Origin: Felis catus
Lineage: Eukaryota
Length of the DNA stretch: 64,000 nt
Reading direction: 5' to 3'
NCBI RefSeq assembly: GCF_018350175.1
Contig: NC_058368.1
Location: 6,510,001-6,574,000 of the forward strand
The position numbers and the translations under genes are program-made. How positions within the stretch are numbered: position 1 is the stretch's first letter; each line of letters begins with the position of its first letter. Below the pieces are notes generated by a model. It ran no database searches, had not been told where the DNA came from, and saw only the letters and a program-made list of their open reading frames with translations. Shown here one piece after another: positions 1-64,000 of this stretch.

Positions 1-407
1 AGCTCACCGAGGGTGGCTCACCAGAGACCCACCCGGCTGTGGACACAGCGCTCTCTACAGGAGTTCCTGGCTTGCTGCTCAAGGCTGGTAACAACTGCAC
101 ACGGGCCTGTGGTCCTTCAAAGGGTCAGAAGAAGAGTTGCAGCCGGGGTGGAGGCCAGCCCAAAATGAAAGGACAGAGACAAGTGAGCAAGTGGCCTGGG
201 AATCCCTTATTCCCATTCGAACACCCATGCCACACCCATTGAGTCAAGAATCAGGGGGCAGAACTTCTAAAAGCTCTGCTGGTGATTCTAATATGCAACC
301 GGGGGTTGAGAACTCTGCCTCTTTCCCCGCCCCATCCCCAACCCCCTTGGGGCAAAACGTTCTGTGAGTACAAAGGTGATTGTAGTTTCTTTCTGGGGAG
401 TGATACA

Positions 408-570
408 AGCGGATGGTCCCCGAACTTCAGCACGCATCAGAATTACCTGGCGGGCATGTTAAAACACAGATTTCTGGGGCCCACTCCCTGCATTTCTCAC
501 TCAGTTGGCCTGGGGCGGGGTCATAACCAACAAGTTTCCGGGTGTCACCGATGCAGCTGGTGGGGCCCAC
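408..570. mobile_element. MER5A-like hAT-Charlie DNA transposon fragment
   Basis: gcatcagaattacctgg...aaaacacagatttctggggcccac...tcagttggcctgggg motif. Confidence 0.7.
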
Positions 571-1004
571 CCTGGATGAGCCTCCGCTTTCTGCAAGGAA
601 GCATTTCTGCCCCCAGTCACTGTATTGGTCCTCACCCCGCCAAGAGGTGAGTCCCTCCCTCTGAGGTGAGGGGCGCAAGCCCGAAACAGAGCCCCCATTT
701 TAATGCATCTCATGGCCATTCATACAACTGGATTTCTGGTGGGGGTTGGAAAAGTGCTTGAGGAGTGGTCACAGATCACCCGGTGCACGACATTGGGAGC
801 TCTGGGTTTTCCCTCCTCCACCCCCCCACCCCCCACCCCCACTGCCTTGGAGCACAAACCCCTGATCTCAGCCTTTGGTGGGAGGAGAGAGCAGAGGGGT
901 TGACAGTCACAGGCTTAGGAATTCCGTTGCTTTTCATGCTGTCAGGTGGGTCACGAGCCCTTTATTTGCTCATCTCTCTGGACTTGACTTTTTAACATTT
1001 TTTT

Positions 1005-1211
1005 AGGTTGACATTTATTTATTTATTTATTTACGGAAAGAACGAGAGAGAGAGAGAAAGCAGGGGAGGGGCAGAGAGAGAGAGAGGGAGACAGAATCCC
1101 AAGCAGGGCGGAGCCTGATGGCGGGGTTCAGACGTCACAAACCCGTGAGATCGTGACTTGAGCCAAAGCCAAGAGACAGACGCTCAACCGACTGAGCCAC
1201 CCAGGCACCCC
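1005..1211 (-). mobile_element. Can-SINE (SINEC)
   Basis: Reverse complement of ggggtgcctgggtggctcagtcggttgagcgt head, (GA)n and T-rich tail. Confidence 0.93.
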
Positions 1212-1224
1212 TGAAAAATTTAAA

Positions 1225-1545
1225 TATGTTTTTATTTTTACTGTGGCAAAATCACACGCCATTTGCAATCGTCATCATTTTGAAGCATTCTGTTCGGTAG
1301 CATTAAGTACATTCCCATGGTTGTGCAACCGTGACTCTTCATCTCTAGAATTTTTCATCTTCCCAAACGGAGGCTCTGTATCCATTGAAAACGAACTCCC
1401 CATTCCCCCTCCCCTCAGCCCCTGGCGGCTACATTTCTCCTTGCTGTATCTGTGAATTTGACTCCTTCAGGTACCTCATATAAGCGGACTCATACAATAT
1501 TTGTCTTCTTTGTGCCTGATTTCTTTCACTTGGCATGATGTCTTC
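1225..1545 (-). mobile_element. Old L1 (L1M) 3' end fragment
   Basis: gcattaagtacattc...cctcagcccctggc...gtacctcatataagcgga motif. Confidence 0.8.
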
Positions 1546-2397
1546 AATTCTAAACCGGTTTTTGATCTCAGTCAGAATTATTATACCAGGATGGGGTCCG
1601 ACACAAAACTTTGGACTCAGAGGGTCCCAGTTTCGAGTCCTAGCTCTGCCTCCTTTGGTGATGTGATTTGGGACGATTTACTTCATATGCCTGGGCCTTA
1701 GTTTTCCCCAAACTCAATGAGGAAGTCTTATAATATCTATCTCATAAAGTAGCCAGCAGGACTACGGGACAACAAATATAGGACATATTAGGTAGTGAGA
1801 GCGAGCTAGCTCTCCCCCCAGCCTGGAGAAACAGCTCCAAGGGGTTAGGTGACCCTCCTTGGGGTGAGGTAGGGGAGTGGCTGTAGATACACAGGGTCCC
1901 ATCCTGAGTCACGCTGCCTCCTCCTGGGCTTGTGTTTTCTGTTTCCTGCAAGGCAGAAGCCTTGTTTCTACAAAGTGAGCTTGGCCAACATCCATGTCTG
2001 CAACGCTGGCGTGTGTAAAGAACTGCTTTTGCCTTTTAGAGTATTTTAAAATGAGCTATCTGCTCTGTTCTCCCCCCCCCCCCACCACTCTCTTGAGTTT
2101 AAAATGCAGTGCTAACAAAATATTTTTGGCATAGTAAGCATAATATATTGAATGGTTTTTATAAAGGATTAACGTAACTTGGAATCCTATTAAGCCTAAG
2201 AAAGCAGTTCTCATTAAGATTCCAAATTATGCCATGCAGTACAGTTTTTATGATGATTAGGATAGGCAAAATAGCAAGAAAGCAGAATTTTCTTGGCACA
2301 ATGCAAACTTGATATCATGATCACTTACAGCCATCTGTGGTTGTTCATGAGGCCTTGGGTACTGGGAAAAAGAGTGTCCTGGGTGCCCTGAGGCCAT

Positions 2398-2580
2398 GGT
2401 TCCCAATGTTGGCTGAACATGAGAATCACTTGGGGGGGATTTTGGAAATCTCAAATGCCCAGATAATGCAATTCCATCAGAATTCTGGGGGGGTGGGGGT
2501 GGGGGGGGTTGGATCCAGGAATCTGTATTATTTTTAAGTCCTCAGGTCATTCCAAGGTGCAGCCACTGTTGAGAACCCTG
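2398..2580. mobile_element. MER5A-like DNA transposon
   Basis: gaatcacttggggg...caggaatctgtatt...gtgcagccactgttgagaacc. Confidence 0.65.
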
Positions 2581-2609
2581 CTCAAGTCCCAGTGGTAACC
2601 CACTTGCCT

Positions 2610-3130
2610 TTCCTTTTATATTCTTCCTCATACAGATCTTGTACATATTTTGTTATATTTATACCTAAGTATCATTCTGGGGGATATTAATGTAAATGGT
2701 ATTATGTTTTTAATTTCAAATTTCACTTGTTCATTGTTGGTATATAAGAAAGTGATGAACTTTTGTGTATTAACCTTGTATCCTGCAACCTTGCTCTAAT
2801 TGTTAATTAGTTCCAGTAGGTTTTTCTCTTTTCTTTTTGACAATTCTTTCAGAGTTTCTACATGGATCGTCATGTCATCTATGAATAAGGACAATTTTAT
2901 GTCTTCCTTCCCAATCTGTATGCCCTGCCCCCCTTTCCTCGTCTTACCACATTATTTAGGACTTCCCGTACAATGTTGAAAGCAGTGGCGAGTGGAGATG
3001 TTCTTGCCTTGTTCCTGATCTTGGCATAAGATCATGAGGTTTTTACCATGAAGCATGATGTTAGCTGTAGGGTTTTGTTGATGTCCTTTACCAAGATGTG
3101 GAAGCTCACCTTCATTCCTAGTTTGCTGAG
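2610..3130 (-). mobile_element. Old L1 ORF2 fragment (antisense)
   Basis: tgtatcctgcaaccttgct...catgtcatct...cttgccttgttcctgatctt...attcctagtttgctgag. Confidence 0.85.
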
Positions 3131-3589
3131 GACAGATGTACTTTTGCAGCCACTTACAAACTGTCTCCCGTTAATTGAACCAAAGCTGTCACCCACTCAG
3201 TTTGCATGGGTGTGTGTGTCCGTGACTTAGTCTGTAGATAGGTTCTATCCCGTATAATCCTAATAATCATACTCTCGTTCATGCTACACTCATTCATTGA
3301 GTGTCTGTCATGTAGACACAGCATTAAACAGGATAGAACACACAGAACCTACACTGTTTCGTTTCTTTTCATTTGAATGAAATTGTCTTATTTTTTTTCT
3401 GATTGTAAACACGCTACCAGCAATACAGAAGAGATTACAGAATAAAAATAAAAATGTCTCTTACATACCACCCAAAGGCAGCCACTGTCAACAATTCTTT
3501 ACATGTTCGGCAATGGTTAAGAGTTTTTAATAGCAAAAAGAAAAATTAAATGAAATTGGGAACAGTGAGAGAGTCCAATTAAATTCTTT

Positions 3590-3835
3590 CAATTGATTTT
3601 TTTATTGGGATAAAATATGCATAACATAAAATTTATTCACAGTGTTGTACAGCCGTAGCCACTATGCACGTCCAGAACTTTTTTATCATCCCAAATAAAA
3701 ACCTCATACCCATTAAACACCAACTCCTCATTGTCCCCATACACCCAACTCTGGCAACTTCTGTTATACTTTCTGTCTCTATGAATTCACCTATTCTAGG
3801 TACCTCATATAAGTGGGATATACGATATTTGTCTG
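3590..3835 (-). mobile_element. Old L1 3' end fragment
   Basis: ccagaactttttt...ctttctgtctctatgaatt...ggtacctcatataagtgg. Confidence 0.8.
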
Positions 3836-3844
3836 TTAATATTT

Positions 3845-4037
3845 TTTTTATTTTTATTTTATAGAGAGGGTGCGTGGGAGCGGGGAAGAGGGACAAAGGG
3901 AGAGTGAGAGAGAATCTCAAGCAGGCTCCACGTTCAGCACACAGCCTGACACGGGGCTAGATCTTGTGACCCTAGGATCATGACCTGAGCTGAAATCAAG
4001 AGTTAAACATGCAACTGACTGAGCCACTCAGGCACCC
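3845..4037 (-). mobile_element. Can-SINE
   Basis: SINEC body flanked by the target-site duplication (TSD) ttgtctgttaatatttt. Confidence 0.93.
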
Positions 4038-4449
4038 TTGTCTGTTAATATTTTGACAACTAGCCACATAGGTATCTCTTTTGTATGTTTGCACAGGCAC
4101 ACACACAATTTTATATTTATTAAATATTTCGACTCATATGAGAATGTACCTTATCACATAATAATTTTCTATAATCTTCTTCATGTAAATAGATAGATAT
4201 ATATATTACATGGCATTCCACCGATGTCCTCTTGACATATATTTAAGATTCCTTCACCTTACTTTATTAAACAATGCTTACAATTATTGTCTTTGGATTT
4301 ATATCACTTTGCACTTGACTGATCATCGTTCGGGATAAATTCCTAGATGTGGACTATTTGGTGCAAGACTATGAACTAAATTTTCTTACATGTTGTCTTA
4401 AAAGCAATACATTTTCCCTGGGGCCAGTGGCTCTAGAACAGTTGGAAAT

Positions 4450-4480
<31 letters not shown>

Positions 4481-4550
4481 TCAATCTATCTATCTATCTA
4501 TCTTAAAATTTTTCCACAATGGCCAATTCAGGAAAATGATGTCTACACAT

Positions 4551-5025
4551 AGCTAGGACCCAAGGGTACAAGAACATCTGGCTCTGGGGGCCCCCAACAG
4601 ACCAGGCTGAGCCACTCACCGCTGAGAAAATCCAGACACAGAGAGATGAGCGGTAATGACACAAGAAAGGAATTTATTTCAATGAGGCCAACTAGGGGGA
4701 AGACAGAGGACAAGTGTCTCAGAGACTGCCTTCAAAGTGCTGACAGTACATCCAGGTTTATATTAGGAAAATATGGGACGAAGGTCAATGAGTATGTGCA
4801 GGTGGGCAGAGAAGGCCAAGTCCTCAGTGTCTTGGGGTCAGTCATGGGTGGAGTCTGCTGGCTCGGGGCACTCCTTATTACTTGAAGGGATAGTTTCCGT
4901 TCCCATAGGGGACTCTTTGCCATCTATGTCTTTTGCCTGAGTCAAGAGATAAGATGGAAAGAACTTAATCCATTAGAAGGTAGAAACAAAGGTCAAAATT
5001 GGTAGGTAATCGAAGTCCTCTTTCA
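4551..5025 (-). mobile_element. Probable solo ERV LTR (carnivore type)
   Basis: LTR-like layout: minus-strand AATAAA near 4674, TATA-like tttata near 4757, ends ...tttca. Subfamily not identified. Confidence 0.5.
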
Positions 5026-5504
5026 TACAGGCAAATGTGGTCCAAAATTAAAATACTAAAGTTTTATTCATGGAAAGAGTATACATTCTTACAAACAGAA
5101 TATATGTTTATGGAATAGAAGGGTGTTATTAGAAATGGATTAGCTTTTTTTTTTTAGCAACAAAAATATTAATATCTAGCAATATGAGGAGAGTTTGGAA
5201 TCTTCTTTATGAAATCAGATTAAGGGCTGCAGAGAGGTCATAGAGTCTGGATTTGAACAGGTTTGGTAGAAACAGTGTCACTTGTTGCTGTGGTTGACCG
5301 CGATTTATTTGTTAGATTTGCCAAAGGGAAGGTTAGGGGGAAATGAAGACGCGTGGCGTGTTACAGTGGAAAGAACATCAGAGAAAGTCGGACCAGGAAA
5401 CTCAAGTGCCACCAGGTGTTCTTCTAAAGGGGGACATTCTACTTCCCCACTCTGAACCTCTGTGTTTTCATCTGTCAAATAAGGGATTGAGCTAGAGGGT
5501 TGAG

Positions 5505-7508
5505 CTAATACCCTAGACTACATGGTTTAAACAACAGAAATTTATTATTTCACTGTTTTGGAACCTGGAAGTCCAAGATCAAAGTGCCAGCAGGAGTAGT
5601 GCCGGGTGAGAGCTCTCCCCTTGGGTTGCAGACGGCCACCTCCTTGCTGTGTCCTCACAGGACCTTTCACCGTGTGTGCATGCAAAGACAGAGAGTGAGA
5701 GAAGGGAGAACAAGTTCTCTGGTGTCTCTTCTTAGAAGAACACGACTCCTGTAAAATCCAGACTCCTCTCTTCTGACCTCGTTTAACCTTGATAACTTCC
5801 TCAGAGGCTCCATTTCCAAATACAATCACACTGGGGTTAGGGCTTCAACATGGGAATTTTGAGGGGACACAAACATTCGGTCCATAATATTTCCCCCAAG
5901 CCGCCTCACAAATTCAAGTCTTCTTCTCGCATGCAAAATACATTCATTCCGCCCCAACAGTCCCCCAAATCTTAACTCATTCCAGCATCAACTCTAAACT
6001 CTAAAGTCCAAATAGCATCTAAATCAGGTATGGATGAGACTTGAGGTAAGATTGTCTCTAGCTGTGAACCTGTGAAACCAGACACTTGTGCACTATGTGC
6101 TTCCAAAATACAATGGGACAGGCATAGGATAGACATTCCCACTCCAAAAGGGAGAAAAACCAGAGGGGTGAAAGGGGTGATGGGTCCTAAGCAAGTCCCA
6201 GATCTAGCAAGAGAAACCTCATTAGATCTCAAAGCTCACTCAAGAGTCTTTGGCTCAATGCCACAAGTCCAGACCCACGGGGGGTGCGGGGGTGGGGTGG
6301 GAGAGGTCCTGCCCTTGTGGCTCTGGGGAGTCATCCTGTCCCCCAGGCTTTGGGCAGAGACCAGCTGGCCTGTTGAAATCCAGGCAGTGGCCCCAGCTTT
6401 TGAAACGGAGGAGGCAGCTTGGAGGACCTGAATTGCCTTTCCCCTCTCCCGAAGAACAGTACACATTCATGCCTACACAGCCCAGATCCCACCATGTAAA
6501 AACCGAGAGTCTAACCCACAGCCTCCCGTCATTGGCTCCATCTTCTGCCAGGTCAGTTCAAACCAACAGTGTTTCTGCTCAAATGATCTCATAATCCCTT
6601 TCTCCAGGGAAAGCCCAGCCACACCCTTCTCTTCAGAACAAGCTTCCTTATTTTTTGCAAGATGGGCAGGCTGGGGGTTGTCCAAATATTGAAATTCTGG
6701 TCCCTTTTTTTTTTTTTTAATTTGAGAGAAGTTGCACGAGTGGGGGAAAGGGGCAGGGGGAGAGAGAAAGCACGAGTGGAAGAGGGAGAGGGCAGAGAGA
6801 GAGGGAGAGAGAATCTCAAGCAGGCTCCACATTCAGTGCAGAGCCTGACCTGGGGGCTCAATCTGATGACTTCGAGATCATGACCTGAGTCAATATCAAG
6901 AGTTGGTTGCTCAACTGACTGAGCCATCCAGGCGCCCCCTGGTTCTCATTTCCTTAACATTTCCTTCTTCGATTCATCTTCCTCCTCCTGCATTTTATGG
7001 TGAGTAGTTACGAGGACCCAGGCCGCACCTTCCACATTTTGCTTAAAAACCTCCTCAGCTAAATTTCCAATCTCATCACTTACCAGTTCTACCTTCCACA
7101 ACACGCTAGAACACAGCTCAGCCAAATTCTTTACCGCTTTGTAACAGGGACTGCCTCTCCTCTAGGGCTCAGTAACCTGTTCTCAGTAGCCCATTTTCAC
7201 TTCCATCTGAGACCTCCCAGATTGTCCTTAAACGTCCACATTCCCAGCAACGTTCTGTTCGTGGTTATTCGTTCTCTGAGAAGATGGGGACTTTCTCTCC
7301 AGCTCTCCTCTTTTCTTTCTGAGCCCTCCACAAAATTGCCTTTACCTTCCATATTTCTACCAATAATCCCATCGTGTCAATCTAGGTTCTTTCTAGCATG
7401 CACCTCAAAACCCCTCCAGCCTCTCTCTACCCATTATCTGGTCCCAAAGCCACTTCCACACCTTTAGATATTTTTTATAGCAGCACCCTACTTCCTGGTA
7501 CCAAAATC
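5505..7508 (-). mobile_element. MaLR MLT1 LTR (about 5505-5888) plus MLT1 internal region, interrupted by a SINE
   Basis: aaacaacagaaatttatt...ggaagtccaagatcaa...ggggacacaaacattc. Internal atgcaaaatacattcattcc...ctggtaccaaaatc. Confidence 0.8.
6705..6938 (-). mobile_element. Can-SINE
   Basis: SINEC consensus, reverse orientation. Confidence 0.93.
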
Positions 7509-8090
7509 TGTACTAGCAGGATTCTCCAAAGAAATTTATTTGTTTATTTGTTTTTAAATTCATTTATTATAAGGAATGGGCTCGTGTGATTATAGAGGCT
7601 GACAAGTCTCAAGCTCTTTGGGGGTAAATCGAAAGGCTGGAGACCCAGGAGAGTGGGCGGTGTGGTTCCAGTTTGAAAGCCATCAAGCTTGAGCCCCAGG
7701 AAGAGCCAATATTTCAGTTTGAGTCCAGAGGCAGAACGAAGAACTGATGTCTCAGCTCAGAAGCCATCAGATAGGACGATCTCCTTACTCTGCCTTTTGG
7801 TTCTATTAAGCTCTTCAAATGATTAGACAAGACCCACCCACATTGGCTTCTCAGCTCAGAGGCCATCAGTAGGAGGATCTCCTTACTCTGCCTTTTGGTT
7901 CTATTAAGCTCTTCAAATGATTAGACAAGACCCACCCACATTGGAAGAGCAATCCAATTTATTCAGTCTACCCATTCAGATGTTAATGTTATCCAGAATC
8001 ACTCTCACAGACACACCCAGAATAACGTTTGACCAAATATCTGGGCATCCCATGGCCTAGTCTAGTTGACGCATACAGTTTGTCATAACA
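7509..8090 (-). mobile_element. MLT2 (ERVL) LTR
   Basis: tttattataaggaat...cacagacacacccagaataac...gaccaaatatctggg...agttgac. Confidence 0.8.
7750..7944. repeat. Near-perfect tandem duplication of about 98 bp (2 copies) inside MLT2
   Basis: tctcagctcaga...gacccacccacattgg occurs twice, ending at 7846 and 7944. Confidence 0.95.
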
Positions 8091-8478
8091 GGGACCAAAT
8101 GGGATCCCCTTGGAGGGGAGTTGGGAGTGTTGTCAAAAGGTGATCCCATCACTTGCACTTTCAACTAGACAATCCTCTTGTCCCCTTGGCCCTTGGGCCT
8201 GCCCTAAATCCTTGTTTGGTCCACAACTTTCTTGTCTCTCTTCATTACAAAGAATCATTATATTGAGATCTTACTGTGTCTCATGAAAGCTGAATTTTTG
8301 TTCATTTTTCAAAACATTGTAGATGTGTTTGTGCCCATGAAATGCAATTTTACAAAGCAAAGAATGTAACTTCAGAGGAGGATTTATCATTGTTTCAGAA
8401 TGACACGTCGTGGACCCTCTGGGCTTCATTAACTCAATGACAAGAAAAGGGATTTTTTTTTTAAATAAATAGAGCTTT

Positions 8479-8702
8479 GGGGCACCTGGGTGCCTCAGTC
8501 AGTAAAATGTCCAGCTCTTGATTTCATCTCAGGTCATGATCTCACGGTTCATGAGATCGAGCCCCACGTCAGGCTCTGCGCTGACAGCACGAAGTCTGCT
8601 TGGGATTCTCTCTCTCCCTCTCTCTCTCTCTCTGCCCCTCCCCTGCTCGCACTCTCTCTCCCTCTCTCTCTCAAAATAAATAGATAAACATTTAAAAAAA
8701 AG
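8479..8702 (+). mobile_element. Can-SINE
   Basis: ggggcacctggg head, (CT)n, AATAAA tail. Confidence 0.93.
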
Positions 8703-8935
8703 GAGTGAAATTAACTTTAATGACATATTTTATTTAACCCAATATAGTATATCCAAAATAATATCATTTCAATGTACAATCAGTATAAAAACTTGCTGAG
8801 GTCTTTCACATTTTTTTCTCCACCAAGTCTTTAAAAGTCTGTGTGTGGGTACATGTGCCACACATCTCAGTGTAGAGGGGCCACATTCAAGTGACCAAGG
8901 GGTCACCCGTGACGGCAGCTCCTTTACCGGCCGGG
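8703..8935. mobile_element. MER3/MER33-like hAT-Charlie fragment
   Basis: gaaattaactttaatgacatattttatttaacccaatat...ccacattcaagtg. Confidence 0.65.
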
Positions 8936-10237
8936 GTAGCCCGCGAGCCTCTGGCCGTCACACACCTGCCGCATCCCAGGGCTCACCGCACTCAGATCCA
9001 CTGGCCTTCGTTCTCCCCCCTTCACTCATTAAGTCCTTTCCCACCCTACGGCCTTCACACCCAGGGATCCCTCTGCCTGGGGAGTTGCTGTCATTCACTC
9101 CACCATCGAAATAGTTCCCTCCTGCTCTTTGTTCTTATAGCACTTACGACGATTCATAATTACAAATCCATTTGTTTACTCAATGGCCATCTTCATGCTA
9201 AATAAAATCCGTACTTCATGAGCCCGGGGATTATTTCCATGTAGCCCAGGACTACCTATCAGGCGTCCCGTCTGCGAGGCACACAGGAGGTCCTCAACGT
9301 AACCTGTTGAAAGAATGACCCAATTTCTGAGAATCACTGATCCTCTCGTATTCTTCAAGATGTGAGATGCAACCTATTAGCATGAAATCAGTTGGGTGGG
9401 TCACAGGAACCATTAGGTAAAAGAAATAGAGTACAACGACTTGATGTGTGTACCGAGTGATGATGCGTGTGTCATGTATTTGTCCCTGTGAGTTGTGTTC
9501 AGACACGTGTGGCAGTGCTTGCCTAATCTGTGCTGAAATGCAGGCGGAGGGTGTCAGTTCACCCCGGGGGCAAGTGAGCCCCCCGTTCGTGGGCCTGTGG
9601 GGCCAGAGCTGGGGGTTTCTGCCCCCTTCCCTTAAGCTGTGGCCACACTGTAGTAGAGAAGCTGTCGGACTAGATGGTGATCAGTTTCCCCAGGGGGCCA
9701 TTCAGCAAGAAGAAGGTATTGACCTTGTCACTCTGTATGCTGGAGACCCCTGAGCGGAGCAGGGGGGTCACAGGCAGGCCTCAGTGCCTGCCCGTCAGAC
9801 CTCTTCAGGGACCAGGCTGAGCAGTCTCCTCACGTCTGTCCCGGGGATGGCTGTCCTGGGAAGCAAAAGAGTGACCCGGTTGCAAACTGAACTGCGAAGC
9901 ACGTCTCAAACTTCCAGATTAAAATCCTACAGAAGATATAGATATATATTTTTCACTTCAGTGCAGTTAGGCTAAGCATCAACAACAAAAAGATAATTGT
10001 TACTTGTTTGGAAATAGAGCAGTACTTTCTCTAAAAAAAAAAAACCCTATGGGACAAGGAAGAGATCATAGTGTAAATCAGAAAATACTTTAAATTATAA
10101 TTAAATAGTATATATCACAACTTTTAGGATGTAGCCAAAGCCATGCTTCAAAGTTTATAGCTTGAAAGGCTTGTATTGGACAGGAAGAAATGCTGAAAAT
10201 CAACGAGCTGAGAGTCTGTCTTAAGAAGTTTGAAAAA

Positions 10238-10459
10238 GGGGCGCCTGGGTGGCACAGTCGGTTAAGCGTCCGACTTCAGCTCAGGTCACGATCTCGCGGT
10301 CCGTGAGTTTGAGCCCCGCGTCGGGCTCTGGGCTGATGGCTCAGAGCCTGGAGCTTGTTTCCGATTCTGTGTCTCCCTCTCTCTCTGCCCCTCCCCCGTT
10401 CATGCTGTGTCTCTCTCTATCTCAAAAATAAATAAACGTTAAAAAAATTAAAAAAAAAA
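10238..10459 (+). mobile_element. Can-SINE (young felid type)
   Basis: Near-consensus, TSD aagaagtt(t/c)gaaaaag. Confidence 0.96.
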
Positions 10460-10699
10460 GAAGTTCGAAAAAGAATAGAAAAATAAAGCCACAGGCAGTA
10501 GAAGTAAGGATATAATAAGGGTAAAAGTCAAAAATAATGACTCAGAAAAATAAAAATACAGAAGAGGGTCACGAAAGACAAAGAGTGGTTCTTTGAGAAG
10601 ACTGATACGACTCAAAGTCTGTTAAAGAACAAAACAAAGTAAAACATTGATGTCAGGGATTACCAAGGGGATTTTGGTTAAAGAGCCCACCAGTCTTAT

Positions 10700-10901
10700 T
10701 TTTTTAAGGTTTTTATTTATTTTTTAGAGAGCGAGTGAGCATGCGTGCGTGTGTGGGGCAGAGGGAGAGGGAGGCAGAGGATCTGAAGCGAGTTCTGCCC
10801 TGACGGCAGACAGACAGATGCAGGGCCCGAACTCGTGAACCGTGAAATCATGACCTGAGCCGAAGTCGGACGCTTGACCAACCGAGCCCCCCAGGCGCCC
10901 C
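10700..10901 (-). mobile_element. Can-SINE
   Basis: SINEC consensus, reverse orientation. Confidence 0.92.
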
Positions 10902-11989
10902 GGCCCATCATCCTTAAAAAGATGATAAGGGATATGACGATACATTGGAAAATGGAGGTGAAGTGGACAAGTTCTGGAACCACAGCACGGGTTCAGCAAC
11001 ATTTTATCAAGAAGGAGAACATAACTTGTCGCCCTCGAGGGTTGCCTGTCTCTTGCTATGCTCTGGAATTCGGTCCTGGCAATGCCAGGGTGATGTACTT
11101 TAGAGAGATGCGATCTTGACACAAAATGGCCCACAGGACGGAGGACCTGTTCTGCTCAACGAGGCCCCCGTGGGGACGTCCACCACCCCCTGGATGGAAA
11201 ACACCCTGCCGTCCCCCCTGCCCATCCCCGAGCATAATCCCTCCTTATACTCCTCTCGCACCAATATAAAATCAGCTTAGTAAACCGGGCACACCGCCCA
11301 GAACGAGATAGCCCCAGCCTCGCAAACCTTTCCGTGGGGCACATATTCCCGGGACGAGGGCTTTAGGTACCTTCACGCTACGTAAGCGCGCAAGCCTTGC
11401 TTGCCCCAGATTGTGCGAGGACGCCACCAAGCCCGCACCCGGCCCCCCTTCTGGTGGCTTCTGGCATGTCCGGGAGCAGGCTCTTTAAGGGCAGTTTGCC
11501 CACGCAGAGCCTGCTTGCAAAGAATGCTAACCGAATGCTGCTGCAACACGGTTCCTGCCGGGCCAGGGACCTCTCCGTGTTCTGCAAAAAAAACCCAAAA
11601 AAACCCCAAACACGCAAAGCAGACTCACCCGGCTCAGCGTGACATCGAGAAGCATCGCTTTGGGCCCGGGGCCGCTTCCACGGATTCCTTCTTGCAGAGG
11701 AAGACCAGGCACATAGGTGGAGGCGGGCGGCCCTGTGCAGAGCCGCTGGCCCGAGCGCCCACGTCTAGCCTCAAAGTCAAAGTCTCCAAGCTCAGCGTTC
11801 CCCACGTGTGATGGGTGGATATCACCACTCTACTGAGCATACCTGGCTGAGCTCCGAACGCAAGGTATTCTTGGTTTCCTTATTTGAACCTCCCGTTCCC
11901 AACGTGCCTGCAAATGACAACTCGGCCGGCTTCCATGTCTTTTCAACTTTGGTTTACAAAAAAAAAAAAAAAATTTTTTTTTTGTCATT

Positions 11990-13360
11990 TTCATAGATTT
12001 TCCTCCAGAACGTTTTTGGGTTTACAAAAAGAGAAAGAGAAAAATTGCACAGGAAGTACAGAGAATCCCCCTATAACCCCTCTCCACCCACAGTTCTCCC
12101 TTGCAGACATCAGTAAGAGTTGATGAGCCATGGATACATTCTGATCAGCTGAAGTTCATGGTTTACATTAGGGTTCACTCTTGTCCATTCTATGAGTTTT
12201 GGTAAGCATGTCAACACGTACATCCACCATGATAGTATCCTACAGAATGGTTTCCCTGCCCTAAAGATCTTCTGTGTTCTACCTAGTCCTTCCTCCCCCC
12301 ACCCTAATGCCTAGCAACCATTGATGTTTTCTTTGTCTCCATGGTTTCGCCTTTTTGAAAAAGTCCTAGAGTTGGGATCATACAACCTGGAGCCTTTTTA
12401 GATTGACTTCTTTCACTGAGCAGTATGCATTTAAGGTTCCTCTGTTTTTTGTTTTGTTTTGTTTTGTTTTTGTTTTGTTTTTTGTTTTTTGTTTGGTGGC
12501 CTGAGATCATCACATTCCACACATTCCATTGTATGGATGCCTCTCAGTTTGTCCTATTAAGAGACACCTTAAGACTATACCTTCAGGGACCATTTCTATA
12601 GTTTGGCTAGGTGCACGAGTACCGTTCAATTGTGGGTAATCAGTAATACAGTTGCCATAAATATTCACGTGCCGGTTGTCTGTGTAAACATGTTTTCAGC
12701 TCCATTGAGTAAATACCTTGGAGTGTGGTTGTCAGATCATGTGGTCAGCCTGTGTTTAGCTTTGTACCACGTTGCTCAACTGTCTTCCAAAGTGGCTGGG
12801 CCATCTTGCATTCCCACCAGCCATGAACGAGAGCTCCTGTCCCACTACACCCTCACTAGCAGTTGGCGTTGTCAGTGTTCTGGATTTTGGGTTTCCTAAT
12901 AGGCATGTAGTGGTATCTCATTGCTGTCCCCATTTGCGATGACTGTTAACGATCTTTCATATGCTTATTTGCCACCTGCGTGACTTCTTTGGTGAGATGT
13001 CTATTCATGTCTTTTGCCCATTTTTAAATTGAGTCGTTTGTGTTCTTATTAAGTTTTAATGGTCCTTTGTATATTTGAGGTACAGGTGATTTGTCTCTCA
13101 TTCTCTAATAGTATCTGTTGCAGAGCAGAAGGTTTTCATTTTAATGAGGTCCAAATTACCGATGTTTTTCCTTTCGTGGATTGTGCTTTTGGTGTTATCT
13201 CAAAAAAGTCATCACCGAACCCAATATCACCTGGATTTTCTCCTGTGATGGCCTATAGAAGTTTTATAGTTTTGCATTTTACATTTAGGTCCATGATCCA
13301 CTTTAAGTTGGTTTTGGTGAAGGGTGTGAGTTCTGTGTCTAGATTAATTTTTTTGTCTGT
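11990..13360 (-). mobile_element. L1MC-like 3' region
   Basis: ggaagtacagagaatcccc...tttacattagggttcactctt...gtggtatctcattg...ttttacatttaggtccatgatcca. Confidence 0.85.
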
Positions 13361-15179
13361 GGCCGTCATCGACTACATCTGCCCTCCCTCCCCTCTCCCA
13401 CTCGCTGGACACTGTGGAGTCCGATTTCTTCTTTGCCCTGAATTCTAACCTCCCTGTCTGGGGCTGTACGTAGTGTTGGACCACACCTAAGTTTAAGGAT
13501 CCAAGTCCAAGTTCAAGTTTGGCTGAGATCCTGATTCAAACAAACTAGAACCAACACTGGGGTTGGTTTGGCTTGACTCTGAGTGCCTGAGATGTCTCCT
13601 GCCCCTCAAGGTCACTCTGCCTGGGTGGATGGGCAGGGAGGCCTGCCCTTCAGGGAGTTGCCTCTGATCTCACTTGCTTTGTTCTGCCCATCGTTAGGAA
13701 CCTAACAACACTTCATGGCTGTCTACTCTGTACAACATTGTTTTTGCATGTGCTTCCTGCTCAAGGAGTACTGGATTTGTTGGATTTGTTCCTCCTGGCC
13801 ACCTCCCAGCTTTCTAGAGAAAAGAAAAAGGTACAGAGATCAGACAGAGAGAGAATAAAGGTTCAGCAGAGGCAGGAAATCAGAGAGATGATGACTTAAA
13901 ACAAGATCGTTCCCCTGAGCATCTCCAGAGCCATGGAGGGTAGGTTGGAGGAAGAGTGTAGATGTTCTCTCATACATTGAGTGGGGCCAATACTGACTAA
14001 AATAAGGTGATATGTGAGGGATAGGTAACAAAATGACGATAGTTTAAATAAATAGAGGGCAAAACCCCTTCCATTATTTATTTAAGGACTACTCAGAATC
14101 AAGTCATTTAAGGGCAGCGCGTCCATGACTGGTAGAACTGTAATTTGGTATCTGAAGGGCAATTTGTCAATAATCAGAGGAATCAGTTTAATTGGGTACA
14201 CTCGGGGCAGACAGGTGTGGTATACCTGAGACCTAGATCTTTCTGTCATGATTCTGAGCACATGGCTTTTGAGTCATGGTTCAGATAACCGCTGTCGCTC
14301 CAGCCATCAAACATGCATCCCAGCCAGTGAGAAGAAAGAAGGAGGAGGAGGGTGCGTTTCTTCCTCTTAAGGACATTTCTAGGTGGCTGTAGACACCAAG
14401 GTTGCTTATATTTCATTGGGTGCTTTAGGTGCAAGGAAGGTGAGTAAGCGTCATTTTCTTCTGGGTGCTCATGTACCTAGCTAAAGCTTGAGGAAAATGG
14501 GAAGAAGAATGGGAAGAAGAAGGGAAAAGTCATGTTCGAGATAGAACCTTGTCATGGCACCGCCAGCGACTTTTACTTTAATACTAAAACCACAGTGAAG
14601 AGGGTGTCAGGAGATTCAGTTCATCTATTCTCCAAGAGAGGCTGACCAAAGTACCGGTAAAGCCAAAGTCACCTCTTAATAGAAACCCCAACAAATGGTG
14701 ACCTTTTTGGACTTTTTATCTGTTTTGATATTTCGTGGCACTGTTCACCCTCTTTAAGGCTCTTTAAGTCTTTACTCTCTGGAAGAAATGATCACTGAAT
14801 CATGGAAGAGTGACCGTCCAGTGATCCTGAATGGAGGCAAGGCAGCCAGGCCCCTAGCCTCACTCTCCTCCTGAGCAGAGTTCAATGCTCTTTAGCAGGG
14901 GCCGGATGTGGAAGGTCATGGAAAATGTTGTCACTTGTAGGTGCGCAGGGTTTCACAGACGGTGGTGTGGGTCCAAAGCTTTTATTTCCCTCTTCTTGGA
15001 TTGGGTTTTGAGACAACATATGGGTGGATCTTCACCAAGAGGAGCCCACGCCTCTCCTTAAAATGCCACTGAGCCTTTCTTGTCTCCCAGGGTCTATCCC
15101 ATGAGTGCCCACCCCTCCATCAGCAGCGACGAGCCCACTGCCTTCAGCGTTTTGCTCTGCCTCCCGAATTTTGGTCCTG

Positions 15180-15810
15180 TGGAAATGGTCTTGTTTTCAC
15201 AAAAAGCGTGAGTTCTGTCCCTCCAGATAGCTGCGAGTCCTACCTTCTGTTTCAGAAGTTCTCAGTAACAGTGCAACATCCCAGCCATGTGTCTTGGGCA
15301 AATCGTTACTGACAGGAAAGTCCTGAAGCCTGAAATATTGCCTCTTTCAAGCCCATTAAAACACATTCAAGGTTACCTCCAGAGTGGCTGTCATCCCGGT
15401 GTGCCTTCTCGAGTGACATCGGAACAGTAGGAGTGACGGCCACTGTGTGAGTGACGGGGCTCCGGGGCGTGTCTCACCCGGAAATGTCAGCCTCCGTGGG
15501 CGCGGAGGGGGTGCTCGATTTCTTTTTGACCTCCAGACACGATCTTCTGTGGAGTTCTCTACGTAGGAAATGCCACTCCCTCAACACCCACCACGAGCGG
15601 CCTCGGTTCGGTGGCAAAGCGAAGCAACGAGAATTAGCGACAAGTGTGGACGGAGAGCAACGTGAGACCCCCGTGGGCCCTGGGTCTTCTGTGATGCGGT
15701 CACAGAGTCTACGTAGAACGCACACCTCAAGCTCAGCCAGTGGCGTGTTATGGCAGCCCAGCTTCCCAGCTTGAGGAGGGCCCCACCAGAGTTACGCAGG
15801 CACGCCTCTG
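15180..15810. repeat. Degenerate tandem array, unit about 150 bp, about 4 copies
   Basis: CCTCCAGA at 15220, 15376 and 15530. TCTACGTAG at 15558 and 15708. GAAAT at 15182, 15332 and 15481. Confidence 0.45.
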
Positions 15811-16394
15811 CGTTCGTTGATTCTCACCCCACGATTTTAGCTGGGTTTAGCCAAAAGGGATGCTTTGGAGACGCAGCTGCTTGACATCTCTGATGAAGAA
15901 ACTACTTTGGATCCGTCATTCTGCCTTTCTGCCAACCGTCTGAACCTCACTGGCCATTTCTAACCAGGGAGGGGGGCTCGAGCTTTGCTTGGGTGGCTCC
16001 CCCTTCGGCATCTTGGGGGCCCGGGGCCTGGGGGACCCACCCAGTGGCAGTTCCGGAGGCCTCCTGGACCAGCACCGGGGCTGGTGGTTCCAGGTGGGTG
16101 GACCGGGGCGCAGGGGTTCTGGGCAGCTGTGGATGTGGGGGCTTTGCCACGAGGTCTGGGGGGGCTCATGAGGAAGGAAGGGTTTTATACCTTCACAGCA
16201 GGTGATACATGGTATTAAGTAAGATGATTGGGAGCGGATGCCACGGATGAGACCTGCTTCAGGAGGGGAGAGCTGCCACAAAATCTGCAGGACTCGGGTA
16301 GAGGCCGGGCTCCGGGACCTCGCCCCCAGTTGTCGCTTATGACCGGGACGAGTTGGCAGAGTTGGGACGAGCAGAGAAAAGAGTTCACTTCTTT

Positions 16395-16607
16395 TGGTTT
16401 TGTTTTTAAGTTTGTTTATTTATTTTGAGAGAGAGCGTGGGGGGGGGAGGGGCAGAGAGAGAGAGAGAGAGAGAGAGAGAATCCTAAGGAGGGTCTGCAC
16501 TGTCAGCACAGAGTCCGAAGCGGGGCTCAAACTCATGAACTGTGAAATCATGACCTGGGCTGAAATCAAGAGGTGGACACTTAACAGACGGAGCCACCGA
16601 GGCACCC
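16395..16607 (-). mobile_element. Can-SINE
   Basis: SINEC body, TSD gaaaagag(t/c)tcacttct. Confidence 0.94.
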
Positions 16608-17282
16608 TGAAAAGAGCTCACTTCTGAAAGGGGTGTGGGGGGCCATCTCGGTTGACTGCCACCCTGGGAAGGGAAGAGGGGCCCGGGGAAGATTCCCCTG
16701 TGGAGACGGGGGAGCGCAGAGATTAGGTTTGGAGAAGAGGCATGCCAGAGGGGCATTTGGGGGAGAGACAACACTTGACCCCGTGGACTCTTCCCTTGAC
16801 CCCTCAAGTGCTGGATGAACCAACGTGTATCACGATACGCCCGGGGTGAGGGCTGATGACGGGACCAAGATTTATGTCACGTTTGCAAAGGAACAGCTCG
16901 TATCTAGACGACACTGATGCTTTCCAATGCGTCATGGACGGGACAGCGCACCCCAGGGTTAAAAGCACGGGCTTTGGAGTCCAGCAGATTGAAGTTTAAG
17001 TCCTCATTCTCCTGCCTGTAGTCAACAGTCGATAAATACACATGGAGTGACACAGACTCATCCAGGCACAATGCCAAGTGTCTGGGCGTTCCATGGAAAT
17101 TGTCGTATCGACTGTGGGGACTTTAGCAAGTTGTCATTCCTTTAGAGCCCTGTCTGTAAACGGAGATGACACTACAGACATGATTATCTTCATCGAAAGG
17201 TTGTCATCAGGGTTAAATGAGAAAATGCATTTAAAGTATTTGCATCATATCCAACTAGAAAAGCCCTGGTTTAAATGTTGTG

Positions 17283-17505
17283 TTTTTTTTTTTTTTAACT
17301 TTTTAATGTTTATTTTTGGGACAGAAAGGGAGACAGAGCGCAAGCAGGGGAGGGGCAGAGACAAAGGGAGACACAGAATCCGAAGGAGACTCCAGGCTCC
17401 GAGCTGTCAGCCCAGAGCCCAACCTGGGGCTCGAACTCACGGACCGCGAGATCATGACCTGAGCTGAAGTCGGACACTTAACCGACGGAGCCACCCAGGC
17501 GCCCC
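17283..17505 (-). mobile_element. Can-SINE
   Basis: SINEC body, flanking tagaaaagccc...tttaa duplication. Confidence 0.95.
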
Positions 17506-18084
17506 TAGAAAAGCCCCGTTTTAATATGATCTAGCCTTCTTCTTCAGTACTCCATTAATACTGAGAAAAAAAATACTCTCACATTCTTTACACCTTCAAC
17601 ATACTAATTAGCTCGTCAACTGGCCTCCTTTGCTTCAGGACAAATAACCCCAATTCCTTTGATCTTTCTTCATTGACTGTATTTCCTGACCCTTTAATCA
17701 CCTTCTAAACAGGATTTATTCCAATTTGTCTGCAACACTTTTTGAGTATGGTGTCCCCAGGTGGGCGCAATGGATGAACAGAAATGTTACTGGTGAGGAG
17801 GTGAGCAAAAAAGGAGTTCCCCGCCCCCCTTCCAATTTCACTTGAAGCTCTTCTCCCCACTCACCTCCCCCCCACTCCGTGTTCTAGGGTGAGACACCAG
17901 TAGCTTTCTCTGCGTTATGACCCACAAGACTAGCCACTCACTCAACAGAATCATCAAATCTTAACTATGTAATGCATCTAGAATAGAATCAAATGTCTAT
18001 GAAGAACATTTGCATGCATTGCTGGTAGGATTGCAAATTGTTATCTGGAAGGAAGTTTGGAAATATGATACAATAATTCTTCTA

Positions 18085-18087
<3 letters not shown>

Positions 18088-18131
<44 letters not shown>

Positions 18132-18312
18132 GAGAGAGAAAGCAGGGAAGGGGCAGAGGGGGAGGGAGAGAGAGAATCTTAAGCAGGCTCCCTGCCCAGT
18201 GTGGAGCCTGAGACAGGACTCTACACAAGGCTCTATCCCAGGACCGTGAGATCATGACCTGAGCCAAAATCAAGAGTCAGACACTCAACTGACTAAGCCA
18301 CCCAGGTGCCCC
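18088..18312 (-). mobile_element. Can-SINE with a long T homopolymer tail
   Basis: SINEC body, TSD tcttctaggattttt. Confidence 0.94.
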
Positions 18313-19078
18313 TCTTCTAGGATTTTTAAAGAAACATCATAGGTGTGGGCGAACGTGTATGCGGGAATATTCCTTGGAGCATATTTCCAATAATAAAATT
18401 GCAAATGATCTGGATAGTCCACGGAAAGGAAATAAGCAACAGTGTTTCCATCTGATATATAATTCCGTAGAGTCAGTGAAGAGTGTGGTTAAGGATTACG
18501 CGACACCTAAATGTGTTCGCTGCATATCAAGGGACAAAACAGCATGTTTAAAAAACGATGCTGTAAAACAGAATGCAGGTAAAGCACTTAGCATTCTGCG
18601 TGGCTCTGTGTTAGCTATCATCGTTTGCAACAATGCGATCTGAGGTTTTAGAGAAGCGTTCATAAATAATGGAAGAAAATGCATTACAACCTCAAGTGGT
18701 TATCAATGCGTAGAAGAATTATAGATTTATGTGTCTTCCCCCGTGCTTCTCTGAATTTTCTGAAGTGTCTGTAATGAACCAGTACTCTATCACCTGAGAA
18801 CGGTCGCCCACAAAGAGCCCTGTGCCAAAGGTGTCCCAACCCGACTCCGTTTCCTTGAGCTGTGATGTTAGACATGTCTCTTTACTCCTCTAAGCTTTGT
18901 TTACCCATTTGTGGAATAATGTCTGACTTTAGGTGAGGGGATCCGTGCTTGTTAGGGAGAATTTTCGTTCATCATCATCAAAATAGCTCCACTTCTGGAA
19001 CCCATATGGAGATGCTGGTCTATCCATGCTCTCAATGGTGGCATCTTACACAAGAGGACATTTAGGCTTAGAGAAATA

Positions 19079-19280
19079 GGGGCCCCTGGGTGGCTCAGTC
19101 AGTTAAGCATCTGACTTCAGCTCAGGTCATGATCTCACGGTCTGTGAGCTCGAGCCCTGTGTCGGGCTCTGTGCTGACAGCTCGGATCCTGGAGCCTTGT
19201 TTCCGATTCTGTGTCTCCCTCTCTCTCTGCCCCTCCCCTGCTCACACTCTGTCTCTCTCTCAAAAGATAAAAAAGAAATA
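19079..19280 (+). mobile_element. Can-SINE
   Basis: SINEC body, TSD agaaata. Confidence 0.94.
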
Positions 19281-19890
19281 AAATGACTTACCTGCGGCGA
19301 CACAATGAGAAAGTGGGAACTCCGAGATTTGGACAGGTCTCTCCTACTGCAGGCATCAACAACTTACCTTAGTGCTCAAACAAGCAAAAATCTTCAAAGG
19401 CAGGAACAGAATTAGTTTTTTGAGACACATGTACATTTTATTTTTTGGCCGCTTCATCTCTGGCTCAATCTGGATGGGCTTTGTCCATTTCACGTTCTTG
19501 TATGTTCTAAAATTATGTAGTATGCAAAAATTAATCTGATCAGGATTCTGCACAAATGTAATGAGATGAAATTTTGTCACCGTTTCAAGGTTTTGCTTTG
19601 CCGAAACCCTAAACTTCTAGAGTCAACCTCCCCATCCTAGAGATAGGCGAGCTCCTGTTTCTGAACGGCACATGTAGGTAAATTACAAACAATACATGTA
19701 TCTATTCAATATGAAGAGATAGGCAGCTTTTTATGAAGCCAAGCTGATGTATCCTTCATACCTCATAGACAACGGTTTTGCTTTTAACTAAGCTATTACG
19801 ACATGAGTTAGAAAACTGCGCATTTTCAATTCAGCATAGCGCAATAGGGATGCTTGACAAAGAGCGACTTGTGCCATTTAAAAATTAACA

Positions 19891-20098
19891 TCAGTCGGTT
19901 GAGCGTCCAACTTCGGCTCAGGTCATGATCTCGCAGTTGGTGAGTTCGAGCCCCACGTCGGGCTCTGTGCTGACAGCTCAGGGCCTGGAGCCTGCTTCCG
20001 ATTCTGTGTCTCCCTCTCTCTCTCTCTCTGCCCCTCCCCTGCTTGCGCTCTGTCTCTGTCTCTCAAAAATGAATAAACGTTAAAAATATTTTTTAAAG
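19891..20098 (+). mobile_element. Can-SINE lacking its first ~16 nt
   Basis: Starts at tcagtcggttgagcg. The ggggcgcctgggtggc head and a left TSD are absent. Confidence 0.92.
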
Positions 20099-20879
20099 AA
20101 AGCAGCAGCCTGAAGGTTAATTACAACACCTTCACAGAAGCAGTGGGTAGTTAGCATGACTGTGAAACAGAGTCCCCTTGGGGCTCAGGCGCAATCACAC
20201 CTCAGAGGTTAGGCTGTTTGCTTTCATTTGAAGGGGCAGCTCGACCCGCTGAAATCATCTGCTGGGATTGAAGTGAATTAAATTCCCTAGGGAAAGCAAT
20301 ATCTGAAAAATTCTACAGGAAGAAGACTACTGTAAATTATCTTGCATTTTCCTTCGGTTACGCAGACATCAGTGGTTGTGGGGGAGGGAGATGTACAATG
20401 TCAAAGATGAAAGTATTCTGTTAGAATCAAGAAAATGGACTCTTTATTGCCAGTGATCTGGGGAGCAAGCCTGGAATGTATGTATGACGGTCACTCTTTT
20501 ACCGGCCGAGTGTCCAGTGCCCCAGCCCGGTCACCAGCAGGCAGGAACCTGCTCTCAGGTCTTCGCCGACTGGTCCCAGCTCTCTCGCCAGCCCCGGAAC
20601 ACAGGGGTTTCATGACTGACAGCACTATTTCTGATTCCAACCTAGTCACATGAATGCTGTCATCGTTCCTTCGGAAGCCACAGTCCACAGCACTAAAATT
20701 CATCGTCACTCTCTCCCGTCCTTCCTGCCCTGCCCACCTGGTGGGGGCGGGGCAGGGGGGGGGGAGAAATAATTTGTATGAATGAATTATATATGTTTTT
20801 AATATTCTGTATATTTATATATTCTTTAAACCTTACTAGAATTGGTAAAATGAATTTCATTCATTCACTCATTCATTTC

Positions 20880-21270
20880 TTTAAACCATTTGATTGAGGT
20901 ACGATCCACATACAAAACCCCGTGCATACTTAATTCATATAACTTGATGTATTTGGAGATAAACATACACCTGCGAAACTACCACCACAATCTGTGCCAT
21001 AAATCTACCCGTTACCTCCAGATGTTTTCCTCCCACATTCTCCTCCTCCTGCCTCTCCCCACCCCTTCCCTCCTCCCTCTCCTCCTCCTCCTCCTTTTCC
21101 TCCTCCTTCTTCTTTTTCCCACTCCTCTTCCTCTTAAATATTTAATACACGATTTACTCTCTTAGCAGGTTTTTAGGTATATAATACAGTATCGTTAACT
21201 ACAGGCTCTCTGCTGTACGGTAGATCTTTAGGATTTATTCATTTTGTATGACTGAAACTTTGTGCTCGAG
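20880..21270 (-). mobile_element. Old L1 3' fragment with an internal CT-rich tract
   Basis: aacttgatgtatttggagataa...acagtatcgttaactacagg. Confidence 0.7.
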
Positions 21271-21299
21271 TAGGCTCATTAGTTAAAGGGTAAATGAAT

Positions 21300-21412
21300 T
21301 AAAATTATTTTAACGTTTTATTGTATTTCTTTTGAGGGAGGCAGTGTGCAAGTGGGGTGAGGGGCAGAGAGAGAGGGAGACACAGAATCCGAAGCAGGCT
21401 GATCCGAGCTGA
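21300..21412 (-). mobile_element. Partial Can-SINE (3' half only)
   Basis: ggggcagagagagagggagacacagaatccgaagcaggct, then breaks off. Confidence 0.85.
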
Positions 21413-21431
21413 GATCAACAGTTGGGCACCT

Positions 21432-21644
21432 GGGCGCCCCGGTGGCTCAGTCGGTTAAGCGTCCAATTTTGGCTCAGGCCGTGATCTCGCGGTTTGTGGG
21501 TTCGAGCCCGCGTGGGGCTCTGTGCTGACAGCTTGGAGCCTGGAGCTTGCTTCGGATTCTGTGTCTCCCTCTCTCTCTGCCCCTCCCCAGCTTGTGCTCT
21601 GTCTTTGTCTCTCTCTCTCAAAAATAAATAAACATTAAAAAAAA
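21432..21644 (+). mobile_element. Can-SINE
   Basis: SINEC consensus. Confidence 0.94.
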
Positions 21645-21848
21645 TCAGTTTCTCAGTATCATGAGTCACATTTCAAATGCTCAATCACCACAGGAGACTA
21701 GCAGTTACTGAATTGGCTACATTTCCGTAGTCAGAGAAAGTTCCATCAGAAAGCCCTGCTCCAGAGTTTTTCTAGAGGATAAAAATAAATAAATAATACA
21801 GCTGGTACAACTTTTAAAATAAGTAGCCATTTAAATTTGGTAGTTCTA

Positions 21849-22061
21849 GGGGCGCCTGGGTGGCGCAGTCGGTTAAGCGTCCAACTTCAGCCAGGTCACG
21901 ATCTCGCGGTCCGGGAGTTCGAGCCCCGCGTCGGGCTCTGGGCTGATGGCTCAGAGCCTGGAGCCTGTTTCCGATTCTGTGTCTCCCTCTCTCTCTGCCC
22001 CTCCCCCGTTCATGCTCTGTCTCTCCCTGTCCCCAAAATAAATAAACGTTGAAAAAAAATC
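21849..22061 (+). mobile_element. Young felid Can-SINE
   Basis: Perfect 17-bp TSD taaatttggtagttcta at 21832-21848 and 22062-22078. Confidence 0.97.
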
Positions 22062-22182
22062 TAAATTTGGTAGTTCTATACTAAATATTTACCAACTAAA
22101 GTATATAATGTAAAATATGTAACAATGTGTCATCTAAAATATGCAACATAAATAAACATTGACATTAAAAAATAACACACTA

Positions 22183-22395
22183 GGGGCTCCTGGGTGGCTC
22201 AGTTGGTTAAGCATCCGATGTCAGCTCAGGTCATGATCTCGCAGTCCGTGAGTTCAAGCCCCGGGTCGAGCTCTGCGCTGACAGCTTGGAACCTGGAGCC
22301 TGCTTTGGATTCTGTGTCTCCTTCTCTCTTTGCCCCTTCCCTGCTCACCTTCTGTCTCTCTCACTCTCAAAAATGAATAAATATTAAAAAAAAAA
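22183..22395 (+). mobile_element. Can-SINE
   Basis: SINEC consensus, short TSD acacta. Confidence 0.93.
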
Positions 22396-22399
22396 CACT

Positions 22400-22700
22400 A
22401 AAAGACAAGTACCATCTGATCTCACTCATGTGTGGAATTTAAGAAACAAAACAAATGAACAAAGGGGAAAAAAAGGGAGATAAACCCAGAAATAGACTCT
22501 TAACTATAGAGAATAAACTGATGGTTACCAGAGAGGAGGTGGGTGGGGGGATGGGTGAAATCGGTGATGGGGATTAAGGATACACTTGTCGTGATGAGCA
22601 CTGAATCATGTACAGAACTGTTGAATCAATATATTGCCCTCCCCAAATTAGTAGAACACTGTATTTAGCTATACTGGAATTACAGTGAAAAACTTTAAAA
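22400..22700 (+). mobile_element. Carnivore L1 3' end
   Basis: aaagacaagtaccat...gactcttaactatagagaataaactgatggttaccagag...gatgagcactg. Confidence 0.88.
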
Positions 22701-23887
22701 AGAGACATTAAAAAATAACACTGATTCCTGAATTGTATGCTTTTAAAAGTCTATACAACCCGTGTTGGGAAAAACTGAGTATGTGTTTTTGAGCATTGGT
22801 TTTTGCCCTATTCCCACTATTTTATTTCATATCTCTGGCAGAAAAAGCCAGCTTGAGTTCACATGTCCTCAAGCAGTTTTTCACTGACAAAACTTAAACG
22901 AGAATACATGGATTATAAGTGTGTGCTAATGCATGTGTGTGCACGCACACACACACACACACACACACACCCCACTGACGTACACTTTACTAGATGTTGC
23001 TCGTGGTAAGGATTGTTATTCTTGGATCTCAAGTTCTGTGAGTCAGCTGTGCTGAAATAGGCTGCCAAAATTCATCCTTTTCAGTGAAATCTTTTATGAA
23101 ATATAATATATGGGCCATCTTCTTAAAAAGCTTGTAAACTTGGCAGGCTGGAAGATAGACCATGTATGTTTTTCCCCCTCGGTAGAACTAACAAAGCAAC
23201 TTGCCTGCTTTAAAAAAAAAAAAAAAAAAAAAAAAATCCCGTTTTTGTTGATTGGCTTATTTTGAGAGTGTCTTCAGGCTGACTCTAATTCTGTCATTTC
23301 AAATGTCTTCTGGGCTTCCTTTGAAAAAATTATTGAGGCTCACGAATTACTTTCGTATTTAAAGGGCCAGCTGCCCTTCCTCCCCCGTGCAGTAGAGTGG
23401 TAGGGTGGAAGCCAGGAGGGAGGGCCACCCTCTGTGCAAACATTTAATGCTTTCCATTTAAGTTGTGTCCCGGTGTTCAAGCAGAGACAAGGAACCTTCC
23501 TCCAGCGTGTGGCAGAAGACGGTCTTGTAGTTCGAGGTGTGGCCACCAAGAAATTATGAAATTCTCTGTCTTCTAGCAATTACCTTTGGCATCACGTAGG
23601 CCTGTCAAGGACAGACCCCCAGGCTGGTCCTCAAGACAGATGGAAAAGACGGGTGTCTGGTGGTTAAGAGGGGGTTGTGGTGTCGGACAGACCCGCCCGC
23701 CTCACAGGTGGAGGATCTTGGGCACATTACTTAGCGTCTCAATCTTTAATTTCCTCCCCCACGAAATAGAAAGAATAGAAGTGCCTGCATGTTGCCGAGT
23801 CATTTGTAAAGAGCTAATTTACGTAAAGTGCCCAGTGCGGTGGCTGGAACAAGAATAACCCAATACATTTCGTTATTTCATATCACT

Positions 23888-24536
23888 TTTATTTTTTATT
23901 TATTTTTTATTTTTTATAGACAGAGATTGTGAGTGCGAGCAGGGGGAGAGGGGCAGAGGGAGAGAGAGAGAGAGGGAGAATCTTTTTTTTTTTTTATATG
24001 AAATTTATTGACAAATTGGTTTCCATACAACACCCAGTGCTCATCCCAAAAGGTGCCCTCCTCAATACCCATCACCCACCCTCTCCTCCCTCCCACCCCC
24101 CATCAACCCTCAGTTTGTTCTCAGTTTTTAACAGTCTCTTATGCTTTGGCTCTCTCCCACTCTAACCTCTTTTTTGTTGTTGTTCCTTCCCCTCCCCCAC
24201 GGGTTCCTGTTAAGTTTCTCAGGATCCACATAAGAGTGAAACCATATGGTATCTGTCTTTCTCTGTATGGCTTATTTCACTTAGCATCACACTCTCCAGT
24301 TCCATCCACGTTGCTACAAAAGGCCATATTTCATTCTTTCTCATTGCCACGTAGTATTCCATTGTGTATATAAACCACAATTTCTTTATCCATTCATCAG
24401 TTGATGGACATTTAAGCAGGCTCCGCACTCAATGTGGAACCCAACATGGGACTCGATCCCATCACCCTGGGATCGTGACTTGAGCCGAAATCAGGAGTCG
24501 GACGCTCAATCAACTAACTGAGCCACCCAGGTGCCC
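23888..24536 (-). mobile_element. Can-SINE split by an L1 insertion
   Basis: SINE stops at gagagggagaatc (23982) and resumes at ttaagcaggctcc (about 24412). Confidence 0.9.
23983..24412 (-). mobile_element. Young feline L1 3' end, 5'-truncated
   Basis: Poly(T) followed by atgaaatttattgacaaattggtttccatacaacacccagtgctcatccc. Encodes the ORF2 C-terminus KCPSTDEWIKKLWFIYTMEYY...LSEIS. Confidence 0.95.
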
Positions 24537-26576
24537 CGCTATCACTTTTAATAATAGTTGTATCATTAGGATTTCCAGAAGCCTGTCACCCCACTTGTCA
24601 CGTGTGGGATTTCTTCGCCCCTTGTCTGACCGGAAAAGCACACTGTGCCGTCTGCCATTGGCTGCCCACTTACTAGCAGGATGGGAACAGGTTCGGACCT
24701 CTGCATATCCCTTCATAAAACTTGCCAGCTTTCATGTGACAAAGAGTCACAGGGATTACTGTATTTGTCACCTTGTGTGCTGATATTTTGCGTGTGCAAA
24801 TAGCTTACAATCTGTATTGAAAATGCAACGGCTTCTGAACTGCAACAACACTTATTAAGCCAGTCAACTGTTGGAGAAGGTTGGCCCAGAAGTGTGTTAA
24901 GCTCCAGGATACATGGGACCCAGGATTGGGGGGCAGAGAAGAAGGGTCCTGAGACTTGCTTCCGGTTTGCATTTGTGAACAACCCCTTCCTGAAGGCTAG
25001 ATTTTATGTTTTCAAATACTACCTTGAAGATGTGAAGAGCCGGTAAGTCGATACACGTAAAGCCCTTAAAATGGTGCCTGGGACAGAGCTCTCAGAAAGC
25101 GTTAGCCTTTATAGCAATGATCACTCCTCAAATTATCGCTGTAATTTCTAATAATCGGGGGTAACAGCAAATTATTCCGTCACAGGAGGGAACACTAGGC
25201 AACACTTTTCACATCTGAAGCTTTTCCTTGTCCGTGAACATCTGCCCCAGAATGGAGTCCTGGACGAGGAATCACGATTCTGGCTTCTCATTCTGGGCCT
25301 GCCACTTCCAAGGCAATGACCTTGGGATGTCAGCCTGCGTCACTTCAATGTCAGTGAAGTGAGGTCCTCTCCAGCTCGAGAACATGAACTCGATGCCTCC
25401 TGAGATATCCAAAGGACCCACGTAAAAATAAAAAAAAAAAACCTGTGCTATGTTTATGTTTGAAGAGTCTGCATGTAAATTAGCTGCCTTGTTTTAAAAA
25501 TAAATCTTTCTAAAGAATTTTTTATTCATGCAAATGCATATGTTTACAAATGCAAACTTGTGGTCGCTCAGGTCTTTTCCTGAACAGACATTTTATGGAT
25601 GTCAATAAACATAAATTTTTAAAAATCCGGCGTTTACAAGGTTTACAAAACACCTAAATGCAAGCTTTTGGTGATCATGCTGAAGTTTGTTTCAGTGACG
25701 TTTTCAGAACATTTTTCAGGAATTGGCCGTAGGATGAAATGTCATTAAAAGAAATTCTGTACCAAATTATTTCCACTTCACTCCTTGGAATCCATCACAG
25801 TTATTCCTTTCAGAGAACTCTGTGTTTTCCTTACACTTAACTAGGTCCAGCCTGCCCTTCGGGACCTATTGGCATCCAGCAGTTCTCATGAAGCCTGTCT
25901 ACACTCCAGAACGTTAGGTATCTGCTTGGCACTCCTCTGACGCTGAACCCAGGCCACCTTCGGAGTCACCTGAACTGCTCACGCACAGGCCACTCTTGGC
26001 TCGTCTGACTGGGCACTTCTTAGCAGGTGCTGCCCATTTCTACGCGTGCACAGTTCCTAGCACAGTGACCCCCGCAAAGGCTGTGTGACTTGAGGCAAAT
26101 CACTCACCCTCTCTGTGCATCAGTTTCCTTGCTTGTGATGGAGAACATCAATACGTGATGTATAGCGTTGCTGAAAAGATCACACGACGATGTGATTTAA
26201 TGCAATGTGTAAAGCTTTTAGTTCGGTACTTAGCTAACTAAACGGTGGAACTTGTATTAGCAGGAGTAATAAAAATACTAACGAAAAGTAACATCCAAGT
26301 AGGTTCGTACCAAGCCCCATATTAAACCTTTCATATGCTGTCTGTCACCCAGCACCGGGAGGTGGGTCTTGACTCACACACGTCTTAGAGAGTCAGGACA
26401 GGCAGCTTCAGAGAGGTGAAGGAGCGCAGCCAACGCCCTCCAGTAGGAAGTGACAGGGAGGCGACATGAATCCAGGTGTCTGTGTCCAGAGCCCGTGTTC
26501 CTGATCTCTTTATTAATGAAGGCCATGCGACTATTGGTTGACGTCTTTTCTGCTTGCAATTAACAATGAAATTGTT

Positions 26577-26800
26577 GGGGTGCCTGGGTGGCTCAGTCGG
26601 TTAAGCGGCCGACTTCAGCTCAGGTCAGGATCTCGCGGTCCGTGAGTCCGAGCTCCGCGTCGGGCTCCGGGCTGATGGCTCGGAGCCTGGAGCCTGCTTC
26701 CGATTCTGTGTCTCCCTCTCTCTCTGCCCCTCCCCCGTTCATGCTCTGTCTCTCTCTGTCTTAAAAATAAATAAACGTTAAAAAAAATTTTTTAAAAAAA
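26577..26800 (+). mobile_element. Can-SINE
   Basis: SINEC body, TSD aacaatgaaattgtt. Confidence 0.96.
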
Positions 26801-27080
26801 ACAATGAAATTGTTAAATTGAAAATTTTCACTCCAGTAGGAAAGAAATGTATTGTCAACACGGCCTGTTTAATCGATGTCACTCTGTCAGGTCTGCAGGT
26901 CGAGGTGGGTACCCGGAGGCCCGTAGGTTTTCTTGCTGAAACCTCTTCGGACCAGTGGCGCCTCCTGAAATAGGTCCGTAAGAACCAGCTCGTAACTAGG
27001 TGGAAGGGTGTGAAAAGTGGAAACTATCTTCGCACTAAGGCTGGGTAGAGTGAATTCAGCTTTGGAATACACTGCATAGA

Positions 27081-27340
27081 GGGGCGCCTGGGGGACTCAG
27101 TCGGCTGGGCGTCAGATTTCGGCTCAGGTCAGGATGTCACAGTTCGTGAGTTCGAGCCCCGCCGTCAGGCTCCGTGCTGACAGCTCGGGGCCTGGAGTCT
27201 GCTTCAGACTCCCTCTCTCTCTGCCCCTCCCCTGCTCACACTCTGTCTCTCTCTCTCTCTCTCAAAACTAAATACATGTTAAAAAAAATTTTTTTTTAAT
27301 AAATAGATAAACATTAAAAAAATTAAAAAGAAAGAGAGAA
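27081..27340 (+). mobile_element. Can-SINE
   Basis: SINEC body, TSD aatacactg..taga. Confidence 0.93.
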
Positions 27341-27884
27341 AGAAATACACTGTGTAGAAAGAACTCCCAGGATTCGTCAACCGTTCCAGGCCTGAAGTGA
27401 TGACCTTTTGAATAAGTGTGACCTCAGATGGGCTGCCCTGGGGCCCCCAGTGGCCTCTGGTTTTCACGGAGTTAGTGTTCTCTTTGCATTAAGTGTGCTG
27501 GGTGGGGACGAGGTGGGAGAGGAAGGCTTTGTCTCTGTGGCGCACTTGCTGTGGGGGGACGACACTCAGGGGGCGCGGGGGCCACTGGGCGCAGCTTGCT
27601 GCTTTCAGCAGTGGCTCCTGGGTCAGCAAGACCAGCGTTCCCCATGGCGTTAGTCATAACCTCTGGATTCGGGTGTTTCGGAAATCACTAGATTTTCACT
27701 GGAAGACCACCCACATTCGCGGTGAAAACGCACCCACGTACTAGAACAGTCCATGCAGTGTACCCTACCCCCCCACGCCGGAGTCATCCGTCAGAGGATA
27801 GCATGAGGAGTGCACGGCACGGGTAGAAAAGGCTGAGAGGTCCCGGTTTTGCCGAGATATTAATGCCAGTATTATGTTGGGTTA

Positions 27885-28190
27885 GAAACAAGTGGATGAA
27901 CGAACGCAAAGCAGAATCAGACCCATGAATACAGAAAACCGATGGTTGCCCCAGGGGAAGGGGGTGGGGGGATGGGCCAAACGGGTGAAGGAAAGTGGGA
28001 AGTACACGTTTCCAGATGGAGTAGATAAGCCACAGCACGGGGAACATAATCAGTGGTATTGTAATAGCGCTGTATGGTGACAGATGGGACAGCGACACTT
28101 GCGGTGAGTATAGCCTAGCACAGAGATGTCTGATCAATCTCTTGTGCACCTGAAACTAATGTAACATTGTGTGTCAACCATACTTCTAAA
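27885..28190 (+). mobile_element. Carnivore L1 3' end
   Basis: agcagaatcagaccc...cacctgaaactaatgtaacattgtgtgtcaac. Confidence 0.85.
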
Positions 28191-28211
28191 AAAATCGTTT
28201 TGGTGGGGGGC

Positions 28212-28410
28212 GGCGCCTGGGTGGCTCCGTCGGTTAAGCGTCCGACTTTGGCTCAGGTCATGATCTCGCGGTTCGTGGGTTCGAGCCTCGTGTCGGGCTC
28301 TGTTGACAGCTTGGAGCCTGGAGCCTGCTTCAGATTCTGTGTCTCCCTCTCAATGCCCCTCCCCCCCCAAAATAAATAAAAATTTTAAAAAAATGTTAAA
28401 CCTTTAAAAA
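28212..28410 (+). mobile_element. Can-SINE
   Basis: SINEC consensus. Confidence 0.93.
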
Positions 28411-28454
28411 AAATACTACACTAGTAGGTCAGGATTCAGTTAGCCACACAACGC

Positions 28455-28636
28455 GCTACTCAAACTCAAGAGTGCATCAGAATGATCTGGAGGGCTTGTG
28501 AAAAGATGGCAGGGTCTCCCACCCCAAGTTTCTGAGTCAGGAGGCTTAAGGTGAGGCCTGAGACTCTGCATTTTTAACACCTTTCCAGGAGACTGCTGTT
28601 TCTGCTGGTTGGGCCCACACTGGAAGGCACATTGCT
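28455..28636. mobile_element. MER5A-like DNA transposon
   Basis: gtgcatcagaat...ggagggcttgt...ggcctgagactctgcatttttaac. Confidence 0.75.
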
Positions 28637-30249
28637 ACACAGCAGACCCTCATTTCTGCTCTAGGGAGCTCTACATGTAGCAGGTTACTGTCTCCCAGCT
28701 TGAGGTATAGGGAGGAACGGTAGATATGGAAGAAAAGAGCAGCAAAATAATCAAAAAGATGGAAAATAAAATAAATCAGAAAAAAATGCTTTAAGTAATC
28801 GGGATAGTTGTATTTGAGAAGAAGAGAACTCTATTGTTCGATCAGTGTTTGCCATAGATGAACGTTCACTGCGGCGGGGACATTCGCTGTATCTCCAGGG
28901 GCTGAGCCAAGATAAATAGAATTTGCATGTAATAAGAAAGACAGATTAGGGATATTCAGACACTGCTAAGCAGCGAGGGAGAGGGTGGAATTTTAGTTTC
29001 CAAAGATACTTGGACTTAGATGATGCAGATTCAATATTCAACATGGTCCTCTGTACCTTGTCTTCCAATGGTTAGATTCTACAGTATCCGAGACTAAATT
29101 TGGTGCCAGAACATCCTGGAAGGAGTAAGGATATATAGTTGCGTCAGAACCAATGTTCCTTCAGGTTGTAGCCCAGGGACCACGATGTCTGGGAAAGACG
29201 GGTCAATATCCACCTCATGTGAAAGGCTTATGGTATCTTCCCCCAACCCAAGCAAGAATCCCATAGATTCCAAGTATGCCGTCTGGTGAGAAACGCAAAT
29301 CCAAGCCTTTCAGAGAATGTTGGGAAGATGTCCTTTTACCTTTTAAAATATTCTGCCTGTAATTGTCTGTTCAAACCCTCACCTGCCAGGAAATCTGTGA
29401 CGCAGTCAATGTTTTCCTTTCTGCTCCACACTTATTTCCAGTTGAAAGTTTGTTCACGGCTGCTTGATGTTACCATTTGCATTCCAGTGATAAAAATTTC
29501 CCGGAGTTCTTCTGTAAATATTTTATACTATGGACATATTGAAGTTATATATTAAAATCCACTTCAACTATGGACTTGGACATTCGTCTGTTGGATAAAA
29601 AAATATTCGCACCTCCTTGGGCTGAAAGGAAGGACAACGGTGGTAGTGACCATTGGTAACAGTTAACATTAATCGTATTTTTGGTGTTAAAAAATAACAA
29701 AAGATTACAGATAAATATCAAAACGAAGACGAGATATTTTTGAACGTCTCTGGCTAGAGAAAGGTTGCTGTGGGATGAGTTTAGCTGAATTGTAGAACAC
29801 AGAGAACCAAAGTTTCCGCCTCACTTATCTCAAGGTGAATTCATGCATGTACATGAACCACATATGTCATAGAGAAAAGTGTCCTTTTTGGAAAACATGG
29901 CGGTGAGAACAAATCTTTGCTGCTACTGCTGCGTGCATAAACATGCAGGGTTTCGTGTATGCTCCTACATGCATCTGGAAACATACTGCACAGATACACA
30001 ACATTCTGAAAGAATTACCTTAAGATAATGGTAATTGGGATTTTAAAAAGTGAGAATCCTAACATGGAAAATATATGTATAGATATTTACAAGATATGGA
30101 GAAATCCTAGGAAAAGTTCAAAGTTCATGTCCATTGAACATGGACTAGTTATCTATCAACTTCTGACAAGAATAAACACCTTTAAGGTATATGTGTGTGT
30201 GTGTGTGTGTGTGTGTATAATATACATATATAAAGTATATATATTTAAA

Positions 30250-30291
30250 AATGTTTATTTTTTTCAAGTTTATTTGAGAGTGTGTGTGTGT

Positions 30292-30353
<62 letters not shown>

Positions 30354-30525
30354 CAGAGAGGGGCAAGGGGAGAGAGAGAGAAGGAGAGAGAGAGGGAATC
30401 CCAAGCAGGCTCCACACTGCCAACGTGGAGCCTGATGTGGGGTTCAAACTCACGAACTGTGAGATCATGACCTGAGCTGAAACCAAGAGTTGTATGATTA
30501 ACTGACTGAGCCACCCAGCCACCCC
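30250..30525 (-). mobile_element. Can-SINE containing (TG)n(GA)n
   Basis: SINEC consensus. Adjacent (TG)n at about 30193-30216. Confidence 0.93.
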
Positions 30526-30534
30526 AAAAGTGTT

Positions 30535-30808
30535 TAGTTTTTTACTTTATTTATTTTTTTTTAATTTATTCATTTATTTTGAGAGAGGAGAGAGTGCGAG
30601 TGGGGGAGGGGGAGAGAGAGAGAGGGAGAGAGAGAGACAGAGCATGAGTGGAGAAGGGGCAGAGAGAGAGGGAGACACAGAATCTGAAACAGGCTCCAGG
30701 CTCCGAGCTGTCCGCACAGAGCCCGACGTGAGGCTCGAACTCATCAACCACGAGACCGTGACCTGAGCCGAAGTCGGACGCTCAACCGACGGAGCCATCC
30801 AGGTGCTC
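30535..30808 (-). mobile_element. Can-SINE
   Basis: SINEC consensus, reverse orientation. Confidence 0.93.
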
Positions 30809-30809
30809 C

Positions 30810-33171
30810 ACACCACTTATAACTTTAAACAGGAGGCTTTGTCTTAATTGTAGAAGTAAAACTTAGTGACAGTAACAAGTCCTCAGTCATTTCGCTCAGC
30901 TCTCATGTCCAGCGAGGGATCACAGGCAGCCTGGTGCAGGGAAGGGGTCAGGCGTTGGCTTTGGGAAAAACCTGGCTCTACCCTGGAGCTCTGTGACCTC
31001 AGAGAAATTGGTTAGCTTCTCTTCACCTTAATTTTCTTACCTGTAAGTGTATTTTAGTGAATCCAGCAACAAAGCAGGTACAGCATCCGGCAGGGAGCCT
31101 GGCACAGAACGTGCAGAGAGAAACAGCACGGTCATTATCGCTAAAATTCCTACTGTTAGAGATATCCAAGTGGGCCACCGTTTCTACAAAGGCAGCATTT
31201 ATTGCTTTAAACCTCATTATGAGTCTTTGCCCGCACATGTCAAAACCAACTCACCTTAGTCATTTCTCACAAGGGGACGCTGTCTGGTTTTCCGTCATTA
31301 AGAAACGAACAGACCCATCACGTCCCATCCACCAACTCCATCAAACGCTCAAAAGGAATTTTTTTAAAGGCATCAGGTTGATTAGATTGGTCATACGGTG
31401 ACAGGGATTAAAAATCCCGCTTCTGAAATATTTCACTCTCCCGCTTCCGCAAGTAACCTAGGGGAGGAGACCCAGATTCGAGAATGGGATTGGTTCACCC
31501 TTGTGCTACATACGAAGGCGAGAGGGACATCAGTATGCAGGCTGACAGAACGGCCCCGAGACCACCACGGGCATAACGTTTGGGACAAACCGATGAGGTG
31601 AATTTATTACCAGTGATTCCCCCACGGACCCTGAAATACCGGTCTTGCCGCCATCCGAATGGGCTTAGTTGACATCCCGTCCCGAAACCTTTCGTCGATT
31701 GTACAGGCACCACTACGGATCCACGGCAAATGGAGGGAAGGTATGTGCGTCTAAAACATCTGTCTGACTAAAGGAAATGGCGCTCAGACAACGATTTTGC
31801 AATGTGCTTACAACCGAGTCTTCTGTGTTATTTCTTGACAAAAATCTTTGCTCTCTGGGAACAGGCAATGCAGTTTTTATTGCATTTAAGTTGTTTTTTT
31901 TGGTGAAAAGAAGGAAAAGGAATTCAAAGTCAGCTTCTCACGAACAGCCACATGGTCACTCCGCTGATGAACTTACAGAGGGTAGCTTACAAATATCACC
32001 GTCAGATACGCGTGGTTTATACGCACTCGCCAACTTAATCGTTAAAATAGGAGACCACCTGTTTCAAATGCACTTTGTGCCACAGACGGTGTGAACCGGA
32101 AATATTTGATCTACAAGATTTAATTCTATTCGTCTCAATCAGGACTGACTATTAATACATTCTTAGATATAGAGAGATAGGAAACGTGATGTTTTCATAT
32201 TTCGCGACAGCTTCCCATTGCTTTATTTTTCAGAATATTCTCCAATAAACGTAACCTACTTTTAATAGATGTTACTAAATTTTTTTCTTTTGTTCCCTGA
32301 AAACAATCAGACTGTGGTTTAAGAAACTACAATGGCCGGTCTAATCAATCCCACTTCATATGCAAATCAAGACAATTTTCAGAATTCGTTTTAGAGACAC
32401 ATTGAAAACCTATATTGAAAGCGGACTCATTTGATTCTGGATTTACACGGCAACATTTGAAACTAGTGGTCTAGCTAACACAGGCAACCTTGCAGAAAGT
32501 CACAACATTCACAGAAATACCAAAGTAATTCTTGTGAACAGTAATTGCTCCAAGTAAAGAAAGAATGAACAAGAATGGGTACACGGTTTCCGTGTTGGTC
32601 ACTTATCACTGAGTTCACGTTAATAAAACCGGGTCTCTTCCAAACAGAATCATGTGAACTATTTGTGTTGGCTCGAAAGAGATCATCTTCAGTTAGATAC
32701 ATGCAGCGTTGAAAATCTACCTTGACATGAAAAAAAAAAAAAATCTGGAAAAAGTCACTGCTCCTCCATTGATCGCAATAATTCAATTTTATTGTCGAGT
32801 CCAAGTAAACACTCCAGGACCAGTTTACTTTTGATAACATCATGGCCACAGCATACACTTTCTTTCCCACCCGCTACCAATCCTCCAAATACAACAGAAA
32901 ACAAAAATCCCTGCCTCTCAACAAAACAAAATAATCATTTATTTTATTTACTTTTTTTTTTAAAGGGCGAAGACACTGGCAACATTATTTCCACTTCGAT
33001 CACTTAACTCATCTAAAGGAATGCTTCAGAAATGCTGGGTGCTCCTGCGGCTGGAGAGGAAAATCCGGTCGAAAGGAGTTAAGGACAGCATCTCCACCAC
33101 TGGGCCGGGCAGTGAAAGTGCTTGGTAAATGCAGAATTTAGTGCGCCGCGTGTCCCCTAAGGGGGAGGCTG
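30810..33171 (-). other. GPR12: GPR12 3'UTR (extent uncertain, may run further left)
   Basis: Largely repeat-poor AT-rich sequence after the stop codon. Minus-strand AATAAA at 32938-32943, 32788-32793, 32222-32227, 31876-31881, 31603-31608 and 31198-31203. Confidence 0.55.
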
Positions 33172-34176
33172 CTACACGTCGCTGGGGGACCGCGCTCTCT
33201 GGGAGAGACTGGACGGGATGCAGCCGCAGCAAATGAGACAGAGGGCTTTCTGGATTTCTTGGTTTCTGAAAGCATATATGACAGGGTTGATGATGGAGTT
33301 GTAGGTGGCCGGCAGGAGGGTGGCATAGGTGTACATGGAGGGGTAGGTGTAATCAGCTATCAAGGAGTAGAGCGTGAAAGGCATCCAGCAAGCAGCGAAG
33401 GTCCCCAGAATGATGGCCAGGGTGGAGACGCCTTTCCGGGTGGTCACGTAGTGGGAGGTGGCCAGGAAGTGATGTTGCAGGGCGATCTGATGGGCGTGCC
33501 GCATCACGATCTTGCAGATCTGGATGTAGAGCTGAAGCATGAGCGCAAACATGAAGAGGAAGGAGACGGAGAGGATGGCCGCGTTGTTCTTGGTGAGAGG
33601 TCTGACCACGCTGCAGGTGGACTCGTCTCTGAGGCAGTTCCAGCCCAGGACGGGCAGCAGTCCCAGGCAGATGGAGGTCCCCCAGAGCATGACGAGCATG
33701 ACATAGGTGAACGTGACCGTCCTCTCCGAGTGGTACGTCAGCGCGTAATACAGGGAAAGGTAGCGGTCAACAGTGATAGCCAGCAAGCTGCAGACAGAGG
33801 CAGAGAAAGAGGCGACAATGAGCCCGATTGTGACCAGCTTGGTGGCTTCTGACTGAAGCAGGTAGGCAAAAACAAAATTGATGATGAGTCCCACGCCGGC
33901 CAGTAAGTCTGCCAGAGCCAGGCTGCCTATGAGCAGGAACATGGGTGCTCGCAGGCTGGGGTTATGGAAGATGATAAGGACCACAATGGCATTTTCACAG
34001 GAGATGAGGGTTCCTGAGGTACACAAGACAATGTCCCAAGGGTTGACAACCAGCTCTGGCTCCGGCTCGACAACAGGAACCTGGGAGGAGACGGCAGCCG
34101 AGACGTTCTCCGCAGCGCCAGCATCTAAATACTCCCGAGGCAGCCCGCTTAAATTGACCTTCAGGTCTTCATTCAT
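33172..34176 (-). CDS. GPR12: G protein-coupled receptor 12 (class A orphan GPCR, GPR3/6/12 family), single coding exon, 334 aa
   Basis: Translation MNEDLKVNLSGLPR...RARSPSDV matches GPR12 as I recall it. It has seven hydrophobic segments and the motifs LALAD (TM2), VDRY (TM3), CWMP (TM6) and NPVIY (TM7). The ATG is at 34176 (CAT at 34174-34176 on +). The ORF track's TTG start at 34197 crosses the predicted splice acceptor. Confidence 0.98.
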   Translation of the reverse strand: MNEDLKVNLSGLPREYLDAGAAENVSAAVSSQVPVVEPEPELVVNPWDIVLCTSGTLISCENAIVVLIIFHNPSLRAPMFLLIGSLALADLLAGVGLIINFVFAYLLQSEATKLVTIGLIVASFSASVCSLLAITVDRYLSLYYALTYHSERTVTFTYVMLVMLWGTSICLGLLPVLGWNCLRDESTCSVVRPLTKNNAAILSVSFLFMFALMLQLYIQICKIVMRHAHQIALQHHFLATSHYVTTRKGVSTLAIILGTFAACWMPFTLYSLIADYTYPSMYTYATLLPATYNSIINPVIYAFRNQEIQKALCLICCGCIPSSLSQRARSPSDV

Positions 34177-34215
34177 TTTAACCCCCGTCCTCTTCAACGA
34201 AAAGACAGGCTTTTT
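34177..34215 (-). other. GPR12: GPR12 5'UTR intron 3' splice acceptor and start of the coding exon
   Basis: Minus strand reads cctgtcttttcgttgaAG|aggacgggggttaaaATG: pyrimidine tract, AG at 34193-34192, 15 nt of UTR, and A at -3 (Kozak). An alternative AG lies 2 nt downstream. Confidence 0.65.
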
Positions 34216-34299
34216 AATGTTGAGACACAGCAGGGCGACAATCCAAGATCATGCAAAACACACACAGACAGAAAGCCAGCCCCTGCTCAGACACCGCCA

Positions 34300-35600
34300 T
34301 CAAATGCCACACGCTTCACCAACTCGAAAGTGTCACGGAACAAAACAAAGGGCAAAGTCTCGCCGGCTGAGGACCCGCGACCACAGATGCCGGTGGGCGC
34401 TGGGGACGACACAAGATCGGACTTGGAAACACGAGCGTGAGCGAGGCAGGCACACACGGAGCCGCGGCGGACCGGTTGCTAAAGTGCGGGCAACGCACAG
34501 CTGAAAACCACATCCTGCATGCTGGAACCGAACCCCCGTGCCACCTCTGGGCTGCTGCCGGGGCGGCCCCGCCGCAGCCACAGGTCGCGAGCCGGGGGCC
34601 GCCATCCTCGATGGAACATTTCAATCGCCTATTTCCATCGAACTCCCCCTCCCCGCTCCAAAAAAATCAAACCAAAACCAAAAAAAAAAAAAAAAACAAA
34701 ACAACCCTCGCGCGCGTGCACACACTCACCCCCCTCCCCAAGCCAGAACAAAGAGGGGTCCCAGCCGCCCCCCCGTGCGCACGGGGCAGTCGGGCCAGGG
34801 TCACAAAAGGCAGGTGTGTGCAATGGGAGTGTGGACACAGACAGACAGACACACGCCCATGCACCTGCCGCCGCTCCCCCCCTCCCCCGGCGGCGGGGAC
34901 GGGCGGAGGACGCGCGGGGACGGGCAGGGCGCCGGGACAGGCGGCCCACGGGGGCGGGGGGGTCATCGAGGGGGTCACCTTGGCGCGACCAGGCCGAAGG
35001 GGCTCCTCCGGTGCTTCCGAAGCGCGCGGGCTACTCCTGTCGCATGCCCGCGGCGGGGCCCGCGGCGGCGAGGGGCGGTGGCCGCGCCCGGGAGTGGGCG
35101 GGTGGGGGGGGGGGGGCGCGCGGGGCGCGCGCTCCGCGCCAGGTGAGCTGCGGGCGGCAGGTGAGCGGCGGGCTCGGCTCGCGTGCCCGGCTCTCCCCGC
35201 CGCGCGCCCGCCCGGCCCACACGCTCCCCGCGCGCGCGCCCCCGCCCCTGCGCCCGCGCCCGCCGGTGCGCGCCCCGCCGCCCGCCCGCGGGAGCCCCGG
35301 GAGCCCGGCGCGCGCCCCCAAGGCTCGGCGCGCACCTGCAGGCGACGGCGGAGCGCGCGCGGCTGCAGCACCCCCCCCCCCCCCCCCCCCGCCCCGACCC
35401 CCTCTGGGAAGGAGAGGACCTGGAGGCCGCGACTTGCACGCTCGCCTTCCCGGCCCGCTGCCCCCGCACGCCACCCCTGCTGGCCGTCTGGGGCTTGCAC
35501 CGGGTGACAGGCAAAGGAGCACTGCCCGGGAGCCCGGTGACCTATTTATTCCGTTCCTGAGGTCTCCCCGGGGAGTCGCAGTCTCCCGGGCCCCCGCTTC
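34300..35600. promoter_or_regulatory. GPR12: CpG island containing the GPR12 promoter and non-coding exon 1
   Basis: Very high GC and CpG density with GC boxes (GGGGCGG/CCGCCC), directly upstream of the CDS. Candidate minus-strand donors: CAG|GTGCAT near 34864, AAG|GTGACC near 34978, CAG|GTGCGC near 35335. Confidence 0.9.
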
Positions 35601-36644
35601 TCCACGCCTTTGCCTAAACTGCCACGTTCATGGCCCAAAGGATGGCTTAGGGTGGTGTTCAGGAGTAGCGTTTGGGATCCACGGTGAGCGGGTTAGGGAG
35701 GCTGATCCTTCAAGCAGCAACATGATTGGCCAGCTACTTTGCAGTTGCCGTTGACCACACTGCATCCGGATCCCCAAAGGGTTCCTTTCCTCAGGTGTGT
35801 GTTAGACCTGGTGCATTATGACCGTGCCCCGGGGCACATTGGCTTAACCGCATGTAAGGTGCTGTTCTGTGAATCATCATTCTCATCAAATCGCACTTAT
35901 GAAGTGCTCCTTGAGCTGTTTTCAAATAGCAATCGTCTACTGAATTCCTGCAGAAGCTTCCTGCAGATGCTGGCCGAAACCCATTCATCTGGGTCCTGGA
36001 GTGGCAGTGTTAATTTATTTTTTTTCATTTCAACACATCGGTAGGTTCTAAGATTAAGAACCCGATAGCCGTCTGCTCTTATGAGCTCATGTCTCCTCTG
36101 GCTGCAAAACCTAGAGCGCCTAGTAGATCTTAAAGTTAAAAGTGAACTCCCAGCTTAAAGATGGGAGAAAACAAGGCTGGATATTCTGTTTTTGTTTGTT
36201 TGTTTTTTATTTATTATTATTATTTTTTTTCCTTTCAACAGTGAAGGTTTCCTGACTGCCTTTCTCCACCGCACGGTAAGGGTCCTGTGTGAACAGAGAT
36301 AGCCCGCGGAGCATGGGACCCTACAACTCCTTCCTCCAGGGGCATCATCCTCTGGCCATCCTGCCTCTCTCCGGTGCTCACTGTCATTTCTTACCCCAGC
36401 CCTGCAGATTCCCCTGCCCTTGACTTCCCCTTCTCCCTTTTCCTCCCTTTCCCCCATCCATGAGCTCTGGCCTCTGCAAGATCACCCTGTCTCTCCCTAC
36501 ATGCCGGTTCTCAGCTACAAATCAGCAGTTCTGCGGTGGGGCCCAGATTCTTCGTTTGCAATCCTCTGTCCCGGAGACCCCAATGTTCCTGGTCCACGTA
36601 CTCCCCTTGGAAAAACAAGGTTCTATGGAGTTTGTAGAACTCCT

Positions 36645-36860
36645 GGGGCACCTGGGTGGCTCAGTCGGTTAAGCATCCGACTCTTGGTTTCAGCTCAGGT
36701 GGCGATCTCACGGTTCGTAGGACCGAGCCCCTGGATTCGGCTCTGTGCTGACAGCGTGGAGCCTGCTTGGGATTTTCTCTCTCCTTTCTCTGCCCCCCTG
36801 CCCTGCTTGTGTCCCCAGTCTCCCCCTCTAAAAAAAAAATAAACATTAAAAAAAAAAAAA
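36645..36860 (+). mobile_element. Can-SINE
   Basis: SINEC consensus, TSD agaact.ct. Confidence 0.93.
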
Positions 36861-38039
36861 GAACTGCTTGTACCTGGTGGGGAGGCATCAGACACCTGTA
36901 CCTGCCAAGAGCCATGCTAATCGCTGGGCGCAGATTCACTAAGATGTGATCTCCCTACTCACGGGCATGTATCTCGTGCTGGTGACAGACACATAAAAAG
37001 GAACTATAATGTCGGGCAGCAAATGCTGTCATGAAGGGATGTATAGCTTCCTCTCAATTTCTATGTGATGAATCAACGCGCTTTTAGAATCAAGGGTTGA
37101 TAACCAGCTGCTTAAGCATACACAACAGTTTCAGCACGGTGCGGTTCAGACTATCTGCCACTTGGGAGCCTCGCATCCACACCGCAGTTCGGGGAAGGCT
37201 AACGCACAGGGCTGGCCACACACTGCTCTGGTCGATCACACGGAGACAGTCCCTGCCCTACAGAGCGGACAGGAGTGGCATTCATTCCCTCTTTAGTGTG
37301 TTTGGGAGTTGTGGGGGGCGGGGGAGAAGAAGGGTTGGGAAGAGAAAAGGTAATGAGGTGGGTGTGTTTCCCCACAGCGAGATCTTGAATTCAAGGAAGA
37401 AACCGAAGGAACGCACACGGGGCTGGATACGGCTAAAGGGCAGTTTCCCGGGGGCTACGGCGATGTGGGCACCTCCTCCGGATTGCCAGCATTAGCTGTG
37501 CCTTCCCAGTTCTGCTCGCTTCCCCCCCCCCCTGCCCCCGCCCCTCGAGCGATCGCTTGTAACACCACGAAGACTTTAAACTTTCCTCCCAATTCTAGGT
37601 TTATTTGTGCATTTGTTAGGACTTTTGTTGCCAAAGGGCCGAAATCCAATTCAAAGTAACTGAGTTACAAATGGAAATTGTTGTCTGACATGGTTGGGAA
37701 AGATTCTGGAGTGGCTCTTGGAAAAGCAGAAACTGCGGGAACAGAATTCTGTGTGCCAAGGCTCGCCGTCAGTCCCTGTCTCTGGCTTCTTCCTTGTCTT
37801 TGTTTCTCTGTGTTTGGCCGCCTCAAACTGACTTTCCCCAGACAAGCATCTCTCATGCGGCCATGAAAGCGGCCCCAGCAGCCCTCCCCACCCCCCACCC
37901 CACCCCCACCCCCACCCCCACCGCCCCGCTTACATGCTGAGACCATCTTCCGAGCTGGGGCCAGGGGTTCCCATGGAGAGCGCTGGCCCCGCCTGGTGTG
38001 TGCCCAGCCCTGCACCAACCCACGGCTGACGGGATGGGA

Positions 38040-38790
38040 TGAATTAGTCGGCAAGGCCCGGATCACGCATAGAGTCCTGCGGTGGGGTTTCCACGCGTAC
38101 TTTGCCGAATGGGCATTTCCCCACGAGAAAAGTGAGCTGGGACGCCAGATGGCCTCTGCAGCTCGGAATCCGGTGGGCTGATCGGGAGGTTTTGCGTGGC
38201 CCTCAGTGACGTGGCTCGTAGAGTTGCAGTCTGCAAGGCTGCCTCGTCAATTCATTCACCACTCGTTATAGGACACTGGAGCGGATGCCTTCCGGACGTG
38301 ACATTTCTTGCCTTTTCATCGTGTACCGTTTTGGTCACCTCTCTCTATAGCTCTGGCAAGAAACGGTGAGCCTGAAGCACAGCCTGGCACCTTCACAACC
38401 TATACGAGCAAGTACTGTTTAGTGTGAGAAAGACTGTGCCCGTGTTAATCACACACAGCATCTTGGCTACCTTCAGCCCCGTACCTACATTTCCTGGCCC
38501 TTCCTCGTCATTGACTTTGTAGACCGTGGGGCCGTCCCCACAGCGGGATTATTATTGGCGGGAGCAAGTCGTAAACTGAGCCAGTACTGTGGGGAGGGCG
38601 CGGTGCCTACGCTACAACGCGACTAAACAGCTTCTTTGCTGCCCGTGTTAATGACTGCGAGTCAATTTCTGTATGTTTGATTAATTGGTGCACTGATCTG
38701 AACCAGATTATTAGCCACGCTTCGCGCTGCCTCGCCAAGGGTCGTATCACACCTGAGAATAAAACGCGACTCCAAATTAACGTTTCGTTT
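38040..38790. repeat. Degenerate tandem array, unit about 185-205 bp, about 4 copies
   Basis: TGCCCGTGTTAAT at 38437 and 38640. CATTTC at 38114, 38302 and 38488. 17/22 ungapped match between 38301 and 38487. Confidence 0.45.
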
Positions 38791-38829
38791 TTATTCTTTT
38801 TCAGTTTACGGTCCTTTTTTTTTTTTTTT

Positions 38830-39360
38830 TTTTTTGGCTGGGTGACCTACATACAGAAAGCGCGTATTTCCCAAGCACACGGTTTGATGCAGAGATGCCC
38901 AGTGGATATGCCAACGTCCTCTCTAGCCATCCTGAGAAATAGAACATTGCCAGCGCCCCAGCTGTCCTCTGGCCCCACGCCAGTTAGTACCCCCACTAGG
39001 AAAAGAAAACCACTCTTCTCAATTCTCACCCCGTCGATTGGATCTGCCTGTTTCTGAGCTTTACAGGAACGGAATCCTACATTCTGTATCGTGCTGTGCC
39101 TGGCTCCTTTCAGTCGACATTGTTTCCATGAGACTTACTGACTCGTTGCATGGAGCAGTAGCGCACTCTTTTTCATCGCTGCGTAGTATTCTATTGCATA
39201 ATATGCCACTTGTTTTCTAATACATTCTCCTACGGATCTTGAGCACGTTGGGTGAGTGTCTCGTTTCGGCTATCGTGAAGAAAGCCATGATGAACATCCC
39301 AGAACATGTCATTTAATGCGCATATGTTTGTATTTCTATCAGGTGTACTCCTAAGGCTGC
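38830..39360 (-). mobile_element. Old L1 (L1ME-like) 3' fragment
   Basis: aaatagaacattgccagc...ctggctcctttca...atgaacatcc. Confidence 0.7.
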
Positions 39361-39756
39361 ATCGTTTTACATTTGTATTTTAATATTTAATCCTCCGTTG
39401 AAACCAACCCTGACTTCTCTTTAAAGGCAGTGAAGGGCCTATGACAAATCATAACACATCCCTCCTTTTCCCTTTCCCAGGCCTTCTACCCTTCTCATTT
39501 TAATGGAGAAGGAACCTATTTCATGGGAATGTCAGGAGATAGAGAAAGGAAGGACGCATCACACAAAGACAACATTTGGGCTGAGATTCTGTGTGAGAAA
39601 GAATTCTGTTGTCCGTGCTAACATTGCCTTCTGTACAAATTTTTGTGTTTTCAAAGATGTATTACTTAAAAAAAATTTAAAAAGTCTTTTTCTGATTCTA
39701 AAACAATACATATTCATTACAGAAATCTTGCTGCCTGCGACTAAAATTAAAAAGTA

Positions 39757-39974
39757 GGGGCGCCTGGGTGGCGCAGTCGGTTAAGCGTCCAACTTCAGCC
39801 AGGTCACGATCTCGCGGTCCGTGAGTTCGAGCCCCACATCAGGCTCTGGGCTGATGGCTCGGAGCCTGGAGCCTGTTTCCGATTCTGTGTCTCCCCCTCT
39901 CTCTGCCCCTCCCCCGTTCATGCTCTGTCTCTCGTTGTCCCAAAAATAAATAAAATGTAAAAAAAAAAAAAAAA
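39757..39974 (+). mobile_element. Young felid Can-SINE
   Basis: Near-consensus, cttcagccaggtcacg variant. Confidence 0.96.
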
Positions 39975-40041
39975 GTAAAATTACCCACACTCTCAATTCC
40001 AGAAAGAGAGACATTGGGAGCTTATTTTTGTTGTTATACAT

Positions 40042-40254
40042 TTTTTTTAATGTTTATTTATTTTTGAGAAAGAGAGAGAGAGACAGAGTGTGAGCAGGGG
40101 AAGGGCAGAGAGAGAGGGAGACACAGAATCCGAAGCAGGCTCCAGGCTCTGAGCTGTCGGCACAGAGCCTGATGCGGGGCTCGAACCCACGAACCGTGAG
40201 ATCATGACATGAGCCGGAGTCAGACACCGACCTGCTGAGCCACCCAGGTGTCCC
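40042..40254 (-). mobile_element. Can-SINE
   Basis: SINEC body, TSD tgtt(g)..atacat. Confidence 0.94.
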
Positions 40255-40614
40255 GTGTTGATACATATTTTTAATGCATTCGCTGGAGTGTTTTTTGTTT
40301 TTTGTTTTTTGTTTTTTTTCCCCAGAGTAACTTGAGGAATTACAGTAAAACCTTGGTTTGCAAGCATAGTTTGTTCTGGGCGCATGCTTGTAATCCAAAG
40401 CACTTGTATATCAAAGTGAATCTCAAGAACCTTTGGCCCAGTTGTGATCATGTGACATTTATCAAGTTAAAGTTCATTACAAATGTTTGCTCATCTTGGG
40501 GAACTCTCGCAGAGCACGGTACTTGCAATCCAAGATTTTACTGTATTTTATTTGTCATTACTGCACGGAAAAATACCTTTCCTGCACCGCCTCCTGCTGT
40601 CTCTCTGTCCCGGT

Positions 40615-40945
40615 GGTAGCTGAATGATGAACGGCCCCCAAAGATATCCTCGCCTTAATCCCTGGAACCTGGGAGTATTACCTTATACGGCGAAATGGAT
40701 TTTGTGACGCAGATGTAATTACGCGTCTCCGGATGGGCAGATTTCTCTGGATTAGGCAGGGGAGCCCTAAGTGTAACCCAAAGGTCTTTTCCAAGGATTG
40801 AAGACAGAGGAAGCAGGGCCAGGAGCCAAGGGGTGTAGGCAGCCTGGAAGCTGGAAAGGGCAATGAAATGGATTCTCCCTGGAGCCTCCGAAAGGAATAC
40901 AGTTCTAGGGACCCACTTGTGATTTCTTGCCTCCCGAATACATTG
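40615..40945 (+). mobile_element. MLT1 (MaLR) LTR
   Basis: ggcccccaaagatatcc...taatccctggaacct...ggagccaagg...gattctccctggagcctcc. Confidence 0.8.
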
Positions 40946-40949
40946 ATGG

Positions 40950-41250
40950 GTTTTTTTTTGCTGATACACACAATTACTAACTAAAGTCCATAGTTTCCGT
41001 TAGTGTTCACGCATAGTGTTGTACGTTCTGCGGGTTTTGGCAAATTTATAATGCCGTGTCTCCATCATCATAGGGTCATACAGGGCAGTTCCCCCCTCCC
41101 GAAACTGCCTTTGCTGCACCTGTCCCTCCCTCCCCACCCCCAATCCCTGTTCACCACTGTATGGTTTGCCTTTTCCAGAATGTCATGTGGTTGGAGTCAT
41201 ACTGTACGGAACCTTTCTGAGCTAGCTTCTTTCCCTTAGTAACGTGGGCG
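40950..41250 (-). mobile_element. L1MC-like fragment
   Basis: taactaaagtccatagttt...tttgccttttccagaatgtcat. Confidence 0.75.
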
Positions 41251-42336
41251 CGGGCATTGGCCACGGGGTGGGGGTGGGGGGGGGGCCGAGCCTGCACCTC
41301 GAGTCCGCACTCCATCAGAAGCATAGAGTGGCAGGAGCCGGGCACTGTGCCCATCCCAGGGCCACCCCCTGATGGGCAGGGCCAGCGTTTCCTCCCGAGG
41401 TAGATGGGCAGGTGATGCGAAGGAAGCCGAACCTGAGGCACCTCTCTGGGGACTCCCCACGTCACCAGAGGACGCTCGGCGCACGTCTAACTTTTCCCAT
41501 CAAGCCAGCGACGGCCCGGGCCGCCACTGCTTGGGTATAAAGAGGAAGCATTCACCTGGACCTTCATTCAGCTTGTAAACAAGAGAGATCGCTCTCGCCC
41601 GGCTTTGTAACAAGGACCCCCCCCCCCCATCCCGAGCTGGGCATCGTAGCTGTGAACTGTAGTAGGCTGCTGGCTCAAGCGTGCCATGGTCCCCTGGGCA
41701 GAGAGCCTGGACAGTTAGCTTCTTGGGCCGTGGCCCCCCTGCTGCGTTTGTGCAAGAAACGCAAGGCGAGAAGCGGGGTGATCGGGCTTGCTGTTGATTC
41801 TTTGAGCCACTGAGGAGCGAGCACCGTTCACACAACCTAAATGCTTTGTATTTGAGATGAAGAATTCAACGTCTTTGCGGGCCAGCTTGACAACACATAC
41901 CCTCTCTGCAAAGAAGCCTTCCTCGGGGATCTATCACTTGGTGCAACATGAATCACGCGTTCTCGATCTCTCTCGTTCGTTGTGACCTACATTTCATCGT
42001 ATCTGATGGATGTCCCTGCGAGGTTGGGAGGAAATGTGCACGGTGAGCAAAGATACAGCCTTCCCTGCTGATGTGGTTTTAGAATCGTGGCACGTGCCTC
42101 CTGGTTGTGCCTTCTTACTTTAAACGAGGAAAGGGAAGGATGCTCCGGGGCTAGCTGGAAGGAGGAAAACTGTGTGTTTGGATGATGTGCTACTTTTCTT
42201 CCAATTCTTCCTTTACTATGTCAGGAGGCCCAGGCAGACGATTATAATCAATAAATTTTAGCCAAAACGTGATTGTTGGACATGTCCCCCCTCCTGTGGT
42301 TCTTGAAATGCTGGTTTAAAGTGCTGGTGGATAAAT

Positions 42337-42557
42337 GGGGTACCTGGGTGGCTCAGTCGGTTAAGCGTCCGACTTCGTCTCAGGCCATGATCCCGTGAGG
42401 GTCAGGCCCCGCGTCGGGCTCTGTGCTGACAGCTCGGAGCCTGGAGGCTGCCTCGAATTCCGCGTCTCCTTCTCTCTCTGTCTCTCCCCACTCCCTCTCT
42501 CAAAAATAAATAAACATTAAAAAAAATTTTTTTTAATAAAAAATAAAAAAAATAAAA
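42337..42557 (+). mobile_element. Can-SINE
   Basis: SINEC consensus. Confidence 0.92.
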
Positions 42558-43119
42558 TGCTGGGGAATGAAATGAGAGGAGAGGGGGCGAGAAGGAGTAA
42601 CCCCCTAGGGTGCCGGCCCTGTGCGCTGCCCTAGGCTCGTGTAGAACGCACTGTATCTTCCCCTCCGCGACACAAACAGGTTGGGGACGGTAAATGCACA
42701 GCCAGACTCCAGCAGGGTGTGTGCGCAGGGTGTGACGCTATGTGACGAGAAGAGCTTTGGCAGTGGTCTTGGTTAACAGGGAAGGAGAATTACTAGTTCT
42801 GTGCATGATGCGTACCTGCTCCGGGTAACGTGCGCTGGGCAGTTAATGCACGCTCTGCTTGGTCCCGAAGCTGAGCTGTCCTAGCTCTTGATCGTTCTCC
42901 CTGGAGGCTCACATCTCTGATCGCTTTACGGTCAACTGAGTTTATATCGCTCATGTGAGAGCAGGGGCCCCCAGAAATTTGGATTTCTTGGGTTGGTAAA
43001 CTCCACCAGCGGCAGCAACAGCAACAACAAAATGGAGAGACCGACATGGGGTTTCCAAGCTTTTATTTTGTCAAATAAGTTCATTTAAGCAAGCCAACTT
43101 CAAATTACCTTTATTATTC

Positions 43120-43319
43120 TTTTAATTTTTGTTAATGTTTATTTATTTTTGAGACAGAGAGAGAGAGCGCGTGAGCAGGGGAGGGGCAGAGAGAGAGAAT
43201 CTGAAACAGGCTCCGGGCTCCGAGCTGTCAGCACAGAGCCCGACGCGGGGCTCGACCCTCACGGGATCATGACCTGAGACGAAGTCGGACGCTCAACCGA
43301 CTGAGCCACCCAGGCGCCC
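43120..43319 (-). mobile_element. Can-SINE
   Basis: SINEC body, TSD accttttattatt. Confidence 0.95.
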
Positions 43320-44239
43320 TGACCTTTATTATTATTTTATATGGCATTTTTAGCATGCATGTGTGTGCACACTCACACATGGGTGTATGTCAAGCAAAAG
43401 GAGAGTGCTTTAAATGAAATACATCTGGTTCTATGAAGACCTCACTGCATTTTTCTGACTTTTCTAGAATACTCATGTTCAAGATGGATGGAGACTGTTG
43501 CAGCCCAGACTAGTCAGAGGATGCCTCTCCACTGATGGACGTGATGATCTTATAGCTACTCAAAGGAATCCTAGAAGACATTTAATACTTTCTGTCACAT
43601 CAACAGAGAAAATGTACACAGTTTCCAATTATCCACAGTTTTCTTTTAGGCGTTCAGGAACATTCTCCGCCTCTCCAGACTCACAGCCCGCGTTTATGGA
43701 CCCCTCACCTGTGCCATGAGCTCTCAGGGCCGCAATGTTGTGTGTTGTCATTGGGGAAATGGCCAGGCTTCCCCTGAAGGCCTACATAGTGACATTAATT
43801 TCTCTGCGAATTTACCCTGGTCTGGGGAGCTTTACCTTAACCAGATTGATACGTTCCTGTCAAAAGCTATCACAGGATAAATATTTACTGTCTCGGGTGC
43901 CAAGTATGAGCAGACCTGTGTGGCCTGGAGCAAATAAACCCTTCACCTATTTGTAAAATGAGACGGGTAACAGCATCCACCTCCTAGGGCTGGTGTGACA
44001 CAGGATGAAGCACCCAGTCCACTTATCCCAGCCCGGCACAATACACAATAGTTGTGATCACTGCTGTAGCCATTGTCAGTGCGTCATCTCCCCGTGCCCT
44101 GTGTGAGTGGGGATCCAGGTGGCTCCCATTCTCTCAGTCGCACTGGCCAAGGGCCTAGCCATCGTCCTTGGAGTCATCACCCACAGACCATCCAAACTGT
44201 CAGGACATCCTGTGGACCCCACCCTCCGCATACATCCAG

Positions 44240-44865
44240 AATCGCTAAGTGTCGAAACTCAGAAGCAGCCAAGATGTCCTCCAGGAGGTGAATGGATAAA
44301 TAAACTGGGTCGGGCACCTCCAGACACTGGAATATTACCCAGCTCTAAAAAAGCCCCATGCCCAAAACACTCTCGAGTCACAAAAAGACATCAAGGAGAC
44401 CTAAATGCATATCACCAAGTGAAAGAAGCCAGTGTGAAAAGGCTACACGCAACCACATGACGTTCAGGAAAAGGCAAGACTTGGGGGAAAATAGAAAGAT
44501 CAGTGGTCGCCAGGCATCGCGGGGAGGGAGGGATGAGTAGGTTGAGCTCAGAGGATTTTTAGGGCAGCGAAACTACGCTTTATGGTGCTGTCATGGTGGA
44601 TACACGCCCATTATACACTTGTCAAAACCCATACAAGGTACAACACCAAGAGCGAATTCTAAGGTATATTACGGACTTCGGGTGATAACGACCGGTCAAT
44701 GCGGGTTCATCGATGGTAACAAAGGCACTGTCTGGTGAGGGATGTTGATAATGGAGAGGCTCTGTGCATGTGGGGGAGGAGGCATACGGAACCTTTCTAT
44801 ACTTCCTGTTCGATTTTGCTGTTAACCTAAGATCGCTCTACAAGACAGTCTATTAAAAAAAAAAG
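44240..44865 (+). mobile_element. L1MC-like 3' end
   Basis: ccaagatgtcct...ggtgaatggataaataaactg...gtgaaagaagccag...caacaccaagag, then A tail. Confidence 0.85.
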
Positions 44866-45764
44866 CGAATAAAGACACATCGTAAGAGATGAATGCAAAC
44901 AATGCATCAAATATTCATCAAGCAAAAATCGTAAAAGGAAAAAAGATGCCACTTCTTACCTCCTCCTCCGCTGCTGTCACCCTGATGCAAATGACGGTCA
45001 TCCCTCACCTGGATTATTCCAAGGGTTTCCCAGCTGGTTTCCTACACGTGCTCTCGTTCTCATCCAGTCTGTTGTTGATGCACGTCAGTGAGGTCGTGTT
45101 TGTCCCCACCAAAGCCCTCAGAGTGGTCCCAGCTCACCCAGAGGGAAGCCAAGTCCTTCTGCTGTCCCCAACCACCCAGCCCTCCTGCCACTGTCCTTCC
45201 CACAGCACCAGGCTCCTCCCGATGCCCCGTGACTGGCCCCTGCCTCCCCAGGTCTTCCCTCGAATGTCATGTTTCAGTGAGGCTTCAGCCACCCTGTCCG
45301 CACCGCGTGCCCCCAACACCCAATGACCCTCCTCCCGCTTTATTTCTCTCCTTAGCCCTGATCACCGCTGATGCGCCCGGAGTTTCATTTCTCTCCCTTG
45401 TTGTTTATCTGTGTCGTCCCTGCAACACTACCCCCTCCGTTTGGTTCCTTGTTGTAGCTCCAGTGCCTAGAATGTGGCCTGGTGCAGAGGAGGGCCTTCT
45501 TTCTGATGACTGGGTCGTGGAATTGAGACAAGTTAGGGAGATTGGACGTTGCAAGGTTGGGCTGAGACCCTGCATCTCACTGTGGGGCACGTCTTCCCAA
45601 CATATTGGGGACGTCAAGTGACTAATGACCAAGTGAGCCTCTCCCTCGGCAACGTTGGGTGGGCCTCAGCTGACCGAGGAAAACTCTCTGTCAGAGTGGG
45701 ATGTTCTTTCCGACACGCAGATCTTGTTCAAGTGACCTGCCTCGATGCCGATGGCAGATGGTGC

Positions 45765-46145
45765 TCTGGCCGGGACTGTGTCCCTCCAAAAGCCATCTGT
45801 TGCTGCCCTGACCTCCAGTGCTTCCAGAATGGGGCTGCCTTTGGAGACAGGGTCTTTGCCGAGATGACTAAGTCAAAGGGACATCACGTGGGTGGCCCGA
45901 ATCCAGTCTGCCTGGCCTCCTAAACGAAGAGGAGGTTAGAGCCCAGGACGCACAGAAAGGGGGGAGCCCAGGTGAAGACAGGGAGAAGACAACCATCTAC
46001 GAGCCAAGGAGAGAGGTCTCAGAGGGATCCAGCCCTGCTGACCACCTGGACCTCGGACTTCCAGCCTTCAGGATGGTGAGACAATAAGTTTCCGTTGCTT
46101 CAGCCACCCAATCTGTGGCGCTTTGCTATGGCGGCCCATGCAGAG
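45765..46145 (+). mobile_element. MLT1 (MaLR) LTR
   Basis: tttggagacagggtcttt...gccaaggagagagg...ggacttccagcct...gccacccaatctgtgg. Confidence 0.85.
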
Positions 46146-46767
46146 GAGTCTGAGCAGATGGACAGATTCTGACAGGAAGTCAGGTTTTTCTGGAGGGCTC
46201 GAAATTGGTCTGGGGCACCGCCTTCCACACCGTGTCAAGGAACGTAATTCCACAGATGCTCTTACATGCTTGGAAAGGGTACCAGGTGCTGTGGGGGCCC
46301 GGACGGTCCCCTTGCCCCTCAGGGCACACTAGCTAACTCCCAACCAACCAGCACCTACATCTCTTCGCTGAGGACTTCCTCTGGTGCCACCTGCACTGCA
46401 GATGGGAAGTGCCAGGAAGCGTATGCCCTTGGAGCAGCCATGTGCCCGTGACCGATGGGGACCAGGGTATCCGTACCCCGGCTCCCGCCTCCCTGGATCT
46501 CGGGGACCTGGACTAATCGCCATAATCTTCTCACACTGAAGGAGCCACCACAGCCGGGATGACGGGCAAACGGCCATGGTTGTGTTGCCCACTCAGGTTC
46601 AGGGACGCCAGGGACTCCAGCTTGGACAGCTTGCCCTGGGTCCTATTCTCGTTTGGAGCCTTCAAAGTCAAGCTGTGCGGCTCGTTTCCCGGTGGGTGAA
46701 CCATGTCCCTGGTGCACGTTTTTCTCTGACTCTTGGAAGGTCTAAGCTCCAGTCACTGGCGGTGGGA

Positions 46768-47155
46768 TGGCCTTCGTCAGCTGGGGCTGTCACAGCGACA
46801 TGCCACAGACCGGACGGCTGAAACAGAAGTTTATTTTCTCGCAGTTCTGGAGGCTGCAAGTCCAAGTGTGAGGTTCTGGCTAAGTTTGGTTTCTGGTGAG
46901 AATCCTCTTTGTGGGTCGCAGATGGCTGTCCTCGCACGGCCTCTCTTTGGGGCATGTGTGCAAGTGGAAAGAGAGAGCGAGCTCTCGGTGTCTCTTCTTA
47001 AAAGGACACTAATCCTATTGGACCAAGGCCCCACCCTTATGACCTCATTTAACCTTGACTGCACTACAAAGGCTCTTTCTCCAGATTCAGCCACGCTGAG
47101 GAGCTGGGCCTTCAAATTACGAATTTTGCATTATGAATTTATTCAGTCCGTGACA
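46768..47155 (-). mobile_element. MLT1A-like (MaLR) LTR
   Basis: cagttctggaggctgcaagtccaag...ggccccacccttatgacctcatttaacctt. Confidence 0.85.
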
Positions 47156-47171
47156 GGTAATGTGATGTAAA

Positions 47172-47392
47172 ATTTTTTTTTAATGTTTATTTATTTTTGA
47201 GAGAAAGAGAGACAGAGACAGAGCACAAGGGGGGGGGAGGGGCAGAGAGAGAGGGAGACACAGAATCTGAAGCAGGCTCCAGGCTCTGAGATGTCAGCAC
47301 AGAACCTGACACGGGCCTTGAGCTCATGAACCACGAGATTGTGACCTGAGCCAAAGTCGGATACTCAACTGACTGAGCCACCCAGGCGCCCC
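47172..47392 (-). mobile_element. Can-SINE
   Basis: SINEC body, TSD aggtaatgtg. Confidence 0.95.
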
Positions 47393-47423
47393 AAGGTAAT
47401 GTGCTTTTAAAAACCTGCTTACT

Positions 47424-47625
47424 GGGGCCCCTGGGTGGCTCAGTCGGTTAAGCATCCGACTTCGGCTCAGCTCACGATCTCACGGTTCATGAGTTTGAGC
47501 CCCGTGCCAGGCAGGCTCTCTGCTGAATGCAAGGAGCTCGCTTCGGATCCTCTGTCCCCCTCTGTTTCTGCCCCTCCCTGGCTCCCACTCTCTCTCTCTC
47601 TCTCAAAAATAAACTTTTTTTTAAA
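47424..47625 (+). mobile_element. Can-SINE
   Basis: SINEC consensus. Confidence 0.92.
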
Positions 47626-50187
47626 TTTAAATCTGAGTATTGCCTGGTTTCTCTTTCTTTCCTGCCTCACTTCTCTACCCTTACCAGTATTTCCTGGGCA
47701 TATACCCAAAACGCATTACTTATACTAAATCTTTGTCTCAGAGTCTGCTTCCTGGGAAACCCAAACTGAGACAGAAAAGCTGAATGTTGCGTGTCCTTCT
47801 AGGAATATCGCAACACTTGGTAGCATATTGAGGCTGTAAGAAATCTTCCATAAAGAAACATTTCTTTGAGTTTTATCCAGAGTTTCGCAAACTTTCTAAG
47901 CCAGGAAACCCCTTGGAATGTTCTTGCATTTAGTTGGAAATGGTGCTGTAGGGCTGGCAGAGTGCACGTAGTCGGTCATGATCGTTGCTGGGCGAGCAGG
48001 GTGAGGTCCAGGAGGACCCACGGGCCACCAAAGACGTTTCGGGTGGAGGGAGAAAACAGTATCTTCAGTCCAACATCGAATTGCACGTATTCATACTCCG
48101 ACTATTTAACAGTGTTATTTGGGGGCTGATATTCTTCTTATTAAAATTAAATGGCATGAAATTTGAATTAGCTCAATTGAATTCATTTCCTTCTCTAACG
48201 TATTTATCTGTGACTCAGAGGAGTTCAGGAAAAGGCCGTCTTGGGCTCGTTCAATAATATACAGCTCCGTGCTCCCTAATCTGGACTCTGAAAGTACCCC
48301 CGGGGCCGGGAGGAGATGGAAACACCACAATTGCCACCCTTCATCTACTCGGCTTGGAAACAGGGGTAAAAATGACACCAGCTTCATTGGGGTTGTATTT
48401 TGAGATTAAATTAATGCACGTGAAACTCTTGGAGCAGGGCCCGGCCAGAATAAAAAGGAGCTCGTGAAATGCTCAGTGTTGTCATTCCTGAGAGTGTCCT
48501 TCCACTCAGGCCCAAGGAGTAAGTACTAAAGGATTGGACTGGGACCCTAACTCCAGGGTAACCTAGGCCTCTTCCTTTTCTGTGAGTTTTAATTTTCCAA
48601 TCCATGAAGGAGCCGTGCCTTTCCAGGTTGGGGGAGGTGACAGGCACAGCTGACACCCCGCGGTGTGAACCGGGCCGTGGGTCTCGCTTTTCAACCCCAG
48701 CGCTGCTGAAACTTGCTAAGGCCCCCCAGAGATAAGGACAGTGAGCTAGCAGATTTTCATATCATACACTTGCTCGAAGGTCTCAAAGACAAGGTCTCTG
48801 CTGGCTTTCTGTGGTTCAACCCAGTCACCGAGCCATCCACGTTTCTGGTCGCGCTGCACTGACAGGAAGGTTCATTGTCCAGGGTGGGTGTAAAGAGGTC
48901 GGGAGCTCTCACCGGACGAACAGAACATTCTCACCTTGCTCTGCTGACACCCATGGGGCTCCAGACCCTTGATGATGCCAGGTCTCGGGGATTTCAGACC
49001 TAAGGGTTGTAGACACAGCAATTTCCTCATAGAAATTTGCGAGTGGAAGGAACCATGGCAGCCACCACTTCAACTTCATTAAGTCACAGAAGAGGTGACC
49101 CAGAGCTGAGGAAAGGGTTCATTTCCTCAATCCCCTCTGTATTCTCTCTTCGCTGCCCACGCCTTTGACTTTGATTATGTACCACTGAGTGCCCACCCCT
49201 CATTGCCCTTGAGGGAAATCTTATGGTACCTTGGGGGAGGGGGGTTAAGTTAACCTTAATGAACCAGAATGACCACCATTCTAGAATTGTCTCTCAGTCA
49301 GAAAGTGGGAGGTTTTACTGAGTTTTTTGAAGAATGAGTCAAATGACAGAGATAACATGACACTTAGTTTTCGAAACAAATAAATCCTGCACGCATATGT
49401 TAAAGATTTACCCTTACTCAGCCAGTTCTTTGTTGAGAATCAACAAATCTGGGGTGGGGGTGGGGACGGGGGTTTTCAAACTGCCCTTGCAATCCATTAG
49501 CGGATTATGAAATCAGCGAGCAAAATTTCTTAGAAAATAAAATTGGAAAAATGCATACAAAAGAGTAATTTTTTTTATATAAAACTTTTGCATCAATTCT
49601 ATATAAACATACGTATATATGTGTACTCTTGGGGTAGCAATTAACCCAACTGTGGGGTGTGGTCAAAATAAACGTGACAAACACTGATGGGGTCCATTGC
49701 CACCATTTTTCAGATGAAGGCACAACAGGCCCCCACGGATTAATCGCCCTGCTCCCGCTCACCAGCTGGATTTGTCCTAAGCTCACTGATCCGGAGTGTT
49801 CTCTGCTGGGTACCTGACTTTCTCCACTTCACCGTTAAAGCACTAGGTCGTCAGAACGGTCACCTCGGGTCCCCACAAGATTCTGTCATTACTAAACGAT
49901 TAGATTTTGCTTAGCAAATCATATTTCCTTTTGCAGGAAAACGGACTAACCCATCTTAAAAAGATTTATTGTGAGGGTTGACAGGCAAGAGGTTTTCTAG
50001 CGAGTATTTCCTCGGTTAGGAATGATCATCTATTAGAACCATCCCATCTCAGTCTCTGAGGATTCCAGTTGACTGTATACACTTTCATAGCCTCCTGTCC
50101 CCCTGCCCCATCCCTTCCCAGCCCCATTTCTTAGCATCATGTTGAGCACACATGTCCACTTGAGTCTGTCTTAGAACTGTCTTGACT

Positions 50188-50281
50188 GGGGCTCCTGGCT
50201 GGCTCAGCTGGTAGAGAATGCAACTCTTAATCTCAGTGTCATGAGTTCAAGCCCCGAGCCCACTTAAAAAAAAAAAAAAAA
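50188..50281 (+). mobile_element. Short Can-SINE (tRNA-like head plus A tail)
   Basis: ggggctcctggctggctcagctggtagag...gagttcaagcccc followed by poly(A). Confidence 0.85.
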
Positions 50282-50434
50282 GAATTGCCTGGGTGGGTGG
50301 AGGGAAAATTACTAGTTCCTTGCTGCTGCTGTTCTGGAAAGGTCCCAATGAAGCCTGGGTGTTACAGGAGCCCATGCTTTAGTCTAGTTTTGGGGAAGCA
50401 TTCTTACATGTGCACACCACATCTTGTTTATTGC

Positions 50435-50543
50435 TTCCATTTTGTTTTCAAATTTCTGTAATACATACACCCAATGTGGGGCTCACACTCATGACCCTGA
50501 GATCAAGAGTTGAACGCACTGTTGACTGAGCCAGCCAGGCATC
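50435..50543 (-). mobile_element. Short or partial Can-SINE
   Basis: cccaatgtggggctc...ctgagatcaagagt...gactgagccagccaggca. Confidence 0.8.
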
Positions 50544-50930
50544 CTCTGGGGCACCGTTCTTGAGCTCTGGTGCATACTGGCTTAAGCCAGATGTTACTGA
50601 CCAATTACATGGGGCAGCCTACCCAACTTCAGTCAGCAAATTATGATGTGTTTTGACCTTTGGAGTCAAACGTATGTGGGCTCACATCTCAGCTCTACAA
50701 CACATTGACTTATAACCTTGGGAAGTTCTGCAACCTCATTGAGCTTCAATATTTTCATCATTCATTCGGCAAATATTTCTCGAGTAGACTATGTATGTGT
50801 CAGGAATTGTGCTAGGAGAACAGAACAAAGCAGTGCCCGCATGGATGGAACTCAAAGTGTACAAGGAGATCCATTGCACAAATAGTCATTTAATTGTAAT
50901 TGTGGAGAATCATCAAAGCAATGTTATAAA

Positions 50931-51056
50931 TAGAAATATTAAATATCATAGAAATGTTAATAAAACAGAAATATTAAATATCGTAGAAATGTTAATAAAA
51001 CAGAAATATTAAATATCATAGAAATGTTAATAACATAGAAATATTAAATATCATAG
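50931..51056. repeat. 35-bp AT-rich minisatellite, about 3.6 copies
   Basis: Unit agaaatattaaatatcatagaaatgttaataaaac, itself an 18+17 bp dimer. Confidence 0.95.
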
Positions 51057-52215
51057 TGATTCAATAAAAGAATAAAAGACTTCATAAAAATATTTTAAGA
51101 CATATCAAGATAGTAAATATTTAAGATAGTTCTTTGAGACCAGGAGACCCCAACCTGTTAACACTGGGAAGACAGGGGAAATCACATTGAAGAAGCGATT
51201 TTTGAGGCCATCCCTAAAGAAGGTGACAGCCATTTACATTCAGAGAGGTAAATGTGGGGGCCAGGGGAAGAGCACTCCAAGTGGAGGACAGCACATACCA
51301 AGGGCCTGAGGTTACTGAGGTCACAGAGTGGTGCAGGCAAAGGAGTGGAGAAAGCCAGTGCAGCTTTCTAGCTGGAGGAAGAGAATGGTGAGATGTGGAA
51401 TGGGCGGGGGGGGGGGGGGGTGCTCTCAAGAACAGGAAAATAAAGCCCCGGTAAGGGCTTCTGTGAAAATTATTGAGTTAAGGTAGCTAATGCAACTAAA
51501 CTACTTAGAACATGAAAAACGAACAGCTAGGATTAGGGGAGTATTTAATAATTTACAAACCAGAGTTGGAAGCCCTTATTTTGGAAGACACCAGAATTTC
51601 TGTGGCCAGTGTTGCTCCCCACCTGAAGCTCAGAAAATAGCATTGGCATCACCCCCTCAAGCCCCACCCCCAGGAGGCACCCCCAATTCCTCTTTTCCTT
51701 GGAGCTCGCATTTGATCCATAGCTCTACAGCCCACAGACCTCTTTAACCACTCCACCTCGCGCGTCTCCACTACTAACACCCTAGTATCCATCCCAGACT
51801 TGGGGCAACAGTCTAAGATGAGGGTTTACATGCCGGACATTTGTCACGTTCAACACATCCAAGGGTGGGGACAAGGAATGCAGTCCTGGGCAGAGGGGGA
51901 GCTGAAGTTCAGGGGTACCAGAAGCCTCTGCCAATGCCATGGGGAGCTCTGGATGGCTCTGGATGGCTCCAAATTGAGGCAAGGAGACCAGGCTTTTGCA
52001 TTCTACTCGTCAGAGACCAGTCACTGGCTGCAGGCCGTCGCGGAGTGAGACAATCCCCCAAGAAGGGGCAGCCGGCCCTCTTTCCAGCTGGAAGGATGAA
52101 TGTTCGGGCCAAATGCCTCCTCTAGAAGGTGAGCTCCCAGGGGTCTGGCAAGTCGTCTTGTTTCCCAATGTGTCTCCAGGGTCCAGAATATTAGGTGCTT
52201 AAAAATATATGTTCA

Positions 52216-52438
52216 GGGGCGCCTGGGTGGCGCAGTGGGTTAAGCGTCCGACTTCAGCCAGGTCACGATCTCGCGGTCCGGGAGTTCGAGCCCCACGTCG
52301 GGCTCTGGGCTGATGGCTCAGAGCCTGGAGCCTGTTTCCGATTCTGTGTCTCCCTCTCTCTCTGCCCCTCCCCCGTTCATGCTCTGTCTCTCTCTGTCCC
52401 AAAAATAAATAAACGTTGAAAAAAAAATTAAAAAAAAA
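52216..52438 (+). mobile_element. Young felid Can-SINE
   Basis: TSD aaaaatatatgttca at 52201-52215 and 52434-52448. Confidence 0.97.
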
Positions 52439-52577
52439 TATATGTTCACTGAAAGCCAATTATTAGTTTATAATTCCACCGATCATTTTGAGAAGTGGGA
52501 GTGGGATATGAGTTTCTCACGGGATTATTGGCGGGATTATAAAAGGAAAGAGCGTAAGAGAGGACAGAAAACAGAGG

Positions 52578-52686
52578 ATATATATATATGGATATATATA
52601 TGGATATATATAATATATATAATATAACGTTATATTATATAACATGTATATACATATTATATAACATATATATACATATATATATG
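52578..52686. repeat. (TA)n-rich low-complexity repeat
   Basis: atatatatatggatatatata...tatatacatatatatatg. Confidence 0.9.
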
Positions 52687-52870
52687 TTTATTTCTATTTA
52701 TTTTAAGAGAGATAGCAAGCAGGGAGGGACAGAGAGAGAGGGAGACAGAATCCCAAGGATTCTGTCAGTGCAGAGCTTCACGTGGGGCTCGAACTCACCA
52801 ACAGTGAAATCATGACCTGAGCCGAAATCAAGAGTCGGACACTTGACTGACTGAGCCACCCAGGTCGCCC
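52685..52870 (-). mobile_element. Can-SINE
   Basis: SINEC consensus, reverse orientation. Confidence 0.92.
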
Positions 52871-52939
52871 TAGAGGATGTATTTTTAAGGAGAAAACCTA
52901 TATAGTTTTATTACTCTTGCAGACATCGTGTGAAGGATT

Positions 52940-53125
52940 AATTTTTTAAGATTCATTTATTTCTTTTGAGCGAGAGAGAAAACGAGCTGGGGAGGCACAG
53001 AGGATCCAAAGCAGGCTCTACACTGACAGCAGGGAGCCCAATGCAGGGCTCAAACCCAATGAACTGTGAGATCAGGACCTAAGCGGAAGTCAGCTGCTTA
53101 ACCGACTGAGCCACCCAGGTGCCCC
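52940..53125 (-). mobile_element. Can-SINE
   Basis: SINEC consensus, reverse orientation. Confidence 0.9.
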
Positions 53126-53846
53126 GACAGAGTTACTTTAAAATAGTCGTCTCAACTGTGGGTCTCAGCCTGGAGGACGGGGCATTTGGCTTTAATAAGT
53201 CTCCCGGCTGATTCTGTGTGGCCAAGATTGAGAACCGGTGCTAGAAAAGGTGAGAAGGGTAGACAATTGACTCTGACTCAGCAGAGATCCAACCGAGGAA
53301 TAGTCACGCGCCTTGTGAAGCATCACTTCCGTCTGGCCACAGAGGGGCTGCAGACGCCACAACCAGCAGCATCCACGGGGCCAAGAGGCCAGGGTGCACA
53401 GACATTTGAGGTAGATTTGATCTTCATGGAATTTAGCAGTTCAGCGGCAGTGACCCACGTTCCCTGGTCCATTTGACACGGTGTCTGCTTTTATTTATCC
53501 TGAAGAGAGTTGAGAAAAAAAAATCACAAAGGAAATCAGTTGCACCTGTTTCTATAAATGATAACTGTGTCCTAGTTTTCCCGAGGCTGAGATTCACTTG
53601 CTGTTCCTTTTTCAGAGTCATCGCTGCCGTGAGTGCAAAATGTTTACACCCAAAAACAACCTGGACAAGATCGTTTTGAGGGTTTTCTTCGCGGAGGCAC
53701 TCGGTTCCTTTTTTTTTTTTTTTTTTTTTCCTCCTCTTGCTTTCTAATTTTAGGTATGTTCTGTCGTGTGGGGCTCAGGTCCGCCCTGGAAGCAGAATGC
53801 ATTCCTGCCAAACAGGAGTTGTCTTTGTTAGTGTTAGAAATTCTTG

Positions 53847-54056
53847 GGGGAGCTGGGTGGCTCAGTTGGTGGAACGTTCAACTCCTGACTGCGGCTCAGG
53901 TCGCGGTCTCGTGCTTCGTGGGATCGAGCCTCACGTCGGGCTCTGCCCTGATTTAGGGGAGCCTGCTTGGGATTCTCTCTCTCCCTCTCTCCCCCTTCCT
54001 CCCTCCCCTGCCTTCTGGCTCTCTCAAAATAGGGAAATCAACTTAGAAAAAAAGAA
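53847..54056 (+). mobile_element. Can-SINE
   Basis: SINEC consensus. Confidence 0.9.
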
Positions 54057-54059
54057 ATG

Positions 54060-55010
54060 ATTTTTTTTTTATCGTGGTAGACATACAGAATCTAAACTGT
54101 ACCATTTTATCTATTTTTAAGTGTGCGTCCTATACATTCGCTTTATTGGGCAGCCATACACCATCCACCTCCAGAACCCCTTCATCTTCCCAAACAGAAA
54201 TCCCTCAGACGGGTGCAATCGTGCAGTATTGGTCCTTCTGTGTCCGGTTTATTTAGCGCAATGTCCTCAAGTTCTTCCTTTTTTTTTTTTTTTTTTTGTC
54301 AGTAACTCTTTTTTACTTTTTATTTTCAGTTGTGGTAAGACACACGTAACGTAAGTTTTACCATCTTCACCCTTTCTAAGTGTGTAGCTCACTAGCGTTA
54401 AGTAAATTCTCATTGGTGTGCAACACGTCTCCAGAACTTTCTCACCTTGAAAAGCTGCAACTCTCTGTCCGTGTGAAACCACCGCGCCTCCCGCCCCTCC
54501 CCCCAGCCCCTGGCAGCCACCTGCCTTCGGACTTCCTGTCTCTGGGGATTTGAGTGCTTTAGAGACCTCAAGTAAGAGGCATCCTACGGTATTCGTCATT
54601 TTGTGACTGGTTTATTTCACTTATTATCGTGTCCTGAAGGTTCATTCATGTTGTAGAATGTGTCACAACTTCCTTTTTTAAAAAAAATTTTTTTTTAAAT
54701 GTTTACTTATTTCTGAGACAGAGAGAGACAGAGCATGAGCGGGGGAGGGGCAGAGAGAGAGGGGGACCCAGAATCCAAAGCAGGCTCCAGGCTCCGAGCT
54801 GTCAGCCCAGAGCCTGACTCGGGGCTCGAACTCACGGACCGCGAGGTCATGACCTGAGCCGAAGTTGGACGCTCAGCCAACTGGGCCACCCTGGCGCCCC
54901 TGGACTTCCTTTTTCTAAGGCTGAATAACGTTCCCTCGTATGCACGCACCCCTGCGCACATCAGCGGACACGGGCGGTTTCCACCTCTCGGCGGTTGCGA
55001 GTGAGGCTGC
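54060..55010 (-). mobile_element. Old L1 (L1MB-like) 3' fragments, interrupted by a SINE
   Basis: cccagcccctggcagccacc...ttttgtgactggtttatttcactt...ttcctttttctaaggctgaataa...tttccacct. Confidence 0.85.
54675..54900 (-). mobile_element. Can-SINE
   Basis: SINEC body, TSD acttccttttt. Confidence 0.95.
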
Positions 55011-55872
55011 TTATTTGGTTGCGCAAAAAGGTTAGTAACTCTTGAGTGGATGGCATGAGACCTGGAGCCACGATCCACAGCCGAGGCGACCCGAGAGGCG
55101 TCAGATCAGCATTTGCTGTTGGAAGCAGCCGATCACGTTCTGCGGGATTGTGATTTGAAGACTTCGGATCCTGGCCTAAACAGTCGGCTGTAACTCCGGG
55201 CTACTTCGGAAAGTCGCCTGCACCCGGAGCGCAGTTCGCGTGGAGTCTTGTGAGATCGGTTGCTTAGGAACCGTTTGACAATCTTCACTGATTTAACCAA
55301 TCAATGAGGGGCGAGGGAGTTGGAGCACCTAACCATCCTTTTTAGTGTTAGCTCATCAAACACCGGAGGCCCTATATATTTTTTTGCAGGTCGCTCAGGT
55401 CGTGTCTGCAAAGCTGCGCGAGACAGAAACCTGTTGTGAGAAGCCTCCGGTCCAAGTGTTCTCTGTGCACAAAGGGCGTTGCAGCTATAAGACTCCAAAG
55501 TAAAAATCAGTTTGGCGGTTATACCGGAGGCGCTTAAGAATGGTAAGATTGGGGAAGGAGAAGGGAAAAATTCCAACGTCAGACCAAGCGCATGCGCAAA
55601 GGAAGACATGAGCAAAAAGCGGAACAAAGATGCAATGATCGATTTTTATGGAGCAAGTCGAAAACATTGGGAATAACCAACTCCTGAGGCCTTATCTACA
55701 ATTCCGGTGTCCCCAGACTGAGGACTTGTTATTATTATTTATTTCTTCTTTCTCTCATTTGCTGGCACCTGACCCGAAATGGGGCGAGGCAAATTAGGAT
55801 CCCTCTTCATGACGCTTCAGGTGGCTGTTCACAGTCTTGGCCACGGAAACGTTAATGAGTTTCATTAGGGGG

Positions 55873-56003
55873 TACAGTCCTACACCCCGGGGCTGGTGCA
55901 CTACATGTATCTTTGCACGCTATTACCTTCCCCAAATCTGCAGACTTCTGATGCCTGAAACACATTTGGCCTTAAAGGCTGTGTGTGAGAGACTGTGGGT
56001 CTG
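55873..56003. mobile_element. Tigger-derived (MER46-like) remnant
   Basis: ctgaaacacatttggcc...gactgtgggtctg terminal motif. Confidence 0.45.
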
Positions 56004-56766
56004 TTCAGCACACCCAAGGGGCAGAGAAAAAAATAGCTACCGAAAATGACTTAGCAAAGGAGGCGCTTGGATTGCTCTCGGCAGGCTGTGTTATCTGCCT
56101 GGTTCTCTCTTTGGGAAAGGAAACAACCTAGTGATAATTAGATATGCTGCCTTGCTTATTTTCGGGAGGAAAAGGCGTCAGATGGGAGTTGTTTTCCTGT
56201 GGCACCGAGCCCTGAGCAGAAGCGTTGAAGGAAGGGAAAGAGCAAGAAAACGGAGCTGGCCCCGGAGTCCTTGTGTGTGTGGCCCCGCAGGGACCCACCG
56301 TGGTCCTTCCAGCCCCGCCCGCGTGTGCGCGCCCTCCTGTGTGTGAGGGTGCACGCCTGTGTGCAGCGGGGGCTGGCGAGTCCTTTCCTTTGGGGATGGG
56401 GAACAGAGCAGGCGCTGTGGACATGGAGGTGGGAGAGAGAGGGGAGGACCCGCGACTCATGTCTGTTCTGGTGAGACATAAAAACGTGGCAGGCCGACGC
56501 AGAAAAAGGGAAGTGCTGAGTGTGTGTGCACCTGTCGGTCGCCGTGTATCCTCCGCTTGTAGACACGGTCAGCGTCTGAAGCCAGACGCGAGGAACGCCC
56601 AATACGCGCCCCACACACAGACTAATTGTGTTTCAGCCCCGTTCTTCACCGTCTGCATCGGTTTCCGACGACAAACCAGGGCGCTGCCTGTCTCAGAACC
56701 CAGGCGAGAGTTTCAAAGCTGAGGACCACGAACGACGAGAGCTCTGTATTCTGAAGGAAAGTTCTA

Positions 56767-56992
56767 GGGGCGCGAGGGTGGCGCAGTCGGTTAAGCATCG
56801 GACTCTTGATCTCAACTCAGGCCATGATGTCACGGTTCGTGGGTTCGAGCCCCGTGTTGGGCTCTGAAATGACAGAGCACGGAGCCCTGCTTGGGATTCT
56901 GTCTCCCCCTGCCTCTATCCCTTCCCCGCTTGCCCTCTCTCTTGCTTTCTCTACATAAATAAATTAACTTTAAAAAAAAAAGAAAGAAAGAA
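56767..56992 (+). mobile_element. Can-SINE
   Basis: SINEC body, TSD gaaagt.cta. Confidence 0.94.
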
Positions 56993-58161
56993 AGTGCTAG
57001 ACTCATCCATGTGGTTAAAATACGGCTAGGTCGGTCCGATAACCACGACCCCAGACTTAACAAGGGGGCTGGAGTTTTCTTGAGAAGAAATCTTTGAAAG
57101 GAATTCATGGGCACAGAGTAGAGCGGTGGCGCCTCTCCATGGCACAGCAGAGCAGAGACAGTGCCTCCCCCTGAGCCCCTGCCCCCCACCTCCTCAAGCC
57201 AGGCAGGGGACCCCCCAGACAAGGCGTCAAAGACTGCCAAACAGTCACTGAGCTGGGGAAACAACCCCTATGCCCAGCCCATGCCGCTTCCAGGGCAGAC
57301 AGCTCTTGAGAGTGTGTGATCTGTGTCCCTGGGATTTTGGGGTACTCCTGAAGAGGGAGACTGGAACCAGGTAGGAGAGGGGAGAGAAGGCACCAGTGGC
57401 GGGGGGGGGGGGTAAGGAATGTCCCTGCGGAGGGAAATCAGGCCCACGTCACCCTGAAGGATCCCACCCAAGAGACGTTTTAACCAAGGCTGTGGGTGCA
57501 TCGTAGGTCCAGAAGCTAAAGGAAAGGTCACAACAGACTAGCCCAGCAGTACAGCTCACACAAGGGAAAGCAAGGATTTGAAAGTCTTTCAAAACCAAAG
57601 CCCTTTGCCAGACAAGTGAGAGCACGAATGGCACCTCCAAGCTTAAAGGTCCTTTTGCCTCTTGTCTTGTGCCCCTCTCCCATCCCATCCCAAACCTGGA
57701 GGAGGCAGAGGGTGTGGGGAGGGGCTGAAGTTAAAGATCAGACCAAGCTCCCCCTCCTTTCCTTAATTCCCACCCCACCCCACCCCCTGGCCAGGCTGCG
57801 GGCGGGGCCCGAAGGAGAGGGAGACCGAGGTCGCTGGTTGCCCCTGCTGAAGGCTGTCCCTCTAATGGTCTTTCCCGGTTGGGGTATGGAGTGCTCCCTG
57901 GATTCACGTTTTCCATCCCTCCTGGGAGAAGAAAATTATCTCTTTCTTCTCTCTGTTCTTTCTTTCTGGAATTCTGACTAGATGTCTCATCCGTGTCTGT
58001 TATCTCTTTCATATTTTCCACATCCTTAACTTCCGGGTGATTTCTTTGGGTAAAAACCTTAGCGTCTGACTCTTTCTCCAGCTCTGTCTAATCTGCTATT
58101 TGACACTTCTGCTGAGTTTTTATTTCAGCTGTGATGGCACTTTTTTCATTCGAGAATTCTG

Positions 58162-58375
58162 ATTTTTTTTTAACTTTTTAAATGTTTATTTATTTTTGCA
58201 GAGAGAGAGACAGAGCATGAGTAGGGGAGGGGCAGAGAGAGGGACACAGAATCGGAAACAGGCTCCAAGCTCTGAGCCATCAGCCCAGAGCCCGACACGG
58301 GGCTCGAACTCACTGACCGCGAGATCGTGACCTGGCTGAAGTCGGACGCTCAACCGACTGAGCCACCCAGGCCCC
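58162..58375 (-). mobile_element. Young felid Can-SINE
   Basis: cgtgacctggctgaag variant, TSD gaattctgatt. Confidence 0.95.
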
Positions 58376-59074
58376 CGTCTCGAATTCTGATTCTTAACAT
58401 CCCCTCTTATTATTCCTGATCATCCCTTGCTGATTGAGCTTTGTGGTTGAATTTATTCCCCTTATCGCTCGTACGTAGCTCGTCTCGTCTGTATTCTCTG
58501 ACAACTCCAATGTCTACGGTCCTTGGCCAGCTAAATCGGCTGCCTCTTGTTCCTGTTGACTGTCTGACTCCCAGTGCCTTGCTCTCTTGTGTCTGGTTAT
58601 CTTGGGCCGTGAGCCCATCGCTTGATCTTAATCTGCGTCGATACTGTGGGCCCACACTGGGGCGTATGGAAGCTCTCCTGCGGTGAGTATTTGCTTTGTC
58701 TTTGCTCAGTCTACACGGAGAGCTTCAGAGATCTCTCTGATCTTCTGTGAGACCAGCAGTATGTCTGTTGTGTCTTTTCCAGGCTTCTGCTGTCTCCCAA
58801 GAGGAGACTTCTTTGCCCTCCTAGGCTGTTGGCCCAATTGACCTTTTTAGCCACTATTTACAGTCACAGAGAAGTGTTTTACACGTACGTATACATCTTA
58901 GCACAAAATCTTAGCAACAAAATCATGTTGTTTGCTATTGTTTCTTGCTGCTACTTCCCGTGATTTGGGGGCAAGTGACTTAACTTTTGGAAGCCAGAGA
59001 TTCCTCATCGGTAAGTGGGAATGTCCATACCCGTTTTGTAGAATAAATAATAAAACAGCCCGAGTAAAGCAGCT

Positions 59075-59226
59075 GGCTCGATGCCTGGTTGGTTGAGCAT
59101 CCAACTCCTGACTTTCGCTCAGGTCACGGTCCCAGGGTCGTGGGATCGAGCCCCGTGTCGGGCTCCGTACTAAGCATGGAGCCTGCTTATGATTCTCCCT
59201 CTCTCTCTCTCTCTCAAAACAAAAAA
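59075..59226 (+). mobile_element. Can-SINE
   Basis: gctcaggtcacggtcccagggtcgtgggatcgagcccc followed by (CT)n. Confidence 0.88.
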
Positions 59227-59227
59227 C

Positions 59228-59437
59228 GGGGGCACATAGGTGGCTCAGTGGGTTAAGCGTCCGACTCTTGGTTTTGGCTCAGGTCGTGATCTCACGGTCT
59301 GTGAGTTTGAGCCCCGCATCAGGCTCCATGCTGGCGGCACGGATCCCGCCTGGGATTCTCTCCCACCCTGTCTCTCTGCCCCTCATCTGCTCTGTCTCTT
59401 AAAATAAACTTAAAACAAAGCAAAACAAAACAAAACA
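59228..59437 (+). mobile_element. Can-SINE in tandem with the previous one
   Basis: SINEC consensus, (CAAAA)n tail. Confidence 0.92.
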
Positions 59438-60845
59438 ACTATGCAGAGTCTAGTGTCATGGAGCAGGAAGCAGGGCTGTAGGGAGGCAGGGCATGAGTCT
59501 GAAGACTGGGTTGGGCGTGAAGGTCACCAAGGAGGCGTTGGGGGCGTTGTCCCTGGCTGCACAGCCTGCAGTCTCCGTCATGTGTGCTGTGATGTTTTCC
59601 CACCACCTGGCCAGGTCCCCCAGCTCAGTGTTGCTGGGGGATGGGCGCCAGTAAGGCTGGGTCAGGAGCCAGGAAGGAGAGCAGATGCCAGGGAGGCTCC
59701 TGTGGTAAGGAGGGCACTGGGTATGCTCCGGGGGTCAAGTAAGCTCGAAGAACCGGGAGCGTCAAATGTCAAGGCAGCGGAAGTCCACAGCCCAGACTGC
59801 TGAAGGTCGACATCCAGGGAAGAGACCCCGGAGCCTCTCATTTTCGGGCCAATATTCTCTGCACCGCTGGTGTATCTCACGGTGGGGTCGACCCTGTGAC
59901 CGCCAAGGTGCAGAGCCGGGCAGGGTCTGCTCCTGCCGGGGCCGAGCTGTAGGAAGCCGCGTGCACGCCCGCCGCCTCTCTGGGTCCCGCCCTGCTCGGG
60001 CGAGCCCTGCCGTGTTGGCCTCACAGTATCTTGGGCAGACGGCACTGTCAGAGACTTGCACACGTGACCCAGGGGAGGCGACAGGGCTTGGAGACTCCAG
60101 GGCTGATGGATTCTTTTTGTCGCCCAAGCAGGTCCACACCAAGTGTGGACACCTCGGCTCTGGAATCGAGATCTGAAAACCGGCAACAAGAGTGAGACCG
60201 AAAGCATGGTATGGACTTTAAGTATGGCCGGTGGGCAATCAGAAAGAGAGAAAATGCATGAGCATATTTGGAAATATAGTTTCCTTGCATTATGACAGAG
60301 GCACGTGAACCCCCAGCTCCGACAACAGGGGGGTCAGCTCTCTGGCTTTAACAAACTCAGATGAGCAGAGGCCAGGAGAGTAGAAATCCTGGGAATTAAA
60401 AACGCAAGAGTCAGCCACTCAAAAGCATCTCTCTAAACAGCTGGGTTTTAGCTGATTTTGTATATATTAGTATGTCTAGTTTCCATTTACTGTTGCTTGC
60501 ATAAAACATTGAGGCCTTTTTTTTTTTTCTTATGAAGGCTCTAAACTAATTTTCCGAAGACAATTCTAAAAGCCTTGTTCCCAAATGCTTAGGGGGAAAC
60601 TGCCGACCAAGGTAGTTATTTTGCAGAAAACAGGGTTCCTTTAGACACGTATTGTGGCCTAAGTAGATGTTAAGCACCGTGGAGCTGAGGGGTGCCATGA
60701 AGGGGCCCCCTGTCCTCTTAAAGCTCATTATTTGGTGAAGGGGCTGAGCATAAAGCAAATAAACACACAATAATTGCAATTGTGTACAAGTGCTATGAAG
60801 GATTTTTTTTTTAGAAGGGAAATTCTGTTAGAACAGAAGCTTGAG

Positions 60846-61022
60846 GTGGCTCCTGGGTGGCTCCGTGGGTTGAGTGTCCGACTTTGATTTCGGCTCAGGT
60901 CACGATCTCACGGCTCCTAGGATCAAGCTCTTTGCTAACAGTGGGGAGCCTGCGTGGGATCCTCTGTCTCCCTCTCTCTCTCTCTGCCCCTCCCCAGCTC
61001 GAGCTCTTAGCCTCCCTCTCAG
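60846..61022 (+). mobile_element. Can-SINE lacking an A tail
   Basis: ggctcctgggtggctc...ggctcaggtcacgatctcacgg followed by (CT)n. Confidence 0.88.
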
Positions 61023-64000
61023 AATGTCAGTAAAGCGAAGTCAACTCGACGCGGAGGCCGGTGTGGCCTGGCCTCTCGGTTGTGTGCTATGGTGGGAGCT
61101 CCTGCGTTTCTCTGGGCTTCTTTTTGGTCCATTCGCTCCCACACGCTGCGCTGGCTTCTGTGCTCCTTTGGGCCACTAGAACCAAGAAAACCCTTAGGTT
61201 GTCTGAGTGCTAGGTTTCGAGAGGGGTTAAAGGAAATGTCAACAGCCCTGTAGTGGCCCGGAGTTGCCAGGAGCCACTCAGCACTTGGCAGGGGGCTGGC
61301 GGCCACTGCCAGCTCTGGGCTCACAGGCACCCCAGGGAACAGGCACCCACTGCTCCCAACCCAGGCCCCGTCTCCAGCGGAACTCGGCCATGTTGATGTC
61401 GCCACTGAGTAGCTCCCCTCCACCTTACGGCTCTGACTCACTGCCACATCTCTGTGCTCTGTCCTCGCATCAGTGTCTCTGCGTCTTTTAAGATCCTGTG
61501 TTACAACATTCTAACTCTCCGGGACCCTCTGCCCTGCTTAGCCCTCACCGTGTATACAGGGTCAGTCTCGAGCAGAGCTTTCTGGGTCGAGTGCCCAGGG
61601 CCCCCTGCTACCGCCCGCTGTGCCTCTCTGTGAAATGGAAAAAGGTGCCCCTGCAGGGAAGACGATTACAAAGCGGACTGTCTCTGAGCGGATGAATTCA
61701 AAAAGGAGGCTCGGTCCCCAGGCTCTCGCACCTCTAGCCCGTGCATGGCTTTTTGCAGCTGAGCATGGCCTGGATCTCAGTGCCCATTGCCCTCTGGGGA
61801 TCGAGGCACGCCCGCACAGTCACTCTCGGTGGGCGTCTTGGGTCCCATCAGCCTGACTCTCCTGAGGGGTGGTCGGGTGGTGATACCTGCCCTCTGGGTA
61901 AGAGAGCTGTGGGCACAGCAGGGACCCGTCCTCCCAACTGGGCTGTGGACTCTGTGACCATGGGAACTGTCTGACCTTCAAGGTATCCTCCTCAAAGGAA
62001 GGGGGAATGAGCACCCTATGGACCCAGGGAGTACTGGATATAGTGTGACTCACCAATAAATTAATTAGCACCCTGTTTGGGGTTTTTGTTTTTGTTTTTT
62101 GTTTTTTGGGGGGTTTTTTTGTTTGTTTGTTTGTTTGTTTGTTTTGATTTGTTTTGTTTTTGCTGCAGTGGGAACGCATTTTCCATTCACCAGTAATGAA
62201 AAGAGGTATTCTTGTATTCTTTCCTCTTCCCCTGGGCTTTTGTTTTCAGAGTTGTGGGCTCCCCTGCCCTAGGGGACGTCACAGCTTTTCTGTTTCAGGC
62301 ACGGTGGGGTAGGTGGCCCCCCCCATCACCCTCGCCTCAAATGGGTTTGAAATAAGGGTTACACAGTCAAGGGGAGAAAGGTGAGGGTGTTTAGGAAAGG
62401 AGACAGGTTTTGTAAGGTCCAAGGGAGACAGAGGCTTGCCCTGTGCTTCTAGCAATGCCTGGGGAGCAGGACCCGGATGCTGGAGGCTACGGCACCATCG
62501 TCTTGGGAGCTGTGGTGAAGGTTCTTCCGCATGGCCAAGCGGGGGTGGGGGGAGGCGATCCCACCAGCAGAACTTTCCACTTCCAAATGGTGTGTGAAGG
62601 GCAAGACAGAAAACACAGACCACAGCGCACTGGGCCGGTGGCTGTGCTGCCGAAAGGAGACTGCATGCCGAGTTGCAGGTAGGTTGTTTGGGTTTATTTT
62701 AAACACACAGAGAATGCCTTCCTCTGGCAGCAACTGTAAACGTTTATAGCAACAGAAAAGCTAGAACCTAGAAGAGCTCTAAGCTGCAAGCAATCTATTT
62801 GTGTGTGTGTGTGTGTGGTCAGATGTTCACATAAATGTTTCCAAAGGTCAGTGCCTCTTCTTACTGTTTTGACTTTTAGACAAGGACAGATGGCTGGCAT
62901 TTGGGGTCATGTAGGTCCAAATTCATTTTAGAGTCAAGCGATTGACGCAGCTAAGTCTTTTCTAGGTGGGAAAAGACTGCAAGCCGCGAGCAAATTCTGA
63001 CACCCCTGCCCCGTTTTTCCTGCCTGAGCACTAGACCCCAGGGAGGGGGAGGGGTGCCATGACATAGCATGGGGAACCATGGCGGTCAGATGAAACCTGG
63101 CCCCACGTTGTCACTCACTCCCCCGCTTCAAGCGAGTGGTCACTTGAAGCCAACTATGGTTGGGTCTTTAAAAAAGAAATGGAGTATTTCCTGCCCCTAG
63201 GGGGTCATGGGGCAGTTTGTATCTGCCGCACCTGCCTCTCCACCACTGGCTCCTGGGTCCACACAGCATCGTGGTTTGCCTGAACCGCTTCCAAGAGCTC
63301 CCTTGCCAAGCCAGACATCCACACGGTGCCCATTCTCCACACTGTGGCCAGAGGGAACTTTTCAAGTTCACATGCAGTCATCTCACTAGACCCAATCTAT
63401 TGGGAGCCCAATAGTGTTCCAATCTATTATCCTTTTCCATGGCTTCCCATGGATCTGGGCATGAGGACCCAAACGCATAACGGGGCTTACAGGACCCCGC
63501 AAACCTGCCTCATTTTGCTCCATAACCTACTTCGTTCTCAGAGCTCCATCCATCATTCTCTTCCTTTCTCTAGAAAACACCAGAACTTCTCCCATCTTGA
63601 GCCATTTGCACGCACCATCCCTCTCCACGAATGCCTTCCCCACCCGTCTAATGCCCATTCCTCCTTCAGCCCTCTGGTCTAGCCCCACCTCCCTGGGCAG
63701 CCTTTCTGAACCTCCTGGACGGGGTCACACCCTGTTTTTATCCATGACTCGTGCGAGATGTACCTCTGCTTTACTCATGCGTCACAGCCATGAGTGTGCA
63801 TCGGGGATATGGTTTCATTAATGTCCTTCCCCCACAGACTCTGAATGCCACATAGGCAGGGACCTCGGTGAGCATTCAGAGCTCTATTTTTTGCTCACTG
63901 CCGCATCTTCAATGCCTTGTGCTGTGGCTAGAATAAGTAGGTCTTCTATACCTTGTCGGAGGAATGAATGAGCATAGAACCACCGGGCATTTATCAACAG

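Follow-up and report, generated by a model that had tools for sequence, protein, structure and literature searches.

Directly repeated short words in a patch upstream of cat GPR12: a candidate control element possibly seeded by an old local duplication

The DNA analysed here, referred to as the window, is a stretch of 64,000 nucleotides from the genome of Felis catus. The reading frame at 33172-34197, transcribed from the minus strand with its ATG at 34176, was identified as GPR12 by its match to PDB entry 7y3g_R (GPR12; E 1.7e-214). A CpG-island-like promoter region is located at 34281-35700, with a GC content of up to 0.85 and a CpG observed/expected ratio (O/E) of 0.8-0.96, extending to about 35600-35700. 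The patch under study, 38040-38790, lies 2.4-3.2 kb upstream from this CpG-island-like stretch, in agreement with the nearness to a GPR12 CpG island claimed in the original prediction. All sampled words of the stretch were present in 14 of the 24 listed sequencing runs, which came from 10 studies (6 once the studies marked as a possible source are left out). The stretch is therefore not an assembly artefact.

The sequences on both sides of the patch resemble old mobile elements. On the left, 37615-38160 (plus strand, boundaries set by eye) resembles an LTR that we take to be of the MaLR MLT1J/K type. A match to 20611-20689 (minus strand) covers its first ~75 bases; 3 of 300 shuffles aligned equally well, and nhmmer gave an E of 4.3. 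On the right, 38790-39370 is presumably the 3' end of an old L1 element on the minus strand, the T run at 38815-38835 being read as its poly(A). Relatives of the right flank were found within the window by blastn (E 1.2e-4) and by nhmmer (E 0.008 and 0.02), with a score of 4600 against a median of 1465. For both flanks these searches concern the dispersed nature only, the right flank having relatives in the window and the left flank one weak relative. Given the LTR-like sequence on one side and the L1-like sequence on the other, the unique part of the patch is reduced to about 38160-38785. The patch had been described as free of any recognisable transposon; this was not confirmed, since the first of its proposed units overlaps the end of the sequence at 37615-38160 that we take to be a MaLR-like LTR.

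All the words on which the original prediction was built were found at their positions. The 13-mer TGCCCGTGTTAAT occurs at 38437 and 38640, its only two plus-strand copies in the window. Weaker versions are present at 38056 and 38240; compared without gaps, each differs from the 13-mer at more than 3 positions, and the patch contains no third copy with 3 or fewer mismatches. The two good copies form block T (38437-38452 and 38640-38655; 15/16 identical, offset 203, posterior 0.94-0.99), which carries a TAAT core and one CpG. CATTTC recurs at 38114, 38302 and 38488; with 32 plus-strand copies in the window it is uninformative alone. The match between 38301 and 38487 was confirmed at 17/22 and defines block R (38301-38322 and 38487-38508; offset 186, posterior 0.63-0.90). 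GATTATTA, at 38547 and 38706, corresponds to block V (38547-38554 and 38706-38713; 8/8, offset 159), which together with its flank reads TAATCC on the minus strand and has a posterior of only 0.40-0.46. AACGCGACT, at 38616 and 38763, belongs to block X (38613-38624 and 38760-38771; 11/12, offset 147, posterior 0.95), which contains two CpGs. CAAG, TCGTA and CTGAG, at 38565, 38569 and 38576, occur again at 38736, 38742 and 38753; TCGTA itself was not significantly enriched (120 of 1000 shuffles). One pair missing from the earlier word list, block S, was found at 38406-38418 and 38578-38590 (12/13, offset 172, posterior 0.87-0.88). All five blocks were read on the plus strand. Additional word pairs were located at 38455/38627 (13/17) and 38046/38228 (11/12).

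Posterior decoding of the self-alignment yielded one chain with offsets of 182, 186, 172, 203, 159 and 147, the secondary pairs 38455/38627 and 38599/38723 being out of order with it. Over all offsets, 11 word pairs of this score were observed against 5.9 in shuffles, so that some chance pairs are to be expected among them.

Two further similarities of the patch were recorded. Positions 37369-37383 match 38535-38549, next to block V, at 14/15 in direct orientation (offset 1166). Positions 38465-38549 align without gaps over 85 bases to 59874-59958 on the minus strand, with 50/85 identical bases as counted by eye; the score of 2692 (median 1385, best shuffle 2059) is borderline given 206 targets and 5 queries.

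The patch contains an excess of short direct matches that is confined to offsets of 140-210. The summed ungapped-match excess was 11.5 for offsets 180-205, compared with 0.45±0.86 in shuffles, and 19.5 for offsets 140-210, compared with 1.29±1.48; neither value was reached in 3347 shuffles, and that of the wider band was not reached in a second set of 7047 either. No excess was detected at offsets 20-139 or above 210. On single diagonals the ungapped identity is at background: the seven listed at 184-203 showed 0.22-0.27, against a mean of 0.25. The period of ~190-200 bases that had been proposed was accordingly replaced by supported offsets ranging from 147 to 203. When all offsets were taken together, 24 direct matches were counted against 7.0±3.5 (0 of 500 shuffles). 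Inverted matches were not in excess (55 of 500 shuffles; 298 of 500 for unit B against the reverse complement of unit C, both described below). The chain of exact words was equalled in 0-1 of 1000 dinucleotide shuffles in six settings and ranked fifth among the 81 peaks of the window, pairs of the simple-repeat, CpG-island and SINE-related types ranking higher.

When the masked window was scanned with a block pair-HMM, the patch came third of 119 peaks, behind two tandem repeats that TRF also detected and that served as positive controls: 7750-7944 (98 bases x 2, 96%) and 50912-51056 (a 35-base unit x 4.2). The patch scored 4.1 bits, a value reached in none of 23 shuffled whole-window scans (best 0.9), and the tail estimate for a segment pair of 4.1 bits is 0.007 per window. 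These figures were obtained with HMM settings, unit borders and an offset band that were all tuned on the patch, and the absolute log-odds of the block alignment amount to only about 4 bits. One of the 66 cleaned control chunks, 40555-41398, came close to the patch on the all-offset statistic (z 4.6 against 4.9); its direct matches are spread over many offsets, and it scored -5.1 in the block scan against 4.1 for the patch.

Four equivalent units had been proposed. Only two of them, unit B (38437-38639, the best supported) and the shorter unit C (38640-38785, which ends in a T-rich stretch before the L1-like flank), proved to be well supported, with pair-HMM z values of 3.6, 5.2 and 6.6 as the model was made blockier. 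The B-C signal persisted when the best word, the 16-mer of block T, was removed (score reached by 9 of 2000 shuffles). For the linkers, 1919, 1945 and 1264 of 2000 shuffles aligned equally well, and it is therefore the words that carry the case for common descent of the units. Unit A (38240-38436) is weak: it is related to B only (28 of 2000 shuffles without the 16-mer) and unrelated to C (z 0.3-0.4). The putative first unit, 38040-38222, is marginal (89 of 2000 shuffles, z 2.1-2.4); it contains the first copy of the word pair at 38046/38228 and overlaps the end of what we take to be the MaLR-like LTR. An alignment of all four units had 5 invariant columns of 310. HOXD70 alignment recovered the 16-mer alone for B/C and a weak stretch for A/B (z 3.7 and 2.7), and nhmmer queries with single units detected no neighbouring unit at E<5. 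An origin of the units in the LTR-like left flank was considered and rejected (z about 0). The description of the patch as conserved blocks with linkers of variable length thus held for B and C, for which the blockier model was better and the linkers were unrelated.

Decayed satellite and minisatellite arrays are the targets of TRF, tantan and ULTRA. The patch resembles such arrays in its direct orientation and in the similarity of neighbouring units; it differs from them in that its period varies, its non-adjacent units and its linkers are dissimilar and no family was found elsewhere at 80%. TRF gave no row in 38040-38790 at score 30. Five contigs from 2 runs, in a set filtered beforehand, matched the stretch at the 80% threshold; all were at least 95% alike, and no contig less than 95% alike was found in these 2 runs. 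A simulation of the neutral decay of a duplicated unit, in which substitutions and indels accumulated and CpGs turned over fast, yielded the pattern of the patch in 0 of 1298 runs. In a second simulation, with more and longer indels and again fast CpG turnover, it appeared in 0 of 1360; a similar block score was reached in 209 of these runs, but the gap between block and uniform scores was at most 7.2, against 11.1 for the patch. A neutrally decaying satellite is disfavoured, since near-exact blocks among random linkers never resulted; the earlier suggestion of a decayed satellite was not borne out, the fixed period being absent as well. Nor did the alternative of a repeat-spacer array find support, because the blocks are dissimilar among themselves, the longest has no more than two copies and the spacing varies by 56 bases. 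What remains as an origin is selection on the words, copying of short patches, motifs of an old element, or chance.

Several other classes of sequence were considered. A SINE target-site duplication would leave a direct repeat like the 15/16 one seen here at a distance of about 200 bases, and 8 of the 10 such pairs examined in the window flank SINEs. In the patch, unlike these, the insert has no other copy in the window (27-35 copies for the 8 SINE-flanking pairs) and lacks a poly(A), blocks lie inside and outside the interval, and the 16-mer has 8/16 A+T, compared with 10-14/16 in the SINE-flanking pairs; this class was rejected. A pseudogene of a repeat protein was likewise rejected: in six read-through frames Pfam gave nothing above cut-off and three weak matches (best zf-TAZ, E 0.006, 17.5 against 25 bits). 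Rfam gave no match at the gathering score in the patch and 4 weak ones, far below cut-off, in 37500-39500; no stable RNA fold was predicted on either strand (z 0.38 and -0.64). Searches of plasmid and phage collections by blastn returned no match to the patch, and the paired-word pattern was found in 0 viral contigs. A metagenome match, L001, lies inside an unrelated frame of 385 residues (151-1308 of L001) that presumably encodes a pogo/Tigger-type transposase. It showed no blastn match, its best tblastn match (E 0.078) fell elsewhere in the window, and it was rejected since by a rough estimate about one chance match is expected. A scan for bacterial promoters and terminators stayed at chance level and is not applicable here. 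No match was found in the literature on degenerate ancient repeats.

The low CpG depletion noted in the original prediction was found in the patch (O/E 0.91 over 38040-38790 and 1.04 in units B-C), and a 750-base window overlapping it ranked third of 85 in CpG O/E. It is not special to the patch: the median of the window is 0.50, the L1-like flank reaches 0.75, and 31400-32300, an AT-rich region 3' of GPR12, reaches 0.95. A germline-unmethylated CpG island was rejected on the GC content of 0.51-0.52, the criterion being above about 55%. Contig X15, 99% identical to the stretch over 722 bases, differs from it at 8 positions, 4 of which are CpG transitions; with CpGs occupying 86 of the 722 bases this gives P 0.009, for a small sample in which the direction of change is unpolarised. 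Per base, differences are thus about 7 times as frequent at CpG sites as elsewhere (4/86 against 4/636 bases). This suggests that CpGs turn over fast here, and the CpG level is for this reason read as a regional property, not as that of an unmethylated island; GC-biased conversion may account for it. A literature search found nothing relevant on GC-biased conversion in carnivores.

Three CpGs in blocks T and X are retained in both copies. As to the distribution of the X15 differences, 1 falls in 38437-38694 and 7 fall in 37973-38436 (P 0.16 for the split, or 0.03 with the boundary chosen afterwards); within blocks, 1 of 7 was observed against 2.2 expected (P 0.29, from one 99%-identical contig). 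The differences lean toward selected blocks, not significantly so.

The patch contains TAAT-core words that we take to be of the homeodomain type: TAATCC/TAATCT, TGATTAAY, TTAATGA, TAATTG and GTCGTAAA. Units B-C hold 9 TAAT/ATTA cores; shuffles give 2.3±1.4 (1 of 1000 as high), and in 446 GC-matched, overlapping windows of real sequence the mean is 1.8 and the highest count 6. Duplicated words contain six of these nine cores, which makes the count dependent on the repeat, and the motifs were picked after the patch had been read; the density is for these reasons suggestive only.

We consider it possible, with a probability of roughly 0.42, that the patch is a distal cis-regulatory module of GPR12, seeded by an old duplication, in which homeodomain-type words were kept by selection. 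As a class, a small gene-control element derived from an old local duplication would be a more likely explanation than a satellite. The starting point of the proposed scheme, supported by the shuffle statistics, is single-copy DNA between the old LTR-like and the old L1-like element that holds words of 8-22 bases twice, in the same orientation, mostly in the same order and 147-203 bases apart. This arrangement would have arisen when a unit of 150-200 bases was duplicated locally and in tandem, once or several times, very long ago. The linkers would then have lost all similarity and changed in length, as their present state partly indicates, with the words remaining 77-100% identical. Since neutral decay did not reproduce the contrast between blocks and linkers, purifying selection has probably preserved the words. 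As several of them carry what we take to be TAAT-core sites, the candidate module would bind homeodomain factors and might tune GPR12 transcription from its CpG-island promoter, at a distance of 2.7-3.2 kb, most plausibly in neurons. The position of the patch, its blockiness, the CpGs retained in blocks and the TAAT density would all fit a distal module of this kind.

The same observations could have other causes. A rather unlikely one is a functionless relic. Either patches of 10-20 bases would have been copied from nearby DNA when breaks were repaired or by non-allelic gene conversion, or large indels would have fragmented an old duplication; fast GC-biased turnover in the region would also account for the CpG level. 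This reading is favoured by the fast CpG turnover, as in methylated DNA, by the CpG-rich nature of the whole window including the L1-like flank, and by the repair-mediated local duplications common in vertebrates, among which short "doublets" have been described (PMC2671141, accessible text). The window also holds a second lone near-exact direct pair separated by unique DNA, 36015-36036 and 36220-36241 (offset 205); no similarity continues beyond it (152 of 500 shuffles), and its second copy, which ends at 36241, reads by eye as a plus-strand splice acceptor. What counts against a relic is that decay of whole units, the case simulated, never gave the pattern, and that independent short copies would hardly all be direct, mostly colinear and confined to 147-203 bases. 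Chance would mean that the patch is the best cluster of coincidental words, picked by a reader who was seeking such clusters. A 15/16 match at offsets 100-300 turned up in 2 of 10 shuffled windows, and the random linkers, the silence of nhmmer and the recovery of only the 16-mer by HOXD70 are what coincidence would leave. With 0.007 per window and 88 windows surveyed in this genome, about 0.6 matches like that of the scan would be expected, so the scan taken alone would not exclude coincidence, but its peak is due to blocks R, S and T, and blocks V and X add independent support (the 9 of 2000 above). The restriction of the excess to a one-unit band speaks against coincidence as well, and multiplying these figures gives roughly a few in 10,000 per window, with tuning still to be allowed for. 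Since the patch itself served to tune settings and borders, we regard chance as unlikely and do not lower it further.

A transposon origin appears distinctly unlikely. The shared words would then be motifs of an ancient element, such as fragments of a MIR-like SINE or an internally repetitive LTR, which a later local duplication may have copied. Several words resemble, in order, what we take to be reverse-strand motifs of MIR SINEs, and the first putative unit lies in the flank we assume to be LTR-like. A profile of four MIR-like stretches of the window missed the patch at E<10 (pairwise z no higher than 1.9), a comparison that has no power since these stretches barely match one another (z no higher than 2.2). 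A 15/16 word would hardly be common to independent old copies, and the lack of contigs less than 95% alike at the 80% threshold speaks only against a young multi-copy family. Outside copies were sought in viral and prokaryote collections, and no mammalian one was found. Finally, the words could act in RNA, the patch being the last exon of a divergent plus-strand lncRNA that starts from the GPR12 island and ends at the AATAAA at 38758; we hold this to be highly improbable. This AATAAA is followed by a T-rich stretch, and the splice-acceptor-like sequence ending at 36241 lies on the appropriate plus strand. Against this, AATAAA is expected 0.94 times in a stretch of this kind, the patch shows neither a stable fold nor an Rfam family, and no ordinary transcriptome run among the 24 listed contains the stretch, the RNA-labelled ones being metatranscriptomes or possible DNA; about 2% of one oligo-dT run yielded 0 reads, a sample too small to serve as a test. 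The segment 38758-38805, with the AATAAA and the T-rich stretch, looks like a poly(A) site on the plus strand and is predicted to fold into a local hairpin, although the fold as a whole is not significant.

A regulatory module built by duplication is an already known kind of system. In Drosophila, according to the accessible part of Nourmohammad and Lässig 2011 (PMC3188502), local duplication seeds binding sites and its trace is kept by selection. The fly modules share with the patch an excess similarity of nearby short words, diverged flanks and a spacing shifted by indels; in the same text the verified sites are up to about 50 bases apart, whereas the patch is mammalian and presents several words as a set of candidate sites at offsets of 147-203. 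In vertebrates, repair-mediated duplications have a mean length of 162 and a median of 147 bases, the donor lying mostly within 5 kb (accessible part of Pace et al. 2009, PMC2671141, citing Thomas et al.). These duplications and the "doublets" described there resemble the patch in that unique DNA of about 150 bases is copied locally and in direct orientation. Their copies are contiguous, alignable and on average 1.2 kb apart; those of the patch adjoin each other and agree in short words only.

As for the gene, the accessible text of a recent report describes Gpr12 as expressed in brain and acting in the thalamus, its expression level affecting working memory in mice (10.64898/2026.09.03.749183). 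Promoter activity of chicken GPR12 was located within -1962/+277 (PMC8065388, accessible text). In the titles and abstract openings of the GPR12 literature, most subscription journals and supplements aside, no upstream element of mammalian GPR12 was described.

If the patch were a neutral relic or a product of chance, it would have little significance. A bolder extension of the regulatory reading, which we regard as very doubtful, is an enhancer of GPR12 found across mammals, in which a homeodomain-type module would be repeated 2-4 times, about one nucleosome (147-203 bases) apart and separated by linkers free to evolve, presenting the same set of factors once per nucleosome. Were this true, ancient repeats conserved only in blocks would escape TRF, nhmmer and alignment alike, and a genome-wide block pair-HMM search could give a sign of old enhancers from sequence alone. 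If the distal module seeded by duplication is the correct reading, the patch would provide a compact candidate control element of GPR12, of about 350-550 bases and with specific words to mutate, and would extend duplication-seeded binding sites to a mammal, at a longer range than in flies.
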